Shown here: piece after piece, positions 1-64,000 of the stretch | Layout: the number at the start of each line of letters is the position of its first letter | Numbering within the stretch: the stretch's first letter is position 1 | DNA from: an uncultured Candidatus Saccharibacteria bacterium | GTDB lineage: Bacteria; Patescibacteriota; Saccharimonadia; Saccharimonadales; JAGQNJ01 | Assembly: GCA_964493895.1 (NCBI GenBank) | Contig: CAZBPY010000004.1 | Span: 13,271-77,270 of the forward strand | Length of the DNA: 64,000 bases | Direction of reading: 5' to 3' | Translations under genes and position numbers: made by a program | The notes under the pieces: model-generated | The model's database searches: none | Seen by the model: the letters and a program-made list of their open reading frames with translations, nothing else | Told to the model about the DNA's origin: nothing

Positions 1-83
1 TACTACCACAACAGAGGTGATAAGGCAAAATTTTCGCTGTCAAAGAGAGCCAAAATGAACTATACTAAAACAAAGCATAAACG

Positions 84-1625
84 GTGGCGAATATCCCAAA
101 GATGCAACAGATAAAACCTAGAAAGCGGCGAGTCTTCAACAATGTTCTGGTGGGACTAGACCTGGTGGTGATTGGGGCAGGTCTGGCTTTTTGGTACTTC
201 GGTGCACCTCAGGCATTGGCTGGTTACTGGACTATTTTTAAGGTATTGCTGGCTCTAGCCGCTATCCATCTGATTTACACTGTGGCTATTTCGCCTCTGT
301 TAGGCAGGCGGAAACTATCCTCAAAAGGCAACGATACACCGCAAATAGACACTCTCTTAAGACAAGAGCAGCTGAAGTCCAGTGTCATCTTAGAGTCCAT
401 ATCTGACGGCGTTATTCTAATCAATGCCGCCGGCGATATTCAGCTGATCAACCAAAGTGCAGCCGACTTGTTCGGCTGGGATAAAAAGGAAGCTCTGGGT
501 TTTAATTACCAGTCGCTTTATAAAATCCAGGAAGATCCGGGCGCAGCAACCGGGCCTCAGGGTCAAAAGGCTGCTGATGCTATTGCTGAGACTTTGCAAA
601 CAGGGGAAGCACACCAGAATGTCGTCCAGATAGCCACCCGCAGCAACAAACAATTCTATGCTGACATCTTGGCTTCACCGATTAAAGGTGGGGTGGATTC
701 AGATGAAGCCAAGCCAGCTGTCGTCGGAGCAGTGGTGGTCTTCCGCGATGTCGACAAGCAAAAGAAACAAGAGCAGCAACGGACTGAATTCATTAGCACG
801 GCTAGCCACGAAATGCGTACGCCAGTGGCGGCTATTGAAGGCTATTTGGCCCTGGCGATGAATGATAAGGTTTGTCTGATAGACGAAAAGGCCAGGGGAT
901 ATCTGATGAAGGCTCACACCTCGGCTGAACACTTAGGGCAATTATTCCAGGACCTATTAACTTCGGCCAAGGCTGATGATGGGCGGTTAGCCAATAAACC
1001 GGAAGTTGTCGAGATGAGCGGATTTTTGGAAAAACTAGTTGAAGACTTGAGGTTCTCGGCTGAGAAGAAGGGCTTGGGACTGGAATTCGTGATGGGAACC
1101 GATCAGGACAATATCTCCGCTAAAACCAACGGTACTAAGATAATCAAGCCTCTTTACTACGTCGAGGTTGACCCGGATCGCATCCGAGAGGTCATCACCA
1201 ACTTATTCGACAACGCCGTGAAGTACACCCAATCCGGCAAGATCACCATCGGTATCACCGGTAACCAAGAAGTAGTCCAGTTTTATATTCAAGACACCGG
1301 CAGCGGTATTCCGCCAGAAGACGTTCCGCACTTGTTCCAAAAATTTTATCGCGTCGACAACACCGATACCCGCACGATTGGCGGCACTGGTCTGGGCCTG
1401 TTTATTTGCCGCAAGATTGTTGAGCTGTACAGGGGACGCATTTGGGTCAAAAGCAATCTAGGTCAAGGCAGTACCTTTTATGTCAACCTGCCGCGCCTGG
1501 ATAGTGGTGCTGTTGAAGCGGCCAGGCAACGCCTGGCTAACACCACCCGGCCAGGCGCGGCGGGCCCGGCAACGGCTCCGGCTGATCATGGTACAATAAA
1601 GGACATAAACATAACCGCTAAGTAA
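84..1625 (+). CDS. Sensor histidine kinase (hydrophobic N-terminus, PAS-like domain, HisKA, HATPase_c)
   Basis: 513-aa ORF. PAS-like SILESISDGVILINAAGDI. H-box STASHEMRTPVAAIEGY. N-box ITNLFDNAVKYT. G-boxes IQDTGSGI and GGTGLGLFICRKIV. A receiver gene starts 18 nt downstream. Confidence 0.92.
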   Translation: MANIPKMQQIKPRKRRVFNNVLVGLDLVVIGAGLAFWYFGAPQALAGYWTIFKVLLALAAIHLIYTVAISPLLGRRKLSSKGNDTPQIDTLLRQEQLKSSVILESISDGVILINAAGDIQLINQSAADLFGWDKKEALGFNYQSLYKIQEDPGAATGPQGQKAADAIAETLQTGEAHQNVVQIATRSNKQFYADILASPIKGGVDSDEAKPAVVGAVVVFRDVDKQKKQEQQRTEFISTASHEMRTPVAAIEGYLALAMNDKVCLIDEKARGYLMKAHTSAEHLGQLFQDLLTSAKADDGRLANKPEVVEMSGFLEKLVEDLRFSAEKKGLGLEFVMGTDQDNISAKTNGTKIIKPLYYVEVDPDRIREVITNLFDNAVKYTQSGKITIGITGNQEVVQFYIQDTGSGIPPEDVPHLFQKFYRVDNTDTRTIGGTGLGLFICRKIVELYRGRIWVKSNLGQGSTFYVNLPRLDSGAVEAARQRLANTTRPGAAGPATAPADHGTIKDINITAK

Positions 1626-1643
1626 ACAGGAGCTCGATTAATA

Positions 1644-2801
1644 ATGGCAAAAATAATGTTGGTTGAGGACGACAACTCGCTGCGCGAAATTTATGAAGCT
1701 CGCCTAGCCGCTGAAGGTTACACCGTGGTTTCGGCCAAAGATGGCGAAGAGGCTCTGGCAACTGCCCTCAAAGAGCACCCTGACCTAATTATTGCCGATG
1801 TTATGATGCCTAAAGTCAGTGGTTTTGACATGTTGGATATTTTGCGCTCGACTCCCGAGACTAAACATACCCGGATTATTATGTTGACAGCGCTTAGTCA
1901 AGCCGAGGATAAGGTACGAGCCGAAAAATTAGGCGCCGATCGTTACTTGGTCAAATCACAGGTCACCCTCGAGGATGTCACCCGCGAAGCCCGCGAAATC
2001 CTAGAGGAATTAGAAAGCCAGGCTGCGGCTACAGTGGCTAAAGTTGAGGGCAACGCCCCGACCGAAGCTCCGGCCGAAGCTGCGACCGAAGCTGAAACTA
2101 AAGCCGAAGCCAAGCCGGTTCCAACGACAACCGTTGAGAAATCTGATACCACCCCACCACCGACACCGGCACCAGTGGTCACCAAACCCTCTCAACCAAA
2201 AAAAGACAAAGATACGGCCCCTGAGCCAGTTCCCACACCGTCGCCAACTCCAACGATCACCTCAATTCCAGTGGCCGCTCCCGATGATGACACCAATGAT
2301 AAACCGGTCAATGATCAGGCTAAGGCTAATGATAAGCTAGCCGCGGCTGCTAAAGCTCTTAGTACTTCAGAGGGAGTCGAAAAGGCTGAGGTTAAAGAAC
2401 AGGTAGACGAGTTTATTGCCAGCAACCCAACCTTGTCATCATCCCCAGAACCGAACGACACAGCTACCGCAGCAGTTGAGAGCTTGACTAAATCAGAAGT
2501 TGGAAAAGCTAAAACCAGTCAGGAAAAAAAGAAGCAGCCAGTCCTGGATAAGGACAGTCAGGGCGGGCGCAGCTATGTTGCTGCCAATCAATCGCAAGAT
2601 CAGCCCGCCGGTTCGACTAACAGCGGTTCGTTAGAGCACACTAGAACCATCCAGCCAACTCCTGATTCCGAAAGAGCGGCCAGCAAACCTGATCTTAACG
2701 CCTTGCTAGCTAAAGAAGTGGCAATCGAGGGACAGGACAACCCACCAGTTGACACCGTAATTACACCAGATAACAGCGGTGAATCACCACCTACCGCTTA
2801 A
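1644..2801 (+). CDS. Response regulator: CheY-like receiver fused to a ~260-aa Pro/Thr/Ala/Glu-rich low-complexity tail with no recognisable output domain
   Basis: MLVEDD acidic pocket. Phospho-acceptor context DLIIADVMMP. LTALS and KLGADRYLVKS. Residues ~125-385 are compositionally biased (PPPTPAPVVTKP, TPSPTPTITS). Confidence 0.88.
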   Translation: MAKIMLVEDDNSLREIYEARLAAEGYTVVSAKDGEEALATALKEHPDLIIADVMMPKVSGFDMLDILRSTPETKHTRIIMLTALSQAEDKVRAEKLGADRYLVKSQVTLEDVTREAREILEELESQAAATVAKVEGNAPTEAPAEAATEAETKAEAKPVPTTTVEKSDTTPPPTPAPVVTKPSQPKKDKDTAPEPVPTPSPTPTITSIPVAAPDDDTNDKPVNDQAKANDKLAAAAKALSTSEGVEKAEVKEQVDEFIASNPTLSSSPEPNDTATAAVESLTKSEVGKAKTSQEKKKQPVLDKDSQGGRSYVAANQSQDQPAGSTNSGSLEHTRTIQPTPDSERAASKPDLNALLAKEVAIEGQDNPPVDTVITPDNSGESPPTA

Positions 2802-2809
2802 GCAGCCTT

Positions 2810-3475
2810 ATGCGCATCAATCAATTTATTGCCAGCGCCAGTAAACTTTCCAGGCGAGCGGCTGACCAGGCAATTACCAATGGACGCGTCACAATCAATG
2901 GCGTCCAGGCCAAGCTAGGCCAATCGGTATCGACCAGCGACACCGTCACCCTAGACGGTCATCTCCTCAAACAATCTGTGACTCATCAAACTATTATGTT
3001 AAATAAACCGGTTGGCTACATCTGTTCGCGCCGAGGCCAGGGTAGTCAAACTATTTTTGACCTGCTGCCAGCCGAGCTTCGTCATCTCCAACCAGTGGGG
3101 AGGCTAGACAAGGATTCGTCTGGACTGCTGCTACTGACGACTGACGGCGACTTGACTCATAAATTAACTCATCCGTCTTTTGAAAAGCCAAAAGTCTATG
3201 AGGTCACTCTTGATGTCGAGCTACTGCCCAAAGATTTTGAGACCATCACCAAGCACGGTGTGAAACTCGATGACGGCCGGAGTAGCTTTCAGTTGGATTA
3301 CCTCGATGACGGCAACTTTAAGTGGCGCGTCACCATGAGTGAGGGCCGTAATCGTCAAATCCGCCGCACTTTTGCCGCTTTGGGCTACAGGGTTGAAAAA
3401 TTGCACCGAATCCAGTTTGGACCATATAAACTGGGCCAGCTTTCCAGTGGTAAACATCAAATAATTGTGGTATAA
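2810..3475 (+). CDS. Pseudouridine synthase, RsuA/RluB family (S4 domain plus catalytic domain)
   Basis: S4-like INQFIASASKLSRRAADQAITNGRVTINGV. Catalytic Asp motif GRLDKDSSGLLLLTTDG. RNRQIRR near the C-terminus. Confidence 0.9.
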   Translation: MRINQFIASASKLSRRAADQAITNGRVTINGVQAKLGQSVSTSDTVTLDGHLLKQSVTHQTIMLNKPVGYICSRRGQGSQTIFDLLPAELRHLQPVGRLDKDSSGLLLLTTDGDLTHKLTHPSFEKPKVYEVTLDVELLPKDFETITKHGVKLDDGRSSFQLDYLDDGNFKWRVTMSEGRNRQIRRTFAALGYRVEKLHRIQFGPYKLGQLSSGKHQIIVV

Positions 3476-4802
3476 TCAACTACAAGTGAGTAGTAAAACG
3501 AAAGCACCGATTATAGCTATTGTCGGCCGGGCCAATGTGGGCAAATCCAGCCTGTTTAACGCTGTCTTGCGCCGGCGGGAAGCGATTGTTTTCGACCAGC
3601 CAGGCACTACCCGGGATGCCATAACGGCTAGGGCAGAGTGGAAAGGGCACGACTTTTGGATTGTCGATACCGCCGGCGTCAAAGATCCTGAGGATGACTT
3701 TGAGTTCACCATTCAAGAGCAAATCCAACAAGCTGCCGACAGTGCTGACATTATCTGGATGGTCATCGAAGCGAATACCCAAATTACTGATGAAGAGCGA
3801 CGACTGGCCAAGCAGGCTCTAAAGTCGAAAAAGCCAGTCTTCTTAGTTGTCAACAAGGCCGATCGGGCTCGACGGGCGACCGAAGCTGATTTCCGCCGGC
3901 TTGGTGTCAAAGACATCTTCCTGACCTCTGCCACCCAAAACCGCGGTCTAGCTGAACTTTTGGACGCCGCCATCGAAGTTATGCCCAAGGCAAACATTGC
4001 TTCCGACCCGGACACCATCACCATGGCCATACTCGGCCGGCCGAATGTCGGCAAGTCTTATTTGTTCAACACATTGGCTAAAAAGCAGCAGGCCATTGTG
4101 GCTGATGTGGCCGGGACGACGCGGGATGTAAACCGCATTACCGTTCGCCACAAACAGAAGTCAATCGAGATACTTGATACCGCCGGCATCCGCCGTAGCG
4201 GTAAGATAGGCAAGGGAATTGAACGTTTTAGTGTTATCCGGGCCCTGGCGGCTATCGAAGCAGCCGATGTCTGTCTGCTGCTGATGGATGCCAACGAACT
4301 CAACACCGCGCTGGATCAGAAAATCGCCGGCATGATTAAGGAGGCCGACAGGGGATTGATTCTGGTGGTTAGCAAGTGGGACTCCGTTGATAAAGATGCT
4401 TTTACCCGCGACCAGCTGGCGCCAGCGATTCAGCACAATTTTATCTTTGTACCCTGGGCGCCGCTGATTTTCACCAGCAGTGTAACTGGGCAAAATGTCA
4501 CCAAACTGTTTGACTTGGCTCAGGAAATTGTCTTGGCTCGTTCAACTCAGATTAAAACACCGGTGCTGAATCGCTGGCTGCAGAAGATTACAGATGAGCA
4601 CCCGCCGGCCGGGCTTAAAAATAAGACTCCTAAACTGAATTACATCGTTCAGGAAAACGACAATCCGACCAATTTTAAGGTGTTTGGCCGTGACACAAAA
4701 TTCTTGCACTGGAGCTATAAACGCTTTATGGAGCGCCGCCTGCGCGAGGAGTTCGGCTTTGAAGGCACTCCAATTAGGTTCTGGTTCTTCGACAAGAAGT
4801 AG
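3465..4802 (+). CDS. der: Ribosome-associated GTPase Der/EngA (tandem GTPase domains)
   Basis: Two P-loops (GRANVGKSS, GRPNVGKSY), two DTAG motifs, NKAD and SKWD. Overlaps the upstream gene by 11 nt. Confidence 0.93.
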   Translation: MWYNQLQVSSKTKAPIIAIVGRANVGKSSLFNAVLRRREAIVFDQPGTTRDAITARAEWKGHDFWIVDTAGVKDPEDDFEFTIQEQIQQAADSADIIWMVIEANTQITDEERRLAKQALKSKKPVFLVVNKADRARRATEADFRRLGVKDIFLTSATQNRGLAELLDAAIEVMPKANIASDPDTITMAILGRPNVGKSYLFNTLAKKQQAIVADVAGTTRDVNRITVRHKQKSIEILDTAGIRRSGKIGKGIERFSVIRALAAIEAADVCLLLMDANELNTALDQKIAGMIKEADRGLILVVSKWDSVDKDAFTRDQLAPAIQHNFIFVPWAPLIFTSSVTGQNVTKLFDLAQEIVLARSTQIKTPVLNRWLQKITDEHPPAGLKNKTPKLNYIVQENDNPTNFKVFGRDTKFLHWSYKRFMERRLREEFGFEGTPIRFWFFDKK

Positions 4803-4814
4803 TAAACTAATGCT

Positions 4815-5453
4815 ATGGGTTTATTCGTTCGGCGCGATAACCAATCGGAAACTCAAACTTTATATAATACCGTCCACGAGAAGGTTCTATTAATTGTCGG
4901 TCTCGGAAATGTCGGCAAGCGTTACGAGGGCACCCGTCATAACATCGGTTTTGCTTGTCTGGATTTTTTTGCCGAGCAGCATAATTTTCCAGCCTGGTCG
5001 GAGAAGGCTGATCTGCATTGCTTGATAACTTCTCATGTTGAGGGCAGCACTAAACTCATTCTGGCAAAACCGGTGACTTTCATGAACGAATCCGGCCACG
5101 CCGTCTCCTCAGTCCAGCGCTATTTCAAGGTTAGTAATGATGAGACCTTGGTGCTGCACGATGAATTAGACCTGGATTTCGGCTTGATTCGAGCCCGCAC
5201 TGGCGGCGGCTCAGCCGGCAACAATGGCATAAAATCAATCATTCAACACTGCGGCGAAGATTTTAACCGCTTGCGGATAGGTATAAAAAACCACCAACTA
5301 GACAAGATTGACAGCGCCGACTTCGTGCTAGCCAAGTTTAATAAAGAAGAGAAAGCCTGCTTGCCCGAACTCTACCGTGAAGTATCGGCACTGCTATCTG
5401 AATACTCAGCTAGTCATCAGCTGCCGCATGACACCCGAAACTTCTTAGTATAA
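4815..5453 (+). CDS. pth: Peptidyl-tRNA hydrolase
   Basis: LIVGLGNVGKRYEGTRHNIGF, FMNESG and LHDELD motifs. 212 aa. Confidence 0.93.
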   Translation: MGLFVRRDNQSETQTLYNTVHEKVLLIVGLGNVGKRYEGTRHNIGFACLDFFAEQHNFPAWSEKADLHCLITSHVEGSTKLILAKPVTFMNESGHAVSSVQRYFKVSNDETLVLHDELDLDFGLIRARTGGGSAGNNGIKSIIQHCGEDFNRLRIGIKNHQLDKIDSADFVLAKFNKEEKACLPELYREVSALLSEYSASHQLPHDTRNFLV

Positions 5454-5896
5454 ATAAAAGACCTCCAGAGGGGGTGGGCACCGCTGGAGGCCTATTACAC
5501 CCTTCAACCCACCCCAGCGAAACATTCGGATAAACTCCACGAAAATATCCGTGTCTTCCCGCTCATCTTATGTATTTATAACAATCATATTTAACTGTTT
5601 AGGCCGCCACTATGCGGCTAAAAATACATAAGATGAGCGGCAAACCATTGAGGCTCGCTTTGAATTGGGGCCCCGAACGTTTTTCAAAGAAAAATCGGGC
5701 GGGGTTACTAGTTAAAGGGGTTAGTCTGTTTTAGAGCGTTGCCAGCTCTGAGAGAGCTATAGCGGCAATGCTATTAATAGTGGAGGGTAAACAACTATGA
5801 TAGCCGCTCTAAAACAACCTAACTTAATCACTTTTTAATAAGTGATTGTTAAATTGGGGGTATAAGGTACAGTGAATCCTATTTCAGAACTCACAG
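5452..5896 (-). ncRNA. Candidate novel structured RNA (~445 nt), family unassigned
   Basis: Bounded by a near-consensus promoter (5903-5931) and an intrinsic terminator (5462-5490 plus U-tract). The longest ATG-ORF on this strand is ~26 codons and has no SD. Strong helices lie at 5826-5847, 5727-5816, 5672-5699, 5559-5640, 5527-5551 and 5462-5515. The ends are estimates. Confidence 0.5.
5462..5490. terminator. Hairpin CCTCCAG(15 nt)CTGGAGG, 8 nt after the pth stop. A U-tract follows only in the minus-strand reading (TCTTTTATTTAT).
   Basis: 7-bp GC-rich stem at 5462-5468 / 5484-5490. An A-run lies on the + side (5452-5459), which gives a U-run for a minus-strand transcript. No T-run follows on the + strand. 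Confidence 0.55.
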
Positions 5897-5902
5897 ATTG
5901 CC

Positions 5903-5931
5903 ATTTTAGCAAATACCTGACCTTATGTCAA
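5903..5931 (-). promoter_or_regulatory. Sigma-70-type promoter reading leftward, away from dprA
   Basis: The minus strand reads TTGACA (5931-5926), a 17-nt spacer, then TAAAAT (5908-5903). An A/T-rich tract (AATTAAATATTTTAGTA) lies upstream. Confidence 0.55.
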
Positions 5932-5965
5932 TACTAAAATATTTAATTGTCTAGCGAGCAAATAC

Positions 5966-6829
5966 GTGCAGAAACCAAAGCATAAGCATATTCGGAAATT
6001 GGCCGTTCCACCCCTGTTATCAAAGCTTCCTGAGGCACCAAAGCAATTATTCTCTCTTGGCGGACAACTGTCACTGCTGCTAACAAAACCGCGGGTGGCT
6101 ATTGTTGGTTCGCGCAAAATGTCGCCCTATGGACGTCAGGTCACTGAAAAGCTGGCTGGCGATTTGGTCCGTCACGGTGTAGTGATTGTCAGTGGTCTGG
6201 CCTATGGTGTTGATGTTTGCGCCCATAAAACTGTCGCAAAGGAAGGCGGAACCGGCATTGCCGTCATGGCCTGCGGGCTGGATCGGATCTATCCTACTGC
6301 TCACACTTTAATTGCACGACAGTTGACGGACAAAGGTGGTGTGATCATTTCTGAGTACGAACAGGGCACACCGGCGCTGCGACACCATTTCTTAGAGCGC
6401 AACCGCTTGGTTTCCGGCTTGGCTGACGCTGTCATCATAACCGAGGCGGCCGGGCGATCGGGGACACTAAATACGGCTGCCCATGCAATAAACCAGGGAA
6501 AACCAGTTTTGGCGGTGCCCGGCCGTTTGAATGATCCCTTGTCAGAAGGCACCAATAACTTAATAAAGTCCGGAGCCCATCTGCTTACATCTGTCGCTGA
6601 CGTATTGTCATTATTAGGTATCGGCAAGTCTACTAACCAGTCGCTGCCAGCGGCCGAGAACCAAGCCGAATATGTAATTCTTAAACTTATCGAACAGGGC
6701 ATTACTGAAGCCGGCCAACTTTTAAAACAATCTGAACTAAGTATCGCTGTTTTCAACCAAACCCTTACGATGCTGGAAATCACCTCGAAAATCAAACCGC
6801 TGGGCGCTGATAATTGGGGCCTAGCGTAA
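5966..6829 (+). CDS. dprA: DNA processing protein DprA
   Basis: VAIVGSRKMSPYGRQV, SGLAYGVDVCAH, GGVIISEY, FLERNRLVSGL. Apparent GTG start; the first in-frame ATG is about 50 codons in. Confidence 0.88.
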   Translation: MQKPKHKHIRKLAVPPLLSKLPEAPKQLFSLGGQLSLLLTKPRVAIVGSRKMSPYGRQVTEKLAGDLVRHGVVIVSGLAYGVDVCAHKTVAKEGGTGIAVMACGLDRIYPTAHTLIARQLTDKGGVIISEYEQGTPALRHHFLERNRLVSGLADAVIITEAAGRSGTLNTAAHAINQGKPVLAVPGRLNDPLSEGTNNLIKSGAHLLTSVADVLSLLGIGKSTNQSLPAAENQAEYVILKLIEQGITEAGQLLKQSELSIAVFNQTLTMLEITSKIKPLGADNWGLA

Positions 6830-6910
6830 ATTTTCGTTTGCATTGGCGGGCTTAATTCGCTACTATCCCTGCTTGTGTAAATGTAAAGGATGCTTTAGCA
6901 TAAGCAAATA

Positions 6911-9208
6911 ATGGCCAGCGCTAAAAATTTAGTAATCGTCGAGTCACCAGCCAAGGCTAAGACTATCGAGAAGTATTTGGGTAAAGACTTTGTGGTCAAG
7001 TCCAGCATGGGCCATGTCCGGTCGTTGCCCAGTAAAAACGGCAGTGTTGACGTCAAAAATAAGTTCAAGCCAGTATATGAAGTCGATCCGGACAAGACTA
7101 AAGTTATCAACGATCTTAAAAAGGCCGCCAAAGCTGCTAGCACCGTCTGGCTGGCCTCTGATGAGGACCGCGAAGGCGAGGCTATTGCCTGGCATTTGGC
7201 CGAGGTTTTAGGCCTAAACCCCAAAACAACAAAAAGGATTGCTTTCCATGAAATCACCCAATCAGCCTTGGATGAAGCGATTAAAAATCCCCGAACTATC
7301 GATGATAAATTAGTGGAGGCTCAGCAGGCACGGCAATCTCTGGATTATTTAGTGGGGTTTGAGCTAAGCCCGGTTCTGTGGCGCAAAGTGGCTCCCAGCC
7401 TAAGCGCCGGCCGTGTCCAATCGGTGGCCGTGCGACTGATTGTTGAGCGCGAGCGCGAAATCCAGGATTTCAAACCGGAAACAACCTTCAAACTTAAGGC
7501 TGTTTTTAAGCTGTCGGATGGTACAGAAATGACGGCTGAAAGTCCGACCAAGTTCAAGACCGCAGCCGCGGCTAAAAAAGTCCTGGAGGAATTTTCCAAG
7601 TCTGATTTTGAAATCGCCGATATTACTCAAAAACCGGGCAGTCGTAACCCGTCGGCGCCGTTTACAACCAGTACGCTGCAGCAAGAAGCCAGCCAAAAAT
7701 TAGGTTATAGCCCACGTCAGACCATGCAACTGGCTCAGCGTCTATACGAAGCCGGTCACATCACCTATATGCGTACCGACTCGCTGAACCTGTCAAAAAC
7801 ATCGCTGGCAGCTATGGGCAGTTACGTCAAGAAGGAACACGGCGACAAGTATTATCAATCGCGCAATTTTAAGGCTAAGACTGCCGGAGCCCAAGAGGCT
7901 CACGAAGCTATCCGGCCGACCGATGTTAAAAAGACCGAAGCTGGGGCAGATGATAAGCAGAAAAAGCTTTACAAACTCATCTGGCGCCGAGCAGTGGCCA
8001 GCCAGATGGCTCCGGCGACGATTGAAAAAACTACGGTCAGCATCAAGGCCAGTAAGTCATCCGAAGTTCTTGAGGCTAAAGGTGAAGTGGTGATTTTCGA
8101 TGGTTTTTTGAAAGTTTATGGCCGTTCTAAAGATGATACGCTGTTGCCGCCGGTCAAAGCTGGCGACAAATTGAAATTGCAATCAGCCGATGCTACTGAA
8201 ACCCTCTCTCGAGCGCCAGCACGCTATACCGAAGCTTCATTAGTCAAAAAATTGGAAGAAATGGGCATTGGCCGACCATCAACTTATGCGCCGACGATCA
8301 ACACCATACAGGCTCGAGGTTATGTCGAGCGAGCCGACGTTGAAGGTGAAGAACGCCAAATAACCAAAGTTGTCCTTCAGAGCGGCAAGGTTACTGAAAC
8401 CCAGGAGCCTTTCATGTACGGCCGCGATAGCAACAAACTAGTGCCGACCGACACCGGGCTGGTTGTGACGGACTTTTTGGTTAAGTATTTTGCCGATGTT
8501 ATGGACTACGATTTCACTAAAGATATAGAGGAAGAACTGGACGACATCGCCGAAGGCAAGAAAGACCGGATTATGGTTCTCGAACACTTCTACGGACCGT
8601 TTCACAAACTAGTCGAAGCCAGTGGTGAGGTGAGCCGCGCTGAAGCATCGCAGGCCCGGTTAGTCGGGCTGGACCCCAAGGGCAAGGTGCCGATTTATGC
8701 TCGCTTTGGCCGCTATGGCCCGATGCTTCAGCGCGGCGAGCAGTCCGACGATCCTAAACCAACCTTCGCGCCGCTTCCACAAGGCCGCAAAATTGACGAT
8801 GTCACCCTGGACGAAGCCCTAGAAATGTTCAAACTACCGCGCCTTGTGGGCAAAACCGACAAAAACGAGGAAATTATCGCTAACATTGGTCGCTATGGAC
8901 CCTATATAAAAGTTGGCGATCTGTTCGTGTCGATCAAGCCGCACGATCCGTTCACCATCGATGAAAAAACCGCTAACAAGCTCTACAAAGAAAAACTTGC
9001 CGCCGAAAGGAAGAAAAATGTGGCTGAATTTCCGTCAGGCATCAAGGTCTTAATCGGCCCCTACGGCCCCTATATCACCGACGGTAAGAAGAATGCCAAA
9101 ATCCCAAAGGACGTCGAACCCAAGGATGTCACCGAAGAGCAAGCCAAAAAACTCCTTGAAGAAGCTCCAGCCCGCAAAAAGCACCCAACCCGTCGCAATC
9201 TCTCGTGA
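6911..9208 (+). CDS. topA: DNA topoisomerase I
   Basis: 765 aa. TOPRIM LVIVESPAKAKTIEKYLG and ASDEDREGE. Active-site region GHITYMRTDS. Basic C-terminal repeats. Confidence 0.96.
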   Translation: MASAKNLVIVESPAKAKTIEKYLGKDFVVKSSMGHVRSLPSKNGSVDVKNKFKPVYEVDPDKTKVINDLKKAAKAASTVWLASDEDREGEAIAWHLAEVLGLNPKTTKRIAFHEITQSALDEAIKNPRTIDDKLVEAQQARQSLDYLVGFELSPVLWRKVAPSLSAGRVQSVAVRLIVEREREIQDFKPETTFKLKAVFKLSDGTEMTAESPTKFKTAAAAKKVLEEFSKSDFEIADITQKPGSRNPSAPFTTSTLQQEASQKLGYSPRQTMQLAQRLYEAGHITYMRTDSLNLSKTSLAAMGSYVKKEHGDKYYQSRNFKAKTAGAQEAHEAIRPTDVKKTEAGADDKQKKLYKLIWRRAVASQMAPATIEKTTVSIKASKSSEVLEAKGEVVIFDGFLKVYGRSKDDTLLPPVKAGDKLKLQSADATETLSRAPARYTEASLVKKLEEMGIGRPSTYAPTINTIQARGYVERADVEGEERQITKVVLQSGKVTETQEPFMYGRDSNKLVPTDTGLVVTDFLVKYFADVMDYDFTKDIEEELDDIAEGKKDRIMVLEHFYGPFHKLVEASGEVSRAEASQARLVGLDPKGKVPIYARFGRYGPMLQRGEQSDDPKPTFAPLPQGRKIDDVTLDEALEMFKLPRLVGKTDKNEEIIANIGRYGPYIKVGDLFVSIKPHDPFTIDEKTANKLYKEKLAAERKKNVAEFPSGIKVLIGPYGPYITDGKKNAKIPKDVEPKDVTEEQAKKLLEEAPARKKHPTRRNLS

Positions 9209-9224
9209 TGCTACAATATAATTC

Positions 9225-9770
9225 ATGAGAGAAATTGAGATCAAGGCCCCAGTTGAAGATCTGGACAGAGTACGCCAGGCACTAGAAAAGCAGGGGTTGA
9301 AGTTCTCGAAGCCAATCAAACAATACGACCGAATCTACTACACAGAAGGTACGCCGGATAATGAACCGGGTTCTGTCTGGTTGCGCATTCGAGTCGAAAA
9401 CGACAGAAGGGCTATATTTACGGTCAAGAAAGCGACTAGTATTATGCTTGATTCCATCGAATACGAAACTGAGGTTTCCAATGCAGAAACACTTAGGGAT
9501 ATGGTACTGGCAATGGGGTACAAACCATATTTTGAAATCACTAAAACACGAGAAAAGGCCAAACAGGGAGATATTGAATACTGTCTTGATGATGTTGAAG
9601 GGTTGGGTATGTTTATTGAGGCCGAGAAATTGGTCCCTGAATCTGCTGATGGTAAAGCCATACGGCTAGAGCTCTGGAATAAGCTTAGAGCCGTAGGAAT
9701 TAAGAAAACTAGTAAGGAGTTGCCTGGATATGATGTCCTCCTTCGCAACAGGCGGCAGAAGTCGCCTTAG
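9225..9770 (+). CDS. CYTH-domain protein (class IV adenylate cyclase / triphosphate tunnel metalloenzyme family)
   Basis: N-terminal ExExK signature (MREIEIKAP). 181 aa, with an alternating beta-strand pattern typical of CYTH. Confidence 0.75.
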   Translation: MREIEIKAPVEDLDRVRQALEKQGLKFSKPIKQYDRIYYTEGTPDNEPGSVWLRIRVENDRRAIFTVKKATSIMLDSIEYETEVSNAETLRDMVLAMGYKPYFEITKTREKAKQGDIEYCLDDVEGLGMFIEAEKLVPESADGKAIRLELWNKLRAVGIKKTSKELPGYDVLLRNRRQKSP

Positions 9771-9963
9771 CTCTAGCTTTATATAGCTTTACAATGAGCT
9801 CAGGGGTAAAATAACGCATAAGAACCGCGGAGTTACATTGTATGCTGGACTTTCCCACAAGTTTACATCTGTTGCAAGAAGAGGGTGTTGTAATATTAGG
9901 GGGACTTAAAGGTGCATTTTAGGCCATTTTGTGCTAAAATGTGGTAAGAAGACGCGAAAAGTC

Positions 9964-9992
9964 TTGACTTTTAAAAGCTTAGGTTTTATAAT
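9964..9992 (+). promoter_or_regulatory. Sigma-70-type promoter for the sigma-region-4/HARE-HTH gene
   Basis: TTGACT (9964-9969), 17-nt spacer, TATAAT (9987-9992). Confidence 0.55.
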
Positions 9993-10034
9993 TACGCTTA
10001 ACAGGTGGAAAAATTAACTAAAGAGAAGGCAAAT

Positions 10035-11072
10035 ATGGCAGAACCAACCCCAACCCTCAATGTAGAACAAGCCGTGAAGGCGGTAGTTGAGACTATCGAT
10101 AAAGAGCGCGAGCGTGAAATTGTTTCGCGGCGCTTTGGCCTTAATGATCGCAAAGAGACGTTGGAGCAGATTGGTGAGCTGCTTGGCATTACTCGTGAAC
10201 GAGTTCGCCAGTTAGAGAAGGCTGTCGTTTTGCGCCTGAAAGCTCAAGCCGAGAAGGGCGAGTTGCCAGGAATGGCCAACGTTGAGGCTGAGTTGGTTAA
10301 TTTGATTACCGAAATGGGCTCTGCAGCTCGAATTCAAGATCTCAGCGCTAAGCTGACCTCTGAAAACTCCCGTGTCGATCAGGCTAGGGTAGCTTTTCTG
10401 ACCCGGCTTTGTCCAAAACTGACTGTCATCGATGAAAACGACTTTTATTACCAGGGTGCGGCTCTGGCCAATAAATATAGTGATAAACAGCTTAAAAAGC
10501 GGGTTGAGGATGTAGTCGCCGCCGTCAAACAAGTCGGCGAGCCAAGCTCTATCGATCGTATTGCTGAAGCCGACGGGAAGGGAAGCCCGGAAGAAGTCGC
10601 CGCTCTGGCCAGCCTGTCCAAGCAACTGGCAACTCTGAACGGCCGTTGGGGGCTTATCAAGTGGCCGATGGTTAATCCCAAGAACATTCGCGACAAGATT
10701 TACATTATTCTGTTTGAGAACGGGAAGTACATGCACTTTTCTGAGATTGCTGACGCCATCAAGAAGTCAGATTTCCGCCGCAAAGACGTCACCACTCAAG
10801 CTATCCACAACGAACTAATCAAGGACAAGCGTTTTGTCCTAGTCGGACGAGGCATCTATGCTCTGAAGGAATGGGGCTATAAGAAGGGCACAGTGGCCGA
10901 TGTTATCACCGAAGTTCTCAAAAAAGCCGGTGAGCCTTTGCACCGCGACGAAATCGTCAAGCGAGTGCTTAAAGACCGTTACGTCAAAGAAACTACTATC
11001 CTGTTGAACTTACAGGGCAAACCGCAATTCAAGCGCGTCGCCAAAGCTACCTACACTCTTGCCGACGCTTAA
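10035..11072 (+). CDS. Sigma-70 region-4-like HTH fused to a C-terminal HARE-HTH (RNAP delta-subunit-like) domain
   Basis: RFGLNDRKETLEQIGELLGITRERVRQLEKAVVLRLK resembles region 4.2. MHFSEIADAIKK...IHNELIKDKRFVLVGRGIYALKEWGY resembles HARE-HTH. ATG 10035 has the SD AGAAGG. The ORF track extends to GTG 10005. Confidence 0.7.
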   Translation: MAEPTPTLNVEQAVKAVVETIDKEREREIVSRRFGLNDRKETLEQIGELLGITRERVRQLEKAVVLRLKAQAEKGELPGMANVEAELVNLITEMGSAARIQDLSAKLTSENSRVDQARVAFLTRLCPKLTVIDENDFYYQGAALANKYSDKQLKKRVEDVVAAVKQVGEPSSIDRIAEADGKGSPEEVAALASLSKQLATLNGRWGLIKWPMVNPKNIRDKIYIILFENGKYMHFSEIADAIKKSDFRRKDVTTQAIHNELIKDKRFVLVGRGIYALKEWGYKKGTVADVITEVLKKAGEPLHRDEIVKRVLKDRYVKETTILLNLQGKPQFKRVAKATYTLADA

Positions 11073-11099
11073 ACAAATTAGTAAATCCATATTATAGCT

Positions 11100-11729
11100 A
11101 TGAGAGTAGACCGATATCCTGGTAATGCCCCGTTTGAGTTCAGCCGTCAGAATCTAGGCGAAATTGCTCGTTGTTTGTTCGATTTGCGCTCGTCAGATTT
11201 TCCTAATGCCGGTCTAGAATTGGTTCGGGATCCAAAGAGTTTTCAGCAAAATCGTTTTGATGATATCTACGACTTCTCGCTGGCCAGACAACTGCCGGAG
11301 TTGTTTCGGTTCAATCCAGACACCATTTTGTTTACAGCTAAATCCGCTATACCTCTAGCCGATACCATTAGAGGAGCTTATGATAGTGCCCAGGCATCTC
11401 ACCCCAACTTGGCTATAATCAACACCGAGAACGGTGAAGCCGTTACTACTGATTATGAACGCCGGCAGCTAGAACCGGTTGTTGCCGAACAGCGTGTTGC
11501 TGTGGTAGATCAATTTGCAGCCACCGGAAGGACTATACTTTCATGCCTTGAATTCTGTTCCGACCTTAAAAGTACAGACTCAATAGCCATAGCTGGCCGT
11601 TGGTATGATGAGGTGGTTGACGCCAGTATGATTGACTATTCAGAAGTTTCATCAACCCTAGCCCCAGAAATGAAGTCATTAGGTCGACAATGCCTTTTTG
11701 TCGAAGGGATGCCGCCGTTGGCAGCCTAA
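11100..11729 (+). CDS. Phosphoribosyltransferase-like protein (hypothetical)
   Basis: PRTase-type PRPP loop VAVVDQFAATGRTI. The remainder is unassigned. Confidence 0.4.
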   Translation: MRVDRYPGNAPFEFSRQNLGEIARCLFDLRSSDFPNAGLELVRDPKSFQQNRFDDIYDFSLARQLPELFRFNPDTILFTAKSAIPLADTIRGAYDSAQASHPNLAIINTENGEAVTTDYERRQLEPVVAEQRVAVVDQFAATGRTILSCLEFCSDLKSTDSIAIAGRWYDEVVDASMIDYSEVSSTLAPEMKSLGRQCLFVEGMPPLAA

Positions 11730-11928
11730 ACTGCAAAACTTTTATTATGTACATTTTGCGAACATGGCTTATAGACGGATGGTATGTAGTATAAGACATA
11801 TGTTCAAGTTAACAATAATAGAGCGCTGGTGGGTAGAGTAGGAACAAGAACAAAAACAAAATAAAAACTAAGATCGAAAAATCAACATAAATCTAGGCGA
11901 TAGAGCATGCCCCGCAAGCCTAGACAAT

Positions 11929-11956
11929 ATGTCGCACAATGTATATTTTGCGACAT
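11929..11956. other. dif-like 28-bp site (11-bp arm, 6-bp centre, 11-bp arm)
   Basis: ATGTCGCACAA TGTATA TTTTGCGACAT. The arms are near-perfect inverted repeats. The central hexamer is identical to E. coli dif, and 19 of 28 positions match it by my count. The site lies in the only +/- convergent strand-switch gap. Confidence 0.3.
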
Positions 11957-12126
11957 GCATATATGGATTTAAGTTGATTGATGATACCTCTCTAACAGGG
12001 GAGTTTCTGACTATTTAAAACTGTGTGCTCCTAAAATGCCCTGATTGCCGCACTACGCTACAACTACAGCCTTGCGTTAGTCTATATTTAGATATGTGGG
12101 CTATGTCGCTTTTTGATTGAAGTATT

Positions 12127-12158
12127 AAATCCACAGTTTCATCCACAAGTTTTCCACA
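12127..12158 (+). repeat. Three tandem DnaA-box-like 9-mers
   Basis: aaATCCACA (12127-12135), TcATCCACA (12139-12147) and TTtTCCACA (12150-12158), compared with TTATCCACA. All have the same orientation at 11-12 bp spacing and are followed by a ~140-bp AT-rich tract. Confidence 0.35.
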
Positions 12159-12376
12159 ACAATATTTGCAATATTTGACTTTTCCTTTTTTTGATATCTT
12201 TTTATGCTTATTCCCTGCACCTTCACTATTTTCACAAAAGTTTGACTTTTCACGTTTGTGATATTATTTTATATATTTTTGTGATAACTCATATGTTAGC
12301 ATACTGAACATTTTCCGAACATGAGTAGTGAAGAACGGGGGTACTCTACCTAGTCGCTTCATTGGTGCGCATGGGG

Positions 12377-13291
12377 TTACTTATAGTAAACTCGCTCTTC
12401 AACTCGAACGTCAATATATTCGGCTGGCACTGTCTTCTTCCCCTCTAAGTATTGATTGGCAGCCAGGTAGGTGCCAACCTGTTGCAAGGCATCGGCTGTG
12501 GTGGTGAATTTAACGTAGTAGGGTTTGCCGGCTATATAGACGTTAGCTTCCCCAGCCCGGGCTGGTAACTCTATCCGAGCCACACTCAGACCTTTAGCCG
12601 CCAGTTGATCACGCACCGTCCGCATAAATCCAACATCGTGGCCAGTTAGTACCTGCCCGCCCGGCTTCAAGGCCAAGGTGGCGGCATCTTTAACCTGAAT
12701 TAGGCCCAAAGAACTGAGGTCACTAACCTGGTCAGCGGCAATGACTGCCCTGCCCTTTTCATCGATTACAAACTGCTGGCCGCCGTTTTCCAACACCAAC
12801 ACTGGCTCGGCCACCTGAACATAAACAATTGGCGTCCGACTCATAATCGGCAGCACCACCGCGACATTGGTTATCTCTAAGAACTGCTCTTCCAGCTGCT
12901 CTTCAATAGCTTTAGTATCTAGGGTTAGTTTGACTTTATTGAGCGGCGAATTATTGAACAGCTTCTGAGCCGCCTTCTGATACTCTTGGAGCGGTCTAAG
13001 TATCGCCGAACTGGCCACGTTCTGTTCGTTGACTACTGTTATCTTAGGTGTCGAAGACAATGACAAGGCCCAAGCTGCGCTGGCGATAATCATCAGACCG
13101 GCGATAAGTGTCGGCAGATGCTGTAAACGGGACTTTACCCGAGTCCATACCGATGGTCTGTCTCGTGATTGTCGAGCGTCAAATTCGGTGTCACGATTTT
13201 GGTAATAGGAAAAAACCGCTTGGTTTTTGGACGGCTGCTTGCCGGCGGCTCGACGACCCTTGGACTCGGTTTGCTTCGATTTTTTGAACAT
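12377..13291 (-). CDS. ftsQ: Cell division protein FtsQ/DivIB-like (single TM plus POTRA-like domain)
   Basis: A basic N-terminus followed by the TM segment LPTLIAGLMIIASAAWAL. Sits last in the dcw cluster, right after murG (2-nt gap). Confidence 0.6.
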   Translation of the reverse strand: MFKKSKQTESKGRRAAGKQPSKNQAVFSYYQNRDTEFDARQSRDRPSVWTRVKSRLQHLPTLIAGLMIIASAAWALSLSSTPKITVVNEQNVASSAILRPLQEYQKAAQKLFNNSPLNKVKLTLDTKAIEEQLEEQFLEITNVAVVLPIMSRTPIVYVQVAEPVLVLENGGQQFVIDEKGRAVIAADQVSDLSSLGLIQVKDAATLALKPGGQVLTGHDVGFMRTVRDQLAAKGLSVARIELPARAGEANVYIAGKPYYVKFTTTADALQQVGTYLAANQYLEGKKTVPAEYIDVRVEERVYYK

Positions 13292-13293
13292 GT

Positions 13294-14445
13294 TTATCTG
13301 TTTTTGACTATCTCTACGATTATATCAGCTAATTCGTCGGCGGCATCTGTTTTAGCTAAAGCCGATATGTTTTTAGCCAGGGCCTGCCGCTCGCGCGCTG
13401 AACGCAGCAGTTGACTGATGGTCTGTTCAAAAGCCGCTGGCCGAGCGGCTTGATCTTCAGCCACCACCACCACAGCATGCTGATGGGCCAAAAACTTAGC
13501 ATTTTTGATTTGCTGGCCATCAGTCAGCTGTGGATTGGGCACCAAGATACAGGCTTTGGCCTGAACAGCAAGTTCAGCTATGGTAGTAGCTCCAGCCCGA
13601 GCAATTACCAAGTCAGCCGCCGCTGTAAAATCAGCTAGCTTTTCAGTAAAAGCCACCTCCTGAATTCTGTCACGCAGGCCGGCCGGCAAAGCCGAATAAA
13701 CCGAAGTCTGGCTGCCGGTTTGATGAATAATCCGCAGGTTTCCAAACGATTCCAGCAGTGAGCCGGCAACATCGGCAAACCATTCATTCAAGCGAGCAGC
13801 ACCCAGACTGCCACCAGTAATGGTTATCACTAGACTGTCAGTTGGCAATTTTAATCGCCGTCTCAGCCGTAATTTGTCTTCTTTAGAGACTGATTTATAG
13901 GTCTTATTCAATGGAATGCCAGTATAGCGAACTTTAGCTTTTGGGTAGTTATAGAACTCCGGCGGCATGCCAACGGCGTGATAAACAGCTCCGCCGGCAA
14001 TTAGCCGGTTGGCTAGTCCGGGCGTAGCATCAGAGTCATGGGTAAAGTATGGTATTCGGCGCAGGCGGCAAGCAAAACCAATCGGCACCCCCACAAAGCC
14101 GCCTTTAATAAAAACTACATCTGGTCGAACCCGGCTCAGAAGAGTTAGGCTTTGAAAAAACCCAGCAGTAAAATAAAACACATCGCGCAAATTTAATAAG
14201 TTGGTCTTAACATCTAACAGGTGTGACCAAAATGACTCACCATGATAGCGCCGGAACTTCCCGGCCCTAATGGTGTAATAACGATCCAGATCTTTAGACT
14301 TTCGCGGCAAGTCCTCAAACCGGCTACCCTTTTCTAATACGTAGGATATGGTGGCTTTCGGCTGATGAATACGAAGCTTATGAGCGACGGCTAGAAGGGG
14401 CGTAATGTGTCCCCCGCTGCCCCCGCCAACTAGCAGAACTCTCAC
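13294..14445 (-). CDS. murG: UDP-N-acetylglucosamine--N-acetylmuramyl-(pentapeptide) pyrophosphoryl-undecaprenol GlcNAc transferase
   Basis: MRVLLVGGGSGGHITPLLAV N-terminus. ARAGATTIAEL near the C-terminal domain. 383 aa. Confidence 0.93.
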   Translation of the reverse strand: MRVLLVGGGSGGHITPLLAVAHKLRIHQPKATISYVLEKGSRFEDLPRKSKDLDRYYTIRAGKFRRYHGESFWSHLLDVKTNLLNLRDVFYFTAGFFQSLTLLSRVRPDVVFIKGGFVGVPIGFACRLRRIPYFTHDSDATPGLANRLIAGGAVYHAVGMPPEFYNYPKAKVRYTGIPLNKTYKSVSKEDKLRLRRRLKLPTDSLVITITGGSLGAARLNEWFADVAGSLLESFGNLRIIHQTGSQTSVYSALPAGLRDRIQEVAFTEKLADFTAAADLVIARAGATTIAELAVQAKACILVPNPQLTDGQQIKNAKFLAHQHAVVVVAEDQAARPAAFEQTISQLLRSARERQALAKNISALAKTDAADELADIIVEIVKNR

Positions 14446-15637
14446 GGCGTGAACCCTCCTTTACATCCAAGCTGACTCGGAAATTGGTATAGCGCGACAC
14501 GGCAAAAACCAGGCCGACAGCAGCTCCTACAAACATCAAACTAGTGCCACCGTAACTAACAAACGGTAAAGTGATTCCTTTTAGCGGCAGCAGCCCCACC
14601 ATGGCGCCGATGTTAATTACAGCCTGGGTACTCAGCCAAGCCAAAACTCCGGCAACAAGTAGGCGCATGTAATCGTCTGGGGCGCGTTCGAAAATTCTCA
14701 TAATTCGGGCAAACAAGCCGACGAATAAACCAATTAGCACCGCTGATCCCAGAAAGCCAAATTTCTCGGCATAAATAGCGAAAATTGAATCGTTAGCTGC
14801 CTCTGGTAAGTAGCCGTAAGCCTGAACACTTCGAGCTAATCCCAAGCCAAACATACCGCCGGAGCCGACGGCAATCAGGGCTTGGCAAGACTGGTAACCT
14901 GCTCCCTGGCAATCGGCAGTCGGATTTAAGAATGTTTCTACCCTAGACCGCCGATAAGCACTAGTGGAAATAGCTAAAAATAAGCCAATTAAAACCACCC
15001 CGGCCACTATCACAATGCGTTTCATAGGCATACCGGCCACAAATGCCATTGCTGACATAATGGCCACCATAACAGCTGCCGATCCCAGATCGGACTGCAG
15101 AACAGCCACCACCGCTCCGATAATACCTAGGGCAATTAACAGAGGTTTGAGAGTCTTATTCCAATCACTAAGAGTCCCCTCTCTAATGCGAGCAGTTAAA
15201 AAGCCAGCCAGCCAGACCACTAGAGCAAATTTGATTAATTCAGCCACTTGGAAAGAAAAGCCGCCTACTTGAATCCACCGGTAGGCGCCATTAACTTGCT
15301 CGCCAAAAATACGCACAGCTACCGCTGAAAAGCCAGCTATGTATAACAGGGGTCGCTCAAATCGCTTCCAGGTAGTTGGCCGAATATTGCCGACAGCTAT
15401 AAAGGCAGCTACCCCTAAAGCAATGGCAATTAACTGTTTAGAAACATAATAATTGTCCGAAACGTTATTTTGAGCCGCTAGGGCCGGACTTATGGCGAAA
15501 ACCGTAATTAGACCGACTGCCATAAGAATTACGCTTAAAAGCGGCAGTATGTAGTCTGGGCGGTGCCTGCGAGCAATGGTTTCATCAGTTCGCTGCAAAG
15601 ACGAGGACCGCCGTTCGGCCGTTTTGACAGCTCTCAT
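14378..15637 (-). CDS. ftsW: SEDS-family peptidoglycan polymerase FtsW/RodA
   Basis: Ten-TM profile with GYQSCQALIAVGSGGMFGLGL. Start placed at the ATG that overlaps the mraY stop (ATGA at 15637-15634). The ORF-track N-extension lies inside mraY. Confidence 0.9.
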   Translation of the reverse strand: MRAVKTAERRSSSLQRTDETIARRHRPDYILPLLSVILMAVGLITVFAISPALAAQNNVSDNYYVSKQLIAIALGVAAFIAVGNIRPTTWKRFERPLLYIAGFSAVAVRIFGEQVNGAYRWIQVGGFSFQVAELIKFALVVWLAGFLTARIREGTLSDWNKTLKPLLIALGIIGAVVAVLQSDLGSAAVMVAIMSAMAFVAGMPMKRIVIVAGVVLIGLFLAISTSAYRRSRVETFLNPTADCQGAGYQSCQALIAVGSGGMFGLGLARSVQAYGYLPEAANDSIFAIYAEKFGFLGSAVLIGLFVGLFARIMRIFERAPDDYMRLLVAGVLAWLSTQAVINIGAMVGLLPLKGITLPFVSYGGTSLMFVGAAVGLVFAVSRYTNFRVSLDVKEGSRRESSASWRGQRGTHYAPSSRRS

Positions 15638-16686
15638 AAGTACCTGCCCAGGACAAACAGCGCCACACCGGCCACACCGGCCACCTGCCCCAGAATCCAG
15701 AACCGCATGGTGACCTTGGTTTCTGGCCAACCAATAGCCTCAAAGTGATGATGGAGCGGCGATATCTTAAACAGTTTCTTGCCATTGCGCAGCTTCTTGG
15801 AAATAATTTGCAGAATAACCGACCCGGTCTCGGCTACAAAAACAATGCCAATTACCGGCAACACCCAAACTGTATCTGTAATCATGGCCACAACGCCTAG
15901 GGCTGTCCCTAGGGCGAACGATCCGATGTCCCCCATAAAGAAGCGGGCTGGATAGACGTTAAACCAGGTATAGCTCAACAAAGCTCCGACTATGCTCAAG
16001 CAGAATCCAGCAACTCCATAGCGGGCTTGAATAAAGGCTACGACAGCGTAGGCACCGAAGGCAATGGCCGATAAGCCGCCAGCTAAGCCGTCTAGGCCAT
16101 CGGTAATATTTACGGCGTTAGCGGTAGCTACCACCACCAACACGAATAGAGGCACAATTAGCCATCCCAAAGCTAATTCGCTGCCGCCCGGCAAACTGAT
16201 ACTGGTGACGTCCAGCTTGGCAAAAAAGTACCAGCCACCAATTAAAGCTATCAGGGTGGTCATCAACAGTTTTAACTTCGATGGCAAGCCAGCCACGCCC
16301 TGCCCCAATCCACGTATGTTGATAATGTCATCCAGCAAGCCAACGAATCCGGCTCCGACAAAGGCCGCCAACGGTAGCCAGGTTTCACTTCGGCTGATAT
16401 TCAGCGCCAAAGTTACCAGGGCCACGCTAACCACAAAAATCAGTCCGGCCATGGTTGGAATATGACGATCGTGCTTTTTGGCATGCAATTTAGTGAAAAC
16501 CTTGGCGATTTGCCCGGTCAAAGTCGTTGTCCGCGGCTTTTTCCACCACTCATATTTATAGGCAAACCAGGAAAAAACAGGGGTCAGCAACATACTCAGC
16601 ATGAAAGTTGCTATGCCCAAGCCTAAAATTCGCAGCAAGGTGTTGGTCTCAATAACTAGCTCTAGAGTTTCATGCATAGTTGTCAT
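15634..16686 (-). CDS. mraY: Phospho-N-acetylmuramoyl-pentapeptide transferase
   Basis: DDIINIRG, NAVNITDGLDGLA and FMGDIGSFALG motifs. 350 aa. Confidence 0.95.
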   Translation of the reverse strand: MTTMHETLELVIETNTLLRILGLGIATFMLSMLLTPVFSWFAYKYEWWKKPRTTTLTGQIAKVFTKLHAKKHDRHIPTMAGLIFVVSVALVTLALNISRSETWLPLAAFVGAGFVGLLDDIINIRGLGQGVAGLPSKLKLLMTTLIALIGGWYFFAKLDVTSISLPGGSELALGWLIVPLFVLVVVATANAVNITDGLDGLAGGLSAIAFGAYAVVAFIQARYGVAGFCLSIVGALLSYTWFNVYPARFFMGDIGSFALGTALGVVAMITDTVWVLPVIGIVFVAETGSVILQIISKKLRNGKKLFKISPLHHHFEAIGWPETKVTMRFWILGQVAGVAGVALFVLGRYL

Positions 16687-16695
16687 TATTATACC

Positions 16696-18471
16696 TCACG
16701 AGCCTTTCGGAGACACTGCAAAATTATTGATTAGCATTTGAGCTGCTGCCGAGAAAATTGGTCCAGCTGCTCGGGATCCGGCGTAACCGGGCAAGCCCGG
16801 CTCATCGACTCTAACCACTATTACATACTCAATCCTATCGCCGCCGACAAAACCCATGAACATACCATTGTATTTATCTTCATAATAGCCGCCGTCCGGC
16901 CGGGGAATCTGGGCTGTGCCGGTTTTGCCGCCAATACTATAGTTGCCTGGTAGATTTCTCCAGCCATAAACTACATGATTGGTTTGCATGACTCGCTGCA
17001 TAAAATCGCGGATGGTCTCTGAAACGCTTGGACTTACAACATCTCGGACAGCGACCCCTGGTTTAGTCACCTGTTCTTGTCCATCCGGCAGAATCACTTT
17101 ATCAACCAGGTGCGGACGATAATAGGTGCCGCCGTTGAGGACGGCTGAAATAGCTCCTCCAACCTGCAGCGGTGTCGCCGACATTCCCTGGCCAAAGGCG
17201 GTATTGGCATACTGGATATCTAATCCAAAGCCTTCGGTTGGACTTGGGATTATGCCGGCCTGCTCGTAACCTTGCTCTACCCCGGTTGGTTTGCCAAATC
17301 GGTAATGATTAGTCATGTAGTCATACCAAGTTGTTCGAGCTTTCTCGTTAATCTGGCCGCCACCCATCTGCATTAATAACCAGGCTGCTCCGGTGTTTAG
17401 CGACATCGTCAAAATATCAGCCACGCTGCGAGTGCCAGCGCCGCGGACCTCCTCAACATTAGTAATTTCCTTATTATCAATTTTAAGTATCCCGGGATCG
17501 TAATAAGTCGTGTCCGGTTTAACCGAGCCGCTGTCCAGCGCCGCGGCTGTGGTTAGGGGCTTCATGACCGAACCAATTTCCAACGGACTACTGACCGAAG
17601 AGTTATTGAAAACCGCTCCATCCTCAACTTTAAAAAACTCGGCTGGATTATAGGTTGGGTAGTTAGCCATGGCTTTAATGGCCCCGGTGTTAGGATCCAT
17701 CACCAAAATGCTGCCGGACTTCGACCGAGCCTGATCCAACCCTGCTTTGAGAATATTCTCCAAATGACGCTGCATCGGTACATCAATGGTTAAAACAACC
17801 TCCTCGCCCGCCACTGGATCAATAATTACGTTGTCACTATTAGCCGCCAAGGGCACGCCCTTAGCATCAGTTATAGCTTTCAGTTGCCCGGGTGTGCCCC
17901 GCAAATCTTCATCGAGGGCTTGCTCGACACCATACTTACCCTCGCCTTCATCATTGACAAAACCCAGTACTTGAGCCGCCAGTGACCCCTGGGGATAAAC
18001 TCGCTGCGACTGCGCTCGAGTGCCAACACCTTTAATTTCCAACTCGGCAATAGCATCTGCCTGATCCCGCGTCAATTTCTTGGCTAGAATGGCATAGCGG
18101 GTGTCTGCCTGCATCTTTTCCTCATACTCAGTGGCGTTACCGCCGATAAGTTTGGCGACCTTTTCGGCCGCGTCCTGTGGATTGCGAACAAACTTTGGGT
18201 CGGCAAACAAAGTAAACCGCTCCTCATTTAAGACCAACGGCACCACCTTATCGCCATCATGAGCCATAATAGTGCCGCGCTCTGGCGGCACTTCGTATTC
18301 CTTAAACTGACCGGCCAAAGCCATATCGTGGTAATAACTGTGACGAATCACCTGTAAATAAAAAAGTCGCACCAAAATCAAACCAAACACTATCAGCACC
18401 AGAACGTACCAACTGCGGGCTCGGGTCAGAATATGCGGCCTTTTAGGGGTTTTTAGCGAAACTGGCGGCAT
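16696..18471 (-). CDS. ftsI: Class B penicillin-binding protein / FtsI-type transpeptidase
   Basis: N-terminal TM. SxxK (GSVMKP), SxN (MSLNTG) and KTG (GGKTGTA) motifs. 591 aa. Confidence 0.92.
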   Translation of the reverse strand: MPPVSLKTPKRPHILTRARSWYVLVLIVFGLILVRLFYLQVIRHSYYHDMALAGQFKEYEVPPERGTIMAHDGDKVVPLVLNEERFTLFADPKFVRNPQDAAEKVAKLIGGNATEYEEKMQADTRYAILAKKLTRDQADAIAELEIKGVGTRAQSQRVYPQGSLAAQVLGFVNDEGEGKYGVEQALDEDLRGTPGQLKAITDAKGVPLAANSDNVIIDPVAGEEVVLTIDVPMQRHLENILKAGLDQARSKSGSILVMDPNTGAIKAMANYPTYNPAEFFKVEDGAVFNNSSVSSPLEIGSVMKPLTTAAALDSGSVKPDTTYYDPGILKIDNKEITNVEEVRGAGTRSVADILTMSLNTGAAWLLMQMGGGQINEKARTTWYDYMTNHYRFGKPTGVEQGYEQAGIIPSPTEGFGLDIQYANTAFGQGMSATPLQVGGAISAVLNGGTYYRPHLVDKVILPDGQEQVTKPGVAVRDVVSPSVSETIRDFMQRVMQTNHVVYGWRNLPGNYSIGGKTGTAQIPRPDGGYYEDKYNGMFMGFVGGDRIEYVIVVRVDEPGLPGYAGSRAAGPIFSAAAQMLINNFAVSPKGS

Positions 18472-18483
18472 ACCACTATTCTA

Positions 18484-18864
18484 CTACTGATTGATAGTTC
18501 CGGTTGGGACTACACTAACTAGGTTTTTAGCCGGGTCACTGTTTTGGACGCGGTCCAAAGCCTGCAACCGGGCTGAAGCCACCTCAAGCTCGGCATGTTC
18601 CTGCCGCAATTCGGTCTGCTGCCGATTCAAATCGTTGATCTGGTAACCATAGCTGTTGGTTTTAGTCACCTGGGTTAAATACAGCAGCCCAAGCAGACAG
18701 GCCAAGACAATCAAAATAATGGTGTTGCTAACCGGGCCAATTCCCTTTTTGGATGAGCGGAAGCTGGTGGTATTTTGGTTTCTTTGACCAAATCGGGTCG
18801 ATCGGCCGAGAGCAATGCTGCTGGAGTATGTCATATTTTTCCTTTTTTGTTTTTGGTGGGGCAA
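18484..18864 (-). CDS. ftsL: FtsL/DivIC-like division protein (TM plus coiled coil)
   Basis: TM IILIVLACLLGLLYL followed by the heptad-like NDLNRQQTELRQEHAELEVASARLQAL. Positioned between rsmH and ftsI. Confidence 0.55.
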   Translation of the reverse strand: MPHQKQKRKNMTYSSSIALGRSTRFGQRNQNTTSFRSSKKGIGPVSNTIILIVLACLLGLLYLTQVTKTNSYGYQINDLNRQQTELRQEHAELEVASARLQALDRVQNSDPAKNLVSVVPTGTINQ

Positions 18865-18943
18865 GCGGCTCAGCCGCCCACCCCGGGCGTCGACGCTAAG
18901 TTTCGTTTAGAGAACTTTAACGCGGACTTTGTATGTTCGGGAG

Positions 18944-19897
18944 CTACCTTTTACCGTAATTGGCATTAGTCGTTCCCCTTCCTGTGTTTATTTTTACGGC
19001 GGCTCGCAGTTTGGCACTACGGGCTCGCGGGTTTAAAACTAGTTCAGTCGTCGTGGCTGTAACCGGCTTCTTGGTTAGAACTTCCAGTTCAGCATCATAT
19101 CGTTTGCCGCCATGCTCAGCCAAAAATTGCTTGACCAGGCGGTCTTCCAGGCTGTGAAAGCTAATGATAGCTATCCTGCCTCCTGGCCTCAGTAACTTCA
19201 GCCACAGGGGCAAGGCCCGCTCTAGCTGACCCAGCTCATCGTTAACAGCAATTCTCAGAGCTTGAAAGGTCTTAGTTGCCGGATGAGTTTTACGCCACTT
19301 ACTGCGCAGAGCTTTTTCAACCACCCCAGCCAACTGTTTGGTTGAACTGATCGGCCGAGCCTCTACGATGGACCGGGCAATCCGCCGAGCTCGAGACTCT
19401 TCCCCGTACTCGCGTACGATCCGGACTAATTCACCTTCTGGATAGTCGTTTACGATCTGCTCGGCAGTCAGCGCCTGGGTCTGATCCATGCGCATGTCCA
19501 GCTTGGCATCTTCTGTAAACGAAAAGCCACGACTATTATTGTCAAGGTGCGGTGAACTGACTCCGAGGTCAGCCACGATGATATCGAACTGCTCACCTTC
19601 TTCAACCAGGACCCGGGCAGAGTCCGCGAAGTTATCGTGGACTATTTTGACCGGCCGGCCGCTAAAAGTTGCTTGCAATTCTTTGACAGCCAGAAGGTCA
19701 CGGTCGACCAGCACGCTGCCGCTATCAGTTAAGGTTCGTTCCAATATTGCCCTGGCGTGTCCGCCGTAGCCGGCAGTAGCGTCCAAAAGGGTTTCCCCTT
19801 TGACGGGCTGCAGCGCATCGATAACAGCGTCAAGCAGTACTGGAATATGTTTTTGGTGATCTTTTTGTTTCATTTTTTTGTTTTGTTTCAAAGTCAC
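18944..19897 (-). CDS. rsmH: 16S rRNA (cytosine1402-N4)-methyltransferase
   Basis: HIPVLLDAV, DATAGYGGH, ADLGVSSPHLD, ISFHSLEDRLVK. GTG start per the ORF track; an alternative ATG lies at 19873. Confidence 0.93.
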   Translation of the reverse strand: MTLKQNKKMKQKDHQKHIPVLLDAVIDALQPVKGETLLDATAGYGGHARAILERTLTDSGSVLVDRDLLAVKELQATFSGRPVKIVHDNFADSARVLVEEGEQFDIIVADLGVSSPHLDNNSRGFSFTEDAKLDMRMDQTQALTAEQIVNDYPEGELVRIVREYGEESRARRIARSIVEARPISSTKQLAGVVEKALRSKWRKTHPATKTFQALRIAVNDELGQLERALPLWLKLLRPGGRIAIISFHSLEDRLVKQFLAEHGGKRYDAELEVLTKKPVTATTTELVLNPRARSAKLRAAVKINTGRGTTNANYGKR

Positions 19898-20171
19898 CTA
19901 ATCAGCAGTCAACATTTTTGTTTTTAGATATGTTTTTGTTTTTGTTTCCAAGCGTTTTTAAAGTGAAAGTGATTTGACTGGTTTTCCCTAGTTACCCATT
20001 GAAGACCGTATGTCGAACCGCTTTCTAAAAACCCTTGTTTGAGAGACTTTTGTGTGAGGTGGAGTTTTGGGAGGTGTTTTTCCTAAAGGTACCAGGGTTA
20101 TTAGCGTGGTTTTGCCTTGTCCCACGTGTTGACTGCCAAATAGCTGACTTTGACCTAAGTTGTTAATGTTC

Positions 20172-20528
20172 TTAACTAGCGCTGATACGCCAGTATTTGC
20201 CAGCTCTTACCGCTGTTACTGCTCGGTCGATACCAGCAAAATCCAGCAGATGCTGTTCAAAACTGATTCGACCTTGCTTGCGATCAAGCACTGCCACAGA
20301 CTTGCCCATTCGAAACTGAACGTTCAGATCGGCCGTTTTTTCGTCCAGGATATTGCCCTGCAACTGCGGCTCAACCAGCTCGTCCCACACTGCTTTGGGA
20401 TACAGGTGGAGATAATTCCGAAAACCTCTGGTGATAACTACCCCGCTAGCAAACTCAGATCGAAGTTCGGTCGGTATGGTTAACCGCCGCTTGTCGTCGA
20501 GTCTCCTTTCGAAATAGTCCACCGCCAT
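20172..20528 (-). CDS. mraZ: Transcriptional regulator MraZ
   Basis: Two DxxxR/GR-type repeats (DDKRRLTIP and DRKQGRISF). 118 aa. First gene of the dcw cluster. Confidence 0.85.
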   Translation of the reverse strand: MAVDYFERRLDDKRRLTIPTELRSEFASGVVITRGFRNYLHLYPKAVWDELVEPQLQGNILDEKTADLNVQFRMGKSVAVLDRKQGRISFEQHLLDFAGIDRAVTAVRAGKYWRISAS

Positions 20529-20592
20529 TGGATATAGGCCAGTCCTTTGCTTTTATATGTTCTCGTGGTTTTTGTTTTGTGTTTGTGTGGTA

Positions 20593-20639
20593 ACCCACGT
20601 TGACCCACTGCCAACAGCATACTACCCACCACTACCCAC
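20593..20639 (-). promoter_or_regulatory. Putative MraZ operator: four GTGGGT boxes upstream of mraZ
   Basis: ACCCAC on the + strand at 20593, 20603, 20624 and 20634. The spacings of 10, 21 and 10 bp put all four boxes on one helix face. They overlap a candidate TTGATT-18-TATGCT promoter on the minus strand. Confidence 0.5.
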
Positions 20640-20695
20640 AATCAAGGGGTTTTAGTGACGATTTTCCCTATTTATCCACAGTTTTGACATATTAC

Positions 20696-20735
20696 AAAAC
20701 CCCTACGCTACATGTAGTGTGCAGGGGTTTGTTTT
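20696..20735. terminator. Bidirectional intrinsic terminator between the orphan gene and the mraZ promoter
   Basis: AAAA CCCCT(18-nt loop containing the CTACATGTAG palindrome)AGGGG TTTGTTTT. Confidence 0.55.
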
Positions 20736-20747
20736 ATACGCTAGAGC

Positions 20748-21377
20748 TTACTGGCCTTGAGTCGTGGCCTCAACCTGACCGTAGACTGTCGGATCGACAC
20801 CCTCTGGAGCGGCCGGTACAGTTCCGGTACTGCCCAATCGTCGTTGTTCATCAGTTTCTGGGCTTCCGTCGGTTTGACCTCCAATAACTCTATCCAGAGC
20901 ATTATTGGTGCTCTCAACAACGTTGCCAACACTTTCGATGACCTGACCGGGAGTAGCCGCTCCCGTCGCAACAGCACCGCCAACGCCGAGTGTTGCAGCA
21001 CCTGTCACAGCTAGACCAGCTACAGCCGCCCGGCCGGCAACAGATTTAACTTTTGCTCGCCGATTTTCCCTTCGCTGCAGGACGTCTTTGTTATCTTCCA
21101 GCCATTGAGCCCTATCAGCATCCTGTTGTTCTTGAATCTCATTATGTCGTTTTGGATATGGGCCAATTTCTTTTGCCGAACTATAGGACTTGCCACTGCC
21201 AATCAGAGGCTTCTTGTCCGTCGCCGACTCTACTTCAGGCACTAATTCGGCCTTGGCTCTTTGGACGTTTTTTGGATGCGTAGGATCACTTTCCAGTCTG
21301 GTTACTGCTTGAACAGGATGGCGAACAACAGCTTTAAGGGGTTGAAATCGACTTTGTGTATTGTCTATATTTGGCAT
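20748..21377 (-). CDS. Hypothetical protein with a Gly/Ala/Thr/Val-rich segment
   Basis: 209-aa ORF co-oriented with its neighbours and followed by a terminator. No motif recognised. Confidence 0.5.
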   Translation of the reverse strand: MPNIDNTQSRFQPLKAVVRHPVQAVTRLESDPTHPKNVQRAKAELVPEVESATDKKPLIGSGKSYSSAKEIGPYPKRHNEIQEQQDADRAQWLEDNKDVLQRRENRRAKVKSVAGRAAVAGLAVTGAATLGVGGAVATGAATPGQVIESVGNVVESTNNALDRVIGGQTDGSPETDEQRRLGSTGTVPAAPEGVDPTVYGQVEATTQGQ

Positions 21378-21425
21378 AACTGTTATATAATAGCAAACAT
21401 AAGCACTTTTGTCAATATTGGGGTG

Positions 21426-22691
21426 TTATTTAGTTTTCCGGCGGACTGAAATTTCCTTAGCGAACCATTTGGCTGATGGCCGTATTTCACGCTGCATACC
21501 CTGCTGGCGGTTGACACTGATTAAGCCAAACTTTGGCCACCATCCATAAGCCCACTCAAAGTTATCCAGCAGGCTCCAATGCAGATAACCTCGCACTTGG
21601 ACACCTTCGCTGAGAGCTTTCTCCATGGCAATAATCGTTTCTTCCAACCACCACTGGCGATACTGATCTTGCTCATCGGCTACACCGTTCTCAGCCACAA
21701 TAATTGGCTTGCGGTAATGCGCCCAGACGCGCATCAGCAGCGGATATAGCCCCTCGGGTTCCATATACCAACCTAGGTCATTAACCGGTACGGCCGGGTT
21801 GTCCCGCCGAAAGTTTTTATAATAATCAGTAAAGTAATAATTAAAGCCAACAAAATCCTGCTGGCGCCGAATCCGATTCAAAAACCACCAGTTCCAATAG
21901 TAGCGCATCCATTTGGTAGAGATCGAATCAATCAGATTGTGCGGCCGCTTGGCCTGAATATTAGCCAGCTGGGCAGCGATGCCAACCATGAGGCTAGGAT
22001 TTTTGTGCTTTAGAATCCTATAGGCTTTTTTATGAGCCCGAATCAGGTTGCAATAGACTAAAAAGGCCTTCGGCCAATTGCGCTCGTTCGGCGGCCACTC
22101 CCCCGCTCCATAACCAAAACCGACATAAACATTAGGTTCGTTCAGGGTAATAATGTAGGTCAGGTCTTCACTATACTCGTCAGCAATTTTCTGAACAAAC
22201 CGCTCAAAATCCTTAATATTGTCTCTTTTTGCAAAGCCGCCCTTATCGGTGAACCAGGTCGGCATCGTCCAGTGCCAGATGTTTAAAAACGGCTCCAGGC
22301 CTAAGGCCCGCATCTCACGAATATACTGGCGGTAGTGTTCGATTTCCTTTTCGTCCCATTTGCCTGGGCGAGGTTCGATACGCGACCATTCAATGCCAAA
22401 CCGAAAAGCATTCAGATTCAATTTCTTGGCCAGTTTAAAGTCCTCTTTATACATCTGGTAATGCCGAACGCCGCGGCCGGAAACATAGTTGTCCGGGTCC
22501 TCGGCTGACTTTTTGATATCTTCCCAACCCGGCAGCCACCCCAGGCGCTGATGAGCCGTTTTGGCCAAGTCTTTGGCATGGGCCAGTTCCCACACTGACC
22601 ACTGGTTATCGGTGCCGCCCTCAACCTGGTGCGAGGCTGTAGAGGCTCCCCAAAAGAAATTCGGCGGAAATTGATTCTTGTATTTATCCAT
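21426..22691 (-). CDS. Glycoside hydrolase family 1 beta-glucosidase
   Basis: FPPNFFWGASTASHQVEG. Acid/base TLNEP. Nucleophile VAENG. 421 aa. Confidence 0.92.
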   Translation of the reverse strand: MDKYKNQFPPNFFWGASTASHQVEGGTDNQWSVWELAHAKDLAKTAHQRLGWLPGWEDIKKSAEDPDNYVSGRGVRHYQMYKEDFKLAKKLNLNAFRFGIEWSRIEPRPGKWDEKEIEHYRQYIREMRALGLEPFLNIWHWTMPTWFTDKGGFAKRDNIKDFERFVQKIADEYSEDLTYIITLNEPNVYVGFGYGAGEWPPNERNWPKAFLVYCNLIRAHKKAYRILKHKNPSLMVGIAAQLANIQAKRPHNLIDSISTKWMRYYWNWWFLNRIRRQQDFVGFNYYFTDYYKNFRRDNPAVPVNDLGWYMEPEGLYPLLMRVWAHYRKPIIVAENGVADEQDQYRQWWLEETIIAMEKALSEGVQVRGYLHWSLLDNFEWAYGWWPKFGLISVNRQQGMQREIRPSAKWFAKEISVRRKTK

Positions 22692-22835
22692 AAGCGCTTC
22701 TTGGCCTATTGTACCAGGCTTATAGCCGATTCAGAGGATATCGACTTTTTTGGCGGCTTTGTATGACCAGCTAGCCAGGCGGTTGAATTTAGCACCGCGC
22801 GCCGTTCTTAAGAAATCCTTCAAATCTTTCTGGGA

Positions 22836-23558
22836 CTAACGGTATTCAGGGTTTTCAAAGTCGAATCGTTCGCCCTTATCCCATTTGCTGCGCTGGTTGC
22901 CGCCAACTGGAAAACCGCCGGCATCCTTCAACAATCGAGCCAAGTGCATCAAGTTCCAGGTCATGAAGGTGGTATTTCGATTAGTAAAATCATTGTCCAA
23001 TCCTGCCCTAGAGCCATCATCCAATTTGTCGCCATAGCTTGGTCCGGGCCCGGCTTCGCCTATCCAGCCGGCATCGGCTTGCGGCGGAATTGTAAAACCG
23101 ATGTGCCCCAAACTGTAGAGCACATTCATGGCGCAGTGTTTGACTCCGTCTTCGTTGCCGGTGATCAAGCAGCCGCCCACTCGGCCATAAAAGTCATACT
23201 GCCCTTCTTTGTTAAGCTCGCCGGAATGTCCATACAGCCGCTCGATAACTTTCTTCATTTCAGAAGAATTATCTCCCAGCCAAATCGGCCCACAAAGCAC
23301 TAAAATGTCAGCGGCCAGAATCTGCCTTAAGATGGCCGGCCACTCATCTTTGGCCACACCATGCTCGGTCATATCATCATAAACACCCTGAGGGATATCG
23401 TGGTCAATGGCTCGGATGACAGTAGTCTTTACTCCCTGTTTGTCCATGATCCGGCGACTGACTTCAATCAGCTTTTCAGTGTGGCTCTCATCCGGACTGC
23501 GCTTTAGGGTGCAGTTGATATACACCGCTTTTAAATCGCGAAAATCTTTCACAGCCAT
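22836..23558 (-). CDS. Flavodoxin-like fold NAD(P)H-dependent FMN reductase family protein
   Basis: VYINCTLKRS at the N-terminus, ADILVLCGPIWLG, and an overall length and pattern typical of multimeric flavodoxin/WrbA-like reductases. Confidence 0.65.
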   Translation of the reverse strand: MAVKDFRDLKAVYINCTLKRSPDESHTEKLIEVSRRIMDKQGVKTTVIRAIDHDIPQGVYDDMTEHGVAKDEWPAILRQILAADILVLCGPIWLGDNSSEMKKVIERLYGHSGELNKEGQYDFYGRVGGCLITGNEDGVKHCAMNVLYSLGHIGFTIPPQADAGWIGEAGPGPSYGDKLDDGSRAGLDNDFTNRNTTFMTWNLMHLARLLKDAGGFPVGGNQRSKWDKGERFDFENPEYR

Positions 23559-23595
23559 ACTGCCATTATGCCCCCATGTTAGGGTATAAGTCCAG

Positions 23596-24831
23596 TCATT
23601 TCACGGCTGACATTTGAATCTTTAAATTCTGTGGAGCGTCTTTACCAAAGCGTGTCTGCCAGTACTCCTGGATCCCACTATCTTCAAGTTTATCTTTTCG
23701 AGCCTTAGCTCTGTCATGATTTTCTCTTGCCTCAGTAATTATATCTGATACATCTTCTTTTGTTTCTGAAAACTTATTCTCTAGGCGAAACGGCGATTCA
23801 GCTTTTAATACGACTACAAAGGTGACCTCAGGATACTTATCGACTAGCTCGGCCATTTCTGACGAAAGTGTACCGCTTGTACCAAAACCATCCGGCAATC
23901 TGACAGTCAGAGGAACTCCAGGTGCTCTTTCCGACACATCCTTGATAAGATGCTCTATATCTTCAACTTTGGACCAGGCTTTTTCTCCTTGTTGGCTAGG
24001 CTGTTCTTGACTTGCAACATCTACCGTTATGGACTCAATGTCGGATAGCTTTATACCTCCTTGAATTTGGGCCTCTGTGTAGTAATCTCTACGGGCCCCA
24101 GGTGTATATTCGGCGACCTCTCGTGCCGTCTCCATTTTGACCGCATCTCTAAAGCCCATCAGCCGGCTGCCTCCGGAAGTGGGACTTACGCTATCACCGA
24201 TTGTAAAGGTTGATCGCTCAGATACTTCAGGCTTTAAAATAATTGTTGCATCTCCGTAACCACTGGCTATGCCCCCACCCACATTACCTTGCCTCTCTAA
24301 AGTTGTATCTGTCAAATAGCCGTAAGAAATATCCTCTTCTCCTGGTTCAGGTGCAATTCCAAGCTTCCTCTCGGCTTGCACACGTGTTGATAGGCCTTTT
24401 GTCCCACCATACCCGGCTTCGAACTGTGATTTCTTTCTACCCTCCTCTAGCATGCCCTCCAACCCATATCGAGGTAAGTTAATGGCAATCCGCATGGCTG
24501 GCTCCCTGACTTCAGCTGTAGATACAACACCTTCGGATTGCTCTTGGCTCAAATTGAATCTTTGGGCGATTTCTGCTGCATCAACCTCTGGTGAATGCTC
24601 TAACAGCTCTTCTACTTTCTGCGAAGGTGGCTTCACTACGCTACCCTCAAGAGACACACTCCCTGTCTCTTTGGCGACCTTGACTATGTCCTCTTGATCA
24701 GTTGTTTCTGGATTTTGCAAGGCATAAGGAGCTAGATCGCCAGCTTCTATCATTGGGTTGGGGCTGTATTCCAATGTTTGAACCATTGTCATGGGATCCT
24801 GTGCTGGTTCTAGTTCGAGAGTTGCGGGCAT
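23596..24831 (-). CDS. Hypothetical acidic protein (orphan, 411 aa)
   Basis: Long ORF with its own promoter (24875-24903). No domain confidently recognised. Confidence 0.6.
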   Translation of the reverse strand: MPATLELEPAQDPMTMVQTLEYSPNPMIEAGDLAPYALQNPETTDQEDIVKVAKETGSVSLEGSVVKPPSQKVEELLEHSPEVDAAEIAQRFNLSQEQSEGVVSTAEVREPAMRIAINLPRYGLEGMLEEGRKKSQFEAGYGGTKGLSTRVQAERKLGIAPEPGEEDISYGYLTDTTLERQGNVGGGIASGYGDATIILKPEVSERSTFTIGDSVSPTSGGSRLMGFRDAVKMETAREVAEYTPGARRDYYTEAQIQGGIKLSDIESITVDVASQEQPSQQGEKAWSKVEDIEHLIKDVSERAPGVPLTVRLPDGFGTSGTLSSEMAELVDKYPEVTFVVVLKAESPFRLENKFSETKEDVSDIITEARENHDRAKARKDKLEDSGIQEYWQTRFGKDAPQNLKIQMSAVK

Positions 24832-24874
24832 ATTTTTATTCTTTGTTTTATTACTTGAATAACACTACTTTAGT

Positions 24875-24903
24875 ATTGTAGCATTTTTTTGTAACTTTTG
24901 CAA
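24875..24903 (-). promoter_or_regulatory. Sigma-70-type promoter for the 411-aa orphan gene
   Basis: Minus strand TTGCAA (24903-24898), 17 nt, TACAAT (24880-24875). Flanked by the 9-bp inverted repeat TAACACTAC (24860-24868) / GTAGTGTTA (24919-24927). Confidence 0.5.
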
Positions 24904-24928
24904 TATAAACGTCGTGTTGTAGTGTTAA

Positions 24929-25537
24929 CTAGTGTTTTTTGGACTTTCGGCGCGGCTGGTGATCTTTGTAGGCTAGTTCACGGCGCAACTCATCAATTCG
25001 GATGATGTACTTCTCATAAGGTTTTAGTAAGGAGGAATAAAACCGGTTCGGTGTCATGATAGCTTTGAGGCGATTCTTTTCGGCGAGATACTCGGCCAAA
25101 CAGTAAAAGTCACCGTCACCGGAGACAATGATGGCTTTCTCGTACTTTGGCAGGAACTTCATAGCATACAGAACCAGTTCGGCGTCAACATTTCCCTTCA
25201 CCGCTGGACCATCTTTCTTTTTATCGCCGTTTTTGCCGGAGGAGCCGTTGCCACCGGCACTTGACTCATCAGCTGGCCCCATGCCGCCAACCGTCGGCTT
25301 TAAAACCACCGAATAGCCCATGTCATGCAAGCCGTGGTACATATCTTCATGCTCGTACATATAGCCAATGAACAAAAAAGCCCGCGTCACACCGTATTCG
25401 GTCTTAAGGTATTCGTAGAACTTTTTCCAATCCATCTTCCAGCCCACCCGCTGAGTGCCCAGATTCAGATTTTGGCTGTCAATAAAGGCGTAGACACCTT
25501 TGGGTTTGGCTGGTTTTTTTCTTCGAAATGGCCGCAT
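24929..25537 (-). CDS. NYN/LabA-like (PIN-like) domain protein with a Gly/Ser/Lys-rich insertion
   Basis: YAFIDSQNLNLG N-terminal acidic motif and IIVSGDGDFYCL. An internal GGMGPADESSAGGNGSSGKNGDKKKDG insert. Confidence 0.7.
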   Translation of the reverse strand: MRPFRRKKPAKPKGVYAFIDSQNLNLGTQRVGWKMDWKKFYEYLKTEYGVTRAFLFIGYMYEHEDMYHGLHDMGYSVVLKPTVGGMGPADESSAGGNGSSGKNGDKKKDGPAVKGNVDAELVLYAMKFLPKYEKAIIVSGDGDFYCLAEYLAEKNRLKAIMTPNRFYSSLLKPYEKYIIRIDELRRELAYKDHQPRRKSKKH

Positions 25538-25557
25538 TTATGGATATTGTACCATTA

Positions 25558-26247
25558 TTAAGCTTCGAGTTTCTGAGCACGCCTCAATAAATTAGCGATA
25601 TTATGATTAAACCATTTGATGGTGCCGCTGTGCTCACGTATCAACGGTACGATCTCGTTTGGGGCGTCTTCAGCCCATAGCCGCAGGCGCCTCTGAGCTT
25701 GCCAGTAAAGCACGATTGGATCCAAAATTCCTAAGGCCACCACAAAAGGAGCCTGTGGCGACTGCTGCAATGGCTGCCAGATTTGACTGAGCTTTTCTTT
25801 TGTAAGCCCGGGGTTGTTAGCCTTATAGTCCGATCTAGCCTTAAGAAACAGTGGGTTGTGCATGACCACTGATGCTGGATCAGTCCCGCCGGCAGCGTAG
25901 ATTCCCGGTGCCAATAGCTCACCGTTCTGGCGTTGAGCATGAAGCCCCATGCCCATTCCCAAACTCACTCCGCAAAATCGTCGCTGTCGATAATCAACTG
26001 TTGACTGCAGATAGTTTTTACGAATATCTTCGGCACAATCAGGCAGTAGTCCAGGATTTCCGCCGATCAAGACCTCATTCGGATATTGATATGCTAGCAC
26101 ATCATAGCCACCATCATTCAGAGTATCAATCGCCAAGCCGGCACCTCGGAAATAGTCAATTTCTCCGGAGTGACCGCAGACTAAAGCCGCCGATTGGCCG
26201 CTGGGTCTGTCGGCTGGAAATTCTCGTCTTTCAAACGCCAAGCTCAT
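25558..26247 (-). CDS. Putative alpha/beta-hydrolase-fold protein
   Basis: GxSxG-like nucleophile elbow (CGVSLGMG). 229 aa. Otherwise unassigned. Confidence 0.4.
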   Translation of the reverse strand: MSLAFERREFPADRPSGQSAALVCGHSGEIDYFRGAGLAIDTLNDGGYDVLAYQYPNEVLIGGNPGLLPDCAEDIRKNYLQSTVDYRQRRFCGVSLGMGMGLHAQRQNGELLAPGIYAAGGTDPASVVMHNPLFLKARSDYKANNPGLTKEKLSQIWQPLQQSPQAPFVVALGILDPIVLYWQAQRRLRLWAEDAPNEIVPLIREHSGTIKWFNHNIANLLRRAQKLEA

Positions 26248-26290
26248 AGCAAGGTTATTATGCCAGAAAACAGCCGGCTATCCATGAGCG

Positions 26291-26677
26291 TCATGACCTA
26301 GAGTCACAGTGGACCTCTAGCCAATCGGCAATCTCGCCAACAGTCAACTTGTCAGTCGCTACCTTGACCGCAAAATCCTCTAGCTCACCCTTCCTAAAGC
26401 TGGGTTTGACTTGGTTAATATCCAGCAATGTGATTGCCATTAAAATCGCCGTCCGCTTATTCCCATCAACAAACGGATGGTCACCTATAATGGTTCGCAA
26501 AATCGCTGCGGACTTCTCGAATATAGTCGCATATAGAACCTGGCCAAATACTTCCTGTTGTTGAGCGGCTATGGCTGACTTAATTGGGCTTAGATCGCGA
26601 ATACCGCTAGAACCGCCAGTCTCTGTTATCACAAGCACGTGTATTTCTAGTGCTTGCTGAAGGGTTAGCAGTTTCAT
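26291..26677 (-). CDS. doc: Doc (death-on-curing) Fic-fold toxin
   Basis: Doc-type Fic motif HPFVDGNKRTA. 128 aa. The start overlaps the antitoxin stop (ATGA). Confidence 0.88.
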   Translation of the reverse strand: MKLLTLQQALEIHVLVITETGGSSGIRDLSPIKSAIAAQQQEVFGQVLYATIFEKSAAILRTIIGDHPFVDGNKRTAILMAITLLDINQVKPSFRKGELEDFAVKVATDKLTVGEIADWLEVHCDSRS

Positions 26678-26898
26678 CTCTGGCTCAGATTTTCAAAATC
26701 TTGACGATACTTATCAAGAAGTTTCTTGGCCGATTTAATCACCTCGGCATCATCGCTGATTGATGCTTCGGCTTTTAGTTGATTAACAATTGCTTTTCGA
26801 ATGTAGTCACTTCTAGAGGAGTAGTCCTTTTTAGCCTGTTTGTCCAAAGACTCAACTAATTCTTCAGGTAATGATAGATTGAAAGTTTTGCTTGCCAT
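26674..26898 (-). CDS. Ribbon-helix-helix (CopG-like) antitoxin
   Basis: 74 aa. FNLSLPEELVESLDKQAKKDYSSRSDYIRKAIVNQL fits a strand-helix-helix pattern. Lies upstream of and overlaps doc. Confidence 0.75.
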   Translation of the reverse strand: MASKTFNLSLPEELVESLDKQAKKDYSSRSDYIRKAIVNQLKAEASISDDAEVIKSAKKLLDKYRQDFENLSQR

Positions 26899-26904
26899 AC
26901 AATA

Positions 26905-26932
26905 ATTGTATCAAACTTGTATATAAAGTCAA
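26905..26932 (-). promoter_or_regulatory. Promoter of the RHH-doc operon, predicted to give a leaderless mRNA
   Basis: Minus strand TTGACT (26932-26927, overlapping the glyQS stop), 16 nt, TACAAT (26910-26905). Only 6 nt separate the -10 from the ATG at 26898. Confidence 0.45.
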
Positions 26933-28302
26933 GCTTGCAGCCGCTTCGGCAAGTCTTTGATCTTGAGGCGTTCTTGCTTGGTGGTGTCGCGGTCGCGGAC
27001 CGTCACCGTACCATCTTCCAGGGTTTGGAAATCAATTGTCACACAATACGGGGTTCCGATCTCATCCTGGCGGCGATAACGCTTGCCAATATTGCCGTTG
27101 TCATCCCACTCGGTCGCCAGCTGCGGCGCCAAGTCTTCAAAAATCTGGCGAGCTTTTTTAACTAGCTCGGGCTTGTTTTTAAGCAGCGGGAAGACAGCCG
27201 CTTTGACAGGCGCTAAATCGCGATGCAGCTTCAACACAGTCCGCTCTTCCCCGTCTATTTCCTCAACCGTATAGGCGTCGCACACAACCGCTAGGAACAT
27301 TCGTCCCATACCAACGGAGGTCTCCAAAATCCACGGGATATATTTTTCTTGAGTAACTGGATCCCGGTAATGCAAGTCGGTGCCAGAGAATTTCTCGTGT
27401 TGCGTGAGGTCATAATCAGTACGGTCATGAACCCCTTCAATTTCATCAAAGCCCCACGACGGAAAGTTGTACTCAATGTCCCAAGCATCAGCCGCGTAAA
27501 AAACCAGATTTTCATGTTGTTTCCAGCGCAAGTTTTCTTCGCGCACGCCGATATCTAAATACCACTGCCAGCGTTCTTTTTTAATGCGCTCGTAATTTTG
27601 TTTGTTTTGATGCGGCGGAACGAAATATTGGGTATCAGCTTGTTCCATCTCGCGGGTCCTAAACAGGAAGTTTCGAGGGCTGATCTCATTGCGAAAAGCT
27701 TTGCCAATCTGAGCAATTCCAAACGGCACTTTCATACGAGTGGTATCAACCACATTTTTGAAATTGAGATAAATGCCCTGGCAAGCTTCGCCCGGCAAAT
27801 AAACCGGCCGGTCGTTCTTGCCGGTAAAATCACCCAGGTTCGATTGAACTAGCAGATTAAATTTAACTACCCTAGCAAAGTCTTTCTTGCCGCAGTTGGG
27901 ACACTTGATTTTATCACGATTGGCATCAAACAATTCATTAATTTCCTCTTCAGACATTTTCTCGTCAGCTGTGACACCGATTGCCTCCAACTCTTTGTCA
28001 GCACGGATGCGGTAATGGCAGTTCTTACATTCGGCCAATGGGTCAGAAAAGCCGCCAACATGCCCCGAAGCTTCCCAAACTTTTGGATGCTTGAACATGG
28101 CCGAATCCAATCCAACATAATCTGATCGTCTAGTAACATTAGCTTTCCACCAAGCCGCTTTTAGATTGTTAAGCAGCTCGACACCATAGGGCCCAAAGTC
28201 ATAGAGACCGGCTTCACCACCGTAAATTTCGCTACCCGGATACACAAAACCGCGCCGCTTGCACAGAGCGACAATATCATCCATAGAAACTTTTTTGCTC
28301 AT
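26929..28302 (-). CDS. glyQS: Glycine--tRNA ligase (homodimeric GlyQS type)
   Basis: 457 aa. MDDIVALCKRRGFVYPGSEIYGG N-terminus. Class II motifs (FRNEISPR, GVGMGRMF-like SVGMGRMFL). C-terminal anticodon-binding domain. Confidence 0.95.
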   Translation of the reverse strand: MSKKVSMDDIVALCKRRGFVYPGSEIYGGEAGLYDFGPYGVELLNNLKAAWWKANVTRRSDYVGLDSAMFKHPKVWEASGHVGGFSDPLAECKNCHYRIRADKELEAIGVTADEKMSEEEINELFDANRDKIKCPNCGKKDFARVVKFNLLVQSNLGDFTGKNDRPVYLPGEACQGIYLNFKNVVDTTRMKVPFGIAQIGKAFRNEISPRNFLFRTREMEQADTQYFVPPHQNKQNYERIKKERWQWYLDIGVREENLRWKQHENLVFYAADAWDIEYNFPSWGFDEIEGVHDRTDYDLTQHEKFSGTDLHYRDPVTQEKYIPWILETSVGMGRMFLAVVCDAYTVEEIDGEERTVLKLHRDLAPVKAAVFPLLKNKPELVKKARQIFEDLAPQLATEWDDNGNIGKRYRRQDEIGTPYCVTIDFQTLEDGTVTVRDRDTTKQERLKIKDLPKRLQA

Positions 28303-28323
28303 TTCAAAATCAAGTATAACAGA

Positions 28324-28663
28324 TTACACTTTGGTGAGCGTCAGGCGTCTGCCCAGAACCGCTGCTACTTGGGCCAACGTCTGGTACGTTGGGCTTGCCT
28401 GACCATTTTCAATTCTGGCAATCATGGCTTGAGTTACCCCAGCTTTTTTTTGCCAATTGCACTTGGGTCAGTTTCATCTCATGCCGGGCTTGAATGAATT
28501 GTATAAAGAAGTCGGTTCGATCTTTATAGCTGACCACGGACCCCTGTTGGAGCTTCATTTTCTGGTGCTCGGCGATCATATTTCCAGTTCTTGCTGCGGA
28601 TCTATTATGTAAGCCATTCTTATGATATACCTTAAAAGATATATCACGAAGACCCTGGCCCAA
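28324..28663 (-). pseudogene. XRE-family HTH gene interrupted by a +1 frameshift in an A8 homopolymer
   Basis: The ORF reads ...MKLTQVQLAKK and then leaves frame at AAAAAAAA (T8 on the + strand, 28444-28451). Removing one A continues AGVTQAMIARIENGQASPTYQTLAQVAAVLGRRLTLTKV to the stop at 28324-28326. Confidence 0.7.
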
Positions 28664-28672
28664 TGTGCTGGA

Positions 28673-29368
28673 CTAGTTAGTGGATTGCTTGACAAGAGAT
28701 TTAAGTAGCCCCTCGAGATCTTCGAGGATCTGATCGGCACCACCAACTACAGCAATTTTGGCTGGAGTTTCCGCCAGCAATAGACGCATCATTTTTATGT
28801 GGCTATCAGAATACAACCCAGATTGGTGGGCAAAAAAAGCCTGGGCTTCAAAATCGAATTGATAAGAAGTGTTGGGCTCTAATTTGGCACCGTAAATGTC
28901 GGTGTTGAGATTCGGAGTGTGCCCGCCTAGCCGCAGGGCTTGCATGTACAACCATGATTCGGCTAAAACAATGCTCAGCGAAGTGTTATCCAAAGTCGCC
29001 AGCGTTCGCAGTAGGACATGGTAATAATCAGCCTCGCAATCATCTTGAGTGATTTTATCAATCAGTTTCAAGGCATTGTAGCCGGCTGTAGTCCGGTTGA
29101 TGTCGCTAACAATGCGACCATAATGGGTTACCAGACGAGCTGACACTAGAGTGCCGATGTCGCGTCGACCGACCAAAAAACTGATTTCTGATACACTAAA
29201 TAGCTCTATGCCGCCGGCCAGTTTGCTTTTGACCCGCCGAACACCTTTAGCCATTAGACGCAGTTTGCCATGTTCGGGCGTGATAATAGTGATGATCCGG
29301 TCAGCCTCCCCGAAGTTGATCCGGCCAAGAATTATGCCCCTGGTTTGTTGGCTATTCATGGTTAACAC
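28673..29368 (-). CDS. recO: DNA repair protein RecO
   Basis: GIILGRINFGEADRIITIITPEHGKLRLMAKGVRRVKSKLAG (OB-fold N-terminus). 231 aa. Confidence 0.9.
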   Translation of the reverse strand: MLTMNSQQTRGIILGRINFGEADRIITIITPEHGKLRLMAKGVRRVKSKLAGGIELFSVSEISFLVGRRDIGTLVSARLVTHYGRIVSDINRTTAGYNALKLIDKITQDDCEADYYHVLLRTLATLDNTSLSIVLAESWLYMQALRLGGHTPNLNTDIYGAKLEPNTSYQFDFEAQAFFAHQSGLYSDSHIKMMRLLLAETPAKIAVVGGADQILEDLEGLLKSLVKQSTN

Positions 29369-29738
29369 CTATACTTTCATCGACTAGCCAGCAAAGCTTT
29401 TCCAGACTAGTGTCAGATTTATAGTAATAGCCATTGATGCCAAGTTTGCTCTGGTCAGCGCTAGCCAAGTTTAGCCGGTCAGACTCCAGGCTGCTTAAAA
29501 TTAGTACCGGAATGGCTTGCCAATCGCTGTGGCTGCGAAGTTCATAGAGAAACTCGACACCGTTGTGATGCGGCAGTTGAATTTCCAGAATAATTAAATC
29601 TGGCAGTGCGGCATCGGTAGCATTGATTGCCGACTGGGCATCCTGCGCTCTTAGTACGTGATGACCTTCAGCCATCAAAGCCGAGGCGTAGGTCTTCGCC
29701 AAAACATGATCGGGTTCGACCAGTAACACCTGTGACAT
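29352..29738 (-). CDS. Stand-alone receiver-domain protein with a substituted phospho-acceptor (pseudo-receiver)
   Basis: Receiver fold with LLVEPD and PDLIILEIQLP, so Glu sits where the acceptor Asp is expected. The conserved S (VLILSS) and K (YYYKSD) are retained. Confidence 0.8.
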   Translation of the reverse strand: MSQVLLVEPDHVLAKTYASALMAEGHHVLRAQDAQSAINATDAALPDLIILEIQLPHHNGVEFLYELRSHSDWQAIPVLILSSLESDRLNLASADQSKLGINGYYYKSDTSLEKLCWLVDESIGVNHE

Positions 29739-29761
29739 ACTATATATAGTACCGCGTTTGC

Positions 29762-30454
29762 CTACAGTAACGCTAGTTGTTGGCTGGGTAGCAGCGTGGC
29801 AGCCAGTCCGGTTTGGCGGCCGGACTTTATAGCCCGCAGCGGTGCTTCCATACCGGCTAGCAAACTGTCAGCAATATAAATTCCGACTCCACTGTTTTGG
29901 GTAAAGCCGCTGGCTGGCTGCCGCGCTTGGCCAAAAAGCTTCCGAGCTACTTGCAAGTCTTCAGCTGAAACATTAGCCGTCGGGCTGACTACCCCCGTGT
30001 CAATGCCCTCTTCGGATGACTTAGCTATTAAAGTCAATGATTGCTTGGGCCGGCGTAAGCCACCGGTCAAAAAGGTGTAGGCCAAGGCCAGCAAGGCGGC
30101 TTTAAGCCCCGATTCATTGGCCATAACTTGCGGCATCGACCCGGTCACTTTGATGTCCAGACGACTGTCATAAAGTTTGGACAAATCATACAGTTCTTGA
30201 GCCACATCGTAGAGAATCGCTGTGACTGACACTGGGGTCAGTGGCAGTTGTAGTTGCGGACTACTGGTAATCAGCAAATAGCTATCGATCAGTTTCAGAC
30301 CGCTATTGGCAGCGATTTCTATCGACTGCAAGTTCTCGGTGGTATCCTGTGACTCGGCTAATTCGGCTAGCCGGGCAATTTGGGTCAGCGGCAGTTTCAG
30401 CTCATCTGCCAGAGATTTCCATAGGTCCACCCCTGTTATTTGTGGCTCGCTCAC
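29762..30454 (-). CDS. Cytoplasmic histidine-kinase-like protein lacking the phospho-acceptor His (pseudo-kinase)
   Basis: H-box-like SLADELKLPLTQIARLAELAE has Asp at the His position. No Asn is recognisable in the N-box region (AALLALAYTFL). G-box remnants IDTGVV and SGVGIYIADSL. No TM segment. Confidence 0.6.
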   Translation of the reverse strand: MSEPQITGVDLWKSLADELKLPLTQIARLAELAESQDTTENLQSIEIAANSGLKLIDSYLLITSSPQLQLPLTPVSVTAILYDVAQELYDLSKLYDSRLDIKVTGSMPQVMANESGLKAALLALAYTFLTGGLRRPKQSLTLIAKSSEEGIDTGVVSPTANVSAEDLQVARKLFGQARQPASGFTQNSGVGIYIADSLLAGMEAPLRAIKSGRQTGLAATLLPSQQLALL

Positions 30455-30496
30455 CGCCTGCTATCCTCACTTATCTAGTGAGTCCAGTATAACCAA

Positions 30497-31162
30497 CTAA
30501 GGCGTAAATTTGAAGTTAGCCAGAATATTATCGAAGAAATCGCTGCGGAATTGATCGCCCTCGGTCCACAGTTTAATAGTCTTGTCGCGAAGCGGTAACA
30601 AAACCAGCGTGCCGGTTTTATTCTCACCCAGATCTCCGGTGATTTGGGTGCCAATAACATTATCGACATTAACTGGTTTGTAGGGAGCTGCCTGTGCTGC
30701 ACCTTGTTTGACCCGGCCATCAAAACTGCGCAGTTCGTCGGCATAGCTGCTATTAGTTACTTGGACTCGAAGAGCATAGTTGGCTCCAGTTTCTACGCCG
30801 GGCACAAAATTGGGCTGGAAATAACCATCAACAGCCAGCGAGCCGTTGTCACGCTGGTCAACATAGGCTGACCAAGTTTTCGGGTATTTTATTGATAATG
30901 TGCCGGCCGATGATGGGCTTTGGTATTCCTTCAAGGGTTGTTTTTCGCGCTGGATAAATTCATTGTCCTTTTCGGTAGCCGTTTCCTGCTCAGCTACCTC
31001 GACAGCTGTAGCAATTTTTTGATCAACATTGTTTTTGTAATCCTGTCGTCCGGCGTAAGCCCACAGGGCAAAACCAAGGGCAGCAAAAAAGAAAACCACC
31101 GCCAAGATTAACGGAATTAATAGTACGTTTATTGAGCCCTCTTGCCGGCCCGAGATCTTCAT
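30497..31162 (-). CDS. Membrane-anchored extracytoplasmic hypothetical protein
   Basis: N-terminal TM VLLIPLILAVVFFFAALGFALWAY followed by a ~170-aa beta-rich domain. Confidence 0.6.
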   Translation of the reverse strand: MKISGRQEGSINVLLIPLILAVVFFFAALGFALWAYAGRQDYKNNVDQKIATAVEVAEQETATEKDNEFIQREKQPLKEYQSPSSAGTLSIKYPKTWSAYVDQRDNGSLAVDGYFQPNFVPGVETGANYALRVQVTNSSYADELRSFDGRVKQGAAQAAPYKPVNVDNVIGTQITGDLGENKTGTLVLLPLRDKTIKLWTEGDQFRSDFFDNILANFKFTP

Positions 31163-31177
31163 ACTGCTTATGTTATA

Positions 31178-31693
31178 TCAAAATTGGTACAGGTGCAAAC
31201 CGGTCTTTTTCGACGATTTCACTGGCTTACGTGAATTAATAGTAAAAGCAAAACTCACCAACTTTACACCCTTCCCTTTTTTGCCGCCGTATTCTTGGAT
31301 GATTTTGTTATCAAGCTTTTCCATGTATGGTTGCAGCAGAAAAACAAAAACACCATCAGCTGGAGGCCAGCGACGACGCCAAAAATTAGTCCAGTAAATT
31401 TTAACCTGTTTGCGGTAGCGCCAGGTTACCATCCTCGAGTAAATCACCAGCAGCGGATTTAACTCGAAACCGACGACTTTGAGACCACGCTGGGCGGCGG
31501 CTTTGAGCACCCGACCGTCGCCGCTGCCTAGCTCGATCAAGGTTTGTCCGGGCTTTAAATCCAGCAAATCCAAGGCCGCCGCCACCTTTGGGCTAAGTGT
31601 CGGTAGGAACGGCGCGCCAAAAATAATCACAAAGCTGAAAGCCACAAAGACAACAGCCACGATAACTAGTGCTATTTGCCAAGCAAGTTCCAT
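31178..31693 (-). CDS. Class I SAM-dependent methyltransferase with an N-terminal TM helix
   Basis: Motif I LIELGSGDGRVL and an acidic post-I motif (VGFELN). The start overlaps the xseB stop (TAATG). Confidence 0.6.
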   Translation of the reverse strand: MELAWQIALVIVAVVFVAFSFVIIFGAPFLPTLSPKVAAALDLLDLKPGQTLIELGSGDGRVLKAAAQRGLKVVGFELNPLLVIYSRMVTWRYRKQVKIYWTNFWRRRWPPADGVFVFLLQPYMEKLDNKIIQEYGGKKGKGVKLVSFAFTINSRKPVKSSKKTGLHLYQF

Positions 31694-31875
31694 TAGCTCT
31701 TGATCTTGTTGAGTTTATTTTCGGCTTGCTTTAATTTTTTCTGCAGTTGGGAAATCAATTTACTAGCCTGATCGTAAAGTTCCAAAGCCTCATCAACATC
31801 CAAATCATCAGCTTGAAGCTTAGCCATGGCTTCATCTAATTCAGTCTGTAGTTGACGATAAGTTTTCTCAGCCAT
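31693..31875 (-). CDS. xseB: Exodeoxyribonuclease VII small subunit
   Basis: YRQLQTELDEAMAKLQADDLDVDEALELYDQASKLISQLQKKL. Start set at MAEKTY, 4 nt after the xseA stop. The ORF track extends to 31911. Confidence 0.85.
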   Translation of the reverse strand: MAEKTYRQLQTELDEAMAKLQADDLDVDEALELYDQASKLISQLQKKLKQAENKLNKIKS

Positions 31876-31879
31876 AGAA

Positions 31880-32995
31880 TTATTGTACCGTAGTCTCGAC
31901 TTGGCCGTCATGAAATTCGATTGTTAGGCTTTCACCAGATTTTAGATTTTTTGAGCTTCGGATGTTATTACCGCCGCGGCGGACGATGGCATAACCTCGA
32001 GCCAGAACTTTCTTCGGATGAATTTGCTCTAGGGTTAGCTGTAAACTGTCCAGGTATTGTTTTTGGCTGGCCAAGCGATCAGAGACAGTCTGCTGAAGGC
32101 GCCCCGCAATATCGGTAAGCTGTTCTTGCTTGTGCTTAAAATGATCTGTTAATTGACGTTGGAGACTGGTCTGGAGTTGATTGAGCCAAATAATTTGTTC
32201 ACGGCGATCGGGCACCAACAGCTCGGCGGCATTGCTGGGTGTACTGGCCCGAAGATCGGCTGCCAATTCAGCGAGGCTGACGTCTCTTTCGTGGCCGATT
32301 GCCAGCAGTGTCGGAATTCGACTGGCGGCAATGGCTCGCACCACTGGCTCGGCTGAAAAGGCCTGCAAATCATCCAACGAACCGCCGCCGCGGGTTATCA
32401 CCAACACTTCAGGCGGCTGAAAGTGTGCATTGAAATATTCTATTGCCGACTTAACTTGGTTGGCCGCTTCCTCACCCTGAACCTGAACATCATAATGATC
32501 AATCTCAACCCCACCCCAACGAGCATTCAATACCTTAATAAAATCACTGTAAGCCGCCGATTCACCAGAGGCAATCAAACCAATCCGGTTCGGCGGATAT
32601 GGCAGTTGCCTTTTACGCTCGCTGTCAAACAGTCCTTCCTTGCGTAAGTTGGCCTCCAGCATCTGAGCCGCTTTTTTTATCGACCCCTCACCAGCCAATG
32701 AAATTGTGCTTATCGTGATACTAAAACCATAAAGTGGGTGTAACATCGGTGTGCCGCTGACCCGAAGTTTCAAACCGTCTTCTAGGGGTCCGGGTAAGTT
32801 ATAAACGCTGCCAAAGAACCTGACGCTGGCCGCTTGGTCTTTGAGATCAAAATATACCCAACGATTTTTGCTGACCCGGAAACTACTTAGCTCTCCCTCG
32901 ATAATCACCGATGGATAGACAGTCGAGATGGTCTGGTTAAAAACGGCTACAAAATCAGAAACTGAGTACAGAATTGGCTCAGGCTGTCTAGTCAT
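31880..32995 (-). CDS. xseA: Exodeoxyribonuclease VII large subunit
   Basis: N-terminal OB fold (VSDFVAVFNQTI...VIIEGELSSFRVSKNRWVYFDLKD). Catalytic region ITRGGGSLDDL. 371 aa. Confidence 0.92.
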   Translation of the reverse strand: MTRQPEPILYSVSDFVAVFNQTISTVYPSVIIEGELSSFRVSKNRWVYFDLKDQAASVRFFGSVYNLPGPLEDGLKLRVSGTPMLHPLYGFSITISTISLAGEGSIKKAAQMLEANLRKEGLFDSERKRQLPYPPNRIGLIASGESAAYSDFIKVLNARWGGVEIDHYDVQVQGEEAANQVKSAIEYFNAHFQPPEVLVITRGGGSLDDLQAFSAEPVVRAIAASRIPTLLAIGHERDVSLAELAADLRASTPSNAAELLVPDRREQIIWLNQLQTSLQRQLTDHFKHKQEQLTDIAGRLQQTVSDRLASQKQYLDSLQLTLEQIHPKKVLARGYAIVRRGGNNIRSSKNLKSGESLTIEFHDGQVETTVQ

Positions 32996-32998
32996 GAC

Positions 32999-34036
32999 TT
33001 ACCTGCCAGCTGTTTGATTGCGAATTGCTCGGTGATAGAAATAATAGCCCGGCGGCAACTGGACAGCCATGTTCAGCACCCGGTAGGTAATGGTAATTGG
33101 GATGCTGACGCCTGGAGGCACACCGGCTGAAGCTAAAACCGCCGTCATCAGTGCTTCGTAGATTCCCACCCCGCCGGGCAGCACTGAAATCAAACCGGCA
33201 AAATTGGCTATGGCATAAGCGATGACTATTGCTCCGGGGTTAACCCACTGATTGAAAGCAATGTAGACTACGTAAATTGTCAGGATCTCAGCAATATTAG
33301 CCATGGTCGCCTCAAATAAAGGTTTACGCAGCACTTTAGGGTTTTTCTTTAGCTCTATGTAGTTTTCGTGCAGTTCGGTGAACAAGTTCTCAACTTTGGC
33401 AATGTTGATAGTCTCCGGATGCGACGGCCTAACCACTTTGATGACTCGATTAATTGCCCTGGTGATATAAGTAAAAAAACCGTTGATACGCTTCTTACTG
33501 CCAACAATAAACATCGCCCCCAGCGTTCCGACCAACAACAATGTTGCCAACGATCCGGCCACTAAAATCATGAAATTATTGGCTTGTCCCCCGATGGCCA
33601 GAATGATCAGACCGCCGAATAGCAGAATTTGAAACGACACAAACAACAACACAAACCTAAGAAACTGAACCAAAGTCGACTTACCGGCGCTAACTCCAAA
33701 TTGCTTCATTCTTAGCCCAAAGTAAGATATACCGGTCACACCGCCGCTTGGAAAAACATTGTTGACAAAATTAAGCTCCAAAGAAACTAGCAGCAGTTTA
33801 ATATAGCGAATCCGCTCATTTAAAATCATAAACAACGCTTGATACATCTCGGCATGGGCATGATAGCTTAAAACCTGGGCCGGCAGTATTAGCACCAAAG
33901 CCCAGAACTCTAGCCGCTTGATGTTGTCCAGAGTGCTGATAATTTCGTCGCGCACACCCCAGATCAAAGCTGCCAAAGCCACCAAAGTAATGATGTTGAT
34001 AATCAACTTCCACGGAGTACCCTTCTTTTTCGCCAT
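32999..34036 (-). CDS. Polytopic membrane protein, UPF0104 / lysylphosphatidylglycerol-synthase-TM-region-like (flippase-like)
   Basis: About 8 predicted TM helices. KKK N-terminus. Family assignment rests on overall pattern only. Confidence 0.5.
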   Translation of the reverse strand: MAKKKGTPWKLIINIITLVALAALIWGVRDEIISTLDNIKRLEFWALVLILPAQVLSYHAHAEMYQALFMILNERIRYIKLLLVSLELNFVNNVFPSGGVTGISYFGLRMKQFGVSAGKSTLVQFLRFVLLFVSFQILLFGGLIILAIGGQANNFMILVAGSLATLLLVGTLGAMFIVGSKKRINGFFTYITRAINRVIKVVRPSHPETINIAKVENLFTELHENYIELKKNPKVLRKPLFEATMANIAEILTIYVVYIAFNQWVNPGAIVIAYAIANFAGLISVLPGGVGIYEALMTAVLASAGVPPGVSIPITITYRVLNMAVQLPPGYYFYHRAIRNQTAGR

Positions 34037-34063
34037 AACTTCACCCTATTATATACTAAGCCT

Positions 34064-35236
34064 ATGTCGCAATCTTTAGTTATCTTGGGCAGGCAACCGG
34101 CTCTGGGACTTGCCGAGCTAGAGAGTTTATTAGGCCCTGACAAAATTCAGCCGCTTGGGTCAATGGCCGCTCTTATAGATTGCCACCACAGTGAAGTTCC
34201 GTTCGGTAGACTTGGCGGCTCAATAAAATTGGCCAAATTGCTGCATGAATTCCCCAACCCAAGTTGGGCCCAAATTGAAAAATATCTTTTGGAGAATTTG
34301 CCCAAGCACCTTCACTTCACCGACAAAGGCAGCAAGCTAACAGTTGGCCTGAGCCTATTCGGACTAAAAGTATCAGTCAAACAATTGCTGCGCACTGGGC
34401 TATCAATTAAAAAGGTGCTCAAAAATGCTGGCAAGTCAGTGCGGATTGTTCCTAACAAGGACGCTGCCCTGAACAGCGCTCAGGTTCGCAGCAATAAGTT
34501 ATATGGCCCTAATGGTTGGGAGTTAATTTTTATTCAGAATGGCTCAAAAATTATCATGGGATTGACTGTTCATGAGCAAGATATCGATGCCTATGCGGCC
34601 CGCGATCACGGGCGACCCAAACGCGATTCACAAGTCGGCATGCTGCCGCCTAAACTGGCTCAGATAATTATTAACCTAGCCAAACCGCCTCAAGATGGAA
34701 TCGTTCTCGACCCTTTCTGTGGCACAGGAGTAATTTTGCAGGAAGCCCGACTCATGGGATACAGTGCTGTTGGTACCGATTTAGATGAACGCATGGTCGA
34801 ATACACTAAAATTAATATGGAGTGGCTATCTAAGACTTTTCAGCCTCCTGGCAAGCGCTACACCACTGAAGTTGCTGACGCAACCAAAGCCGACTGGCCC
34901 GATTTTAACTCGATTGCCGCCGAGACTTACCTCGGCCGTCCTTTTTCGCACGAACCAGATCCCGAAACGCTTAAAAAAGTTATGCAAGACACTGACACTA
35001 TTCACCAGAAATTCATAGCCAATGTGGCCCGACAGACTAAAGCTGGATTTAGGATGTGCATTGCGGTGCCGGCTTGGTTCACAAAGTCAGGCGTCAAACA
35101 CTTAAAAACCCTTGATTCTCTCGAGAAACTTGGGTATAATCGATTAAGTTTCACGCACGCGGAGAATAAAGATCTTATCTATCACCGCCAAGGCCAAATT
35201 GTCGGCCGCGAACTAGTAGTACTGAAAAGGAAGTAA
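34064..35236 (+). CDS. SAM-dependent methyltransferase (UPF0020/Trm11-like putative nucleic-acid methylase)
   Basis: Motif I VLDPFCGTGVILQEA, and GTDLDERMV. 390 aa. Confidence 0.6.
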   Translation: MSQSLVILGRQPALGLAELESLLGPDKIQPLGSMAALIDCHHSEVPFGRLGGSIKLAKLLHEFPNPSWAQIEKYLLENLPKHLHFTDKGSKLTVGLSLFGLKVSVKQLLRTGLSIKKVLKNAGKSVRIVPNKDAALNSAQVRSNKLYGPNGWELIFIQNGSKIIMGLTVHEQDIDAYAARDHGRPKRDSQVGMLPPKLAQIIINLAKPPQDGIVLDPFCGTGVILQEARLMGYSAVGTDLDERMVEYTKINMEWLSKTFQPPGKRYTTEVADATKADWPDFNSIAAETYLGRPFSHEPDPETLKKVMQDTDTIHQKFIANVARQTKAGFRMCIAVPAWFTKSGVKHLKTLDSLEKLGYNRLSFTHAENKDLIYHRQGQIVGRELVVLKRK

Positions 35237-35237
35237 T

Positions 35238-35510
35238 ATGTCACACGTCAAAGCTGGCGGTTCCAGCAAAAACATCCATGACTCCCCCGGTCAACGCCTG
35301 GGCGTAAAGCTATTTGGCGGCCAAAAAGTAAAAAACGGCCAAGTTATCGTCCGCCAGGTCGGCATGACCAAAAGATCTGGCCCCGGAACTTACATGTCTA
35401 GAAACTTCACTATTCACGCCGCTAAAGATGGTGTGGTTGGCTTTCGGCAACGAAAAGTTCGTCGCTTTACCGGCAAAACCACTACTCGCACCGAAGTAAC
35501 TGTTGAGTAG
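35238..35510 (+). CDS. rpmA: 50S ribosomal protein L27
   Basis: MSHVKAGGSSKNIHDSPGQRLGVKLFGGQKVKNGQVIVRQ. 90 aa. Confidence 0.95.
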   Translation: MSHVKAGGSSKNIHDSPGQRLGVKLFGGQKVKNGQVIVRQVGMTKRSGPGTYMSRNFTIHAAKDGVVGFRQRKVRRFTGKTTTRTEVTVE

Positions 35511-35524
35511 ATCGCTTGTAGTTG

Positions 35525-36925
35525 CTACTCAATAGCCTCAATGACCACTGCTGTGCCATCATCTATTTTTCGCGAAACTCCAACAAGCTTATGAGCAACT
35601 TGTCCAGCATTGCCCCTGCAAGTTTGTATAATTTCTTGATCACTAAGAATTTCATAACCCCTATCTCCAGTAATGCCGTCGGTAACTAAAAGTAGACGGT
35701 CGCCCCGGTTAAGAGCTACTACCCCAGTTTGCCTTACGCCTTTGCTGCCGTCACCTAGGTGGTTATACAGAAAGTGTCCCTCACCTTCATCGCGTGACAA
35801 TTGTCGTAACTGGCTACGGCTATCTACCAGGTATATTCGTGAATCGCCGACAGAAGCCCATGCCGCATAGGGATGACTATTCCCCAAGGCATCCCGTATG
35901 TAGAGCACCTCTGAAATAAGTCCAGTTGTAATACCGCCTTCTCCAGATTTTTTAACAGCCGCATTAGCCCTTTCAAGCATTAATCGAATCCGTTCACGAG
36001 CGGCATCTTCTGAATCGACAGTTTTGCCAGTAATACTTAGGCTTTCGACCGCTGATTTTGCGGCTTGGGCAGCTGCTCGTCCACCGCTGTGTCCGCCGGC
36101 TCCGTCAAAAACAGCAAACAAGCCCTTTTCTTCGGATACATATGAAGCATCTTGGCCCTTCCTGACCTTCTCATCATGTCCTGCTCTAACATCTGGCACT
36201 AACAATTCACTGCCGGCTTCGGCGGACGGCTCGCCTACTGACTGTAGTTCTATGGGCAGTACCGGCTTGACAGTTGATTGGTCAGTTAAAACTTCAACTG
36301 TTGTTTCGTCATTGTCTAACTTGCTTTTTGCCTGGACAACACCGGTGCCATTCAATGACACATCAGTTACCTTAAGGCCCCTTTCAGTTACCTCAAAACT
36401 GACATGGCGACGCGAGACTAAAGGGCTGCTTGCCAGTTCCCGCAGACCTAGTCCAAGGCCGCTAGACAGATCGACTTCCAATATAATTTGTCCATCTTTC
36501 TGTATTATAAATCCGTTTCGTCCTATCGTTAAGCTATCCCCTGGCTCTGAACCAATACTAAGGGGGATCTCTTTTAACCTCTTAGCCCAGTCCTGGGACT
36601 CTGGCATGCCGTTAATAACCGGGGCTGACGGTGGACACAATACATACCCGACATCCGGTCTATAAGCAACTTTTAATCGATTGTCCGTTTGGCTACCGGA
36701 AGGCTGATCCATCTGAGGTAATTCAATGGTCGCTACAATGGCTGCGTCAGTTTCTTCATCTATGCTTAATGGCTGGTCAGGATCAAGCAGCGTGGATTCA
36801 TGTCGTAAAACAGCTTTTTCGATACTGTCCAGTTGTTCAAGTTGCAGGAGTTGTTGGTCTTTATGGTTCGGTATTCTGTCGTTGTCCATGCTACTAATAA
36901 TAGCATAGAAATGACATTTAGTCAA
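35525..36925 (-). CDS. FHA domain plus PP2C-family Ser/Thr phosphatase
   Basis: FHA: LTIGRNG...VSRRHVSFEVTERGLKVTDVSLNGTGV. PP2C: FAVFDGAGGHSGG, ASVGDSRIYLV, LLLVTDGITG. Confidence 0.85.
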   Translation of the reverse strand: MTKCHFYAIISSMDNDRIPNHKDQQLLQLEQLDSIEKAVLRHESTLLDPDQPLSIDEETDAAIVATIELPQMDQPSGSQTDNRLKVAYRPDVGYVLCPPSAPVINGMPESQDWAKRLKEIPLSIGSEPGDSLTIGRNGFIIQKDGQIILEVDLSSGLGLGLRELASSPLVSRRHVSFEVTERGLKVTDVSLNGTGVVQAKSKLDNDETTVEVLTDQSTVKPVLPIELQSVGEPSAEAGSELLVPDVRAGHDEKVRKGQDASYVSEEKGLFAVFDGAGGHSGGRAAAQAAKSAVESLSITGKTVDSEDAARERIRLMLERANAAVKKSGEGGITTGLISEVLYIRDALGNSHPYAAWASVGDSRIYLVDSRSQLRQLSRDEGEGHFLYNHLGDGSKGVRQTGVVALNRGDRLLLVTDGITGDRGYEILSDQEIIQTCRGNAGQVAHKLVGVSRKIDDGTAVVIEAIE

Positions 36926-36929
36926 TGGC

Positions 36930-38198
36930 TTAACGGGGATCTTGAGGCTCGATTTCGCTTTCTGGACGCCAGGTTAGTATTGGCCTTACCCTAAAAGTCT
37001 TGCCCGTCTGAGGATGCCCAAAGTCAGCCTCGGCCGGATCGTGAACAACAGATTCCACAAATCTTGGTCCCTCGGGACGTCCTTGAGCTGAAATTATATT
37101 TCTGACCTTATTATCAAGGGCGTTGCGGCGAACAGCGTCAACATCACTGCCGCCAGTTTCAGCAGAATAGTGCACATACGGTACGAATGCTTCGGCAGCA
37201 TCCTCTCCTGACTCTTCAGATCCGTACTTTGAGGTAGGCTTAACTTCTTGATCACCAACCAAACTCTGGGTCGGAACTTTCAGGTACTGGCCATTTCTAT
37301 AGACCCAGGTTTTATCTGGCGGCTGGCCAAGTTCTTCGGATGGATTGAGCACATCGCTTTCATCAACATACCCCCAACCAAGAGCCTGACTAAAGTTTGA
37401 GGTATCTGCTCCATGATCGGTGCCGTCAGAAAAGAGATGATATAACTCGTGAGTAAGGGTAGCTTGAGCTGCTGTCAGGTTTGGCAGCTGCTCATCTGTC
37501 TCGGTGGCCTTTTCTCTGTCAAAAATTAAACTATTGAGCCGAATTAGGCCCCTGGAGTGTATGGTTTGCCCCAAAGTGTCCAGATTAGAATCTGCTTGAG
37601 AAGCTTCACTAATAAGGTACTCTGGATCTTGTACGACAATATATTTAGCCAGCTGGCTACTAAGACCATTAGTGCGCTGCGAGACTGACTGTAAAACAGT
37701 TCTGATATCTTCAATTTCTTGTTCGGATAGCTGTCTTTTTGAAAGATTAAGTAGAGCTGTGCGCTGATCCCCATCAATAAACTCAATAAACTGTTGAAGT
37801 TGCCCGCCGTTTTCAATATTTCTAGCTAAATCAGGTTGCCACAAATACCAGGTAGCATCGCTCAGCAAGGCTTTAATTACATACTCGCTAGCTTGTTCCT
37901 CTATTCGGTTGCCGACAGCCTGGCGGTGATCTTGACGAATTTGGATTTCATCAATAGGTTTGCTAAAGCCATCTTCCATTTCTATATCGGTTACACTCGA
38001 GGGATCAAAATCCTCTGGCTCCAAATCAACATCCGCCCATATCTCCCCCTGCAAAGGGTTTATTTCTATGGTCGTGTCCATTAAGGCAGCTTCGGCCTCC
38101 CGACGAGCTTGGGCGGCTGTTATAAACACCTTATCCAGAGGCACAGGTTCGATGTTGCTGTGGTTCTCTTCTGGTGCGAATACTTCAGCTGCAGACAT
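36930..38198 (-). CDS. Hypothetical acidic protein with an HExxH zincin-like motif
   Basis: TLTHELYHLFSDG, with a downstream GSEESGEDAAEAF as a possible third ligand region. Its stop is 4 nt from the FHA-PP2C start. Confidence 0.4.
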   Translation of the reverse strand: MSAAEVFAPEENHSNIEPVPLDKVFITAAQARREAEAALMDTTIEINPLQGEIWADVDLEPEDFDPSSVTDIEMEDGFSKPIDEIQIRQDHRQAVGNRIEEQASEYVIKALLSDATWYLWQPDLARNIENGGQLQQFIEFIDGDQRTALLNLSKRQLSEQEIEDIRTVLQSVSQRTNGLSSQLAKYIVVQDPEYLISEASQADSNLDTLGQTIHSRGLIRLNSLIFDREKATETDEQLPNLTAAQATLTHELYHLFSDGTDHGADTSNFSQALGWGYVDESDVLNPSEELGQPPDKTWVYRNGQYLKVPTQSLVGDQEVKPTSKYGSEESGEDAAEAFVPYVHYSAETGGSDVDAVRRNALDNKVRNIISAQGRPEGPRFVESVVHDPAEADFGHPQTGKTFRVRPILTWRPESEIEPQDPR

Positions 38199-38224
38199 GT
38201 TTGTATTACTGTTCTAACACTTTA

Positions 38225-38253
38225 ATTATAGCACAAATTGACAGTCTATTCAA
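38225..38253 (-). promoter_or_regulatory. Promoter of the HExxH / FHA-PP2C gene pair
   Basis: Minus strand TTGAAT (38253-38248), 17 nt, TGcTATAAT extended -10 (TATAAT at 38230-38225). Confidence 0.5.
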
Positions 38254-38319
38254 GTAGCTGCGGTTTGGTGGGCAGTGAATTAAATGTCACTGTTCGTGCT
38301 CAAGTTATAATCGTCCTTG

Positions 38320-38700
38320 CTACTGCAAACCCAGGTGGTGTTTGATGCGCTCAATAACATCGGCTATGACAACCTGGGATTTGACCATGTAATCATCAGC
38401 TCCTAATTTGTCGGCTTTGTCCTTGTCAGTATCTTGCGACAAAGCTGTTAACATAACCACCTTGATATTTGCTGTTTCAGGAGTATTACGGAGGATATCC
38501 AAGACATCAAAGCCGCTAACTTTGGGCATCATGATATCAAGAACGATTAGATCTGGCCGAAACTCAATCGCCGCAGCCAGGGCGTCCTCGCCATTGGGAA
38601 CACGGCGAACATTAAAGCCCTCGGTTTCCAGACGAGTCTTGTAGACATTGGCCAAACCGTCGTCATCTTCAACCAGCAGTATCTTTTTTGGCGGGTTCAT
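38320..38700 (-). CDS. Stand-alone CheY-like receiver protein
   Basis: ILLVEDDD, DLIVLDIMMP, LTALS, KLGADDYMVKS. A close paralog of the receiver domain at 1644-2020. Confidence 0.9.
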   Translation of the reverse strand: MNPPKKILLVEDDDGLANVYKTRLETEGFNVRRVPNGEDALAAAIEFRPDLIVLDIMMPKVSGFDVLDILRNTPETANIKVVMLTALSQDTDKDKADKLGADDYMVKSQVVIADVIERIKHHLGLQ

Positions 38701-38719
38701 GCTTATCCTTAACTGTAAA

Positions 38720-40348
38720 CTATTTATGTTTAGCCTGCAAGCTTTTGAGTCTCTCTATAAAGCCGTTGAATAATGGGTGTGGTCGGTTGGGCCGGGACTT
38801 AAATTCGGGATGAAATTGGCTGGCTATAAAAAATGGGTGGTTGAGACCTTCGATTATTTCAACCAAGTTGCCATCGGGAGATTGGCCACTGGCTTTAATG
38901 CCCCATTTTTTGTACTGATCACGGTATTCATTATTACATTCGTAACGATGTCTGTGCCGTTCGTTAATTTTGCGAGCTTTGTATAATCTCTCGGCCAGGC
39001 TGCCCTTCTCTAAAACACAAGGGTAATTGCCTAGTCGCATGGTTCCCCCGGTGTTTTCTTTGCCCTTTTGGTCATTCATAGTATGGATGACGGCGTCTTT
39101 GGGTGTCGGTTCTAACTCGATCGAAGTGGCCTCTTTCAAGCCAGCGTTGCGAGCCGCGGCTACCACTGCTACCTGAAGTCCTAGACACAGCCCAAGATAT
39201 GGCATGTTATTTTTTAAAGCGTATCTGGCGGCAATAATTTTGCCCTCGACTCCGCGACTGCCAAAACCGCCCGGCACCACAATACCGTCAACCGTCCGCA
39301 GGATTTTTAAGGCTTGCTTATCAGCTTTTTCTAGTTCAGCCGCATCAATCCAGACTATATCAACTGCGACATCATTCCATAGCCCAGCCGCTTTTAAAGC
39401 CTCGAAAACGGACATATAAGTATCGGTGTTATCCATATATTTGGCAATAACGCCGACGGTTACTTTGTGGGAATGATTGGCTGTGGCTCGCTTTACGACT
39501 GCCCGCCATTTCTTTAGGTCTGGTTTGCGGGTTCTGAGGCTCAGGCGCTTGGTTATGACATCAGCTACACCAGTGTCTTCAAGGGTCAATGGCACTTCGT
39601 AAATACTGTCTGCGTTCGGCAACAAGGGGATGGCCTCGGGTTTAACGCCGGAGAACAAGCTTAGTTTTTCTCGCACGCGATCATTAGCCTTCCTTTCGCT
39701 GCGAGCCACTAAAATGTCTGGACTAATTCCTAGACCCCGCAGTTCACGAACTGAATTCTGGGCAGGTTTGGTTTTGGTTTCTTGACTGGCACCCAGAAAT
39801 GGCAGATAAACAACGTGGACATATGCACAGTTTTCCCGCCCTACTTTAACGCCTAATTCTCGAATGGCTTCGATAAAGCTTAGTGATTCGTAATCGCCTA
39901 CTGTGCCGCCGATTTCAACAATGTGAACATCATAGCCGTCGGCAGCTTTGGTAATAAACTTTTGAATCGCTTCTGTAAAGTGAGGGATGATTTGGACATC
40001 ATCCCCTTCGTACAAACCAGATCGCTCGTCGGCAATAACTTTTTGCAATACCCGACCGCTCATTACGCTACTGGTACTGGTCAGCTCTTGATCTAAAAAT
40101 CTTTCATAATGACCTAGATCGAGGTCAGTTTCGGCTCCGTCCTTTGTTACAAAACACTCACCATGTTCGCGCGGGTTTAACAAGCCGGCGTCAACATTTA
40201 AGTAGGGATCGCATTTTTGGATGTTTACTTTTAGTCCGCGAGCTTTGAGAAGGTTGCCAATTGAGGCGGCGGTGATACCTTTGCCGAGTCCTGATAACAC
40301 TCCGCCGGTTACAAATATGTACTTAGTCTGCCGCTTGGTTAGCGCCAC
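38720..40348 (-). CDS. pyrG: CTP synthase
   Basis: 542 aa. KYIFVTGGVLSGLGKG N-terminus. GATase region GLCLGLQ. HRHRYE. GTG start with SD AGGAGG. Confidence 0.96.
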   Translation of the reverse strand: MALTKRQTKYIFVTGGVLSGLGKGITAASIGNLLKARGLKVNIQKCDPYLNVDAGLLNPREHGECFVTKDGAETDLDLGHYERFLDQELTSTSSVMSGRVLQKVIADERSGLYEGDDVQIIPHFTEAIQKFITKAADGYDVHIVEIGGTVGDYESLSFIEAIRELGVKVGRENCAYVHVVYLPFLGASQETKTKPAQNSVRELRGLGISPDILVARSERKANDRVREKLSLFSGVKPEAIPLLPNADSIYEVPLTLEDTGVADVITKRLSLRTRKPDLKKWRAVVKRATANHSHKVTVGVIAKYMDNTDTYMSVFEALKAAGLWNDVAVDIVWIDAAELEKADKQALKILRTVDGIVVPGGFGSRGVEGKIIAARYALKNNMPYLGLCLGLQVAVVAAARNAGLKEATSIELEPTPKDAVIHTMNDQKGKENTGGTMRLGNYPCVLEKGSLAERLYKARKINERHRHRYECNNEYRDQYKKWGIKASGQSPDGNLVEIIEGLNHPFFIASQFHPEFKSRPNRPHPLFNGFIERLKSLQAKHK

Positions 40349-40377
40349 TGGCTGCCTTCCCCTCCTTATCAGCTTGT

Positions 40378-40406
40378 ATTCTACGCTAATGATTAGGCTA
40401 TAGCAA
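40378..40406 (-). promoter_or_regulatory. Candidate pyrG promoter
   Basis: Minus strand TTGCTA (40406-40401), 17 nt, TAGAAT (40383-40378). Confidence 0.45.
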
Positions 40407-40411
40407 TGAAA

Positions 40412-41647
40412 TCACTGTTGTAGCTTTTGCGTCGCCGCGTCCTTTTGCGGATCGCGTCCGGCCCGAACATCTTCGATAGTGCGGTCAATTTTGATGTCCG
40501 GCGTAATACCGCCTTTGTCGATATTTTGGCCATCAGGCGTAAACCACCGGGCGATAGTTACTTTCAAAACCCCGCCACTTGGCAGATCGATTAGACTTTG
40601 GACGCTACCCTTGCCAAAACTGTTCATACCAATCACAGTGGCAACTTGGTTGTCCTGGAGAGCTCCGGCCAAAATCTCGCTTGAACTAGCGCTGCTTTCA
40701 TCGATTAGCACAACTGTTGGTACATCTTGCAATATGGAGTTACCTTTTGATTTGTATGATTTAATGACTTTGCCGCCGCGCTGTTCGGTCAGAATAGTTG
40801 CGCCCGTTGGCAGCCACAGACTGGCTACGTCGACAGTGCTGTCAACTAGACCGCCGGGATTACCGCGGACATCGACGACTACGCCGCGGACTTTTTGGTT
40901 TCTGAATTCCTGTGCCGCCCGGGCCGCCAAGCGAGGTGTGTCTTCAGAAAAAGTCGAAATTGTTATATAGCCAATGTTGTTTTTTACTTCCCACTCGACG
41001 CTTGGGATGGTGATACTTTCTCTGGTGATGGTGAAATCTTGTTCGACACCGCCGCGCAAGATTTTCAACTTGACCGGAGTGCCTGAGGGGCCTCGGATGA
41101 TATTCACAGCTTGGGTCAAAGTCATGCCAGCAGTTGGCTTATCATCGACTGAAATAATTACGTCCTTGGGTTGCAAACCAGCCTTTTGAGCCGGATAGCC
41201 AGCAATTGGCGCCACTATAATAATAGCCTCTCCCTCTTTGCCCAGTTCGGCACCAATACCACTGAAGGTGCCATTGAGATCATTTCTAAACTCTTTGGAT
41301 TCTTCTGGGTTTAGATACTCGGTATATACATCACCTGTGGACTCAGCTAGTCCCTGTTTTATACCGTCCAGCAATTGCTCGACAGTCAGCTCACCGTCGT
41401 AATTATCTCTAAGAGCCTGATAAACTTCCTGGACTGATTCCATATCCAGCCGTGATGGTAGGCTGCTATTTTGTGAATCAAGCGGCGATAGCGCCGAAAA
41501 ATGAATCCGGCCCGAACCGATTCCCCAACCAAACAAAAATATCACTGTCGCGCCAACCACAGTCAAAGCGGCGTGTTTGAAACGGCCCTGTTTTGACGCC
41601 TCCAGCTCTGATACTTTCCGCCTACTAGCGGCTGTTTGTTTACTCAT
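40412..41647 (-). CDS. ctp: S41 C-terminal processing peptidase (Ctp/Prc family) with a PDZ domain
   Basis: N-terminal TM. PDZ (AGYPAQKAGLQPKDVIISVDD). VDVRGNPGG, SASSSEILAG, SFGKGSVQ. Confidence 0.9.
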   Translation of the reverse strand: MSKQTAASRRKVSELEASKQGRFKHAALTVVGATVIFLFGWGIGSGRIHFSALSPLDSQNSSLPSRLDMESVQEVYQALRDNYDGELTVEQLLDGIKQGLAESTGDVYTEYLNPEESKEFRNDLNGTFSGIGAELGKEGEAIIIVAPIAGYPAQKAGLQPKDVIISVDDKPTAGMTLTQAVNIIRGPSGTPVKLKILRGGVEQDFTITRESITIPSVEWEVKNNIGYITISTFSEDTPRLAARAAQEFRNQKVRGVVVDVRGNPGGLVDSTVDVASLWLPTGATILTEQRGGKVIKSYKSKGNSILQDVPTVVLIDESSASSSEILAGALQDNQVATVIGMNSFGKGSVQSLIDLPSGGVLKVTIARWFTPDGQNIDKGGITPDIKIDRTIEDVRAGRDPQKDAATQKLQQ

Positions 41648-41720
41648 AAGCAGTTTTTAGTATAGCACGGCTTCACCCAGGCAAAACGGTCTGTTATTTT
41701 GTCTGGGTTGAATGTTAGTC

Positions 41721-42944
41721 TTAGAAGCTTAGGAACGACAGGCCGGCAGCACTAATTCGGCTGGTGGCGTATTTACCGGTACCGGCTCGGTTGTAGTCAC
41801 TGATGGTGATGGTACCATCGCCGTGAACAGCTTCGACATACATAACGTGTCCGTAGGTTCCGGCGTTACTGACAGCTGCATCTCCCGGTGATGGTGAGGA
41901 ATCAGATGGGTAGCGGTTGTCCCAGTCTTTGGCGTTACCCAGTCCGGCTGGCACATATCGGCCTTGGGAGCGAATTCGCCAAGACACATAGTCTGTACAG
42001 TTTCGATAGCCATAGCCACCGGTGTGTGGATTCCAGATCGAACCGCCAACTGCCCAGTCATAGTTAGGGCACGGTCCATCAACTTGACCGGTGTGGATAC
42101 AGGCTGCATAGCCCCATGGGTAGCCACCGCCGCCGAGCTGTCCGCCGCCGCCGCCGAACAGACGCATATTCTCAATCGCCTGTTGACGCTTCAGTTCTTC
42201 GATACGCTTGCTGTTGCCACGAATTTGGGCATCTAGAGAATTACGCTGATCTTGGTTCAACCCTAACAACTGATCTTGTTCACCTTTCTGTTTAGCCAAT
42301 TCGTTCTGGTTGTTCTTTTGGTCATTCAACCGACGTTGCAAGGTATCACGCTGGCTATTCAGCTGAGCCTTCAGAGCGGTAACCTTATCAAGGGTGTCTT
42401 TAATTTTCTGTTGAACCGAGGTGCGATACTGTTGTTTATCAACAAATTCGCTAAGATCGCGGCTAGAAGCCAACATTTCTAGTGTCGAAATGTCGCCCTC
42501 AACATACATTGCCCGGATATTTTGTCCTAGAAGACTGCGCTGTTTGGCTAGCTCTACCTCAGCCTTGGCAATTTCACCCTCTAAAGCCGTAATTTTGGCC
42601 TGATTATCGTTAATTTCAGCCTGTAAAGCATTAATTTTAGCCTGCAAACCGTTAATCTTATCCTGCAAACTAACTGCTTCATTAGCTAAAGCATCAGTCT
42701 GCCCTTGCAAGCCAGCATTTTGTTGCGATAACTGGTTAATCTGTTCCTGCAAGTTGGCTCGAACAGCTGGAACGCTAATACCAGCTAATAGAAAACCGGC
42801 TACCAAAACCAGGGCGAGGCGTTTCTTAGACCATGACCGGTGTTGTTTTGATTGATTTTGCTGCACGTTTTTGTTTCTTTGGAAGCGCTTTATGGCGTTT
42901 CTTATAGACATAAGCAGTATAGCATACCCTCCTGATAGGTTCAA
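41721..42944 (-). CDS. PcsB-like secreted protein: long coiled coil plus C-terminal CHAP amidase/peptidase domain
   Basis: About 200 aa of heptad repeats (LQAKINALQAEINDNQAKITALEGEI). Gly linker. CHAP Cys (NCTDYVSWR) and His (GHVMYVE). Immediately downstream of ftsEX. Confidence 0.8.
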   Translation of the reverse strand: MNLSGGYAILLMSIRNAIKRFQRNKNVQQNQSKQHRSWSKKRLALVLVAGFLLAGISVPAVRANLQEQINQLSQQNAGLQGQTDALANEAVSLQDKINGLQAKINALQAEINDNQAKITALEGEIAKAEVELAKQRSLLGQNIRAMYVEGDISTLEMLASSRDLSEFVDKQQYRTSVQQKIKDTLDKVTALKAQLNSQRDTLQRRLNDQKNNQNELAKQKGEQDQLLGLNQDQRNSLDAQIRGNSKRIEELKRQQAIENMRLFGGGGGQLGGGGYPWGYAACIHTGQVDGPCPNYDWAVGGSIWNPHTGGYGYRNCTDYVSWRIRSQGRYVPAGLGNAKDWDNRYPSDSSPSPGDAAVSNAGTYGHVMYVEAVHGDGTITISDYNRAGTGKYATSRISAAGLSFLSF

Positions 42945-42960
42945 GTTTATTACAGTAGTT

Positions 42961-43920
42961 TTACTTGGTCGATTTGAATTTTAAGTACCGCCTGGTCGCT
43001 ATCATGGAAGAAGCGGCACCAATTAGTATACCAAGCGTAAGCTGAATGGCAAGTATAAACCAAAAATGTTTGGCAAAATAGTCGCTGGCGTATTGAATAT
43101 CTAGTAATCCCAAGGTGCTGGCATTAAAGGCTTGGCTTTGAACCGTAAACACAATACTGCACAGCATTACTGAAGCTAGGGCTGCAACTATGCCGTAGAA
43201 AACAGTTTCAACCACAAATGGGCCTCGAATATACCAGGTGCTAGCTCCTAGCAGCCGCATGATTGTTAGCTCATCACGTCGATTAAAGATGGCCATACGA
43301 ATAGTGTTAAAGATAATCAACACTGAGATTAAAGCGAATATAATTACCCCAGCGATACCCGCCCGGCGAATAAAGGTGGTGGCCTTACCGATTTTATCTA
43401 TCGCCTCTTTTCGATCACCTGAATAAGAGGTTTGTTCAGACTGCATCTCGCGAATGTCGGACTGCTCTAGGAATTGGCGAATTGGCTCAATGTTATCAGG
43501 GTTATGCGGCTTTATCTGCAAGCTAGCCGGTAGCGGATTGTCTGTTTGGGATATAGCCAGCAACAGATCAAGATTATCTTTATTCTGCTCTTTGTATCTT
43601 TCCAATGCCTGTTCTTTAGAGACAAAGTTGACCGATTGGACATTCTCTAGAGCCTCGATCTGGTTAATTAGAACCTCCCTTTTGGATTCATCGTTAGCTA
43701 CTTCATCTTTTAGGTATACTGACACATCGATACGCTCGGTAATCTGATCAATAGTGTTAGCAAAAGTAGCGTTGGCAATCACCGAGAATAAGACAATACT
43801 TAAAGTAATCACCATGACGGCTATGGCGGCCACTGCCAACCAAGCATTGCGGAAAAAGTTAATAAAACCGGCCTTGATCACCCTTTCCACACTGATAAGT
43901 TCGCGTCGGATATCACTCAT
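42961..43920 (-). CDS. ftsX: Cell division permease-like protein FtsX
   Basis: 4-TM topology with a large first extracellular loop. Follows ftsE by 3 nt. Confidence 0.88.
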   Translation of the reverse strand: MSDIRRELISVERVIKAGFINFFRNAWLAVAAIAVMVITLSIVLFSVIANATFANTIDQITERIDVSVYLKDEVANDESKREVLINQIEALENVQSVNFVSKEQALERYKEQNKDNLDLLLAISQTDNPLPASLQIKPHNPDNIEPIRQFLEQSDIREMQSEQTSYSGDRKEAIDKIGKATTFIRRAGIAGVIIFALISVLIIFNTIRMAIFNRRDELTIMRLLGASTWYIRGPFVVETVFYGIVAALASVMLCSIVFTVQSQAFNASTLGLLDIQYASDYFAKHFWFILAIQLTLGILIGAASSMIATRRYLKFKSTK

Positions 43921-43923
43921 AGT

Positions 43924-44610
43924 CTATATGGCACCCGTATATTTTCCGCGAGCTTTATCGCTGACCAGCTTGCCACTGTCAATGGTGATGACCCGGCGCT
44001 TTAGTTTATTAACAATATCCTGGTTGTGAGTAGTTAGCAGTACAGTTGTGCCATAGCGGTTAATTTTCTCTAGTACTTTAATGACGTCCCAGGCGTGTTT
44101 GGGGTCAAGATTCCCGGTCGGCTCATCGGCTATAAGGATTTTTGGTTGCCGAGCTATTGCCCGGGCAATAGCGACGCGCTGCCTTTCCCCTCCAGATAAT
44201 TGCCAGGGGTACTGTTTCTCTTTGCCCTTTAGACCGACAATCGACAGGACTCGGGGCACGGTGTGCTCAATCTCTTTGTTGCTAGCTCCTACAATTTCTA
44301 AGGCAAAGGCTACGTTTTCTTCAACGGTTTTATTAGGCAGCAGTTTGAAGTCTTGAAAAACTACCCCGATTTTCCGCCTAATCAGGGGGATTTTTTTGTC
44401 GGGTAGATGTTCGTAATCAATGCCGCCAACCACTATTTTACCGCTATTAGGCCTTTCCTCGCGAGTAAGCAATTTCAAAAAAGTCGACTTACCAGCCCCA
44501 CTAGCTCCGACAATTACCACAAATTCTTTCGATTCAACGTGGAGGCTAACGCGGTCTAGGGCTACATTGGTCTTATTGTAAACTTTTGTAACTCGGTCAA
44601 GCAAAATCAT
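43924..44610 (-). CDS. ftsE: Cell division ATP-binding protein FtsE
   Basis: Walker [10 protein letters not shown], signature LSGGERQR, Walker [10 protein letters not shown]. 228 aa. Confidence 0.93.
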
Positions 44611-44641
44611 GCATAACCATTATACCAGAAGGTAATTATGC

Positions 44642-45172
44642 TCATGCAGCTTTAGCTGTCGGAGTAGCTTGGAAGTGTAAAATACGCGAATGGCTAGCTT
44701 GCTGTTCAGTGAATCCTGGATCATAGACCTCACCAATTTCGACTTCTCGCAGCCAGTAATCTTGGCCACGATATTGGGCTAGACGCGCCCAACGCTGCAC
44801 GCCAGCAACCGTAATAACTTCGTCAGTTTTTGCTTCCTCGACGTCAAGCATTGTTTGCATCCATGGCTCGAGATCAACTGTTAAGCCGCGATCAGCCCGC
44901 CAAGACTGTTCTGCTTGATTCAAAGTTGCCTCTAGATCTGTTTGGAAACGAAGTGATAGTTGACGAATCAATTCATCACGGTAAGCTTCGTCAGTATCGT
45001 AACCATTCCGCTGCACAACTGGCTGTGGTTCTTGCTGCCCTTCGCTCTCAACAAAGCTAAATACCTGATCAACCACCATGGCGGCATGCTTAACTAATTC
45101 CGGGGTTAGCAGCTCAGCTTGTCTCGGAGGTAATTCTCGATACTTCTCGGGGTCGAAAGACACTGTAGTCAT
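44642..45172 (-). CDS. Hypothetical protein (176 aa)
   Basis: ORF co-oriented between prfB and ftsE. No motif recognised. Confidence 0.5.
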   Translation of the reverse strand: MTTVSFDPEKYRELPPRQAELLTPELVKHAAMVVDQVFSFVESEGQQEPQPVVQRNGYDTDEAYRDELIRQLSLRFQTDLEATLNQAEQSWRADRGLTVDLEPWMQTMLDVEEAKTDEVITVAGVQRWARLAQYRGQDYWLREVEIGEVYDPGFTEQQASHSRILHFQATPTAKAA

Positions 45173-45203
45173 TCTGATATTATATCAAATTTTCGATATA
45201 ATG

Positions 45204-46298
45204 TCAATGATTATTTGGGGTAGTTTTTTGGGTCAGGTATGCTTCGATCAGGGGGTCAAGATCGCCGTCCAGTACTTTCTGTACTTCGGTTGTTTCGTAT
45301 TTTGATCGTAAGTCCTTTACTTGCTTGTAAGGGTGCATAACATAGTTTCGTATCTGACTGCCCCACTCGTTAGCCTCGTTGGGACCTTTAAGTTCTTCGA
45401 CTTTTTCCTTGTGTTGCTCCATCATTAAGGCCGCTAATCTTGACCGCAAAATTGTCAAAGCCGTTTCCTTGTTTTGGAGTTGAGACCGTTCATTCTGGAT
45501 AGCCACCGTTATACCAGTGGGAATATGTGTCACGCGGACGGCCGAATCTGTCGTATTAACTGACTGGCCACCATGGCCGCCGGCTCGGTAAACATCGATT
45601 TTTATATCTTTATCATCTATTTCAACCTCTGTTGGCTCATCAATTTTTGGCATAACTACCACTTTGGCGAAACTGGTTTGACGTAGATTGTCGGCATTGA
45701 AAGGGCTTAACCTAACCAGTCGGTGCACACCATGTTCACCCTTGAGGCGGCCATAAACTAAATCACCATCAACCTCCAAGGTGGCACTTTTTATGCCGGC
45801 CTCGTCGCCGGCAGATTTATCAATGATAGTAGCGGTGTAGCCTTCGGCTTCGGCCCAGCGGCTATACATACGAAGTAACATTTCCGCCCAATCTTGAGCA
45901 TCCGTGCCGCCAGCTCCAGCATGTATATCTATGATTACGCTGGAGCGGTCGTATGGCCCGTCATAAGTTAATTCGTGAGCCTGCTTTTCAAACTGCTCTT
46001 TCAGGGATTGGTACTGAGCCTTTAATTCCTGTTCCATAGAATCATCACCAAACCGTACCATCTCCAAAATATCATCACAGGTTTCTTCTAGCCGCCGCCA
46101 GAGATCAATTCGCTTGTCCAGAGCAGCCAATCTCTTAGTGACTGATTGAGCCTTGACGTTGTCAGACCAAAACTTGGGATCGAGCGTCTTTTTATATAGA
46201 TCATCGCGTTCGCGCACCAGCTCATCCATACCAATAGCTGTCATGGCCTGACTAATCTTTAGGCGCAAATTATCAAGTTGTTTTTTGAGCTCTTGCAT
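45204..46298 (-). CDS. prfB: Peptide chain release factor 2, encoded without a programmed frameshift
   Basis: SPF tripeptide (RLSPFN) and GGQ (GGHGGQSVN). A continuous 364-aa ORF. Confidence 0.93.
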   Translation of the reverse strand: MQELKKQLDNLRLKISQAMTAIGMDELVRERDDLYKKTLDPKFWSDNVKAQSVTKRLAALDKRIDLWRRLEETCDDILEMVRFGDDSMEQELKAQYQSLKEQFEKQAHELTYDGPYDRSSVIIDIHAGAGGTDAQDWAEMLLRMYSRWAEAEGYTATIIDKSAGDEAGIKSATLEVDGDLVYGRLKGEHGVHRLVRLSPFNADNLRQTSFAKVVVMPKIDEPTEVEIDDKDIKIDVYRAGGHGGQSVNTTDSAVRVTHIPTGITVAIQNERSQLQNKETALTILRSRLAALMMEQHKEKVEELKGPNEANEWGSQIRNYVMHPYKQVKDLRSKYETTEVQKVLDGDLDPLIEAYLTQKTTPNNH

Positions 46299-46329
46299 TA
46301 CTTCTTACAAGTATAGCAAGAATGGTGGT

Positions 46330-46815
46330 CTACAGAAGGACTAGTACCAAGATGAGCAGGACTAAGACAATTGCCACGCCGATCATAACTAGTGGCATTT
46401 TGCTTTTGTGGCCTGTTTCAGTCGGCATTTCTGGCATGGCTCCGGACGTTGGGTTCACGCCTGGAGCTGGAGCCGGCATTGATACTGGGCCACCGGCCTC
46501 GGTTGGCGGTTGCGGTGATTGTGGCGATGCTGGCATTTGCGGATCGAGCGTGGGTGAATTTGTCATCTCGGGAGATGAGGCTGGAACTGGACCGAGATCG
46601 TTCATAGTTTGTCCAGGCTGCGGTTGGGGCATGGCTGGATTGCCCATGGCCACTGTATTTGGATCAGGGCCGGGCATCGGTTCAGGTGTGGGTGGATTAG
46701 GATTAATTTGCGGATCCTGCACCGGGGCGACGGGCGCGTCTGGAATCGGTGGCACCGGAGTCGCTGGGGCGTTTGGATCCTGCGGTTGATTATTAGTATT
46801 TGGGTCCATACACAA
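46330..46815 (-). CDS. Proline-rich tail-anchored membrane protein (hypothetical)
   Basis: About 135 aa of P/Q/N/T-rich sequence, then the C-terminal TM MPLVMIGVAIVLVLLILVLVLL. Co-oriented with its neighbours. A mirror Gly-rich ORF exists on the + strand. Confidence 0.5.
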   Translation of the reverse strand: MCMDPNTNNQPQDPNAPATPVPPIPDAPVAPVQDPQINPNPPTPEPMPGPDPNTVAMGNPAMPQPQPGQTMNDLGPVPASSPEMTNSPTLDPQMPASPQSPQPPTEAGGPVSMPAPAPGVNPTSGAMPEMPTETGHKSKMPLVMIGVAIVLVLLILVLVLL

Positions 46816-46864
46816 AACTCCTTATGGTTATCTAGGTCTAGTGTACGCTGCTAGGCTATCAGAA

Positions 46865-48160
46865 TCAATGCTTTTGCCAAAGTGATTCAAGATGGGGCAA
46901 AAGCTCGTTCACAAATTTAGAATCGCAGTTACCCAAAACGCCTAGACCACCGATTTTCTCGTCGAATAGTTGATTGGCCACGGCTACCATCTCCTCTTTG
47001 GTAACATTATCTATCCGCCCCGGAATGGCATAGGTATCTTCGATGTGATCATCAAAAAAATATCGGCTACTATACCCCATAGCTGTTCCAGCGACAGTCT
47101 GGGCACTGCGTTGAAATCGACCCAAGGCATATTGTTTAGCGGCAATAATGTCTTGGTCAGCGATCTTGTTGCTGCGAACAAAGCTAATCTCGCGGACAAT
47201 TATGTCAAAAAGCTTAATGATGTTTTGGGGCATGACTTGTGCGGCAAACCACCAATTGCTGCCGCCCTTCCATCGGGCGTAGGAAGAATTCATTCCATAA
47301 ACCAGACCCTGTTCGCGGGCAGCCCCGAAAATCCTGGAGTGCAGAGTTTCAGTCAACATGTTATTGACCAGTGCTAGAGCATCGGTCTCTTTGTTCTGCA
47401 TCCAGCGGGTCATGAATGTATCGATATAAAAATAAATGTTATCGACGGTCTTGTTAGGTATAAACAGTGGTTTTTTGACGTTCTTGGGCGTCTCTTGGTT
47501 GAGCTTGCGCCGGCCGCCTTTATTAGTTGGCAAGGCAATGCTTTCAAACAATTTGGCAATGGCTTCTTGCCGGGCGGCCGGCAACTTGCCAGCAACCACA
47601 AACCTAATATTGTCAGTAGTGTGGGTAGCTGCATAGTGAGCCTTGATGTCTTCAAGTTTGACGTTACCCATTCGCTTGACTCGTTCTTGATCAGTCATGG
47701 CACACAAGCCATACTTTTCACGCAGGGCCAGACTCAGGTGTCGAAAATGATTATTAGACCGGGCAATTAATTCTTCTTGGACATTGCCGAACTCAGCTTG
47801 AAACTCTTCTTCTAAAAACAGCGGCTTGGTAATGGCAAAAATAAACAGCTCTAAAACCCGTTGCCACTCAAAATCAGCACATTCAACCTCATAAGTAATA
47901 TCGTAAGCACCAGTCGAAGCATTATAATATGCGCCGTTTTTTTCAATCTCGCGCTGGAAATCTTTGGCCCGGGAAAAGCGTTGGTTAGCATTGAAAATCA
48001 GATGCTCTAACAGATGAGCAGTCTCCCATTTATCCCGGTTAAGCAGATATTCGCCAGCTCGAAAGTTGACGTCACAAGTTAGCACTGTGGCATCGGGAAT
48101 GTGGATCATAAGCCCTTTGGCACCGTTGGATAGCTTGAGTTCGCTAACGGTATGCTTCAT
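46865..48160 (-). CDS. M16-family (pitrilysin/insulinase-like) zinc peptidase
   Basis: Inverted zinc motif HxxEH (HLLEHLIF). 431 aa. The start overlaps the secA stop (TAATG). Confidence 0.75.
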   Translation of the reverse strand: MKHTVSELKLSNGAKGLMIHIPDATVLTCDVNFRAGEYLLNRDKWETAHLLEHLIFNANQRFSRAKDFQREIEKNGAYYNASTGAYDITYEVECADFEWQRVLELFIFAITKPLFLEEEFQAEFGNVQEELIARSNNHFRHLSLALREKYGLCAMTDQERVKRMGNVKLEDIKAHYAATHTTDNIRFVVAGKLPAARQEAIAKLFESIALPTNKGGRRKLNQETPKNVKKPLFIPNKTVDNIYFYIDTFMTRWMQNKETDALALVNNMLTETLHSRIFGAAREQGLVYGMNSSYARWKGGSNWWFAAQVMPQNIIKLFDIIVREISFVRSNKIADQDIIAAKQYALGRFQRSAQTVAGTAMGYSSRYFFDDHIEDTYAIPGRIDNVTKEEMVAVANQLFDEKIGGLGVLGNCDSKFVNELLPHLESLWQKH

Positions 48161-50835
48161 TATCGGCGACGCCCTTTCGCCCGGCGCTTGCGCTCGGCTT
48201 TTCTGGCTTTGGCTTTGCTGCGCTTTTTCTTTGGAGCTGGCCTTGGCCGAGCAGTTGGCTGAGCAGCAGCGACAGCTGGATCGGCCGGCAGATTGGCTCC
48301 AATTGGCGGCATCGGATTAATTGCTGATGGAGCGTTTAAGAAGTCAGATTCTTCAAACTCATCGGCTTCAAGAATTTGGTCGGCGTTATCAACTGATCGA
48401 CGAGCCGCCCTGGTTAATTCTGTTTCAATCGGCCGATCCAGCTGGTCCTCACTGACTGGCTGAGCATTATAAATAGCCCGCAGCACATCGCGGCGCAAAG
48501 TAGACTGCATGTCTTCAAACATTGCCTGGGCTTGGCGGCGATATTCGACCAGCGGATCTTTCTGACCGACTCCCATCCAGCCAATACCATTACGCAAGTG
48601 ATCCATATCTTCGAGATGCTGCATCCAGAGATTATCAAGTACTTGCAGGTAGATGTCGCGTTCGACTTTACGCATGACTTCGTGGCCAAAAGCGGCTTCG
48701 CGGGCTTCGTAGAGTTCTTCAGCTTTTTGTTTTATGACTTTTGGAAACGTCAGAATATCAGTGTCGAACAGTTCATCTAGAGTTGCTTCATCAAATGGGA
48801 AAATATCCAAAATGACATCCTCAAAACCTGGTTGAGTAGCCTGAGGTGAGTTGGCCAGAGCGTCGGATTCTTGCTTGATAATGAAACGGATGCGAGCACT
48901 AATGTCGGCTTGTTTTAGAATTTCACGGCGCATTGTGTAAGTAGCTCGGCGGTGGCGGTTCATGACATCATCGTATTTAACGACGTTTTTTCGAGTGTCA
49001 AAGTGAAAGCCTTCAACTTTCTTTTGAGCCCCTTCTAGAGATTTGGATATAAAGCGATTTTCAATTGGCTGGTCTTCAGAATCCGTTAAACGGTTCATAA
49101 CCGCAGCGATTCTTTCACCACCGAAAATTCGCATCAAGTCGTCTTCACAAGACACGAAGAATTGGCTGACACCGGGGTCACCTTGGCGACCGGATCGACC
49201 GCGCAACTGGTTGTCGATACGGCGGGATTCGTGGCGCTCGGAGCCCAACACAAACAGCCCGCCGGCCTTTTTGGCCTCTGCATCTAAAACGATGTCCGTG
49301 CCGCGGCCAGCAATGTTGGTCGCCAGGGTGACCGCACCTTTGGTGCCAGCTTTGGCTACGATAGCCGCTTCTTTTTCATTATTCTTAGCATTCAAAACCT
49401 GGTGCGGAATGCCAGCCTTTTTTAGCAACCTGGATAGTTCTTCGTTTTTCTCGATTGAAACCGTGCCAATTAGAACCGGCTGGCCTTTTTTGTGCAGCTG
49501 CTGGACTTCTTTAATAATGGCTCGGAACTTTCCAGCCTCGGTCTTATAAATCCGATCCGGCCGATCTTCGCGAATAATTGGTTTGTTCGGTGGAATTTGA
49601 ACTACATCCAACTCGTAGACCTGATGAAATTCTTCACTCTCGGTTTCGGCTGTGCCGGTCATGCCAGCCAACTTGTCATACAAACGGAAGTAGTTCTGGA
49701 ACGAAATACTGGCCAGGGTCATTGATTCTTCTTGAACCGGCACAGCCTCTTTAGCTTCTATAGCTTGGTGCAGGCCCTCATTATAGCGGCGACCAGGCAG
49801 TAAGCGACCAGTAAATTCATCAACGATTACTACTTCACCATCCCTGGTAACGACATAGTTTTTATCGCGGTGAAAAAGAGCCTGAGCTCTTAGAGCTTGT
49901 TCTAAATGGTAAATCGTCCGAATATTTTGGTTGGCATATAGACTATCGATGCCCAGCATTTTCTCAACTTCGTCAATACCCTCGTTAGTCAGCACCACGC
50001 TGTTGCGCTTTTCGTCTTTGGTATAGTGTTTGCTTTCGCTAAGGCGTTTTACTAAGCGAGCAAATTGCTCATAGGCAGTGGCACTAGCTGCCGCCGGAGC
50101 CGAAATGATTAATGGAGTTCGAGCTTCGTCAATTAAGATAGAGTCAACTTCGTCAACGATGGCGAAATTCAAATCTCGCTGGCGCAGCTGGTCAACTTCC
50201 CGAACCATATTGTCGCGTAGATAATCAAAACCGAACTCATTATTTGTTCCATAAGTAATGTCAGCCTGATAGGCCTCCTGGCGAGTGCAAGGTCGCAGAT
50301 GTTTTAGCCGCGGATCGACATGCTTGTCGTTCTCGAACTTTGGATCATAGATAAAAGATTCTTCAGGAATGATTACGCCAACCGACAAACCCAGGAAGTC
50401 AAAAACTGGTCCGTTCCAGCCAGCATCACGCTGAGCCAGATAGTCGTTAACCGTCACTAGATGAGCCCCCTGGCCTGTCAAACCATTCAAAAACAGAGGC
50501 AGAATAGCCATCAAGGTCTTACCCTCGCCGGTTTTCAGTTCGGCAACATTACCTTCATGCAGAACCATACCGCCCATCAACTGAACATCAAAATGGCGCA
50601 TTTTCAGTTTGCGGTCTGATACTTCGCGGGCCAGAGCAAAAGCATCAGGTAAAATCTTGTCCAACGACTCCTTTTCCAGACGCTTTTTTAGTTTATCAGT
50701 CTGTTGACCCAGTACCTTATCTGTCATTTTTTTGTATTTAGGCGCCAAGGCGTTGACTTCCACAACCCGCTTGCTAAGCCTTTTTAGAGTGCGGGCCTGG
50801 GGATCTCCTAAAACTTTCTTGAAAACTTTTTTCAT
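48160..50835 (-). CDS. secA: Preprotein translocase ATPase SecA
   Basis: 891 aa. MRHFDVQLMGG, TGEGKT, DEVDSILIDEARTPLIIS, TNIAGRGTDI. Lys/Arg-rich C-terminus. Confidence 0.97.
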   Translation of the reverse strand: MKKVFKKVLGDPQARTLKRLSKRVVEVNALAPKYKKMTDKVLGQQTDKLKKRLEKESLDKILPDAFALAREVSDRKLKMRHFDVQLMGGMVLHEGNVAELKTGEGKTLMAILPLFLNGLTGQGAHLVTVNDYLAQRDAGWNGPVFDFLGLSVGVIIPEESFIYDPKFENDKHVDPRLKHLRPCTRQEAYQADITYGTNNEFGFDYLRDNMVREVDQLRQRDLNFAIVDEVDSILIDEARTPLIISAPAAASATAYEQFARLVKRLSESKHYTKDEKRNSVVLTNEGIDEVEKMLGIDSLYANQNIRTIYHLEQALRAQALFHRDKNYVVTRDGEVVIVDEFTGRLLPGRRYNEGLHQAIEAKEAVPVQEESMTLASISFQNYFRLYDKLAGMTGTAETESEEFHQVYELDVVQIPPNKPIIREDRPDRIYKTEAGKFRAIIKEVQQLHKKGQPVLIGTVSIEKNEELSRLLKKAGIPHQVLNAKNNEKEAAIVAKAGTKGAVTLATNIAGRGTDIVLDAEAKKAGGLFVLGSERHESRRIDNQLRGRSGRQGDPGVSQFFVSCEDDLMRIFGGERIAAVMNRLTDSEDQPIENRFISKSLEGAQKKVEGFHFDTRKNVVKYDDVMNRHRRATYTMRREILKQADISARIRFIIKQESDALANSPQATQPGFEDVILDIFPFDEATLDELFDTDILTFPKVIKQKAEELYEAREAAFGHEVMRKVERDIYLQVLDNLWMQHLEDMDHLRNGIGWMGVGQKDPLVEYRRQAQAMFEDMQSTLRRDVLRAIYNAQPVSEDQLDRPIETELTRAARRSVDNADQILEADEFEESDFLNAPSAINPMPPIGANLPADPAVAAAQPTARPRPAPKKKRSKAKARKAERKRRAKGRRR

Positions 50836-50880
50836 TAGTAATTAATCACCTCTTCTGTCAACTCAGTCTATTGTAGCAAC

Positions 50881-51246
50881 TTAGACTTGTCTGCGCGACC
50901 GAATTTTGGCCACCATGCGATGCGGTAAACGCATCCTTGAATGCGTTTCTTTGTACTTTTTAATTTGGTTTTTTAGCTTCGTCTCAATAATATCTACCGC
51001 TGCGTAAATATTCATGGTGGTCTCAGCAATCCTTAAAGTGTCGTGCGGCAGATTCAAAATCACCTCACAAGTATATTTTTGACCGCCCTTGGAGTTGTTG
51101 AGCTTTAACTTGACCACAAGATGAGCCGCTTCCCTAGCCCGTCGCGGAATAAATTTATCGACACTGCCAAGTTTTTTGGTGGCATACTTACGGAGCCTAG
51201 GTTCGACGTCCATATGAACGCCGGAAATTTCTAATTTTTGAATCAT
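50881..51246 (-). CDS. hpf: Ribosome hibernation promoting factor / RaiA family (short form)
   Basis: 121 aa. Beta-alpha-beta-beta-beta-alpha pattern with IYAAVDIIETKLKNQIKKYK. The start overlaps the serS stop. Confidence 0.8.
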   Translation of the reverse strand: MIQKLEISGVHMDVEPRLRKYATKKLGSVDKFIPRRAREAAHLVVKLKLNNSKGGQKYTCEVILNLPHDTLRIAETTMNIYAAVDIIETKLKNQIKKYKETHSRMRLPHRMVAKIRSRRQV

Positions 51247-52541
51247 GCTAGTTTCTCTTTATTGTTCATATATGGCCGCAGCACTTCTGGGATAGTCACC
51301 GAGCCATCGCTATTCTGATAATTTTCCAGTATTGCAATCAGCGGCCTTTCCGAAAACACTGTAGCATCATTAGTGTGAGCCAGTTCGGTGACACCATCAG
51401 TCCGATGGACCTTAGTGCGCATACCTCGAGCCTGAAAATCAGTTATATGATCAGCTGTGTGCGTTTCACGGTACTGACCCTGAGCCGGCAGCCAAACATT
51501 AATATCAACGCCTTTGGCGTTAGGAAAACCAATATCGGCCGTGCACTTTTCTAGAACCTGATAAGGCAAGCCCAGTTGCTGCATTAAATATTCCTGTATG
51601 GCTACCTGGAAGAGATGCTCATCAAGTGACCGATCAGCGGTGGTAAAGCTTTCCATCTCTAATTTATTAAACTGATGCAAACGGAAAATGCCCTCGGTAT
51701 CTTTGCCATAGCTGCCGGCTTCACGACGAAAGGCTGTGGTGTAACCCACCAACCGCAGCGGTAAATCTTTCTCATCTAGAGTTTCGCCTAAAAACATTGG
51801 CGACAAAGTGTGTTCGGCACTGGCGTTTAACCATAAGTCTTCGTCTTCAAGTTTGTAAGTCATTTCTTCGCGATTTAATCGACCGGTAGCTTCGAAAACT
51901 TCTGTTTTAGCCACGGCTGGCGGCAAAACAAAAGTAAACGGTTTAGGGCTAACTTCCAGATTGTTATCTTCGGCAATTTGAGCCAGAATCTTTTGGTCGG
52001 TTAAGATATCGATGCCGTACTGCCACAAGGCAAATTCCAGCCTGGCCAAATCACCCATGATGTAGGCAAAGCGGGCACCGGCAACCTTGGCGGCTCTCTC
52101 CTTGTCCAGCCAGCCGTGTTTTTCAGCTAGTTCAGCGTGACTTTTAGGTTTAAAGGCAAAGTCCGGTTTTTCACCCACGGTTCGAACCACGACATTTTCT
52201 TCTTCGCTCGAACCAACTGGAACTTCCGGCAAGGCTATATTTGGTATTTTGCGTAAGCCAGCCTTAAAGTCGGCTTCGAGTTTTTCTAGTTGATCCTCCT
52301 TGGTCGATAGCTCATCCTTGATCTGTTTGCCTTTTGTGATATCTGCTTCAGATGGTTTGCTACCTTTGGCGGCATGCGCTAGTCTATTGCGCTGAGCCCT
52401 TAGGTTCTCAACCTCGGTGATTAGCTCCCGGCGCTGTTCATCAACCTTCAGCAAAGCCTTTACATCGACTTCATAACCCTTGGCTCGAGCATTGGCGGCC
52501 ACAGCATCAGGATTGTCCCGAATAAACTGGATGTCTAACAT
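51243..52541 (-). CDS. serS: Serine--tRNA ligase
   Basis: MLDIQFIRDNP N-terminal coiled-coil arm. Class II motifs (FRREAGS, RLHQFNKLE, GQYRETHTADH-type region). 432 aa. Confidence 0.95.
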   Translation of the reverse strand: MLDIQFIRDNPDAVAANARAKGYEVDVKALLKVDEQRRELITEVENLRAQRNRLAHAAKGSKPSEADITKGKQIKDELSTKEDQLEKLEADFKAGLRKIPNIALPEVPVGSSEEENVVVRTVGEKPDFAFKPKSHAELAEKHGWLDKERAAKVAGARFAYIMGDLARLEFALWQYGIDILTDQKILAQIAEDNNLEVSPKPFTFVLPPAVAKTEVFEATGRLNREEMTYKLEDEDLWLNASAEHTLSPMFLGETLDEKDLPLRLVGYTTAFRREAGSYGKDTEGIFRLHQFNKLEMESFTTADRSLDEHLFQVAIQEYLMQQLGLPYQVLEKCTADIGFPNAKGVDINVWLPAQGQYRETHTADHITDFQARGMRTKVHRTDGVTELAHTNDATVFSERPLIAILENYQNSDGSVTIPEVLRPYMNNKEKLA

Positions 52542-52596
52542 GATTACCTATTATTATACCAGGTTTGACGCTGCAGTTTATAGCCGCACCTCCCTG

Positions 52597-53364
52597 TTAT
52601 TTAGCTTTAATGTGATCGAGTGTCAACTTGGTACGCTGCCGAGCATACTCACAAAAATCACAAGGTCCGCCCATGGCCGCCGTCCCAACCTCTGGCATAT
52701 CACCTTCCAGGGTGTCTTTCATCTGCATTAAAGTTTTCTCCACCCACTTGTCACTGCCCCTGTAGGGGATGATTTTGGTCCGGAATTCAACTCGGTCATA
52801 AAAACCCTCGACATCAAGACGGCCATTTGCATAAACAAAGTATCCGGTGTCACTGACTTTAAAGCCATTTTGCCTAAGCAACCATTGATAGACCTCGATC
52901 TGTCGTTTGTAGGCAATCTGCCAATCCGAGTCAATATTTACTTCGCTGGCTTTGGCAGTAGCCTTATAGTCAACCACTATTAGCTCTTGGTTGGAATTGA
53001 CCCAGATATCATCGACTGCGCCAGTCACTAGCAGATTAGATGGCTGGTGCAAAACCTGAATACCGACAAAATTTTCTCGCCATTTATCCAGATCATCATG
53101 AGCAAACGGTATAGCCTCGACGCTATACTCTTGCATGATGGCATGCGGTGTACCCTTTTTACGGTGAACGTCAAATTCTTTTTTCAGCAGTTCATCGATA
53201 GCCGAATTAATTCGAAATGGCGGGCTGCTGGGACGTCTGATCTTCAACCGGGCATCCAACCAAAAGCAACGCCGGCACTGTTTGAATAGTTCAATCTTGC
53301 TGCGGCTAACTTTAAAGGCCGCTTTTTGGCCAGGTTTATACGGCAAAGCCCTTTGATATCCCAT
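52597..53364 (-). CDS. PD-(D/E)XK nuclease, Cas4/RecB-like, with four Cys
   Basis: N-terminal CRRC and C-terminal CDFC. GAVDDIWV, VVDYKAT (D-x-K) and QIEVYQW motifs. 255 aa. Confidence 0.7.
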   Translation of the reverse strand: MGYQRALPYKPGQKAAFKVSRSKIELFKQCRRCFWLDARLKIRRPSSPPFRINSAIDELLKKEFDVHRKKGTPHAIMQEYSVEAIPFAHDDLDKWRENFVGIQVLHQPSNLLVTGAVDDIWVNSNQELIVVDYKATAKASEVNIDSDWQIAYKRQIEVYQWLLRQNGFKVSDTGYFVYANGRLDVEGFYDRVEFRTKIIPYRGSDKWVEKTLMQMKDTLEGDMPEVGTAAMGGPCDFCEYARQRTKLTLDHIKAK

Positions 53365-53381
53365 AGGCTTTTATTGTAGCA

Positions 53382-54161
53382 CTACGGACGCAGTGCTCCG
53401 AAGAAGACCTGCCAAGCTAAAGCTGACTTGGCCACCAGGCTTAAAATCATATAAGCCCTTTCACCGTAGAGGTAATCTTTCCAGGATCCAATTTTTTTGT
53501 ATTGCAAATACATATTGACAGCAAAACAGTTGAAAAACACCAATAAGCTGCCGAAAATCCAGTAAACAAAGCTAGGGATTTGGCCACTGCCGTAAACATT
53601 AGATCCCCAGAGGTAAATTGCCACCACAACCCATGGCACAAGGCCGGCTTTACCGCCCAAAATAAATGGCAGCCAGTTAACTTTTCGAGACTTGCCGTTC
53701 CAAACCTCCATAATTAGTCCAGTTCCGTTCATTACAGCCGTTAAGGCAAAGATCATCAGCAGGCTAGCTAGGTCATAAACACCGGCCAAAATAGCAATGG
53801 CCACCATCATGATACTAGCGCTAAAGGCATATTCATACCATCTAGCCGGATTGAGATTACTCTTGAGGTTTTTCTCATACCATCTGCGGCAAAACGTCGC
53901 TAAACTGATGTGAGCCAAAGCTGATGCCAAGAAGAAAGCCGCCACTAGCCAGGCTAGATTAACATCAAAGATCACCTGCGACGCTGGTACCAATTGAACC
54001 GAGTCGCCGGCAGTTAGGCTGTTTGGCGTCAAAAAACTAATACTGATCGGAAAGGATGCGGCTTTGGCCAGTACTAGTACTGCCACCGCCTGCACTGCAT
54101 GCAAGCCGGCCAACACAAAATTCCAAGTTCGCAAATGTTCGAAGTTAACTGTTTTTTTCAT
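53382..54161 (-). CDS. Heliorhodopsin (7-TM retinal-binding protein)
   Basis: 259 aa, 7 TM. C-terminal signature YLQYKKIGSWKDYLYGERAYMILSLVAKSALAWQVF with the Schiff-base Lys (K245). E110 in RWYEYAFSAS. H21 and H84 at family-typical positions. Confidence 0.85.
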   Translation of the reverse strand: MKKTVNFEHLRTWNFVLAGLHAVQAVAVLVLAKAASFPISISFLTPNSLTAGDSVQLVPASQVIFDVNLAWLVAAFFLASALAHISLATFCRRWYEKNLKSNLNPARWYEYAFSASIMMVAIAILAGVYDLASLLMIFALTAVMNGTGLIMEVWNGKSRKVNWLPFILGGKAGLVPWVVVAIYLWGSNVYGSGQIPSFVYWIFGSLLVFFNCFAVNMYLQYKKIGSWKDYLYGERAYMILSLVAKSALAWQVFFGALRP

Positions 54162-54173
54162 GTCTTTACTTTA

Positions 54174-54701
54174 CTACTTCTTGAGACGAGCCGCAAACTT
54201 GTCACGCAACTTTTTCAGCTTTGGATTTATTACTACTTGACAGTAAGCCGCTTCGGGGTGTTTTTGATAGTAATTATGGTGCTCAGGTTCAGCTTCATAG
54301 AAAACTTGGAGCGGCTCTACCTCTGTTACGATCGGGTCAAGCCAAAGCTTTTGAGCTTTATCAATTGACCGACGAACAATACCTTCTTGCTCTGGCGAAT
54401 TGAACAAAATAATTGAACGATATTGCGGACCAACATCATTACCCTGCCGATCCGGAGTAGTCGGATCGTGAATAGTCCAAAAGATATCCAGGATGTCCTC
54501 TAGACTGATAATTTCCGGATTAAAGGTCACCTGCACAGTTTCAGCCCAGCCGTCATCACTGCCATGCAAAGTAGCATATGACGGTTGCGGCCCCTGTCCG
54601 CCGGCATAGCCTGGTACAATCTTCTCAACACCATCAACTAGTTGGTAGGCCGCCTCCAGGCACCAGAAACAACCTCCGCCGAGAACTATTGACTGACTCA
54701 T
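54174..54701 (-). CDS. msrA: Peptide methionine (S)-S-oxide reductase
   Basis: GGGCFWCLEAAY active site. 175 aa. Confidence 0.94.
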   Translation of the reverse strand: MSQSIVLGGGCFWCLEAAYQLVDGVEKIVPGYAGGQGPQPSYATLHGSDDGWAETVQVTFNPEIISLEDILDIFWTIHDPTTPDRQGNDVGPQYRSIILFNSPEQEGIVRRSIDKAQKLWLDPIVTEVEPLQVFYEAEPEHHNYYQKHPEAAYCQVVINPKLKKLRDKFAARLKK

Positions 54702-54874
54702 TTATTTTGTTTGGTAGCCAGCATAGTGATGGCCATTAGCGCAAAACCAATTCCCATACCAATGAACAGTCCGGCCGCAGTATTGCCCAAAGCAATGCCG
54801 ACGCCCATACCGCCGATGATCCCGGCTGGCACGAAAATTGCCCCAGGATTACTGTCTTCTTTATTTTTTGCCAT
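54698..54874 (-). CDS. Unannotated 58-aa glycine-zipper membrane protein, translationally coupled to msrA
   Basis: Not in the ORF track because it is shorter than 60 aa. SD GGGAGGG lies 5 nt before the ATG at 54874. Sequence MAKNKEDSNPGAIFVPAGIIGGMGVGIALGNTAAGLFIGMGIGFALMAITMLATKQNK. Its stop TGA overlaps the msrA ATG (ATGA). Confidence 0.6.
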   Translation of the reverse strand: MAKNKEDSNPGAIFVPAGIIGGMGVGIALGNTAAGLFIGMGIGFALMAITMLATKQNK

Positions 54875-54900
54875 TTTGCCCTCCCTTTTTAGTTACTTAT

Positions 54901-57294
54901 TTACTCTTGTTGAGCTTTCCGGCGTCGATACCATGCATAAAACGCACCAGCCAGGGCGAGCAGAATAAGCAGCCACCACCATGACAGAGCGCTGCCAACT
55001 TTTTCAGTTGTTGCCGCAGAAACTTTGACATTGTCAGCATTCACCTCACCTGCTTGCTCGTCAGTGTCTTCAGTTTCACCCTCAACACCTTGGGCTACTT
55101 GATCTCCATCGCCACCGCCATCGCCGCCCCCGGCTCCATCAGGTCCAGCTGGGCCGGCACCGGCAGCTCCGGCTCCTCCATCAGCAGCAGTTGCTGCTAG
55201 AGGCTGGAAGAATAGTGTTGGTCCACCACCGCCGTCTTGGCCGCCGCCTCCATTTCCGCTAAGGACTATATTGAAGTCATCGGTTGGCTCTGGGTCAGCC
55301 TGGTTGCCAGCTTGGTCAACGGCTGATACAACAACATTGTAGCTGCCGATTGACAAAGATGGAGTAATGAATGACCAGGTTCCACCGGTGTTTTGAGCTT
55401 CTTTTGGAGTGTCGCCATTGATTGATACAAGCACTGTGGCATCTGGATCATTAATTGTTCCGGATAATGTCAGAACTGTATCGCTGGTGTCATCAATTGA
55501 GTCGAGTGTCACAACCGGAGCTGTATTATCGACAGTTACAGTGATCTTGGCAACAGATGGCCCGGGATTAGCTCGCGATCCATCTTTGTTATTGGCTTGG
55601 TCGCGTGTCTCGAAGTAAATGGTGTATTCCCCGTCCTCAAGACCGACAGTATCCCAATCTAATTCGTGAACCAACACTCCGTTAGTAAGCAAGCTTGTCT
55701 TTACATAGCCATTGGGCCCTTCGATACGGAAATAACTGTTCATTGGGTTATCATCAGTTACTTCGCCGACTAGCTTAACTAGGCCATTTACGAAATCGCC
55801 ATCATTATGAGATGTAATCTCCGCAAGAGGCGCATGACGGTCGATTGTAAAGTTTCGAACTAGCGTGGTTGACAGCGTATCTGATACATCCCGAGCATTG
55901 GCCTTGACGTAATAATCGCCATCGGCCAGACCGCTAGTATCACATGACAGAGTGAATTCATCGACGTTAAGAGCCAGGACATTTTTAGTACATGACTTAA
56001 TTAGTTGATTGGCGCTAGTGTAGATGTGGCCAGTAACCTGTTTTAGTTTGACGTTGTCGGTTGCTTTCACTTGAACCAGGCTATTAAAGATTGAGCTATC
56101 AACTGTTGGTTCGAGAATTTCGATGGTTGGTTTGGTTTTGTCATAGTAATAGTGGACTGGGTCGCTCCAATCACTGGCATTGCCAGCATTGTCAAAGGCT
56201 CGTACTCGAATGGTCACACCACCCTGCTCGAAAGTTGCCGGACTATGGTTGCGTTTGGATTGGTTGCCAGCAGTTTCACGGTACGGCCCGCCGCTAAAAC
56301 TGTGACCATCATCGTAAATGTACTCAATTTGGTACTTATTAATGCCATTAGCGTCTGTCGAATCTGTCCAGTCGTTTAGGATTGGTGAACTAGTGAAGGC
56401 TTGCTCATTCAATGGTTTTTCGATCTGGGGCGTTGTCGGAGCAACATTGTCAAAAGTTACTGTAAATGGCGTACTGTAATCAGAGCATAGATCCCCATTA
56501 CAGGCACTGAATGAGAAATAATGTATTCCAGGTCCTTGGGTAAAGTTGTCGTGGTAAACACCCAGACCTGATGAATAGCCGGCCAGATCAGTTGGGTTCC
56601 ATGGAGTACCTACTTTAAATGGTGAGCCGACTATGTCGTTCCAATACTTCAACTGATATCTAGTTACTGTCCCAGCGGAGTTAAGGCTAAAAATAAAGTG
56701 CTGTGAATCGGTTAAGCCTCCGTCAGGAACAACTTCACCGCTTGGATCTTCAGTAAAAGTGGCTGTTGGTACTTGGGGCGGCGGAGCTAATATATCAAAC
56801 AGAGTCCAATCAAAACGTTCGTCGGCTTCTGCACCAAAGGTGGACCTTATCTCAACATAATCATTACCTAAAAATTGCTTATCTGTACTGGAGTGACCGT
56901 TTACACAAAAGGCTGGATAACGATCTTCGACAGCCGGATTTGGATTTGGGCTGGCTAGAGCCTGACCTATATCACCATCTGTTCGATACTCAAAGCAACT
57001 TATATGATTAGCGGATATTTGGGTGCCGCCGTAAAAGCGCATGGTTATTTTTCCAGGGACGCTATCATCGAGAACTTCGGCATGTGCCCAACCATTGGTC
57101 ACATTATTCGCATGAGTGCTGGGATAGGCATAGGCAGCTCTAGCAATGTCTGGGTGAGATAATCCGACAGCTACTGCCGCCAAAGCAAAGCCTACGGCCA
57201 TCGCTCCATGGTATAAATGTCGAATCTTTTTGTTAAGGTTTTTGTATGAATTGAAAATGCGTTTAGTTCGCATAACTATGCTCCTCTGTTCCAA
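54901..57294 (-). CDS. Large secreted/cell-surface protein with Ig-like repeats, a Gly/Asp-rich stalk and a C-terminal TM anchor
   Basis: 797 aa. Signal-like N-terminus (AVGFALAAVAVGLSHPDIARA). Repeated beta-rich modules (DNVAPT, DKTKPT, DNTAPV linkers). GGGGQDGGGG...GGGDGGGDGD. C-terminal WWWLLILLALAGAFYAWYRRRKAQQE. Confidence 0.75.
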   Translation of the reverse strand: MEQRSIVMRTKRIFNSYKNLNKKIRHLYHGAMAVGFALAAVAVGLSHPDIARAAYAYPSTHANNVTNGWAHAEVLDDSVPGKITMRFYGGTQISANHISCFEYRTDGDIGQALASPNPNPAVEDRYPAFCVNGHSSTDKQFLGNDYVEIRSTFGAEADERFDWTLFDILAPPPQVPTATFTEDPSGEVVPDGGLTDSQHFIFSLNSAGTVTRYQLKYWNDIVGSPFKVGTPWNPTDLAGYSSGLGVYHDNFTQGPGIHYFSFSACNGDLCSDYSTPFTVTFDNVAPTTPQIEKPLNEQAFTSSPILNDWTDSTDANGINKYQIEYIYDDGHSFSGGPYRETAGNQSKRNHSPATFEQGGVTIRVRAFDNAGNASDWSDPVHYYYDKTKPTIEILEPTVDSSIFNSLVQVKATDNVKLKQVTGHIYTSANQLIKSCTKNVLALNVDEFTLSCDTSGLADGDYYVKANARDVSDTLSTTLVRNFTIDRHAPLAEITSHNDGDFVNGLVKLVGEVTDDNPMNSYFRIEGPNGYVKTSLLTNGVLVHELDWDTVGLEDGEYTIYFETRDQANNKDGSRANPGPSVAKITVTVDNTAPVVTLDSIDDTSDTVLTLSGTINDPDATVLVSINGDTPKEAQNTGGTWSFITPSLSIGSYNVVVSAVDQAGNQADPEPTDDFNIVLSGNGGGGQDGGGGPTLFFQPLAATAADGGAGAAGAGPAGPDGAGGGDGGGDGDQVAQGVEGETEDTDEQAGEVNADNVKVSAATTEKVGSALSWWWLLILLALAGAFYAWYRRRKAQQE

Positions 57295-57407
57295 ATGCCT
57301 CCACCTGGCTGTTACGGATTAAGCCTACCATATTTTTAAGAAAAAGTTAATAATTGGAGCAATATTACAACAAACCGCTTATGCCTCTAAAGGCAGGTGA
57401 AGTGTGA

Positions 57408-57599
57408 TTAGCCCAGCAGCGCCTGCAAGCCGTAATAGACGATATAGGCTGGCCAGACGCATGCCTGCAAGAAAGCTACGACGATGTTCCAAAAGCCATC
57501 GGCGCGGCCAACGAAAAACACTAGCGCCCCGATCCAGGCCGTGAAAAATACCCAGCCACCGGGTCCGTGATTAGCTACTTTTTGACTATTCTTTCCCAT
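57408..57599 (-). CDS. Small two-TM membrane protein (hypothetical)
   Basis: 63 aa with two hydrophobic helices. Co-oriented with its neighbours. Confidence 0.45.
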   Translation of the reverse strand: MGKNSQKVANHGPGGWVFFTAWIGALVFFVGRADGFWNIVVAFLQACVWPAYIVYYGLQALLG

Positions 57600-57647
57600 A
57601 ACTTCCCTCCCTCTTGTTGTTCGCTACATAAATGGTAACACTATGGG

Positions 57648-58154
57648 CTATCGATCGATAGAGGACACTACAGCCTGCATTTTAACGGCCCAGCCCTGCC
57701 CATCCTCTCCCTCTAAGCTAATCATATGATAGTAAACCGGTCCGGTCGGAAAAGTTCGATCAGAAAGAGTTACATGCCAGTTTTGAGCTACCGGATCTTG
57801 CGGATCGCGGCGCGGCACGTGGTCAGTCGTCGAGACGTCGCCGGCTGGTACCTTATCCAGGTACTCTTCCCATAGCCTTCGTTCCTCAAGGTAACGCTTA
57901 ATAGCCACCTGCCTTGCATAAGCAATTGTCGGCTTCTGGGCACTGTTATAGCCAGCTATCATTACAGGTTTTGTGGGACGCTGGGCGACAACTCTCTCCA
58001 CACCTCTGCCTATAGCAGTAGTGTACCTCGTGATTAGTTTAGCCAACCGGCTGCTGGCCGCAGCATCTGGACCAGGCTGACCATCAACCAACTCATTTGA
58101 CTCTAGCACTTCGCTAGAGTGTTTTAACCAAGCATCTATTTCATGACTGTTCAT
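57648..58154 (-). CDS. Hypothetical protein (168 aa)
   Basis: ORF preceded by a promoter-leader-terminator unit (58193-58338). No motif recognised. Confidence 0.55.
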   Translation of the reverse strand: MNSHEIDAWLKHSSEVLESNELVDGQPGPDAAASSRLAKLITRYTTAIGRGVERVVAQRPTKPVMIAGYNSAQKPTIAYARQVAIKRYLEERRLWEEYLDKVPAGDVSTTDHVPRRDPQDPVAQNWHVTLSDRTFPTGPVYYHMISLEGEDGQGWAVKMQAVVSSIDR

Positions 58155-58192
58155 AAGTTCTTACTGCTAATTTCATGTATTAATCATAAAGC

Positions 58193-58218
58193 AAAAAAGG
58201 ACCGCGGGGGCCCTTTTG
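58193..58218 (-). terminator. Intrinsic terminator, 38 nt upstream of the next start codon
   Basis: The minus strand reads AAAAGGGCC CCCGC GGTCCTTTT followed by TTGC, an 8-bp stem with one mismatch and then a U-run. Confidence 0.5.
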
Positions 58219-58303
58219 TGCCTGCTAGTAAGGCTACGGGAGTCTTGCTAGCCAACAAGCGGAACTATTGCTAGCACTACTTGCTTGTCACCTCACAATG
58301 ACA
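58219..58303 (-). promoter_or_regulatory. Candidate cis-regulatory leader or small RNA with three CTAGCA repeats
   Basis: Lies between the promoter (58310-58338) and the terminator (58193-58218). Hairpins GTCA(8)TGAC, CAAGC(22)GCTTG and GCTAG(19)CTAGC. The motif GCTAGCAA/GCTAGCAA/ACTAGCAG occurs three times. Confidence 0.4.
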
Positions 58304-58309
58304 GGTCTA

Positions 58310-58338
58310 ACTATAACCCTCATCAAGCGCGCCGTCAA
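58310..58338 (-). promoter_or_regulatory. Sigma-70-type promoter downstream of lysS
   Basis: Minus strand TTGACG (58338-58333), 17 nt, TATAGT (58315-58310). Confidence 0.5.
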
Positions 58339-58395
58339 GATATCATTGTAAAAACTACAAATTATGATATAAATGCTTATGTTTATGTTTCGGAG

Positions 58396-59907
58396 TTAAT
58401 CGAAGTTGATGTCGGGGTAAATTGCCCTGGTGGTGGCATCGATCTCTGCCCTAAGTTGCGGGAATGGCACGCCTTCACGGGCTGAAACACCTTCAAATAC
58501 CCAAAAAACTCTTTCCGAATAACCCAAACCGCAAGCCGGCGGCATGCCATACTCCAGCATCTCGACATAATCAATATCCAGCATCTGGGCTTCATCGTCA
58601 CCCTCGTCGCGCAGGCGCTGCTGCTCCATGAAACGCTCTAATTGATCAATCGGGTCGTTCAGCTCACTCCAACCATTACACAGCTCCGAACCAGCAATAA
58701 CTGCTTGAAAACGCTGTACAAATCGTCCATCCTTGTCATCGGTCTTCGACAACGGCGAAATAAACGTCGGTGTGTCGATCAGCCAAACTGGACCGGCGAC
58801 CTCGGCACGAACCTTTTTCCATAACTTATCAATACCGCGAGCTCGATTTTCAGTCTTCTCGACCTCAATATTATGTTTCTTAAGTTGGGCTTTGACTTCA
58901 TCTAAAGTGCAATCAAAAACATCCAGGCCGTAGTGTTCTTTAATAACATCAGCGTATTTCCATCGCTCCCAACGAGCACCCATATCAACTTGCTTGCCCT
59001 CAATAGTGAACTTCAGGGTTCCGAAAGTTTCTTTGAGGACTTGTTTGAACATTTCCTCCATCATGGCCATGCCGTCTTGCCAGTCGGCATAAGCCCAGTA
59101 CCACTCCATGGCCACGTGTTCGGGCAAATGCTCATCGGAGTAATTTTCGTTTCTAAACCGCGGACCGATATCAAAAACCTTCTCAAAACCGCCGCCCAAC
59201 AAACGCTTGAGGGGTAATTCATGGCTAATGCGCAAGTAAAAATCCTGATCCAAGGCATCCATGTGCGTCACAAATGGCGTAGCATCAGCCCCACCAGTGG
59301 TGTGTTCTAAAACTGGAATGTTGATTTCTAGAAAGTCACGTTTGAGGAGAAAATCACGCGTAGCTTGCCAGAACTTGCTGCGGCGCACAAACCTTTGGCG
59401 CACCTCTGGATTGACGTTCATGTCAACATAGCGTCGGCGCATCCGCTCTTCTTTATTAGTAAAGCCATTCTCGGCCGTTGGCATAGGTCGTAGCGACTTG
59501 GTTAGTAGGCGCAACTTCTCGACATCAACTGAAATCTCGCCAGTTTGAGTCTTGACCACCTTGCCGCTGGCTTCGACAAAATCGCCCGGATCTAACAGGC
59601 TCAGATCAGTAAATTCTAACTCACTGTTTTTATAATCAGCCGATTCAATGCCGCCAGATCGCAAAAACAATTGGACATCACCGCTAGCGTCGCGCAGGAC
59701 TACAAAGGCTAGTTTACCAATGTCACGAATCCGGATAATTCGGCCGACAACCGAGACCTGTTGGCCTTCTAGGCTGGAAAAATCCTTGATGACTTCAGCG
59801 TTGGTGTGGGTACGATTTGAATTAGCCGGATAGGGGTTAACTCCCAAATCACGCAATTGTTTAAGTTTACGTAGCCGCTCATCGCGCAGCTCTTGCAGGT
59901 TTGCCAT
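58396..59907 (-). CDS. lysS: Lysine--tRNA ligase (class II)
   Basis: 503 aa. OB-fold N-terminus (VSVVGRIIRIRDIGKLAFVVLRD). Class II motifs (FRNE, GGADATPF region, GLGYSERV). Confidence 0.95.
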   Translation of the reverse strand: MANLQELRDERLRKLKQLRDLGVNPYPANSNRTHTNAEVIKDFSSLEGQQVSVVGRIIRIRDIGKLAFVVLRDASGDVQLFLRSGGIESADYKNSELEFTDLSLLDPGDFVEASGKVVKTQTGEISVDVEKLRLLTKSLRPMPTAENGFTNKEERMRRRYVDMNVNPEVRQRFVRRSKFWQATRDFLLKRDFLEINIPVLEHTTGGADATPFVTHMDALDQDFYLRISHELPLKRLLGGGFEKVFDIGPRFRNENYSDEHLPEHVAMEWYWAYADWQDGMAMMEEMFKQVLKETFGTLKFTIEGKQVDMGARWERWKYADVIKEHYGLDVFDCTLDEVKAQLKKHNIEVEKTENRARGIDKLWKKVRAEVAGPVWLIDTPTFISPLSKTDDKDGRFVQRFQAVIAGSELCNGWSELNDPIDQLERFMEQQRLRDEGDDEAQMLDIDYVEMLEYGMPPACGLGYSERVFWVFEGVSAREGVPFPQLRAEIDATTRAIYPDINFD

Positions 59908-59935
59908 TACTTGAATTGTACGTGCCTTAGTGGCT

Positions 59936-60406
59936 TTAGTAAATATCGACGATTTTATAAGTCATGGTTTCGACAGGAGTTTTGATTTCAACCTCGTCGC
60001 CTTCTTTTTGTCCCATCAAAGCCTTGCCAATCGGTGATTCATCAGAAATTTTGCCGTTCATTGGGTCGGCTTCGACAGTTCCGACAACTCGGAATTCTTT
60101 CATTTTCCCGCCCTCTTTAGCCTTCAATTTGACGCCTGACCCTAAGCGGACCTTGCTATCGTTGGTTGGCTTTCTAATAACTTCAACGTTTTGGAGGATA
60201 TTCTCGATTTCAGCAATTCGAGTCTCGGCCTTTTCCTGCTCTTCGCGGGCAGCTGCATATTCGGCGTTTTCAGCCAAATCACCGAATTCGCGGGCAGTCT
60301 TGATGCGTTCGGCAATTGGAATACGTTCGGCCAATAGCGACTCTAGCTCAGCTTTTAGCTCAGCTACACCTTCTTTGGTCAAATGGAATTGCTTCTTCAT
60401 AGACAC
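59936..60406 (-). CDS. greA: Transcription elongation factor GreA
   Basis: LTKEGVAELKAELESL, GDLAENAEYAAAREEQ, C-terminal ISDESPIGKALMGQKEGDEV. 156 aa. Confidence 0.94.
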   Translation of the reverse strand: MSMKKQFHLTKEGVAELKAELESLLAERIPIAERIKTAREFGDLAENAEYAAAREEQEKAETRIAEIENILQNVEVIRKPTNDSKVRLGSGVKLKAKEGGKMKEFRVVGTVEADPMNGKISDESPIGKALMGQKEGDEVEIKTPVETMTYKIVDIY

Positions 60407-60484
60407 CTCTTTTCCTGCACATCTACCTCAAGAATTATTAAATTTTTCTTAAATTCCAGGAGTTGCTGTATTATAGCAAGCTCT

Positions 60485-61738
60485 TCAAGTCCTGGCCAAT
60501 TTTTCCAGCAACTCATCTTCTGTAATCATTTTTGCTTCAGTTTCTGTTCTGCTTTTATATTCAATTTTGCCCTGTTTAAGCGTTTTTTGACTGATCACCA
60601 CTCGGTGTGGAATGCCTAACAAATCGGCATCGGCAAATTTCTCGCCCGGCCTCATATCACGGTCATCGTAAAGTACCTCGACTCCTTGCTGAGAGAGATT
60701 GTCATACAGACTATCAGCCGCTGAGGCTACTTGTTCGTCTGCCTCCAGACGGACAACAATTACCTGGGCCGGAGCAATCTCCTCTGGCCAAACCAGGCCG
60801 TTGTTATCCGAAAACAGTTCGGCAATTGTGCCCATCACCCGGCTGACACCGATGCCATAGCAGCCCATGATCAGGGTCTGCTCTTGGCCATTTTCGTCAA
60901 TCACCGCCAGGTCAATCGGAGCCGAAAACTTAGTACCTAGGCTGAAGATGTTGCCTACTTCAATGGCTCGGGCTTCCTCTAGCTCCTCGCGGTTCAAACC
61001 AAGTTCAGATAGAACTTCATCAAACAGTACCTCTTTGTTAACAGCGATATTCTTATCACGACTGATGTAAATAGTGTCCTCACCGGCCTCTGATAAAGTC
61101 TGGTATTCGTGGCTGTATTTGCTAAAGCTGCCGCCGCTGGCAAAAGTCATGAACGTTCGATCACCCAGACCAAATCTCTGATAAATTTTTGCGTAGGCCT
61201 CTTGAGCCTTTTTATAGAACTCGTCGTGCATTTCCTGAGACGTGGCAAACGAGTACATGTCCTTCATCAGAAACTCGCGGCCACGCATCAGTCCACTTTT
61301 ACTACGAAGCTCGTTACGAAACTTGGTTTGTATCTGGTAGATAGCCAGTGGCAGGTCACGGTAGGACGAGACATACTCCTTGACAATTGGTGTCAGGTTT
61401 TCTTCGTGCGAAAACCCCAAACCCAACTCAGTGCCATTTACTAGCTTGGTTTTAAACCAATTATCAACCACCTTGTCATCCCAGCGGCCAGTGGCTTCAT
61501 AGCGTTCTTTTATCTGCAGAGCCGGCATCGACACCTCCTGAGCGCCCATGGCATCCATTTCTTCGCGGATAATTTGCTCGACTTTGCGCAGCACTTTCAG
61601 CCCCAGCGGTAAATAGCTATACACCCCGGCCATCTCCTTATGGATGTAACCGGCCTGTATCAGTAACTGGGCATTCTTGGCCGTCTCGTCAGCTGGAACA
61701 TCTTTGCGAGTCCTAGTAAATAATTTTGATAGTCTCAC
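60485..61738 (-). CDS. proS: Proline--tRNA ligase, bacterial type, lacking the INS editing domain
   Basis: Start set at GTG 61738 (VRLSKLF... aligns with the canonical MR.S.L N-terminus). That GTG overlaps the upstream stop (GTGA). Motif 2 FRNELRSKSGLMRGREFLMKD and motif 3 GCYGIGVSRV are only ~130 aa apart. The ORF track extends to 61765. Confidence 0.92.
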   Translation of the reverse strand: MRLSKLFTRTRKDVPADETAKNAQLLIQAGYIHKEMAGVYSYLPLGLKVLRKVEQIIREEMDAMGAQEVSMPALQIKERYEATGRWDDKVVDNWFKTKLVNGTELGLGFSHEENLTPIVKEYVSSYRDLPLAIYQIQTKFRNELRSKSGLMRGREFLMKDMYSFATSQEMHDEFYKKAQEAYAKIYQRFGLGDRTFMTFASGGSFSKYSHEYQTLSEAGEDTIYISRDKNIAVNKEVLFDEVLSELGLNREELEEARAIEVGNIFSLGTKFSAPIDLAVIDENGQEQTLIMGCYGIGVSRVMGTIAELFSDNNGLVWPEEIAPAQVIVVRLEADEQVASAADSLYDNLSQQGVEVLYDDRDMRPGEKFADADLLGIPHRVVISQKTLKQGKIEYKSRTETEAKMITEDELLEKLART

Positions 61739-62067
61739 CTTAGCACCCCTTTTCTTCTGCTGCATTTTACCATGTCGGTGACCAGGGCGCGAACCAACTT
61801 ATTGCGGTAGCCAAATTGGGCTTGTTGGCGGGCAGTCTTCATCTCAGCGGCGATCATTTCTTCGTCGCCAGAGCAAAAGGCGTCGCGTAAATTAGACTTT
61901 AATCCATGGAAGTGGTTGTTTTCTGATAGCAATTGGTCCAGGGCCGCTTTACTGACTGCCCGGACTTTCACATCATTTTCTATAGCTACTTGTTGTTCAA
62001 TTGACAGTTCAAAAGCGGCTTCGACAGCCATCTCTAAGCTTTTAGACAAAATTACTGAGTGGTTCAT
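61735..62067 (-). CDS. Hypothetical helical protein (110 aa) coupled to proS
   Basis: ATG 62067 is preceded by GGAGAG. Its stop overlaps the proS GTG. No motif recognised. The ORF track starts at TTG 62079. Confidence 0.55.
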   Translation of the reverse strand: MNHSVILSKSLEMAVEAAFELSIEQQVAIENDVKVRAVSKAALDQLLSENNHFHGLKSNLRDAFCSGDEEMIAAEMKTARQQAQFGYRNKLVRALVTDMVKCSRRKGVLR

Positions 62068-62081
62068 TTTTCTCTCCAATC

Positions 62082-62106
62082 AAAAACCCCTCTTATTTTA
62101 GAGGGG
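62082..62106 (-). terminator. Intrinsic terminator ending 4 nt upstream of the SD of the next gene
   Basis: The minus strand reads CCCCTC TAAAATAA GAGGGG TTTTT, then GATTGGAGAGAAAAATG. Confidence 0.55.
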
Positions 62107-62107
62107 C

Positions 62108-62189
62108 GTATTACAGTTACATTTTTTAAAACATGTACAAATTACGCCCGGGTGGGCGGTGTGGGTACGTCAAAATGTAGCTGTAATAC
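62108..62189 (-). promoter_or_regulatory. 18-bp inverted repeat enclosing a 46-nt GC-rich loop (leader helix)
   Basis: GTATTACAGTTACATTTT (62108-62125) pairs with AAAATGTAGCTGTAATAC (62172-62189), with one non-Watson-Crick position. The loop contains CGCCC-ACCC-GGGCG. Confidence 0.45.
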
Positions 62190-62205
62190 ATGAATCATGA
62201 TGCTA

Positions 62206-62235
62206 ATTATATCATCTTACTTGAAAAACAAACAA
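62206..62235 (-). promoter_or_regulatory. Candidate extended -10 promoter overlapping the end of the CPBP protease gene
   Basis: Minus strand TTGTTT (62235-62230), 18 nt, TGaTATAAT (TATAAT at 62211-62206). The TG belongs to the TGA stop of the upstream gene. Confidence 0.35.
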
Positions 62236-62973
62236 TAGTGTAAAGGCCAGGCCGTTTTTCAACATATGCAGAGCAATCGGTGCCCCAAGATTGCCGGTTT
62301 TCTCACGCAAATAAATCAATACCAGTGACAAAGTGAAGGTATCCAAGGCTGCTACCCATAACAATGGTGCACCGCTGCCAAATTGCAAGTGAGCAATGGC
62401 GAACAACAGACTAGTGACCACAGCGGCGGTCGGCACCGGCCATTTAGTTTTTAGTCCGCTGTAGAGAAAGCCGCGCATTAAGATTTCCTCGACTATTGGC
62501 GGTAGGATTACTAGGCTGATGAAAACCAGAATTAAATCAAAGCCGGCCCGGGCGGTCTCAAAGCCAACTTGCTGCTCTTGCTGGAAATTAAGTCCTGGAA
62601 ATATGAGTTTGGCCACAATCGCAATGAACAGATAAAGCAGAAAATAGACTCCGAAACCAGCGGCCGCCAGACCCAGGTCTTTCAGACGAGGCCAGGCCAG
62701 ACCAATATCGGAAAAATTGTGCTTTTTGACGTGCAGAAGCCCCCAGATCATCAGCAAAACCAGAGCTTCAATCAGAACAATAAAACTAAACTGGCCGACC
62801 GGATCCTTCAACCACCTATCCAACCCCATTTCCGACACTCCGGCGGCTATTGGAATTGTCAACAATAGAAAACTAGCCGCAATTTGCGAACTAATATATA
62901 CCCCGGTTGTCAGAATTATCGACTGAACCGGATCCCAAAATTTGGTAATTGGCTTCTGGTTATCACTTTTCAC
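62212..62973 (-). CDS. CPBP-family (CAAX/Abi) intramembrane glutamic protease
   Basis: EEILMRGFLY, FAIAH and a distal H (ALHMLKN). Polytopic. 253 aa. Confidence 0.85.
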   Translation of the reverse strand: MKSDNQKPITKFWDPVQSIILTTGVYISSQIAASFLLLTIPIAAGVSEMGLDRWLKDPVGQFSFIVLIEALVLLMIWGLLHVKKHNFSDIGLAWPRLKDLGLAAAGFGVYFLLYLFIAIVAKLIFPGLNFQQEQQVGFETARAGFDLILVFISLVILPPIVEEILMRGFLYSGLKTKWPVPTAAVVTSLLFAIAHLQFGSGAPLLWVAALDTFTLSLVLIYLREKTGNLGAPIALHMLKNGLAFTLLFVFQVR

Positions 62974-64000
62974 TTAAAAAAACCTGCGTACATCAACAAT
63001 TGTAATAAGCACAAACAACAGCATCAAGGCCGCAAAACCAAAACCGTGGATTTTCTCTTCTAGACTCCTAGTTAGCGGCTTTTTCAGTCCCTTAAACAAC
63101 AGTGTCACGAACAAGCGGCCCCCGTCCAAGGCTGGAATTGGCAGAATATTCATAATCGCCAAAGTCAGCGAGATAACAGCGATAATCATCAATATAAACT
63201 GATACCCCAGGATGGCTCCGTCTTTGATGACCACGAAAATACCTACCGGTCCCGATACCTGGTCAGCCGCCTGCCCAGCGTGACCACTAAACACGCTGGC
63301 CAGAGCCGATCCAATGCCCTGCAAAGTCAGTTTGGTGAATTGAGCAGCTGTGCCAACCGCCACTATCGGTGCAGACCAAGTCGAACGCCGCAGGCTGTAT
63401 TCGGTCGGCACTACACCTAGGTAGCCCTTGGGGCTGTCAGTATTTTGGCTGGCTTCAACTTCTTCTTCCGAGCGCAGTTGAACCGTTTTTTGCGATATCT
63501 CGCCGCCAGATTCGATCTCTAAAACCACCTCCTGTCCGGCGTGGTTTTTTGTTAGCTCGGGGAATGAGTCAACTGACTTTATCGGCTGAAGCTTGTTGGC
63601 ATTTGTGCCAACCGCCACCAGTTGATCGCGGCTTTTCAGGCCTGCTTGGGCAGCCGGCGAATCAGGCTCGACATAACCGACCAGGATGTCTTGTTTGACG
63701 GTTTTGGTATCACTGCCCACCGTAAATTGATCATTGACTAGCTTGGGCAGGCCTACTAGAGCCAAAATGGTCAAAATTAACAGAGCTGTCAGTAAATTCA
63801 TCACCACTCCGGCAGTCATAATCTTAACTTTTGTACTTAAATTGGCCGCGCCGTAAGTTCCTTTGCCGATGTCAGCATCGTGTTCGCCTTTTAATCTGAC
63901 GAATCCGCCCAAAGGCAGCCAATTGACACTCAGCAACATACCGTCTTTGAGCTTTTTACCCCAGGCTCGCGGCGGAAACCCAATACCAAATTCTTCGACT
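62974..64000 (-). CDS. rseP: RseP-type site-2 protease (M50), partial: the N-terminus lies beyond the window
   Basis: The reading frame stays open to the window edge (VEEFGIGFPPRAWGKKLKDGMLLSVNWLPLGGFVRLKGE). PDZ region. C-terminal NILPIPALDGGRL. Confidence 0.88.
   Translation of the reverse strand, partial: VEEFGIGFPPRAWGKKLKDGMLLSVNWLPLGGFVRLKGEHDADIGKGTYGAANLSTKVKIMTAGVVMNLLTALLILTILALVGLPKLVNDQFTVGSDTKTVKQDILVGYVEPDSPAAQAGLKSRDQLVAVGTNANKLQPIKSVDSFPELTKNHAGQEVVLEIESGGEISQKTVQLRSEEEVEASQNTDSPKGYLGVVPTEYSLRRSTWSAPIVAVGTAAQFTKLTLQGIGSALASVFSGHAGQAADQVSGPVGIFVVIKDGAILGYQFILMIIAVISLTLAIMNILPIPALDGGRLFVTLLFKGLKKPLTRSLEEKIHGFGFAALMLLFVLITIVDVRRFF

Follow-up and report, generated by a model that had tools for sequence, protein, structure and literature searches.

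The locus considered here raises the question of what a heliorhodopsin (HeR) might do in a CPR bacterium, and of where such a cell would find its retinal. The initial annotation of the window, i.e., the whole 64-kb stretch of DNA analysed, had placed a 259-aa HeR gene at 53382..54161 without naming a strand, had described the function of the family as largely unresolved, and had left the source of the chromophore open. An ORF with exactly these bounds and this length is present on the minus strand, with its ATG at 54161 and its stop at 53382-53384; the plus-strand frame over the same interval is filled with many stop codons. The gene and the two annotated genes closest to it are as follows:

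53382..54161, minus strand: coding sequence of the heliorhodopsin (HeR), 259 codons and a stop; seven TM helices, the first two joined by a long beta-hairpin
54174..54701, minus strand: MsrA, peptide methionine sulfoxide reductase (Pfam PMSR, E=5.5e-54), its stop codon 12 nt ahead of the HeR start
52597..53364, minus strand: PD-(D/E)XK-family nuclease (Pfam PDDEXK_1, E=2.2e-12) with four conserved cysteines (C30/C33/C235/C238), starting 17 nt past the HeR stop

A 58-aa TM peptide and SerRS are the other neighbours of HeR. The ORF has neither frameshift nor internal stop and ends in ...GALRP, and the C-terminal string quoted in the initial annotation occupies residues 209-257, just short of that end. 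A 100%-identical protein is already present in NCBI (P0001), as a 244-aa version starting at V16 that is 15 residues too short: the 259-aa ATG start can be taken as correct because alignments with homologues begin at residue 2-3, L10, W13 and N14 are conserved, and the Pfam model begins at residue 10. Apart from this record, the nearest HeRs are at most 79% identical, with many Saccharibacteria-type MAG proteins in the range of 52-79%.

When 185,579 species-representative genomes were scanned, 445 HeR relatives were recovered, of which the best 80 come almost all from Candidatus Saccharibacteria, Saccharimonadales or Patescibacteria MAGs. In the closest relative locus (L001), the HeR is 75% and SecA 85% identical to the window counterparts, and the gene order is that of the window. 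Since the nearest relatives are thus Saccharibacteria MAGs and the closest of them shares its gene order, the window can be assigned to a Saccharibacteria (CPR) genome, in agreement with the earlier statement that the host genome is a reduced one. A Pfam scan of the remaining 60 main ORFs (100 aa or longer) in the 64-kb window left 12 of them without any match and points to chromosomal housekeeping functions for the window genes: a dcw cluster (MraZ, RsmH, a PBP, MraY, FtsW and MurG), SecA, HPF, RF, FtsEX, CTP synthase, topoisomerase I and five aminoacyl-tRNA synthetases. As regards the monoderm hosts to which HeRs are taken to be restricted, envelope-related genes are represented by MurG, FtsW, MraY and a PBP in the window and by a sortase in its relatives; Saccharibacteria and Patescibacteria are generally regarded as monoderm-like. 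Scans of the window for tRNAs and Rfam families returned zero matches.

The window protein is intact and canonical, a heliorhodopsin of the prokaryotic type typified by that of Thermoplasmatales archaeon SG8-52-1 (TaHeR; PDB 6IS6, 7U55). The family assignment of the initial annotation is borne out by a significant, full-length match to the Pfam HMM PF18761 (E=1e-88; 297.2 bits, cutoff 26.7; aligned over model positions 1-242 of 242) and by one to the NCBIfam equivalog NF038020, 'heliorhodopsin HeR' (E=6e-90; 301 bits, cutoff 100; positions 1-244 of 244). PF18761 is the sole Pfam match at E<=1, the type-1 family Bac_rhodopsin (PF01036) is not matched, and the Schiff-base motif is SxxxK, in the form S241-L-V-A-K245, not DxxxK, these motifs being the published definitions, the former for HeRs and the latter for type-1 rhodopsins (PMC9166423, PMC9601134). 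Among PDB sequences, TaHeR is the closest match (E=6e-71), followed by the founding actinobacterial HeR 48C12 (E=2e-44; PDB 6SU3, 6UH3). An AlphaFold2 model (pLDDT 88, pTM 0.84, from an alignment 39 homologues deep) has seven helices and a beta-hairpin at residues 36-68 between TM1 and TM2, with strands at 36-46 and 57-68. In Foldseek searches with this model, TaHeR is again best (TM 0.86-0.91), with 48C12 at TM 0.82-0.88; the E-values of HeRs run from 1e-14 to 8e-21, whereas those of type-1 rhodopsins are at least 3e-4, with query-normalised TM at most 0.65. The count of Lys and Arg is 12 on the N-terminus and loops 2-3, 4-5 and 6-7 versus two on the other side of the membrane; since this favours the N-terminal side, the family-defining inverted topology, with a cytoplasmic N-terminus, is predicted. 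The protein therewith carries every mark of the heliorhodopsin family that can be tested in silico, TaHeR being the closest.

The residues that define the chromophore site, and the TM5-TM6 stretch discussed further below, map to the window as follows:

54099..54101, minus strand: codon of H21 in TM1, equivalent to TaHeR H23 (alignment, homologue conservation)
53910..53912, minus strand: codon of H84 in TM2, equivalent to TaHeR H82 (alignment, homologue conservation)
53832..53834, minus strand: codon GAA of E110 (TM3, within RWYEYAFSAS), the one counterion of the Schiff base (TaHeR alignment)
53520..53666, minus strand: TM5-TM6 stretch with the fenestration residues F166/G170/G173/F210/N211/A214, together with L206/F210/Q220 (TaHeR mapping)
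53427..53429, minus strand: codon AAG of K245, the retinal Schiff-base lysine of SLVAK, with S241 four residues earlier (TaHeR alignment)

H21, H84, E110, S114, S241 and K245 align with TaHeR H23, H82, E108, S112, S234 and K238, after correction for an offset of 6 between the numbering of the TaHeR PDB chain and that of the literature; the counterion Glu is E107 in 48C12. Hence the Schiff-base lysine in SLVAKS, the counterion in RWYEYAFSAS and the two histidines in AGLHAVQ and SALAHIS all stand at the positions first proposed for them, and H21, H84, E110, S241 and K245 are invariant in 120 of the 120 closest homologues. The likeness to TaHeR extends over the full length (48-50% identity) and the same fold, and takes in the set of His pair, Glu, Ser and Lys, the residues F203 and Q213 of TaHeR, and the architecture of the fenestration. 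The differences lie in the host, which is archaeal for TaHeR and a CPR bacterium for the window protein, in longer loops of the latter (TM1-TM2 by 4 residues, TM5-TM6 by 5), and in single substitutions: F166 and G170 at the fenestration, where TaHeR has Y164 and C168, and L206, where TaHeR has I199. 48C12 has the same key residues and fenestration and, at 38-39% identity, is more distant than TaHeR; its actinobacterial host occurs in the same freshwater habitats.

With regard to function, these features suggest that the window HeR is probably a retinal-binding, non-transporting light sensor or regulator with a slow photocycle, which uses scavenged retinal. All-trans retinal would, by homology, be covalently bound at K245. 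It would not be made by the cell; rather, it would be captured from hosts or neighbours via the fenestration, along the lines proposed for TaHeR and for the type-1 rhodopsins of Saccharibacteria. Green light would isomerise this retinal and drive a slow photocycle without transport, upon which the cytoplasmic loops would act on a partner protein or a signalling pathway, the whole working as a light switch with a plausible tie to photo-oxidative stress. A slow photocycle without transport is what is described for prokaryotic HeRs (PMC9448325), and the link to photo-oxidative stress has been argued for HeRs, CPR bacteria included, by Bulzu et al. (PMC8612252) and Chiriac et al. (PMC9166423). The view that HeR function is largely unresolved still applies in part but no longer wholly, as partner roles and a viral proton transport have been published (PMC9529153, PMC9769723, PMC11109279, PMC9448325). 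The likely mode of action of the window protein is illustrated by the systems in which a photoactivated HeR binds and modulates a partner, cytoplasmic or in the membrane, that is encoded nearby: AbHeR with glutamine synthetase (PMC9529153), TfHeR with photolyase (PMC9769723) and OcHeR with the ABC transporter OmrDE (PMC11109279).

HeRs of this kind are already known in Saccharibacteria. Chiriac et al. counted 80 HeRs in Saccharimonadia, most of them with SLVAK, and found this to be the commonest TM7 motif of CPR HeRs (PMC9166423). These proteins (PMC9166423, PMC8612252) share with the window HeR the phylum, the family, SLVAK and a proposed role in sensing or oxidative stress, and there is no difference in kind. 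The novelty is thus low, given that Saccharimonadia HeRs and the retinal auxotrophy of Saccharibacteria are published and that an identical sequence is public. What the window HeR offers is a clean, canonical CPR representative for expression studies of light sensing by retinal-scavenging episymbionts, to which it is suited by its full complement of chromophore residues, its intact fenestration and its ~50% identity to a crystallised protein, TaHeR.

On the source of the retinal, the annotation had noted that neither blh nor crt is visible in the window, and the Pfam scan confirms this for the remaining 60 main ORFs from 100 aa upwards, among which no carotenoid, beta-carotene dioxygenase or bacteriorhodopsin family was found. 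To call the chromophore source an open question overlooks that it has already been addressed, and in part answered by experiment, for the phylum: blh is missing from rhodopsin-bearing Saccharibacteria, for which host-derived retinal has been proposed (PMC9296517). Specifically, the Saccharibacteria bins with rhodopsins in which Jaffe et al. detected no blh were 79-98% complete; external all-trans retinal loads onto Saccharibacteria rhodopsins within 30 s; and uptake from hosts was proposed, Actinobacteria (Nanopelagicales) being the likely donors (PMC9296517). The rhodopsins in question, the SacR type-1 DTS proton pumps, share the phylum and the dependence on external retinal with the window HeR; they differ from it in belonging to another rhodopsin family, in their opposite topology and in being proton pumps, and no such gene is present in the window (PMC9296517). 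The host of TaHeR also lacks retinal synthesis, and TaHeR captures retinal via a small opening, both as cited in PMC9296517. As the view from the window covers 64 kb of the genome, we infer the genome-wide absence of retinal synthesis by extrapolation from the phylum rather than reading it off directly. Taken with this extrapolation, the retinal of the window HeR is most likely scavenged from outside.

A structural route for such scavenging can be proposed in the lateral fenestration between TM5 and TM6. The TaHeR residues Y164, C168, G171, F203, N204 and A207 correspond to F166, G170, G173, F210, N211 and A214 of the window protein. The published motif of the fenestration, or carotenoid site, calls, in 48C12 numbering, for two opposing aromatics (162 and 206), for non-bulky residues (166 and 210) and for Gly (169) (bioRxiv 10.1101/2025.11.27.691015). 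It is complete here, with the aromatics F166 and F210, the small G170 and A214, the glycine G173 and, in addition, the conserved N211. This fenestration is the proposed route by which exogenous retinal, or a carotenoid, would enter.

The latter option leads to an alternative in which the window HeR is a light harvester with two chromophores, retinal and an exogenous xanthophyll that sits as an antenna at the lateral fenestration. The completeness of the motif just described speaks for it, as does the reported presence of the carotenoid site in 91.3% of HeRs (bioRxiv 10.1101/2025.11.27.691015). However, the antenna proposal comes from an unreviewed preprint and draws on docking and sequence motifs, no demonstration of carotenoid binding by a prokaryotic HeR was found in the literature consulted, and an antenna leaves the output of the HeR unspecified. 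The same fenestration is equally well explained as the entry port for retinal (PMC9296517, citing Shihoya 2019). An antenna function is hence unlikely.

Ten classes of HeR neighbours have been published, namely GS, NAD+ synthetase, photolyase, MerR, TerC, ABC transporter, SDR, alpha/beta hydrolase, DUF2177 and DUF2238 (PMC11109279), and none of them flanks the window HeR, which counts against the sensor reading. In particular, the partner genes of AbHeR, TfHeR and OcHeR are not adjacent to it, their place being taken by MsrA and the nuclease, the position of which is not HeR-specific. Two-component genes do occur in the window, as a PAS histidine kinase and as several response regulators; lying ~14.7-52 kb from HeR, they are not neighbours and were dismissed as partners. 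This leaves MsrA and the PD-(D/E)XK nuclease as candidate partners by proximity only.

By analogy with the HeR-photolyase and HeR-glutamine synthetase pairs, the HeR could be conceived as a light-dependent regulator that binds and activates the adjacent MsrA, the nuclease, or both. The three genes share a strand and are 12 and 17 nt apart, binding of operon partners by HeRs has precedents (PMC9529153, PMC9769723, PMC11109279), and a role in oxidative stress has been proposed for CPR HeRs (PMC9166423). In the best 80 of the 445 relatives, MsrA occurs within 1.7 kb upstream of HeR at 41 of 80 loci, and two MsrA subtypes with a mutual identity of only 39% are both found in this position. MsrA is absent from the published partner classes of HeRs, and no publication on a HeR-MsrA link was found in the literature searched, so such a coupling would have been a new one. 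Counts of promoter- and terminator-like sites between MsrA, HeR and the nuclease do not exceed those of shuffled controls and are uninformative.

Against this stands the wider context. Across the 80 loci, a common backbone can be discerned, of the form ProRS-GreA-(LysRS)-…-[DUF427]-[MsrA]-[sortase, opposite strand]-HeR-[HAD, RsmE or TrmA-like]-nuclease-SerRS-HPF-SecA-M16. A control set of 80 metagenome loci was recovered via the nuclease gene irrespective of HeR. Of its backbone loci, the 22 that extend 4 kb or more upstream were counted: seven have both HeR and MsrA, six HeR without MsrA, six MsrA without HeR, and three neither (odds ratio 0.58, Fisher p=0.67). In view of this p-value, MsrA can be seen as a resident of the backbone with or without HeR, and at one locus (L115) it and the nuclease are 151 nt apart and HeR is missing between them. 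Moreover, in 17 of the 80 genome loci a sortase gene in reverse orientation stands between MsrA and HeR, so that their co-transcription is not conserved, and HeR loci outside the backbone, among the best 80 of the 445 relatives, are without MsrA. Even the short gaps in the window are little informative, because the main genes of the entire stretch from ~35.5 to 64 kb are co-directional and tightly packed. The specific coupling of MsrA and HeR, first taken as a lead on the strength of the 41 of 80 loci and the two subtypes, was accordingly downgraded after the control and the sortase interruptions: the proximity comes of a shared place in the backbone and does not speak for functional coupling. 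The nuclease fares similarly. It is found within 10 kb of HeR in 59 of the 80 loci (best 80 of 445) and downstream in all but one, but directly adjoins HeR in only 5, with HAD, RsmE or TrmA-like genes often in between; it was dismissed as a specific partner, being a conserved member of the backbone along with SerRS, HPF, SecA and M16. Regulation of either neighbour by the HeR is thus quite unlikely, and the tempting MsrA-HeR 'operon' may serve as a cautionary case in the use of synteny.

A more elaborate version of the same idea would have the HeR co-transcribed with MsrA and a nuclease of Fe-S type, and acting as a retinal-dependent switch that physically activates the repair of protein and DNA damage in daylight. 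Were the scheme true, an episymbiont would time its photo-oxidative defence by a chromophore derived from its host; it is, nevertheless, improbable.

Returning to the reading of the HeR as a non-transporting sensor, its chief contrast is with a light-driven or light-gated proton transporter that would aid the energy supply of a fermentative CPR cell in the manner of the viral V2HeR3. Proton transport is known for some HeRs (PMC9448325), and type-1 rhodopsins pump protons in Saccharibacteria (PMC9296517). V2HeR3 and the window protein belong to one family and have the counterion Glu and the Schiff-base Lys in common, but the V2HeR3 residues E191 (the hallmark), W195 and E205 are replaced by L206, F210 and Q220 in the window protein; the non-transporting TaHeR has I199 at the first of these positions and the same residues, F203 and Q213, at the other two. 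Thus, the hallmark Glu and the Trp of the V2HeR3 group are absent, with Q220 being a permitted state (E/Q205). For the closest solved relatives, TaHeR (48-50% identity) and 48C12, transport was not observed, and their extracellular half is hydrophobic (PMC9448325). An ion-transport function was rejected on these replacements, and its probability is very low.

The reading of the gene as a decaying or light-independent relic, for which a lysine-less HeR-family clade at the same syntenic position in other Saccharibacteria might be adduced, has almost no probability, as the window HeR keeps all its chromophore-site residues, five of them invariant among 120 homologues, has no frameshift or internal stop, and yields a high-confidence model.

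That clade, which came to light in the control scan, is of interest in its own right and is more unusual than the window HeR itself. It consists of divergent HeR-family proteins, 24-36% identical, that occupy the same syntenic position in other Saccharibacteria and are without the chromophore site, even though they are full length and still above the Pfam HeR threshold. Published HeR surveys filter on the TM7 lysine (PMC9166423, PMC9601134), and no publication on lysine-less heliorhodopsins was found in a literature search. The loss of the chromophore site suggests that the HeR scaffold may have a light-independent role in some CPR bacteria. A search with the protein of one locus (L085) returned 51 clusters, in all 51 of which K245 is replaced by A, S, T or V. 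E110 gives way to G, A, S, L or T, H21 to Leu in 48 clusters, H84 to F or Y in 48, and S241 to Gly in 42. The end of TM7, 'LALQIFAGA', is conserved in these lysine-less clusters, and some of the proteins bear the NCBI name 'heliorhodopsin HeR'.

The heliorhodopsin (HeR) gene of the window sits within a gene backbone, ProRS-GreA-(LysRS)-…-MsrA-HeR-…-PD-(D/E)XK-SerRS-HPF-SecA-M16, that is common to most of 80 related genomes (L001-L080, the best 80 of 445 HeR relatives). Near HeR this order is interrupted by variable insertions, namely DUF427, an opposite-strand sortase, a HAD hydrolase, RsmE and a TrmA-like methyltransferase. HeR looks to have been inherited vertically and to have kept its place, although it was lost or degenerated repeatedly.

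about 51243-61765, the Saccharibacteria gene backbone, also in L001-L080
54116-54161, minus strand, HeR N-terminus, compared for its start codon with the identical NCBI protein P0001
52597-53364, minus strand, PD-(D/E)XK nuclease, immediately after HeR
54698-54874, minus strand, ORF of a 58-aa glycine-rich single-TM peptide (…GIIGGMGVGIALGNTAAGLFIGMGIGFALMAI…)
54901-57294, minus strand, predicted surface protein of 797 aa with Ig-like domains and a TM anchor

NCBI annotates P0001 with a GTG start at V16 and hence a length of 244 aa; the conservation of L10, W13 and N14, together with alignments to TaHeR and homologues, shows that the true start is instead the ATG at 54161, giving 259 aa.

The backbone position upstream of HeR is alternately held, in different Saccharibacteria, by one of two MsrA subtypes with only about 39% mutual identity (e.g., L001 and L023 versus L004 and L060 among L001-L080). 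The active-site motif of the first is CFWC, as in the window, and that of the second is the classic GCFWG. This alternation at a single position suggests that one subtype replaced the other in place. Further upstream, the ORF of the 58-aa peptide overlaps the MsrA start codon by 4 nt; the peptide has no Pfam match, and no counterpart was found beside HeR in the closest relative, L001, where ORFs of at least 70 aa were compared. Beyond it, the 797-aa protein combines bacterial Ig-like domains (Big_13 and Big_3_3) with a low-complexity tail rich in Gly, Ala and Asp and with a TM anchor at the C-terminus. Its conservation is weak even in L001 (49% identity over 227 aa), and it is possibly a host-attachment protein of the episymbiont. 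On the other side of HeR, the PD-(D/E)XK nuclease is very highly conserved, with a mean column identity of 72% across Saccharibacteria and four invariant cysteines (C30, C33, C235 and C238), a set that appears to resemble the Fe-S clusters of Cas4/AddB-type nucleases.

Outside the window, full-length proteins of the Pfam HeR family without the chromophore site form a Saccharibacteria clade that comprises at least 51 clusters (P0132-P0182). Examples were viewed in metagenome loci reached via the nuclease gene:

L085, 8403-9350, lysine-less HeR-family protein
L094, 9160-9990, lysine-less HeR-family protein
L118, 3927-4820, lysine-less HeR-family protein
L131, 3111-3917, lysine-less HeR-family protein
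L091, lysine-less HeR-family protein

In these clusters the Schiff-base lysine is replaced by A, S, T or V and the counterion glutamate by G or A, both histidines are missing from nearly all, and the serine position of SxxxK is mostly glycine. In the examples viewed, the genes share the syntenic position of the window HeR, with MsrA or LysRS on one side and the PD-(D/E)XK nuclease on the other. We found no literature on lysine-less heliorhodopsins. Such members would drop out of surveys that select on the Schiff-base lysine. Some are labeled 'heliorhodopsin HeR' by NCBI.

The window also carries signaling genes, all distant from HeR:

84-2801, 29352-29738 and 35525-38700, PAS histidine kinase, response regulator, receiver-domain proteins and PP2C phosphatase

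The kinase adjoins the response regulator, and with two stand-alone receiver-domain proteins and one PP2C phosphatase this is a notable signaling content for 64 kb taken from a reduced genome.

Follow-up and report, generated by a model that had tools for sequence, protein, structure and literature searches.

A predicted small RNA gene nested downstream of the lysyl-tRNA synthetase gene in Saccharibacteria

The RNA described here lies on the minus strand of a 64,000-nucleotide stretch of DNA (the window) from an uncultured bacterium of the Saccharibacteria. Like other CPR bacteria, the Saccharibacteria have tiny genomes and depend on a host. On this strand the gene order is proS, greA, lysS, the RNA, an ORF of 168 amino acids, a gene for a 63-aa membrane protein, a gene for a 797-aa Ig-domain surface protein, a 58-aa ORF, msrA, and a heliorhodopsin gene. 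The lysS gene (58396-59907) encodes a class II lysyl-tRNA synthetase (LysRS), with Pfam tRNA-synt_2 and OB anticodon-binding domains. Its stop codon occupies 58396-58398, and the RNA gene is on its 3' side. A terminator scan of the window found no terminator-like site between the lysS stop (58396) and position 58217.

The initial annotation of this DNA described a promoter of the form TTGACG-17-TATAGT about 60 nucleotides past the lysS stop, followed by a structured RNA that starts near 58303 and ends in an intrinsic terminator (58218-58193), 38 nucleotides before the ATG of the 168-aa gene. These elements are present. The promoter spans 58338-58310 on the minus strand and begins 58 nucleotides past the lysS stop codon. 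It consists of a -35 box (TTGACG, 58333-58338) and a -10 box (TATAGT, 58310-58315), both found by promoter scan, which are separated by 17 nucleotides and together match the consensus at 10 of 12 positions. The terminator is a strong one, and its DNA reads AAAAGGGCC-CCCGC-GGTCCTTTT at 58217-58195, followed by a T run, from which it is ~39 nucleotides to the ATG at 58154. From the geometry of promoter and terminator we predict a primary transcript of ~111 nucleotides (58192-58303, minus strand), whose start is placed at the invariant U/G with which the first hairpin begins, 7-8 nucleotides past the -10 box, and whose end would lie in the T run. The RNA of the window folds better than its shuffled versions, at -43.6 kcal/mol (z = -3.5, with none of 200 shuffles as good), and, together with the 13 compensatory base pairs described below, this bears out the structured RNA of the initial annotation.

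Five distinct sequences of this RNA were obtained, namely that of the window and those of four loci, L083, L089, L092, and L110, and all of the homologues are in Saccharibacteria contigs. L083, whose lysS is 84% identical to that of the window, was found through contigs that encode the closest LysRS proteins, whereas L089 (with near-identical copies L090 and L091) and L092 were found through contigs carrying members of the 63-aa protein family. L110 was recovered by an exact 17-mer scan of JGI metagenomes, which returned 28 loci with this one true homologue; the remaining loci are chance matches, two of them to the Stem III hairpins of T-box RNAs. A sixth entry, L081, comes from a Logan read assembly and repeats the sequence of the window itself, and the exact sequence occurs in run SRR9016294. 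Conservation, on which the claim of the initial annotation depended, is thus found, with the element present in four other distinct contigs. At all five loci the RNA is directly 3' of a LysRS gene, for a class II or a class I enzyme, the class I enzyme being that which adjoins the RNA in L089 and L110. The RNA stays with the LysRS gene even where a class I enzyme replaces the unrelated class II enzyme.

The distribution of the RNA is patchy. As a comparison set we used the 80 closest lysS loci of GTDB species representatives, all of them Saccharibacteria or Saccharimonadales, and BLAST, a fuzzy pattern, a covariance model (CM), and nhmmer detected no copy of the RNA downstream of lysS in these loci, where synteny is also not conserved. 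CM and nhmmer searches likewise show the RNA to be absent from ~90 related LysRS loci. It is present at loci where lysS is 84% or 76% identical to that of the window, and absent at identities of 83%, 81%, and 78-81%. One locus in which lysS is 81% identical, L086, has no RNA, and another at 83%, L084, carries a homologous terminator and similar flanks directly after the lysS stop, without the promoter and without the first three hairpins. Scans of viral contigs, both by RNA pattern and by the 63-aa protein, turned up no relatives, and their single match was a chance one within a coding region.

No known class of RNA accounts for these sequences. Searching Rfam 15 with cmscan gave no match at the gathering score, either in the window or in the five loci, and the matches of the window and homologues at E <= 10 are at chance level (ToxI at 18 bits, SraG, and snoR30). 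The SRP 4.5S, 6S, 5S-like, and group II intron domain V RNAs were also considered by eye, and rejected for the absence of their defining motifs and of any Rfam match. A universal housekeeping RNA of similar size, such as SRP 4.5S or 6S RNA, was set aside because there is no Rfam match and because the RNA is absent from the ~90 related LysRS loci.

An alignment of the five distinct sequences gives a consensus of four tandem hairpins, H1 to H4, all on the minus strand. H1 (58286-58303) is UGUCAUU-GUGA-GGUGACA, in which a GNRA loop (GUGA) caps a stem of seven base pairs that includes two U-G pairs. All 18 of its nucleotides, including those of the stem, are identical in the five sequences, and they contain GAGGUGA, a Shine-Dalgarno-like sequence and 7-nucleotide complement of the 16S rRNA 3' end. 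H2 (58255-58284) is an interrupted 12-bp stem whose sequence differs almost completely among genomes while pairing is retained, and which carries an invariant A-GCAA-U apex at 58272-58267. H3 (58224-58252) is a covarying stem of 9 bp, plus two further pairs under a conserved A-CU-CCCGU-AG-C with the apical loop CCCGU; its conserved cap, ACUCCCGUAGC, is at 58243-58233. This apical region reads CUCCCG, and so includes a UCCC motif, in all of the sequences but that of L110, where it reads CUCUCG. H4 (58189-58223) is the intrinsic terminator, with a core of GGGCC-CCCGC-GGUCC that is extended by A-U pairs and followed by six U residues. In the family alignment it reads GGACC-CCCGC-GGUCC plus six or seven U residues, and a GC-rich stem with a U tract is found in all five sequences.

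Several observations support this consensus. In the five-sequence alignment 91.7% of the cells are paired in the consensus structure, and the consensus fold is the minimum-energy fold of four of the five sequences. The orientation is fixed by G-U pairs, the U tract, and CM scores of 115-130 bits on the forward strand versus 25-34 bits on the reverse. Thirteen base pairs have changed on both sides, among them seven of the 12 pairs of H2 and five of the 11 of H3, as against 6.4 +/- 1.6 in column shuffles (none of 500 reached 13) and 1-4 when partners were slid. With five distinct sequences and a model whose effective sequence number is 0.96, these statistics are suggestive and not rigorous. No start codon or reading frame is common to the five sequences, and a small ORF within the RNA was accordingly rejected.

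Two other conformations were considered. The window sequence alone has a rod-like minimum-energy fold of -43.6 kcal/mol, versus -40.7 kcal/mol for the consensus fold. This rod is not the minimum-energy fold of the other four sequences and has no support from covariation, and so we reject it as the main structure and retain it as a possible alternative conformer. There is also an alternative 7-bp pairing between GUGAGGU of H1 and the 3' strand of H3, which is possible in all five sequences with 100% of the cells paired. It shows no covariation and makes no contact with the terminator core.

The rod-like fold reflects a repeat to which the initial annotation had drawn attention, three CTAGCA motifs at intervals of roughly 25 nucleotides. 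The three motifs are there, on the minus strand (GCTAGCAA at 58275-58268, GCTAGCAA at 58252-58245, and ACTAGCAG at 58229-58222), although their spacing is exactly 23 nucleotides. The first copy is the apex of H2 (CUA-GCAA-UAG), and the remaining two form the opposite strands of the H3 stem, where GCUAGCAAG is paired with CUUACUAGC; this placement of the repeat gives rise to the rod-like minimum-energy fold of the window sequence. In other genomes the corresponding H3 positions are GCCAGUGAA/UUCACCGGC, GCCAGCGAA/UUCGCCGGC, and GUCAGUAAG/CUUUGCUGAC, and the triple CTAGCA is peculiar to the window genome, being absent from the four homologues.

The repeat could be read in another way, either as GCTAGC DNA operators for a repressor, as the initial annotation had envisaged, or as part of a type III toxin-antitoxin system in which a ToxI-like array is followed by its toxin, the 168-aa protein. 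Three same-strand CTAGCA copies within 60 nucleotides occurred in 4 of 1000 first-order Markov simulations, there is a partial ToxI match (18 bits, E = 1.6), and the layout of promoter, short RNA, terminator, and gene of ~170 codons resembles that of type III loci. However, the motifs are not conserved in the homologues and are explained by the H2 apex and the paired H3 strands, and there are no tandem repeat units beyond seeds of 8-11 nucleotides. The ToxI score falls far short of the gathering score of 50 and is confined to the window copy, and the 168-aa protein has no toxin match in PADLOC or Pfam and does not occur at any of the other four RNA loci. Across the whole window CTAGCA is not enriched (27 found, 30.7 expected). 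We consider operators or a toxin-antitoxin array to be extremely improbable. Judged from the alignment, the repeat is a by-product of stem sequences in one genome and not a conserved protein-binding or operator motif.

The conservation of the region upstream of H1 bears on whether the RNA is transcribed in its own right. All five loci have the same -10 box, and the -35 box, which is TTGACC in three homologues and TTGCGC in L110, is counted as kept in four of the five. The spacer between them is 17-18 nucleotides in length and its sequence is not conserved. Kept boxes around a free spacer are the pattern expected of a working promoter. Further upstream, at 58348-58359 on the minus strand, an AT-rich element, TGTAGTTTTTAC(nACGAAG), is nearly invariant in the five loci. 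In the four homologues it starts at the LysRS stop, or at most ~15 nucleotides from it, as does the conserved TGTAGTTTTTACnACGAAG block of the promoter region. This AT-rich sequence may serve as an UP-like element or as a binding site for some factor.

A different explanation for the constant position of the RNA is that it is an element of the LysRS mRNA 3' UTR, involved in stability, processing, or localization, with the promoter-like sequence secondary and no function in trans. In every case the RNA comes after a LysRS gene, of either class, no terminator intervenes, and the RNA shares the terminator of LysRS. Against such a role, both hexamers are kept around a free spacer below an AT-rich upstream element, a combination that points to real initiation, and the close relatives at L084 (83%) and L086 (81%) manage without the RNA. 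We thus regard a purely 3' UTR function as improbable. All five loci lack a terminator between the LysRS stop and the RNA, so that transcripts of LysRS must cross H1 to H3 before they end at H4.

The genes on the other side of the terminator were the focus of the initial annotation, which viewed the RNA primarily as a riboswitch, attenuator, or protein-dependent antiterminator gating the orphan gene. This gene, for the 168-aa protein (57648-58154, minus strand), is a real, lineage-specific coding sequence: its codon usage scores +0.33 bits per codon in frame 0 and is negative in the other five frames, which is comparable to msrA. No Shine-Dalgarno sequence was found ahead of it. A word-indexed search of 5.8 billion proteins returned only the protein itself, whereas two remote homologues, 27-28% identical and with W, RP, NW..DR, and GW..KM positions conserved, came from a full HMMER scan. 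The protein matches no family in Pfam, NCBIfam, or PADLOC, and its AlphaFold model has a mean pLDDT of 43, too low for a fold search. Because none of the other four RNA loci contains this gene, it lies outside the conserved RNA unit.

The first conserved downstream gene at all five loci is instead that of the 63-aa protein (57408-57599, minus strand in the window), which has two predicted membrane helices and belongs to a conserved family without a Pfam match. This family comprises 103 protein clusters, with matches coming from Saccharibacteria contigs. The window gene has a strong Shine-Dalgarno sequence, GGGAGGG, and its counterpart in L083 also has one of the GGGAG type. The gene next to the RNA is the 63-aa gene in L083, where the RNA is directly ahead of the orthologue of 57408-57599, and in L110, and it encodes an unrelated protein of 168, 212, or 245 amino acids in the window, L089, and L092. 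None of the neighboring proteins of 168, 212, 245, 203/206, and 138 amino acids belongs to a Pfam family, nor do those of 212 and 245 amino acids match NCBIfam, and the distribution of a ~210-aa paralogue family does not track that of the RNA.

These arrangements allow the proposal of a cis-regulatory leader to be weighed, in which a riboswitch or protein-dependent attenuator uses the terminator to gate transcription that comes either from its own promoter or from lysS and that continues into the genes for the 168-aa and 63-aa proteins and beyond. In its favor, the RNA and the downstream genes lie on one strand at all five loci, with the RNA directly ahead, and the 63-aa gene is always within one gene of it. 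As the initial annotation had noted, there is no good promoter ahead of the 168-aa gene: our scan of the ~39-nucleotide gap before its ATG (58154) found no promoter-like site, and L083 has a weak one between terminator and next gene. Read-through therefore matters for these genes, which is also what a cis-regulator predicts. Loci without the RNA have the 63-aa gene joined to the LysRS operon across a gap of 32-54 nucleotides, so that the RNA and its terminator insert a control point where they occur. The alternative pairing of H1 with the H3 3' strand, conserved in all five sequences, is a further point in favor of a leader.

Other observations argue against a leader. There is no conserved antiterminator: neither arm of the terminator has a conserved partner elsewhere in the RNA, and when the five sequences are folded only as far as the terminator loop, the 5' arm is left unpaired, the sole exception being a weak 4-bp contact in L089. 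The alternative H1/H3 pairing, as noted, neither covaries nor reaches the terminator core. At three of the five loci the next gene encodes an unrelated protein, and the majority of 63-aa orthologues are not preceded by the RNA: those in L086, L093, L096-L098, L127, and L128 have upstream gaps of 32-90 nucleotides without it, and the RNA-less orthologues that are located after LysRS are a plain continuation of the operon. There is no Rfam riboswitch or leader match, and three separate hairpins with capped loops are atypical of an aptamer built around a junction. Finally, because L084 has the homologous terminator and flanks without the RNA, the terminator must predate its link to the RNA or, at a minimum, not depend on it. 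The missing antiterminator, the variable next gene, and the terminator of L084 speak against the gating of the orphan gene, and we consider a cis-regulatory leader to be rather unlikely, while leaky or regulated read-through into the downstream genes is possible.

The initial annotation had also offered a free-standing small RNA as its second choice, and it is this reading that the conserved promoter, the compensatory structure, and the variable downstream gene favor. We propose, with moderate confidence, that the element is an independently transcribed, trans-acting sRNA of ~111 nucleotides that is nested in the LysRS 3' UTR. It combines the features looked for in an sRNA gene, namely a conserved promoter, a Rho-independent terminator, compensatory structure, and no shared ORF. 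A strong sigma-70-type promoter belonging to the RNA gene itself would drive a noncoding transcript of this length, which would end at the intrinsic terminator it shares with the lysS transcript. A stable stand-alone sRNA would then accumulate from its own promoter, and possibly also through processing of lysS mRNA, and would presumably act in trans, while the downstream genes would receive only leakage through the terminator.

As to how such an sRNA might act, UCCC loops are known to bind 5'-GGGAG ribosome-binding sites in LhrC, RsaE, and RNAIII (PMC4132741, PMC2790875). By analogy, the most likely route is that the exposed, UCCC-containing loop of H3 pairs with G-rich ribosome-binding sites as in RsaE and LhrC, and anti-Shine-Dalgarno pairing through H3 is the leading candidate mode of action for the sRNA. 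The complementarity between the H3 loop and the ribosome-binding site of the 63-aa gene is the generic 5-nucleotide GGGAG alone, and when 211 translation-initiation regions of the window were scanned for duplexes, the 63-aa gene ranked 32nd and no target stood out. An anti-Shine-Dalgarno mechanism does not explain the invariance of H1, stem included, which therefore points to some other partner. Binding of a protein through H1 is an alternative route by which the sRNA could work.

That invariance also raises the possibility that the RNA is chiefly a protein-binding or ribosome-associated RNA, with H1 and the conserved loops recognized by a protein or the ribosome for sequestration or as a scaffold. 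The 18 nucleotides of H1 are identical in five genomes despite diverged H2 and H3 stems, which is typical of sequence-specific recognition, and the same 17-mer hairpin forms Stem III of two unrelated T-box leaders, hinting at a reusable module. Complete invariance is a better fit to a protein or other fixed partner than to anti-Shine-Dalgarno pairing. However, there is no linked candidate for a partner protein, the neighboring genes being uncharacterized and variable, nor does the RNA have repeated binding motifs of the CsrB or 6S type, and its presence among close relatives is patchy. We judge it unlikely that such binding is the RNA's principal role.

A more elaborate proposal is that the RNA represents a new, Saccharibacteria-restricted structured class that is functionally coupled to LysRS and senses a signal related to tRNA-Lys, LysRS, or lysine. 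It builds on the persistence of the RNA beside LysRS genes of both classes and on the identity of H1 with Stem III of T-box leaders, one of them that of a lysS gene. If this were so, the alternative pairing of H1 with the H3 3' strand would control either the activity of the RNA itself or read-through into the membrane-protein genes. We consider this proposal very unlikely.

With the sRNA as our preferred reading, the finding is of a small new RNA family of a familiar kind, which matches no Rfam family, and not of a new kind of system. We found no literature on regulatory RNAs of CPR bacteria, Saccharibacteria included, nor on sRNAs or structured RNAs of Saccharibacteria. The RNA gene, which is conserved, well supported in its structure, and equipped with a strong predicted promoter, is a concrete first candidate for RNA-based regulation in this group, and the covariance model (CM R1, alignment A3) can be used to find further members. 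For annotation, the LysRS operon can be taken to end at the terminator that it would share with the sRNA, and the genes behind this terminator are better described as variable, lineage-specific small proteins than as a riboswitch regulon.

Among the known systems that resemble the RNA, riboswitch and attenuator leaders similarly consist of a promoter, a structured RNA, and a terminator ahead of same-strand genes without an obvious promoter; unlike them, the RNA has no antiterminator, no overlap between conserved structure and terminator, a variable downstream gene, and no membership of a known class. Type III toxin-antitoxin loci with ToxI share the short RNA, the terminator, and a downstream gene of ~170 codons, but the present RNA has no tandem array of ~36-nucleotide repeats and no ToxN-family protein downstream.

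T-box leaders (RF00230) show a more local likeness, in that H1 is identical over 17-20 nucleotides to Stem III of the leaders in L109 and L112. The sequence GUCAUUGUGAGGUGAC is this H1-type Stem III hairpin, and one of the two T-box leaders that carry the match controls lysS. Both T-box leaders and the present RNA are linked to an aminoacyl-tRNA synthetase gene. Unlike a T-box, however, the RNA is located downstream of LysRS and has no Stem I or specifier loop, T-box sequence, UGGN bulge, or antiterminator, and no RF00230 match to it was found even at E <= 10.

Parallels also exist among sRNAs. In Gram-positive bacteria RsaE/RoxS, LhrC, and the hairpins of RNAIII combine several short hairpins and a terminator with UCCC in an apical loop (PMC2790875, PMC4132741), and the present RNA has comparable traits in the CUCCCGU of H3, a C-rich terminator loop, and a GGGAG-type site at the 63-aa gene. 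It differs in having one clear UCCC loop in place of two or three, with UCUC in one homologue, and in the GNRA loops of H1 and H2, which RsaE/LhrC-type sRNAs lack, and it has no Rfam match to those families.

In genomic arrangement the nearest counterparts are sRNAs with their own promoter at the end of an upstream coding sequence, of which DapZ and MicX are known examples (PMC9438474). DapZ, MicX, and MicL are enterobacterial or Vibrio RNAs that depend on Hfq, have mapped targets, and have no sequence or Rfam relationship to the present candidate, which in contrast comes from the Saccharibacteria (CPR). The organization is nevertheless the same: in DapZ (after dapB), MicX, and MicL, as at the lysS locus, the promoter is at or just past the upstream stop codon with no intervening terminator, and a single Rho-independent terminator is common to the sRNA and its parental mRNA, for an RNA of ~100 nucleotides (PMC9438474).

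Genes for lysyl-tRNA synthetase (LysRS) lie upstream of the Saccharibacteria RNA, a predicted small RNA, at all five loci that carry it, but they are of two unrelated classes. Class II LysRS genes precede the RNA in the window, L083 and L092, whereas those in L089 and L110 encode class I LysRS (PF01921, with a KMSKS motif). The gene order greA-LysRS-RNA is nevertheless retained across the classes (L089:524-2056 and the minus strand of L110, versus window 58396-59907), which looks like an in-place swap of one LysRS class for the other. Fusion forms of LysRS also occur in Saccharibacteria (L093:1007-2968, L094:850-2811; L006-L008, downstream of lysS; proteins P0030, P0040 and P0016). One form, of ~653 amino acids, carries a DUF2000 domain at its C-terminus, and another, of ~770 amino acids, includes an AlaX-like editing domain (PF01411/PF07973).

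The 168-aa "orphan" gene (window 57648-58154, minus strand) is absent at the other four RNA-bearing loci. Its codon usage resembles that of the host, and two remote homologues of its product were found (P0225 and P0226, 27-28% identity); neither a Shine-Dalgarno sequence nor a promoter of its own was detected. The variable region after LysRS is populated by uncharacterised paralogous families of 200-220 amino acids (L089:2300-2938 and 3768-4430, L092:3797-4441, L083:7987-9268, L030:~6679-7026), which include duplications within single loci and have no Pfam or NCBIfam match. Their occurrence does not follow the presence of the RNA.

Elsewhere in the window, msrA (54174-54701), which encodes methionine sulfoxide reductase A, and the heliorhodopsin gene (53382-54161) are on the minus strand. 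msrA is directly upstream of heliorhodopsin in three genomes (the window, L083:11305-12654 and L093:5168-6189), and this adjacency suggests a conserved gene pair in the lineage. At L096:1-2924, an intein with a LAGLIDADG homing endonuclease splits the UvrB gene, whose product is 1181 amino acids long, versus 654 in L097 and L098. A member of the 63-aa family of two-helix membrane proteins is directly downstream of this intein-bearing gene.

Within the RNA, hairpin H1 (window 58286-58303, minus strand) contains a Shine-Dalgarno-like heptamer, GAGGUGA, and the H3 loop (58233-58243, minus strand) contains an anti-Shine-Dalgarno-like UCCC. The heptamer and the UCCC loop lack complementarity with one another. 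H1 is formed by the 17-mer GTCATTGTGAGGTGACA. Several copies of this 17-mer lie inside a tandem array of a 23-nt repeat (GGTCATTGTGAGGTGATAGTATC) in a metagenome contig (L114:780-1150); this array is unrelated to the Saccharibacteria RNA family.

The exact 17-mer is also Stem III (L109:261-277 and L112:3321-3337) of two T-box leaders (L109:79-317 and L112:3141-3375), each scoring 87 bits, slightly below the Rfam gathering score of 93. In the L109 leader the specifier is AAA, and the gene that follows is a lysS with only 40% identity to that of the window; the L112 leader has an AUG specifier and is upstream of metA and an O-acetylhomoserine sulfhydrylase gene. The identity between H1 and T-box Stem III may reflect either chance or a common hairpin module.
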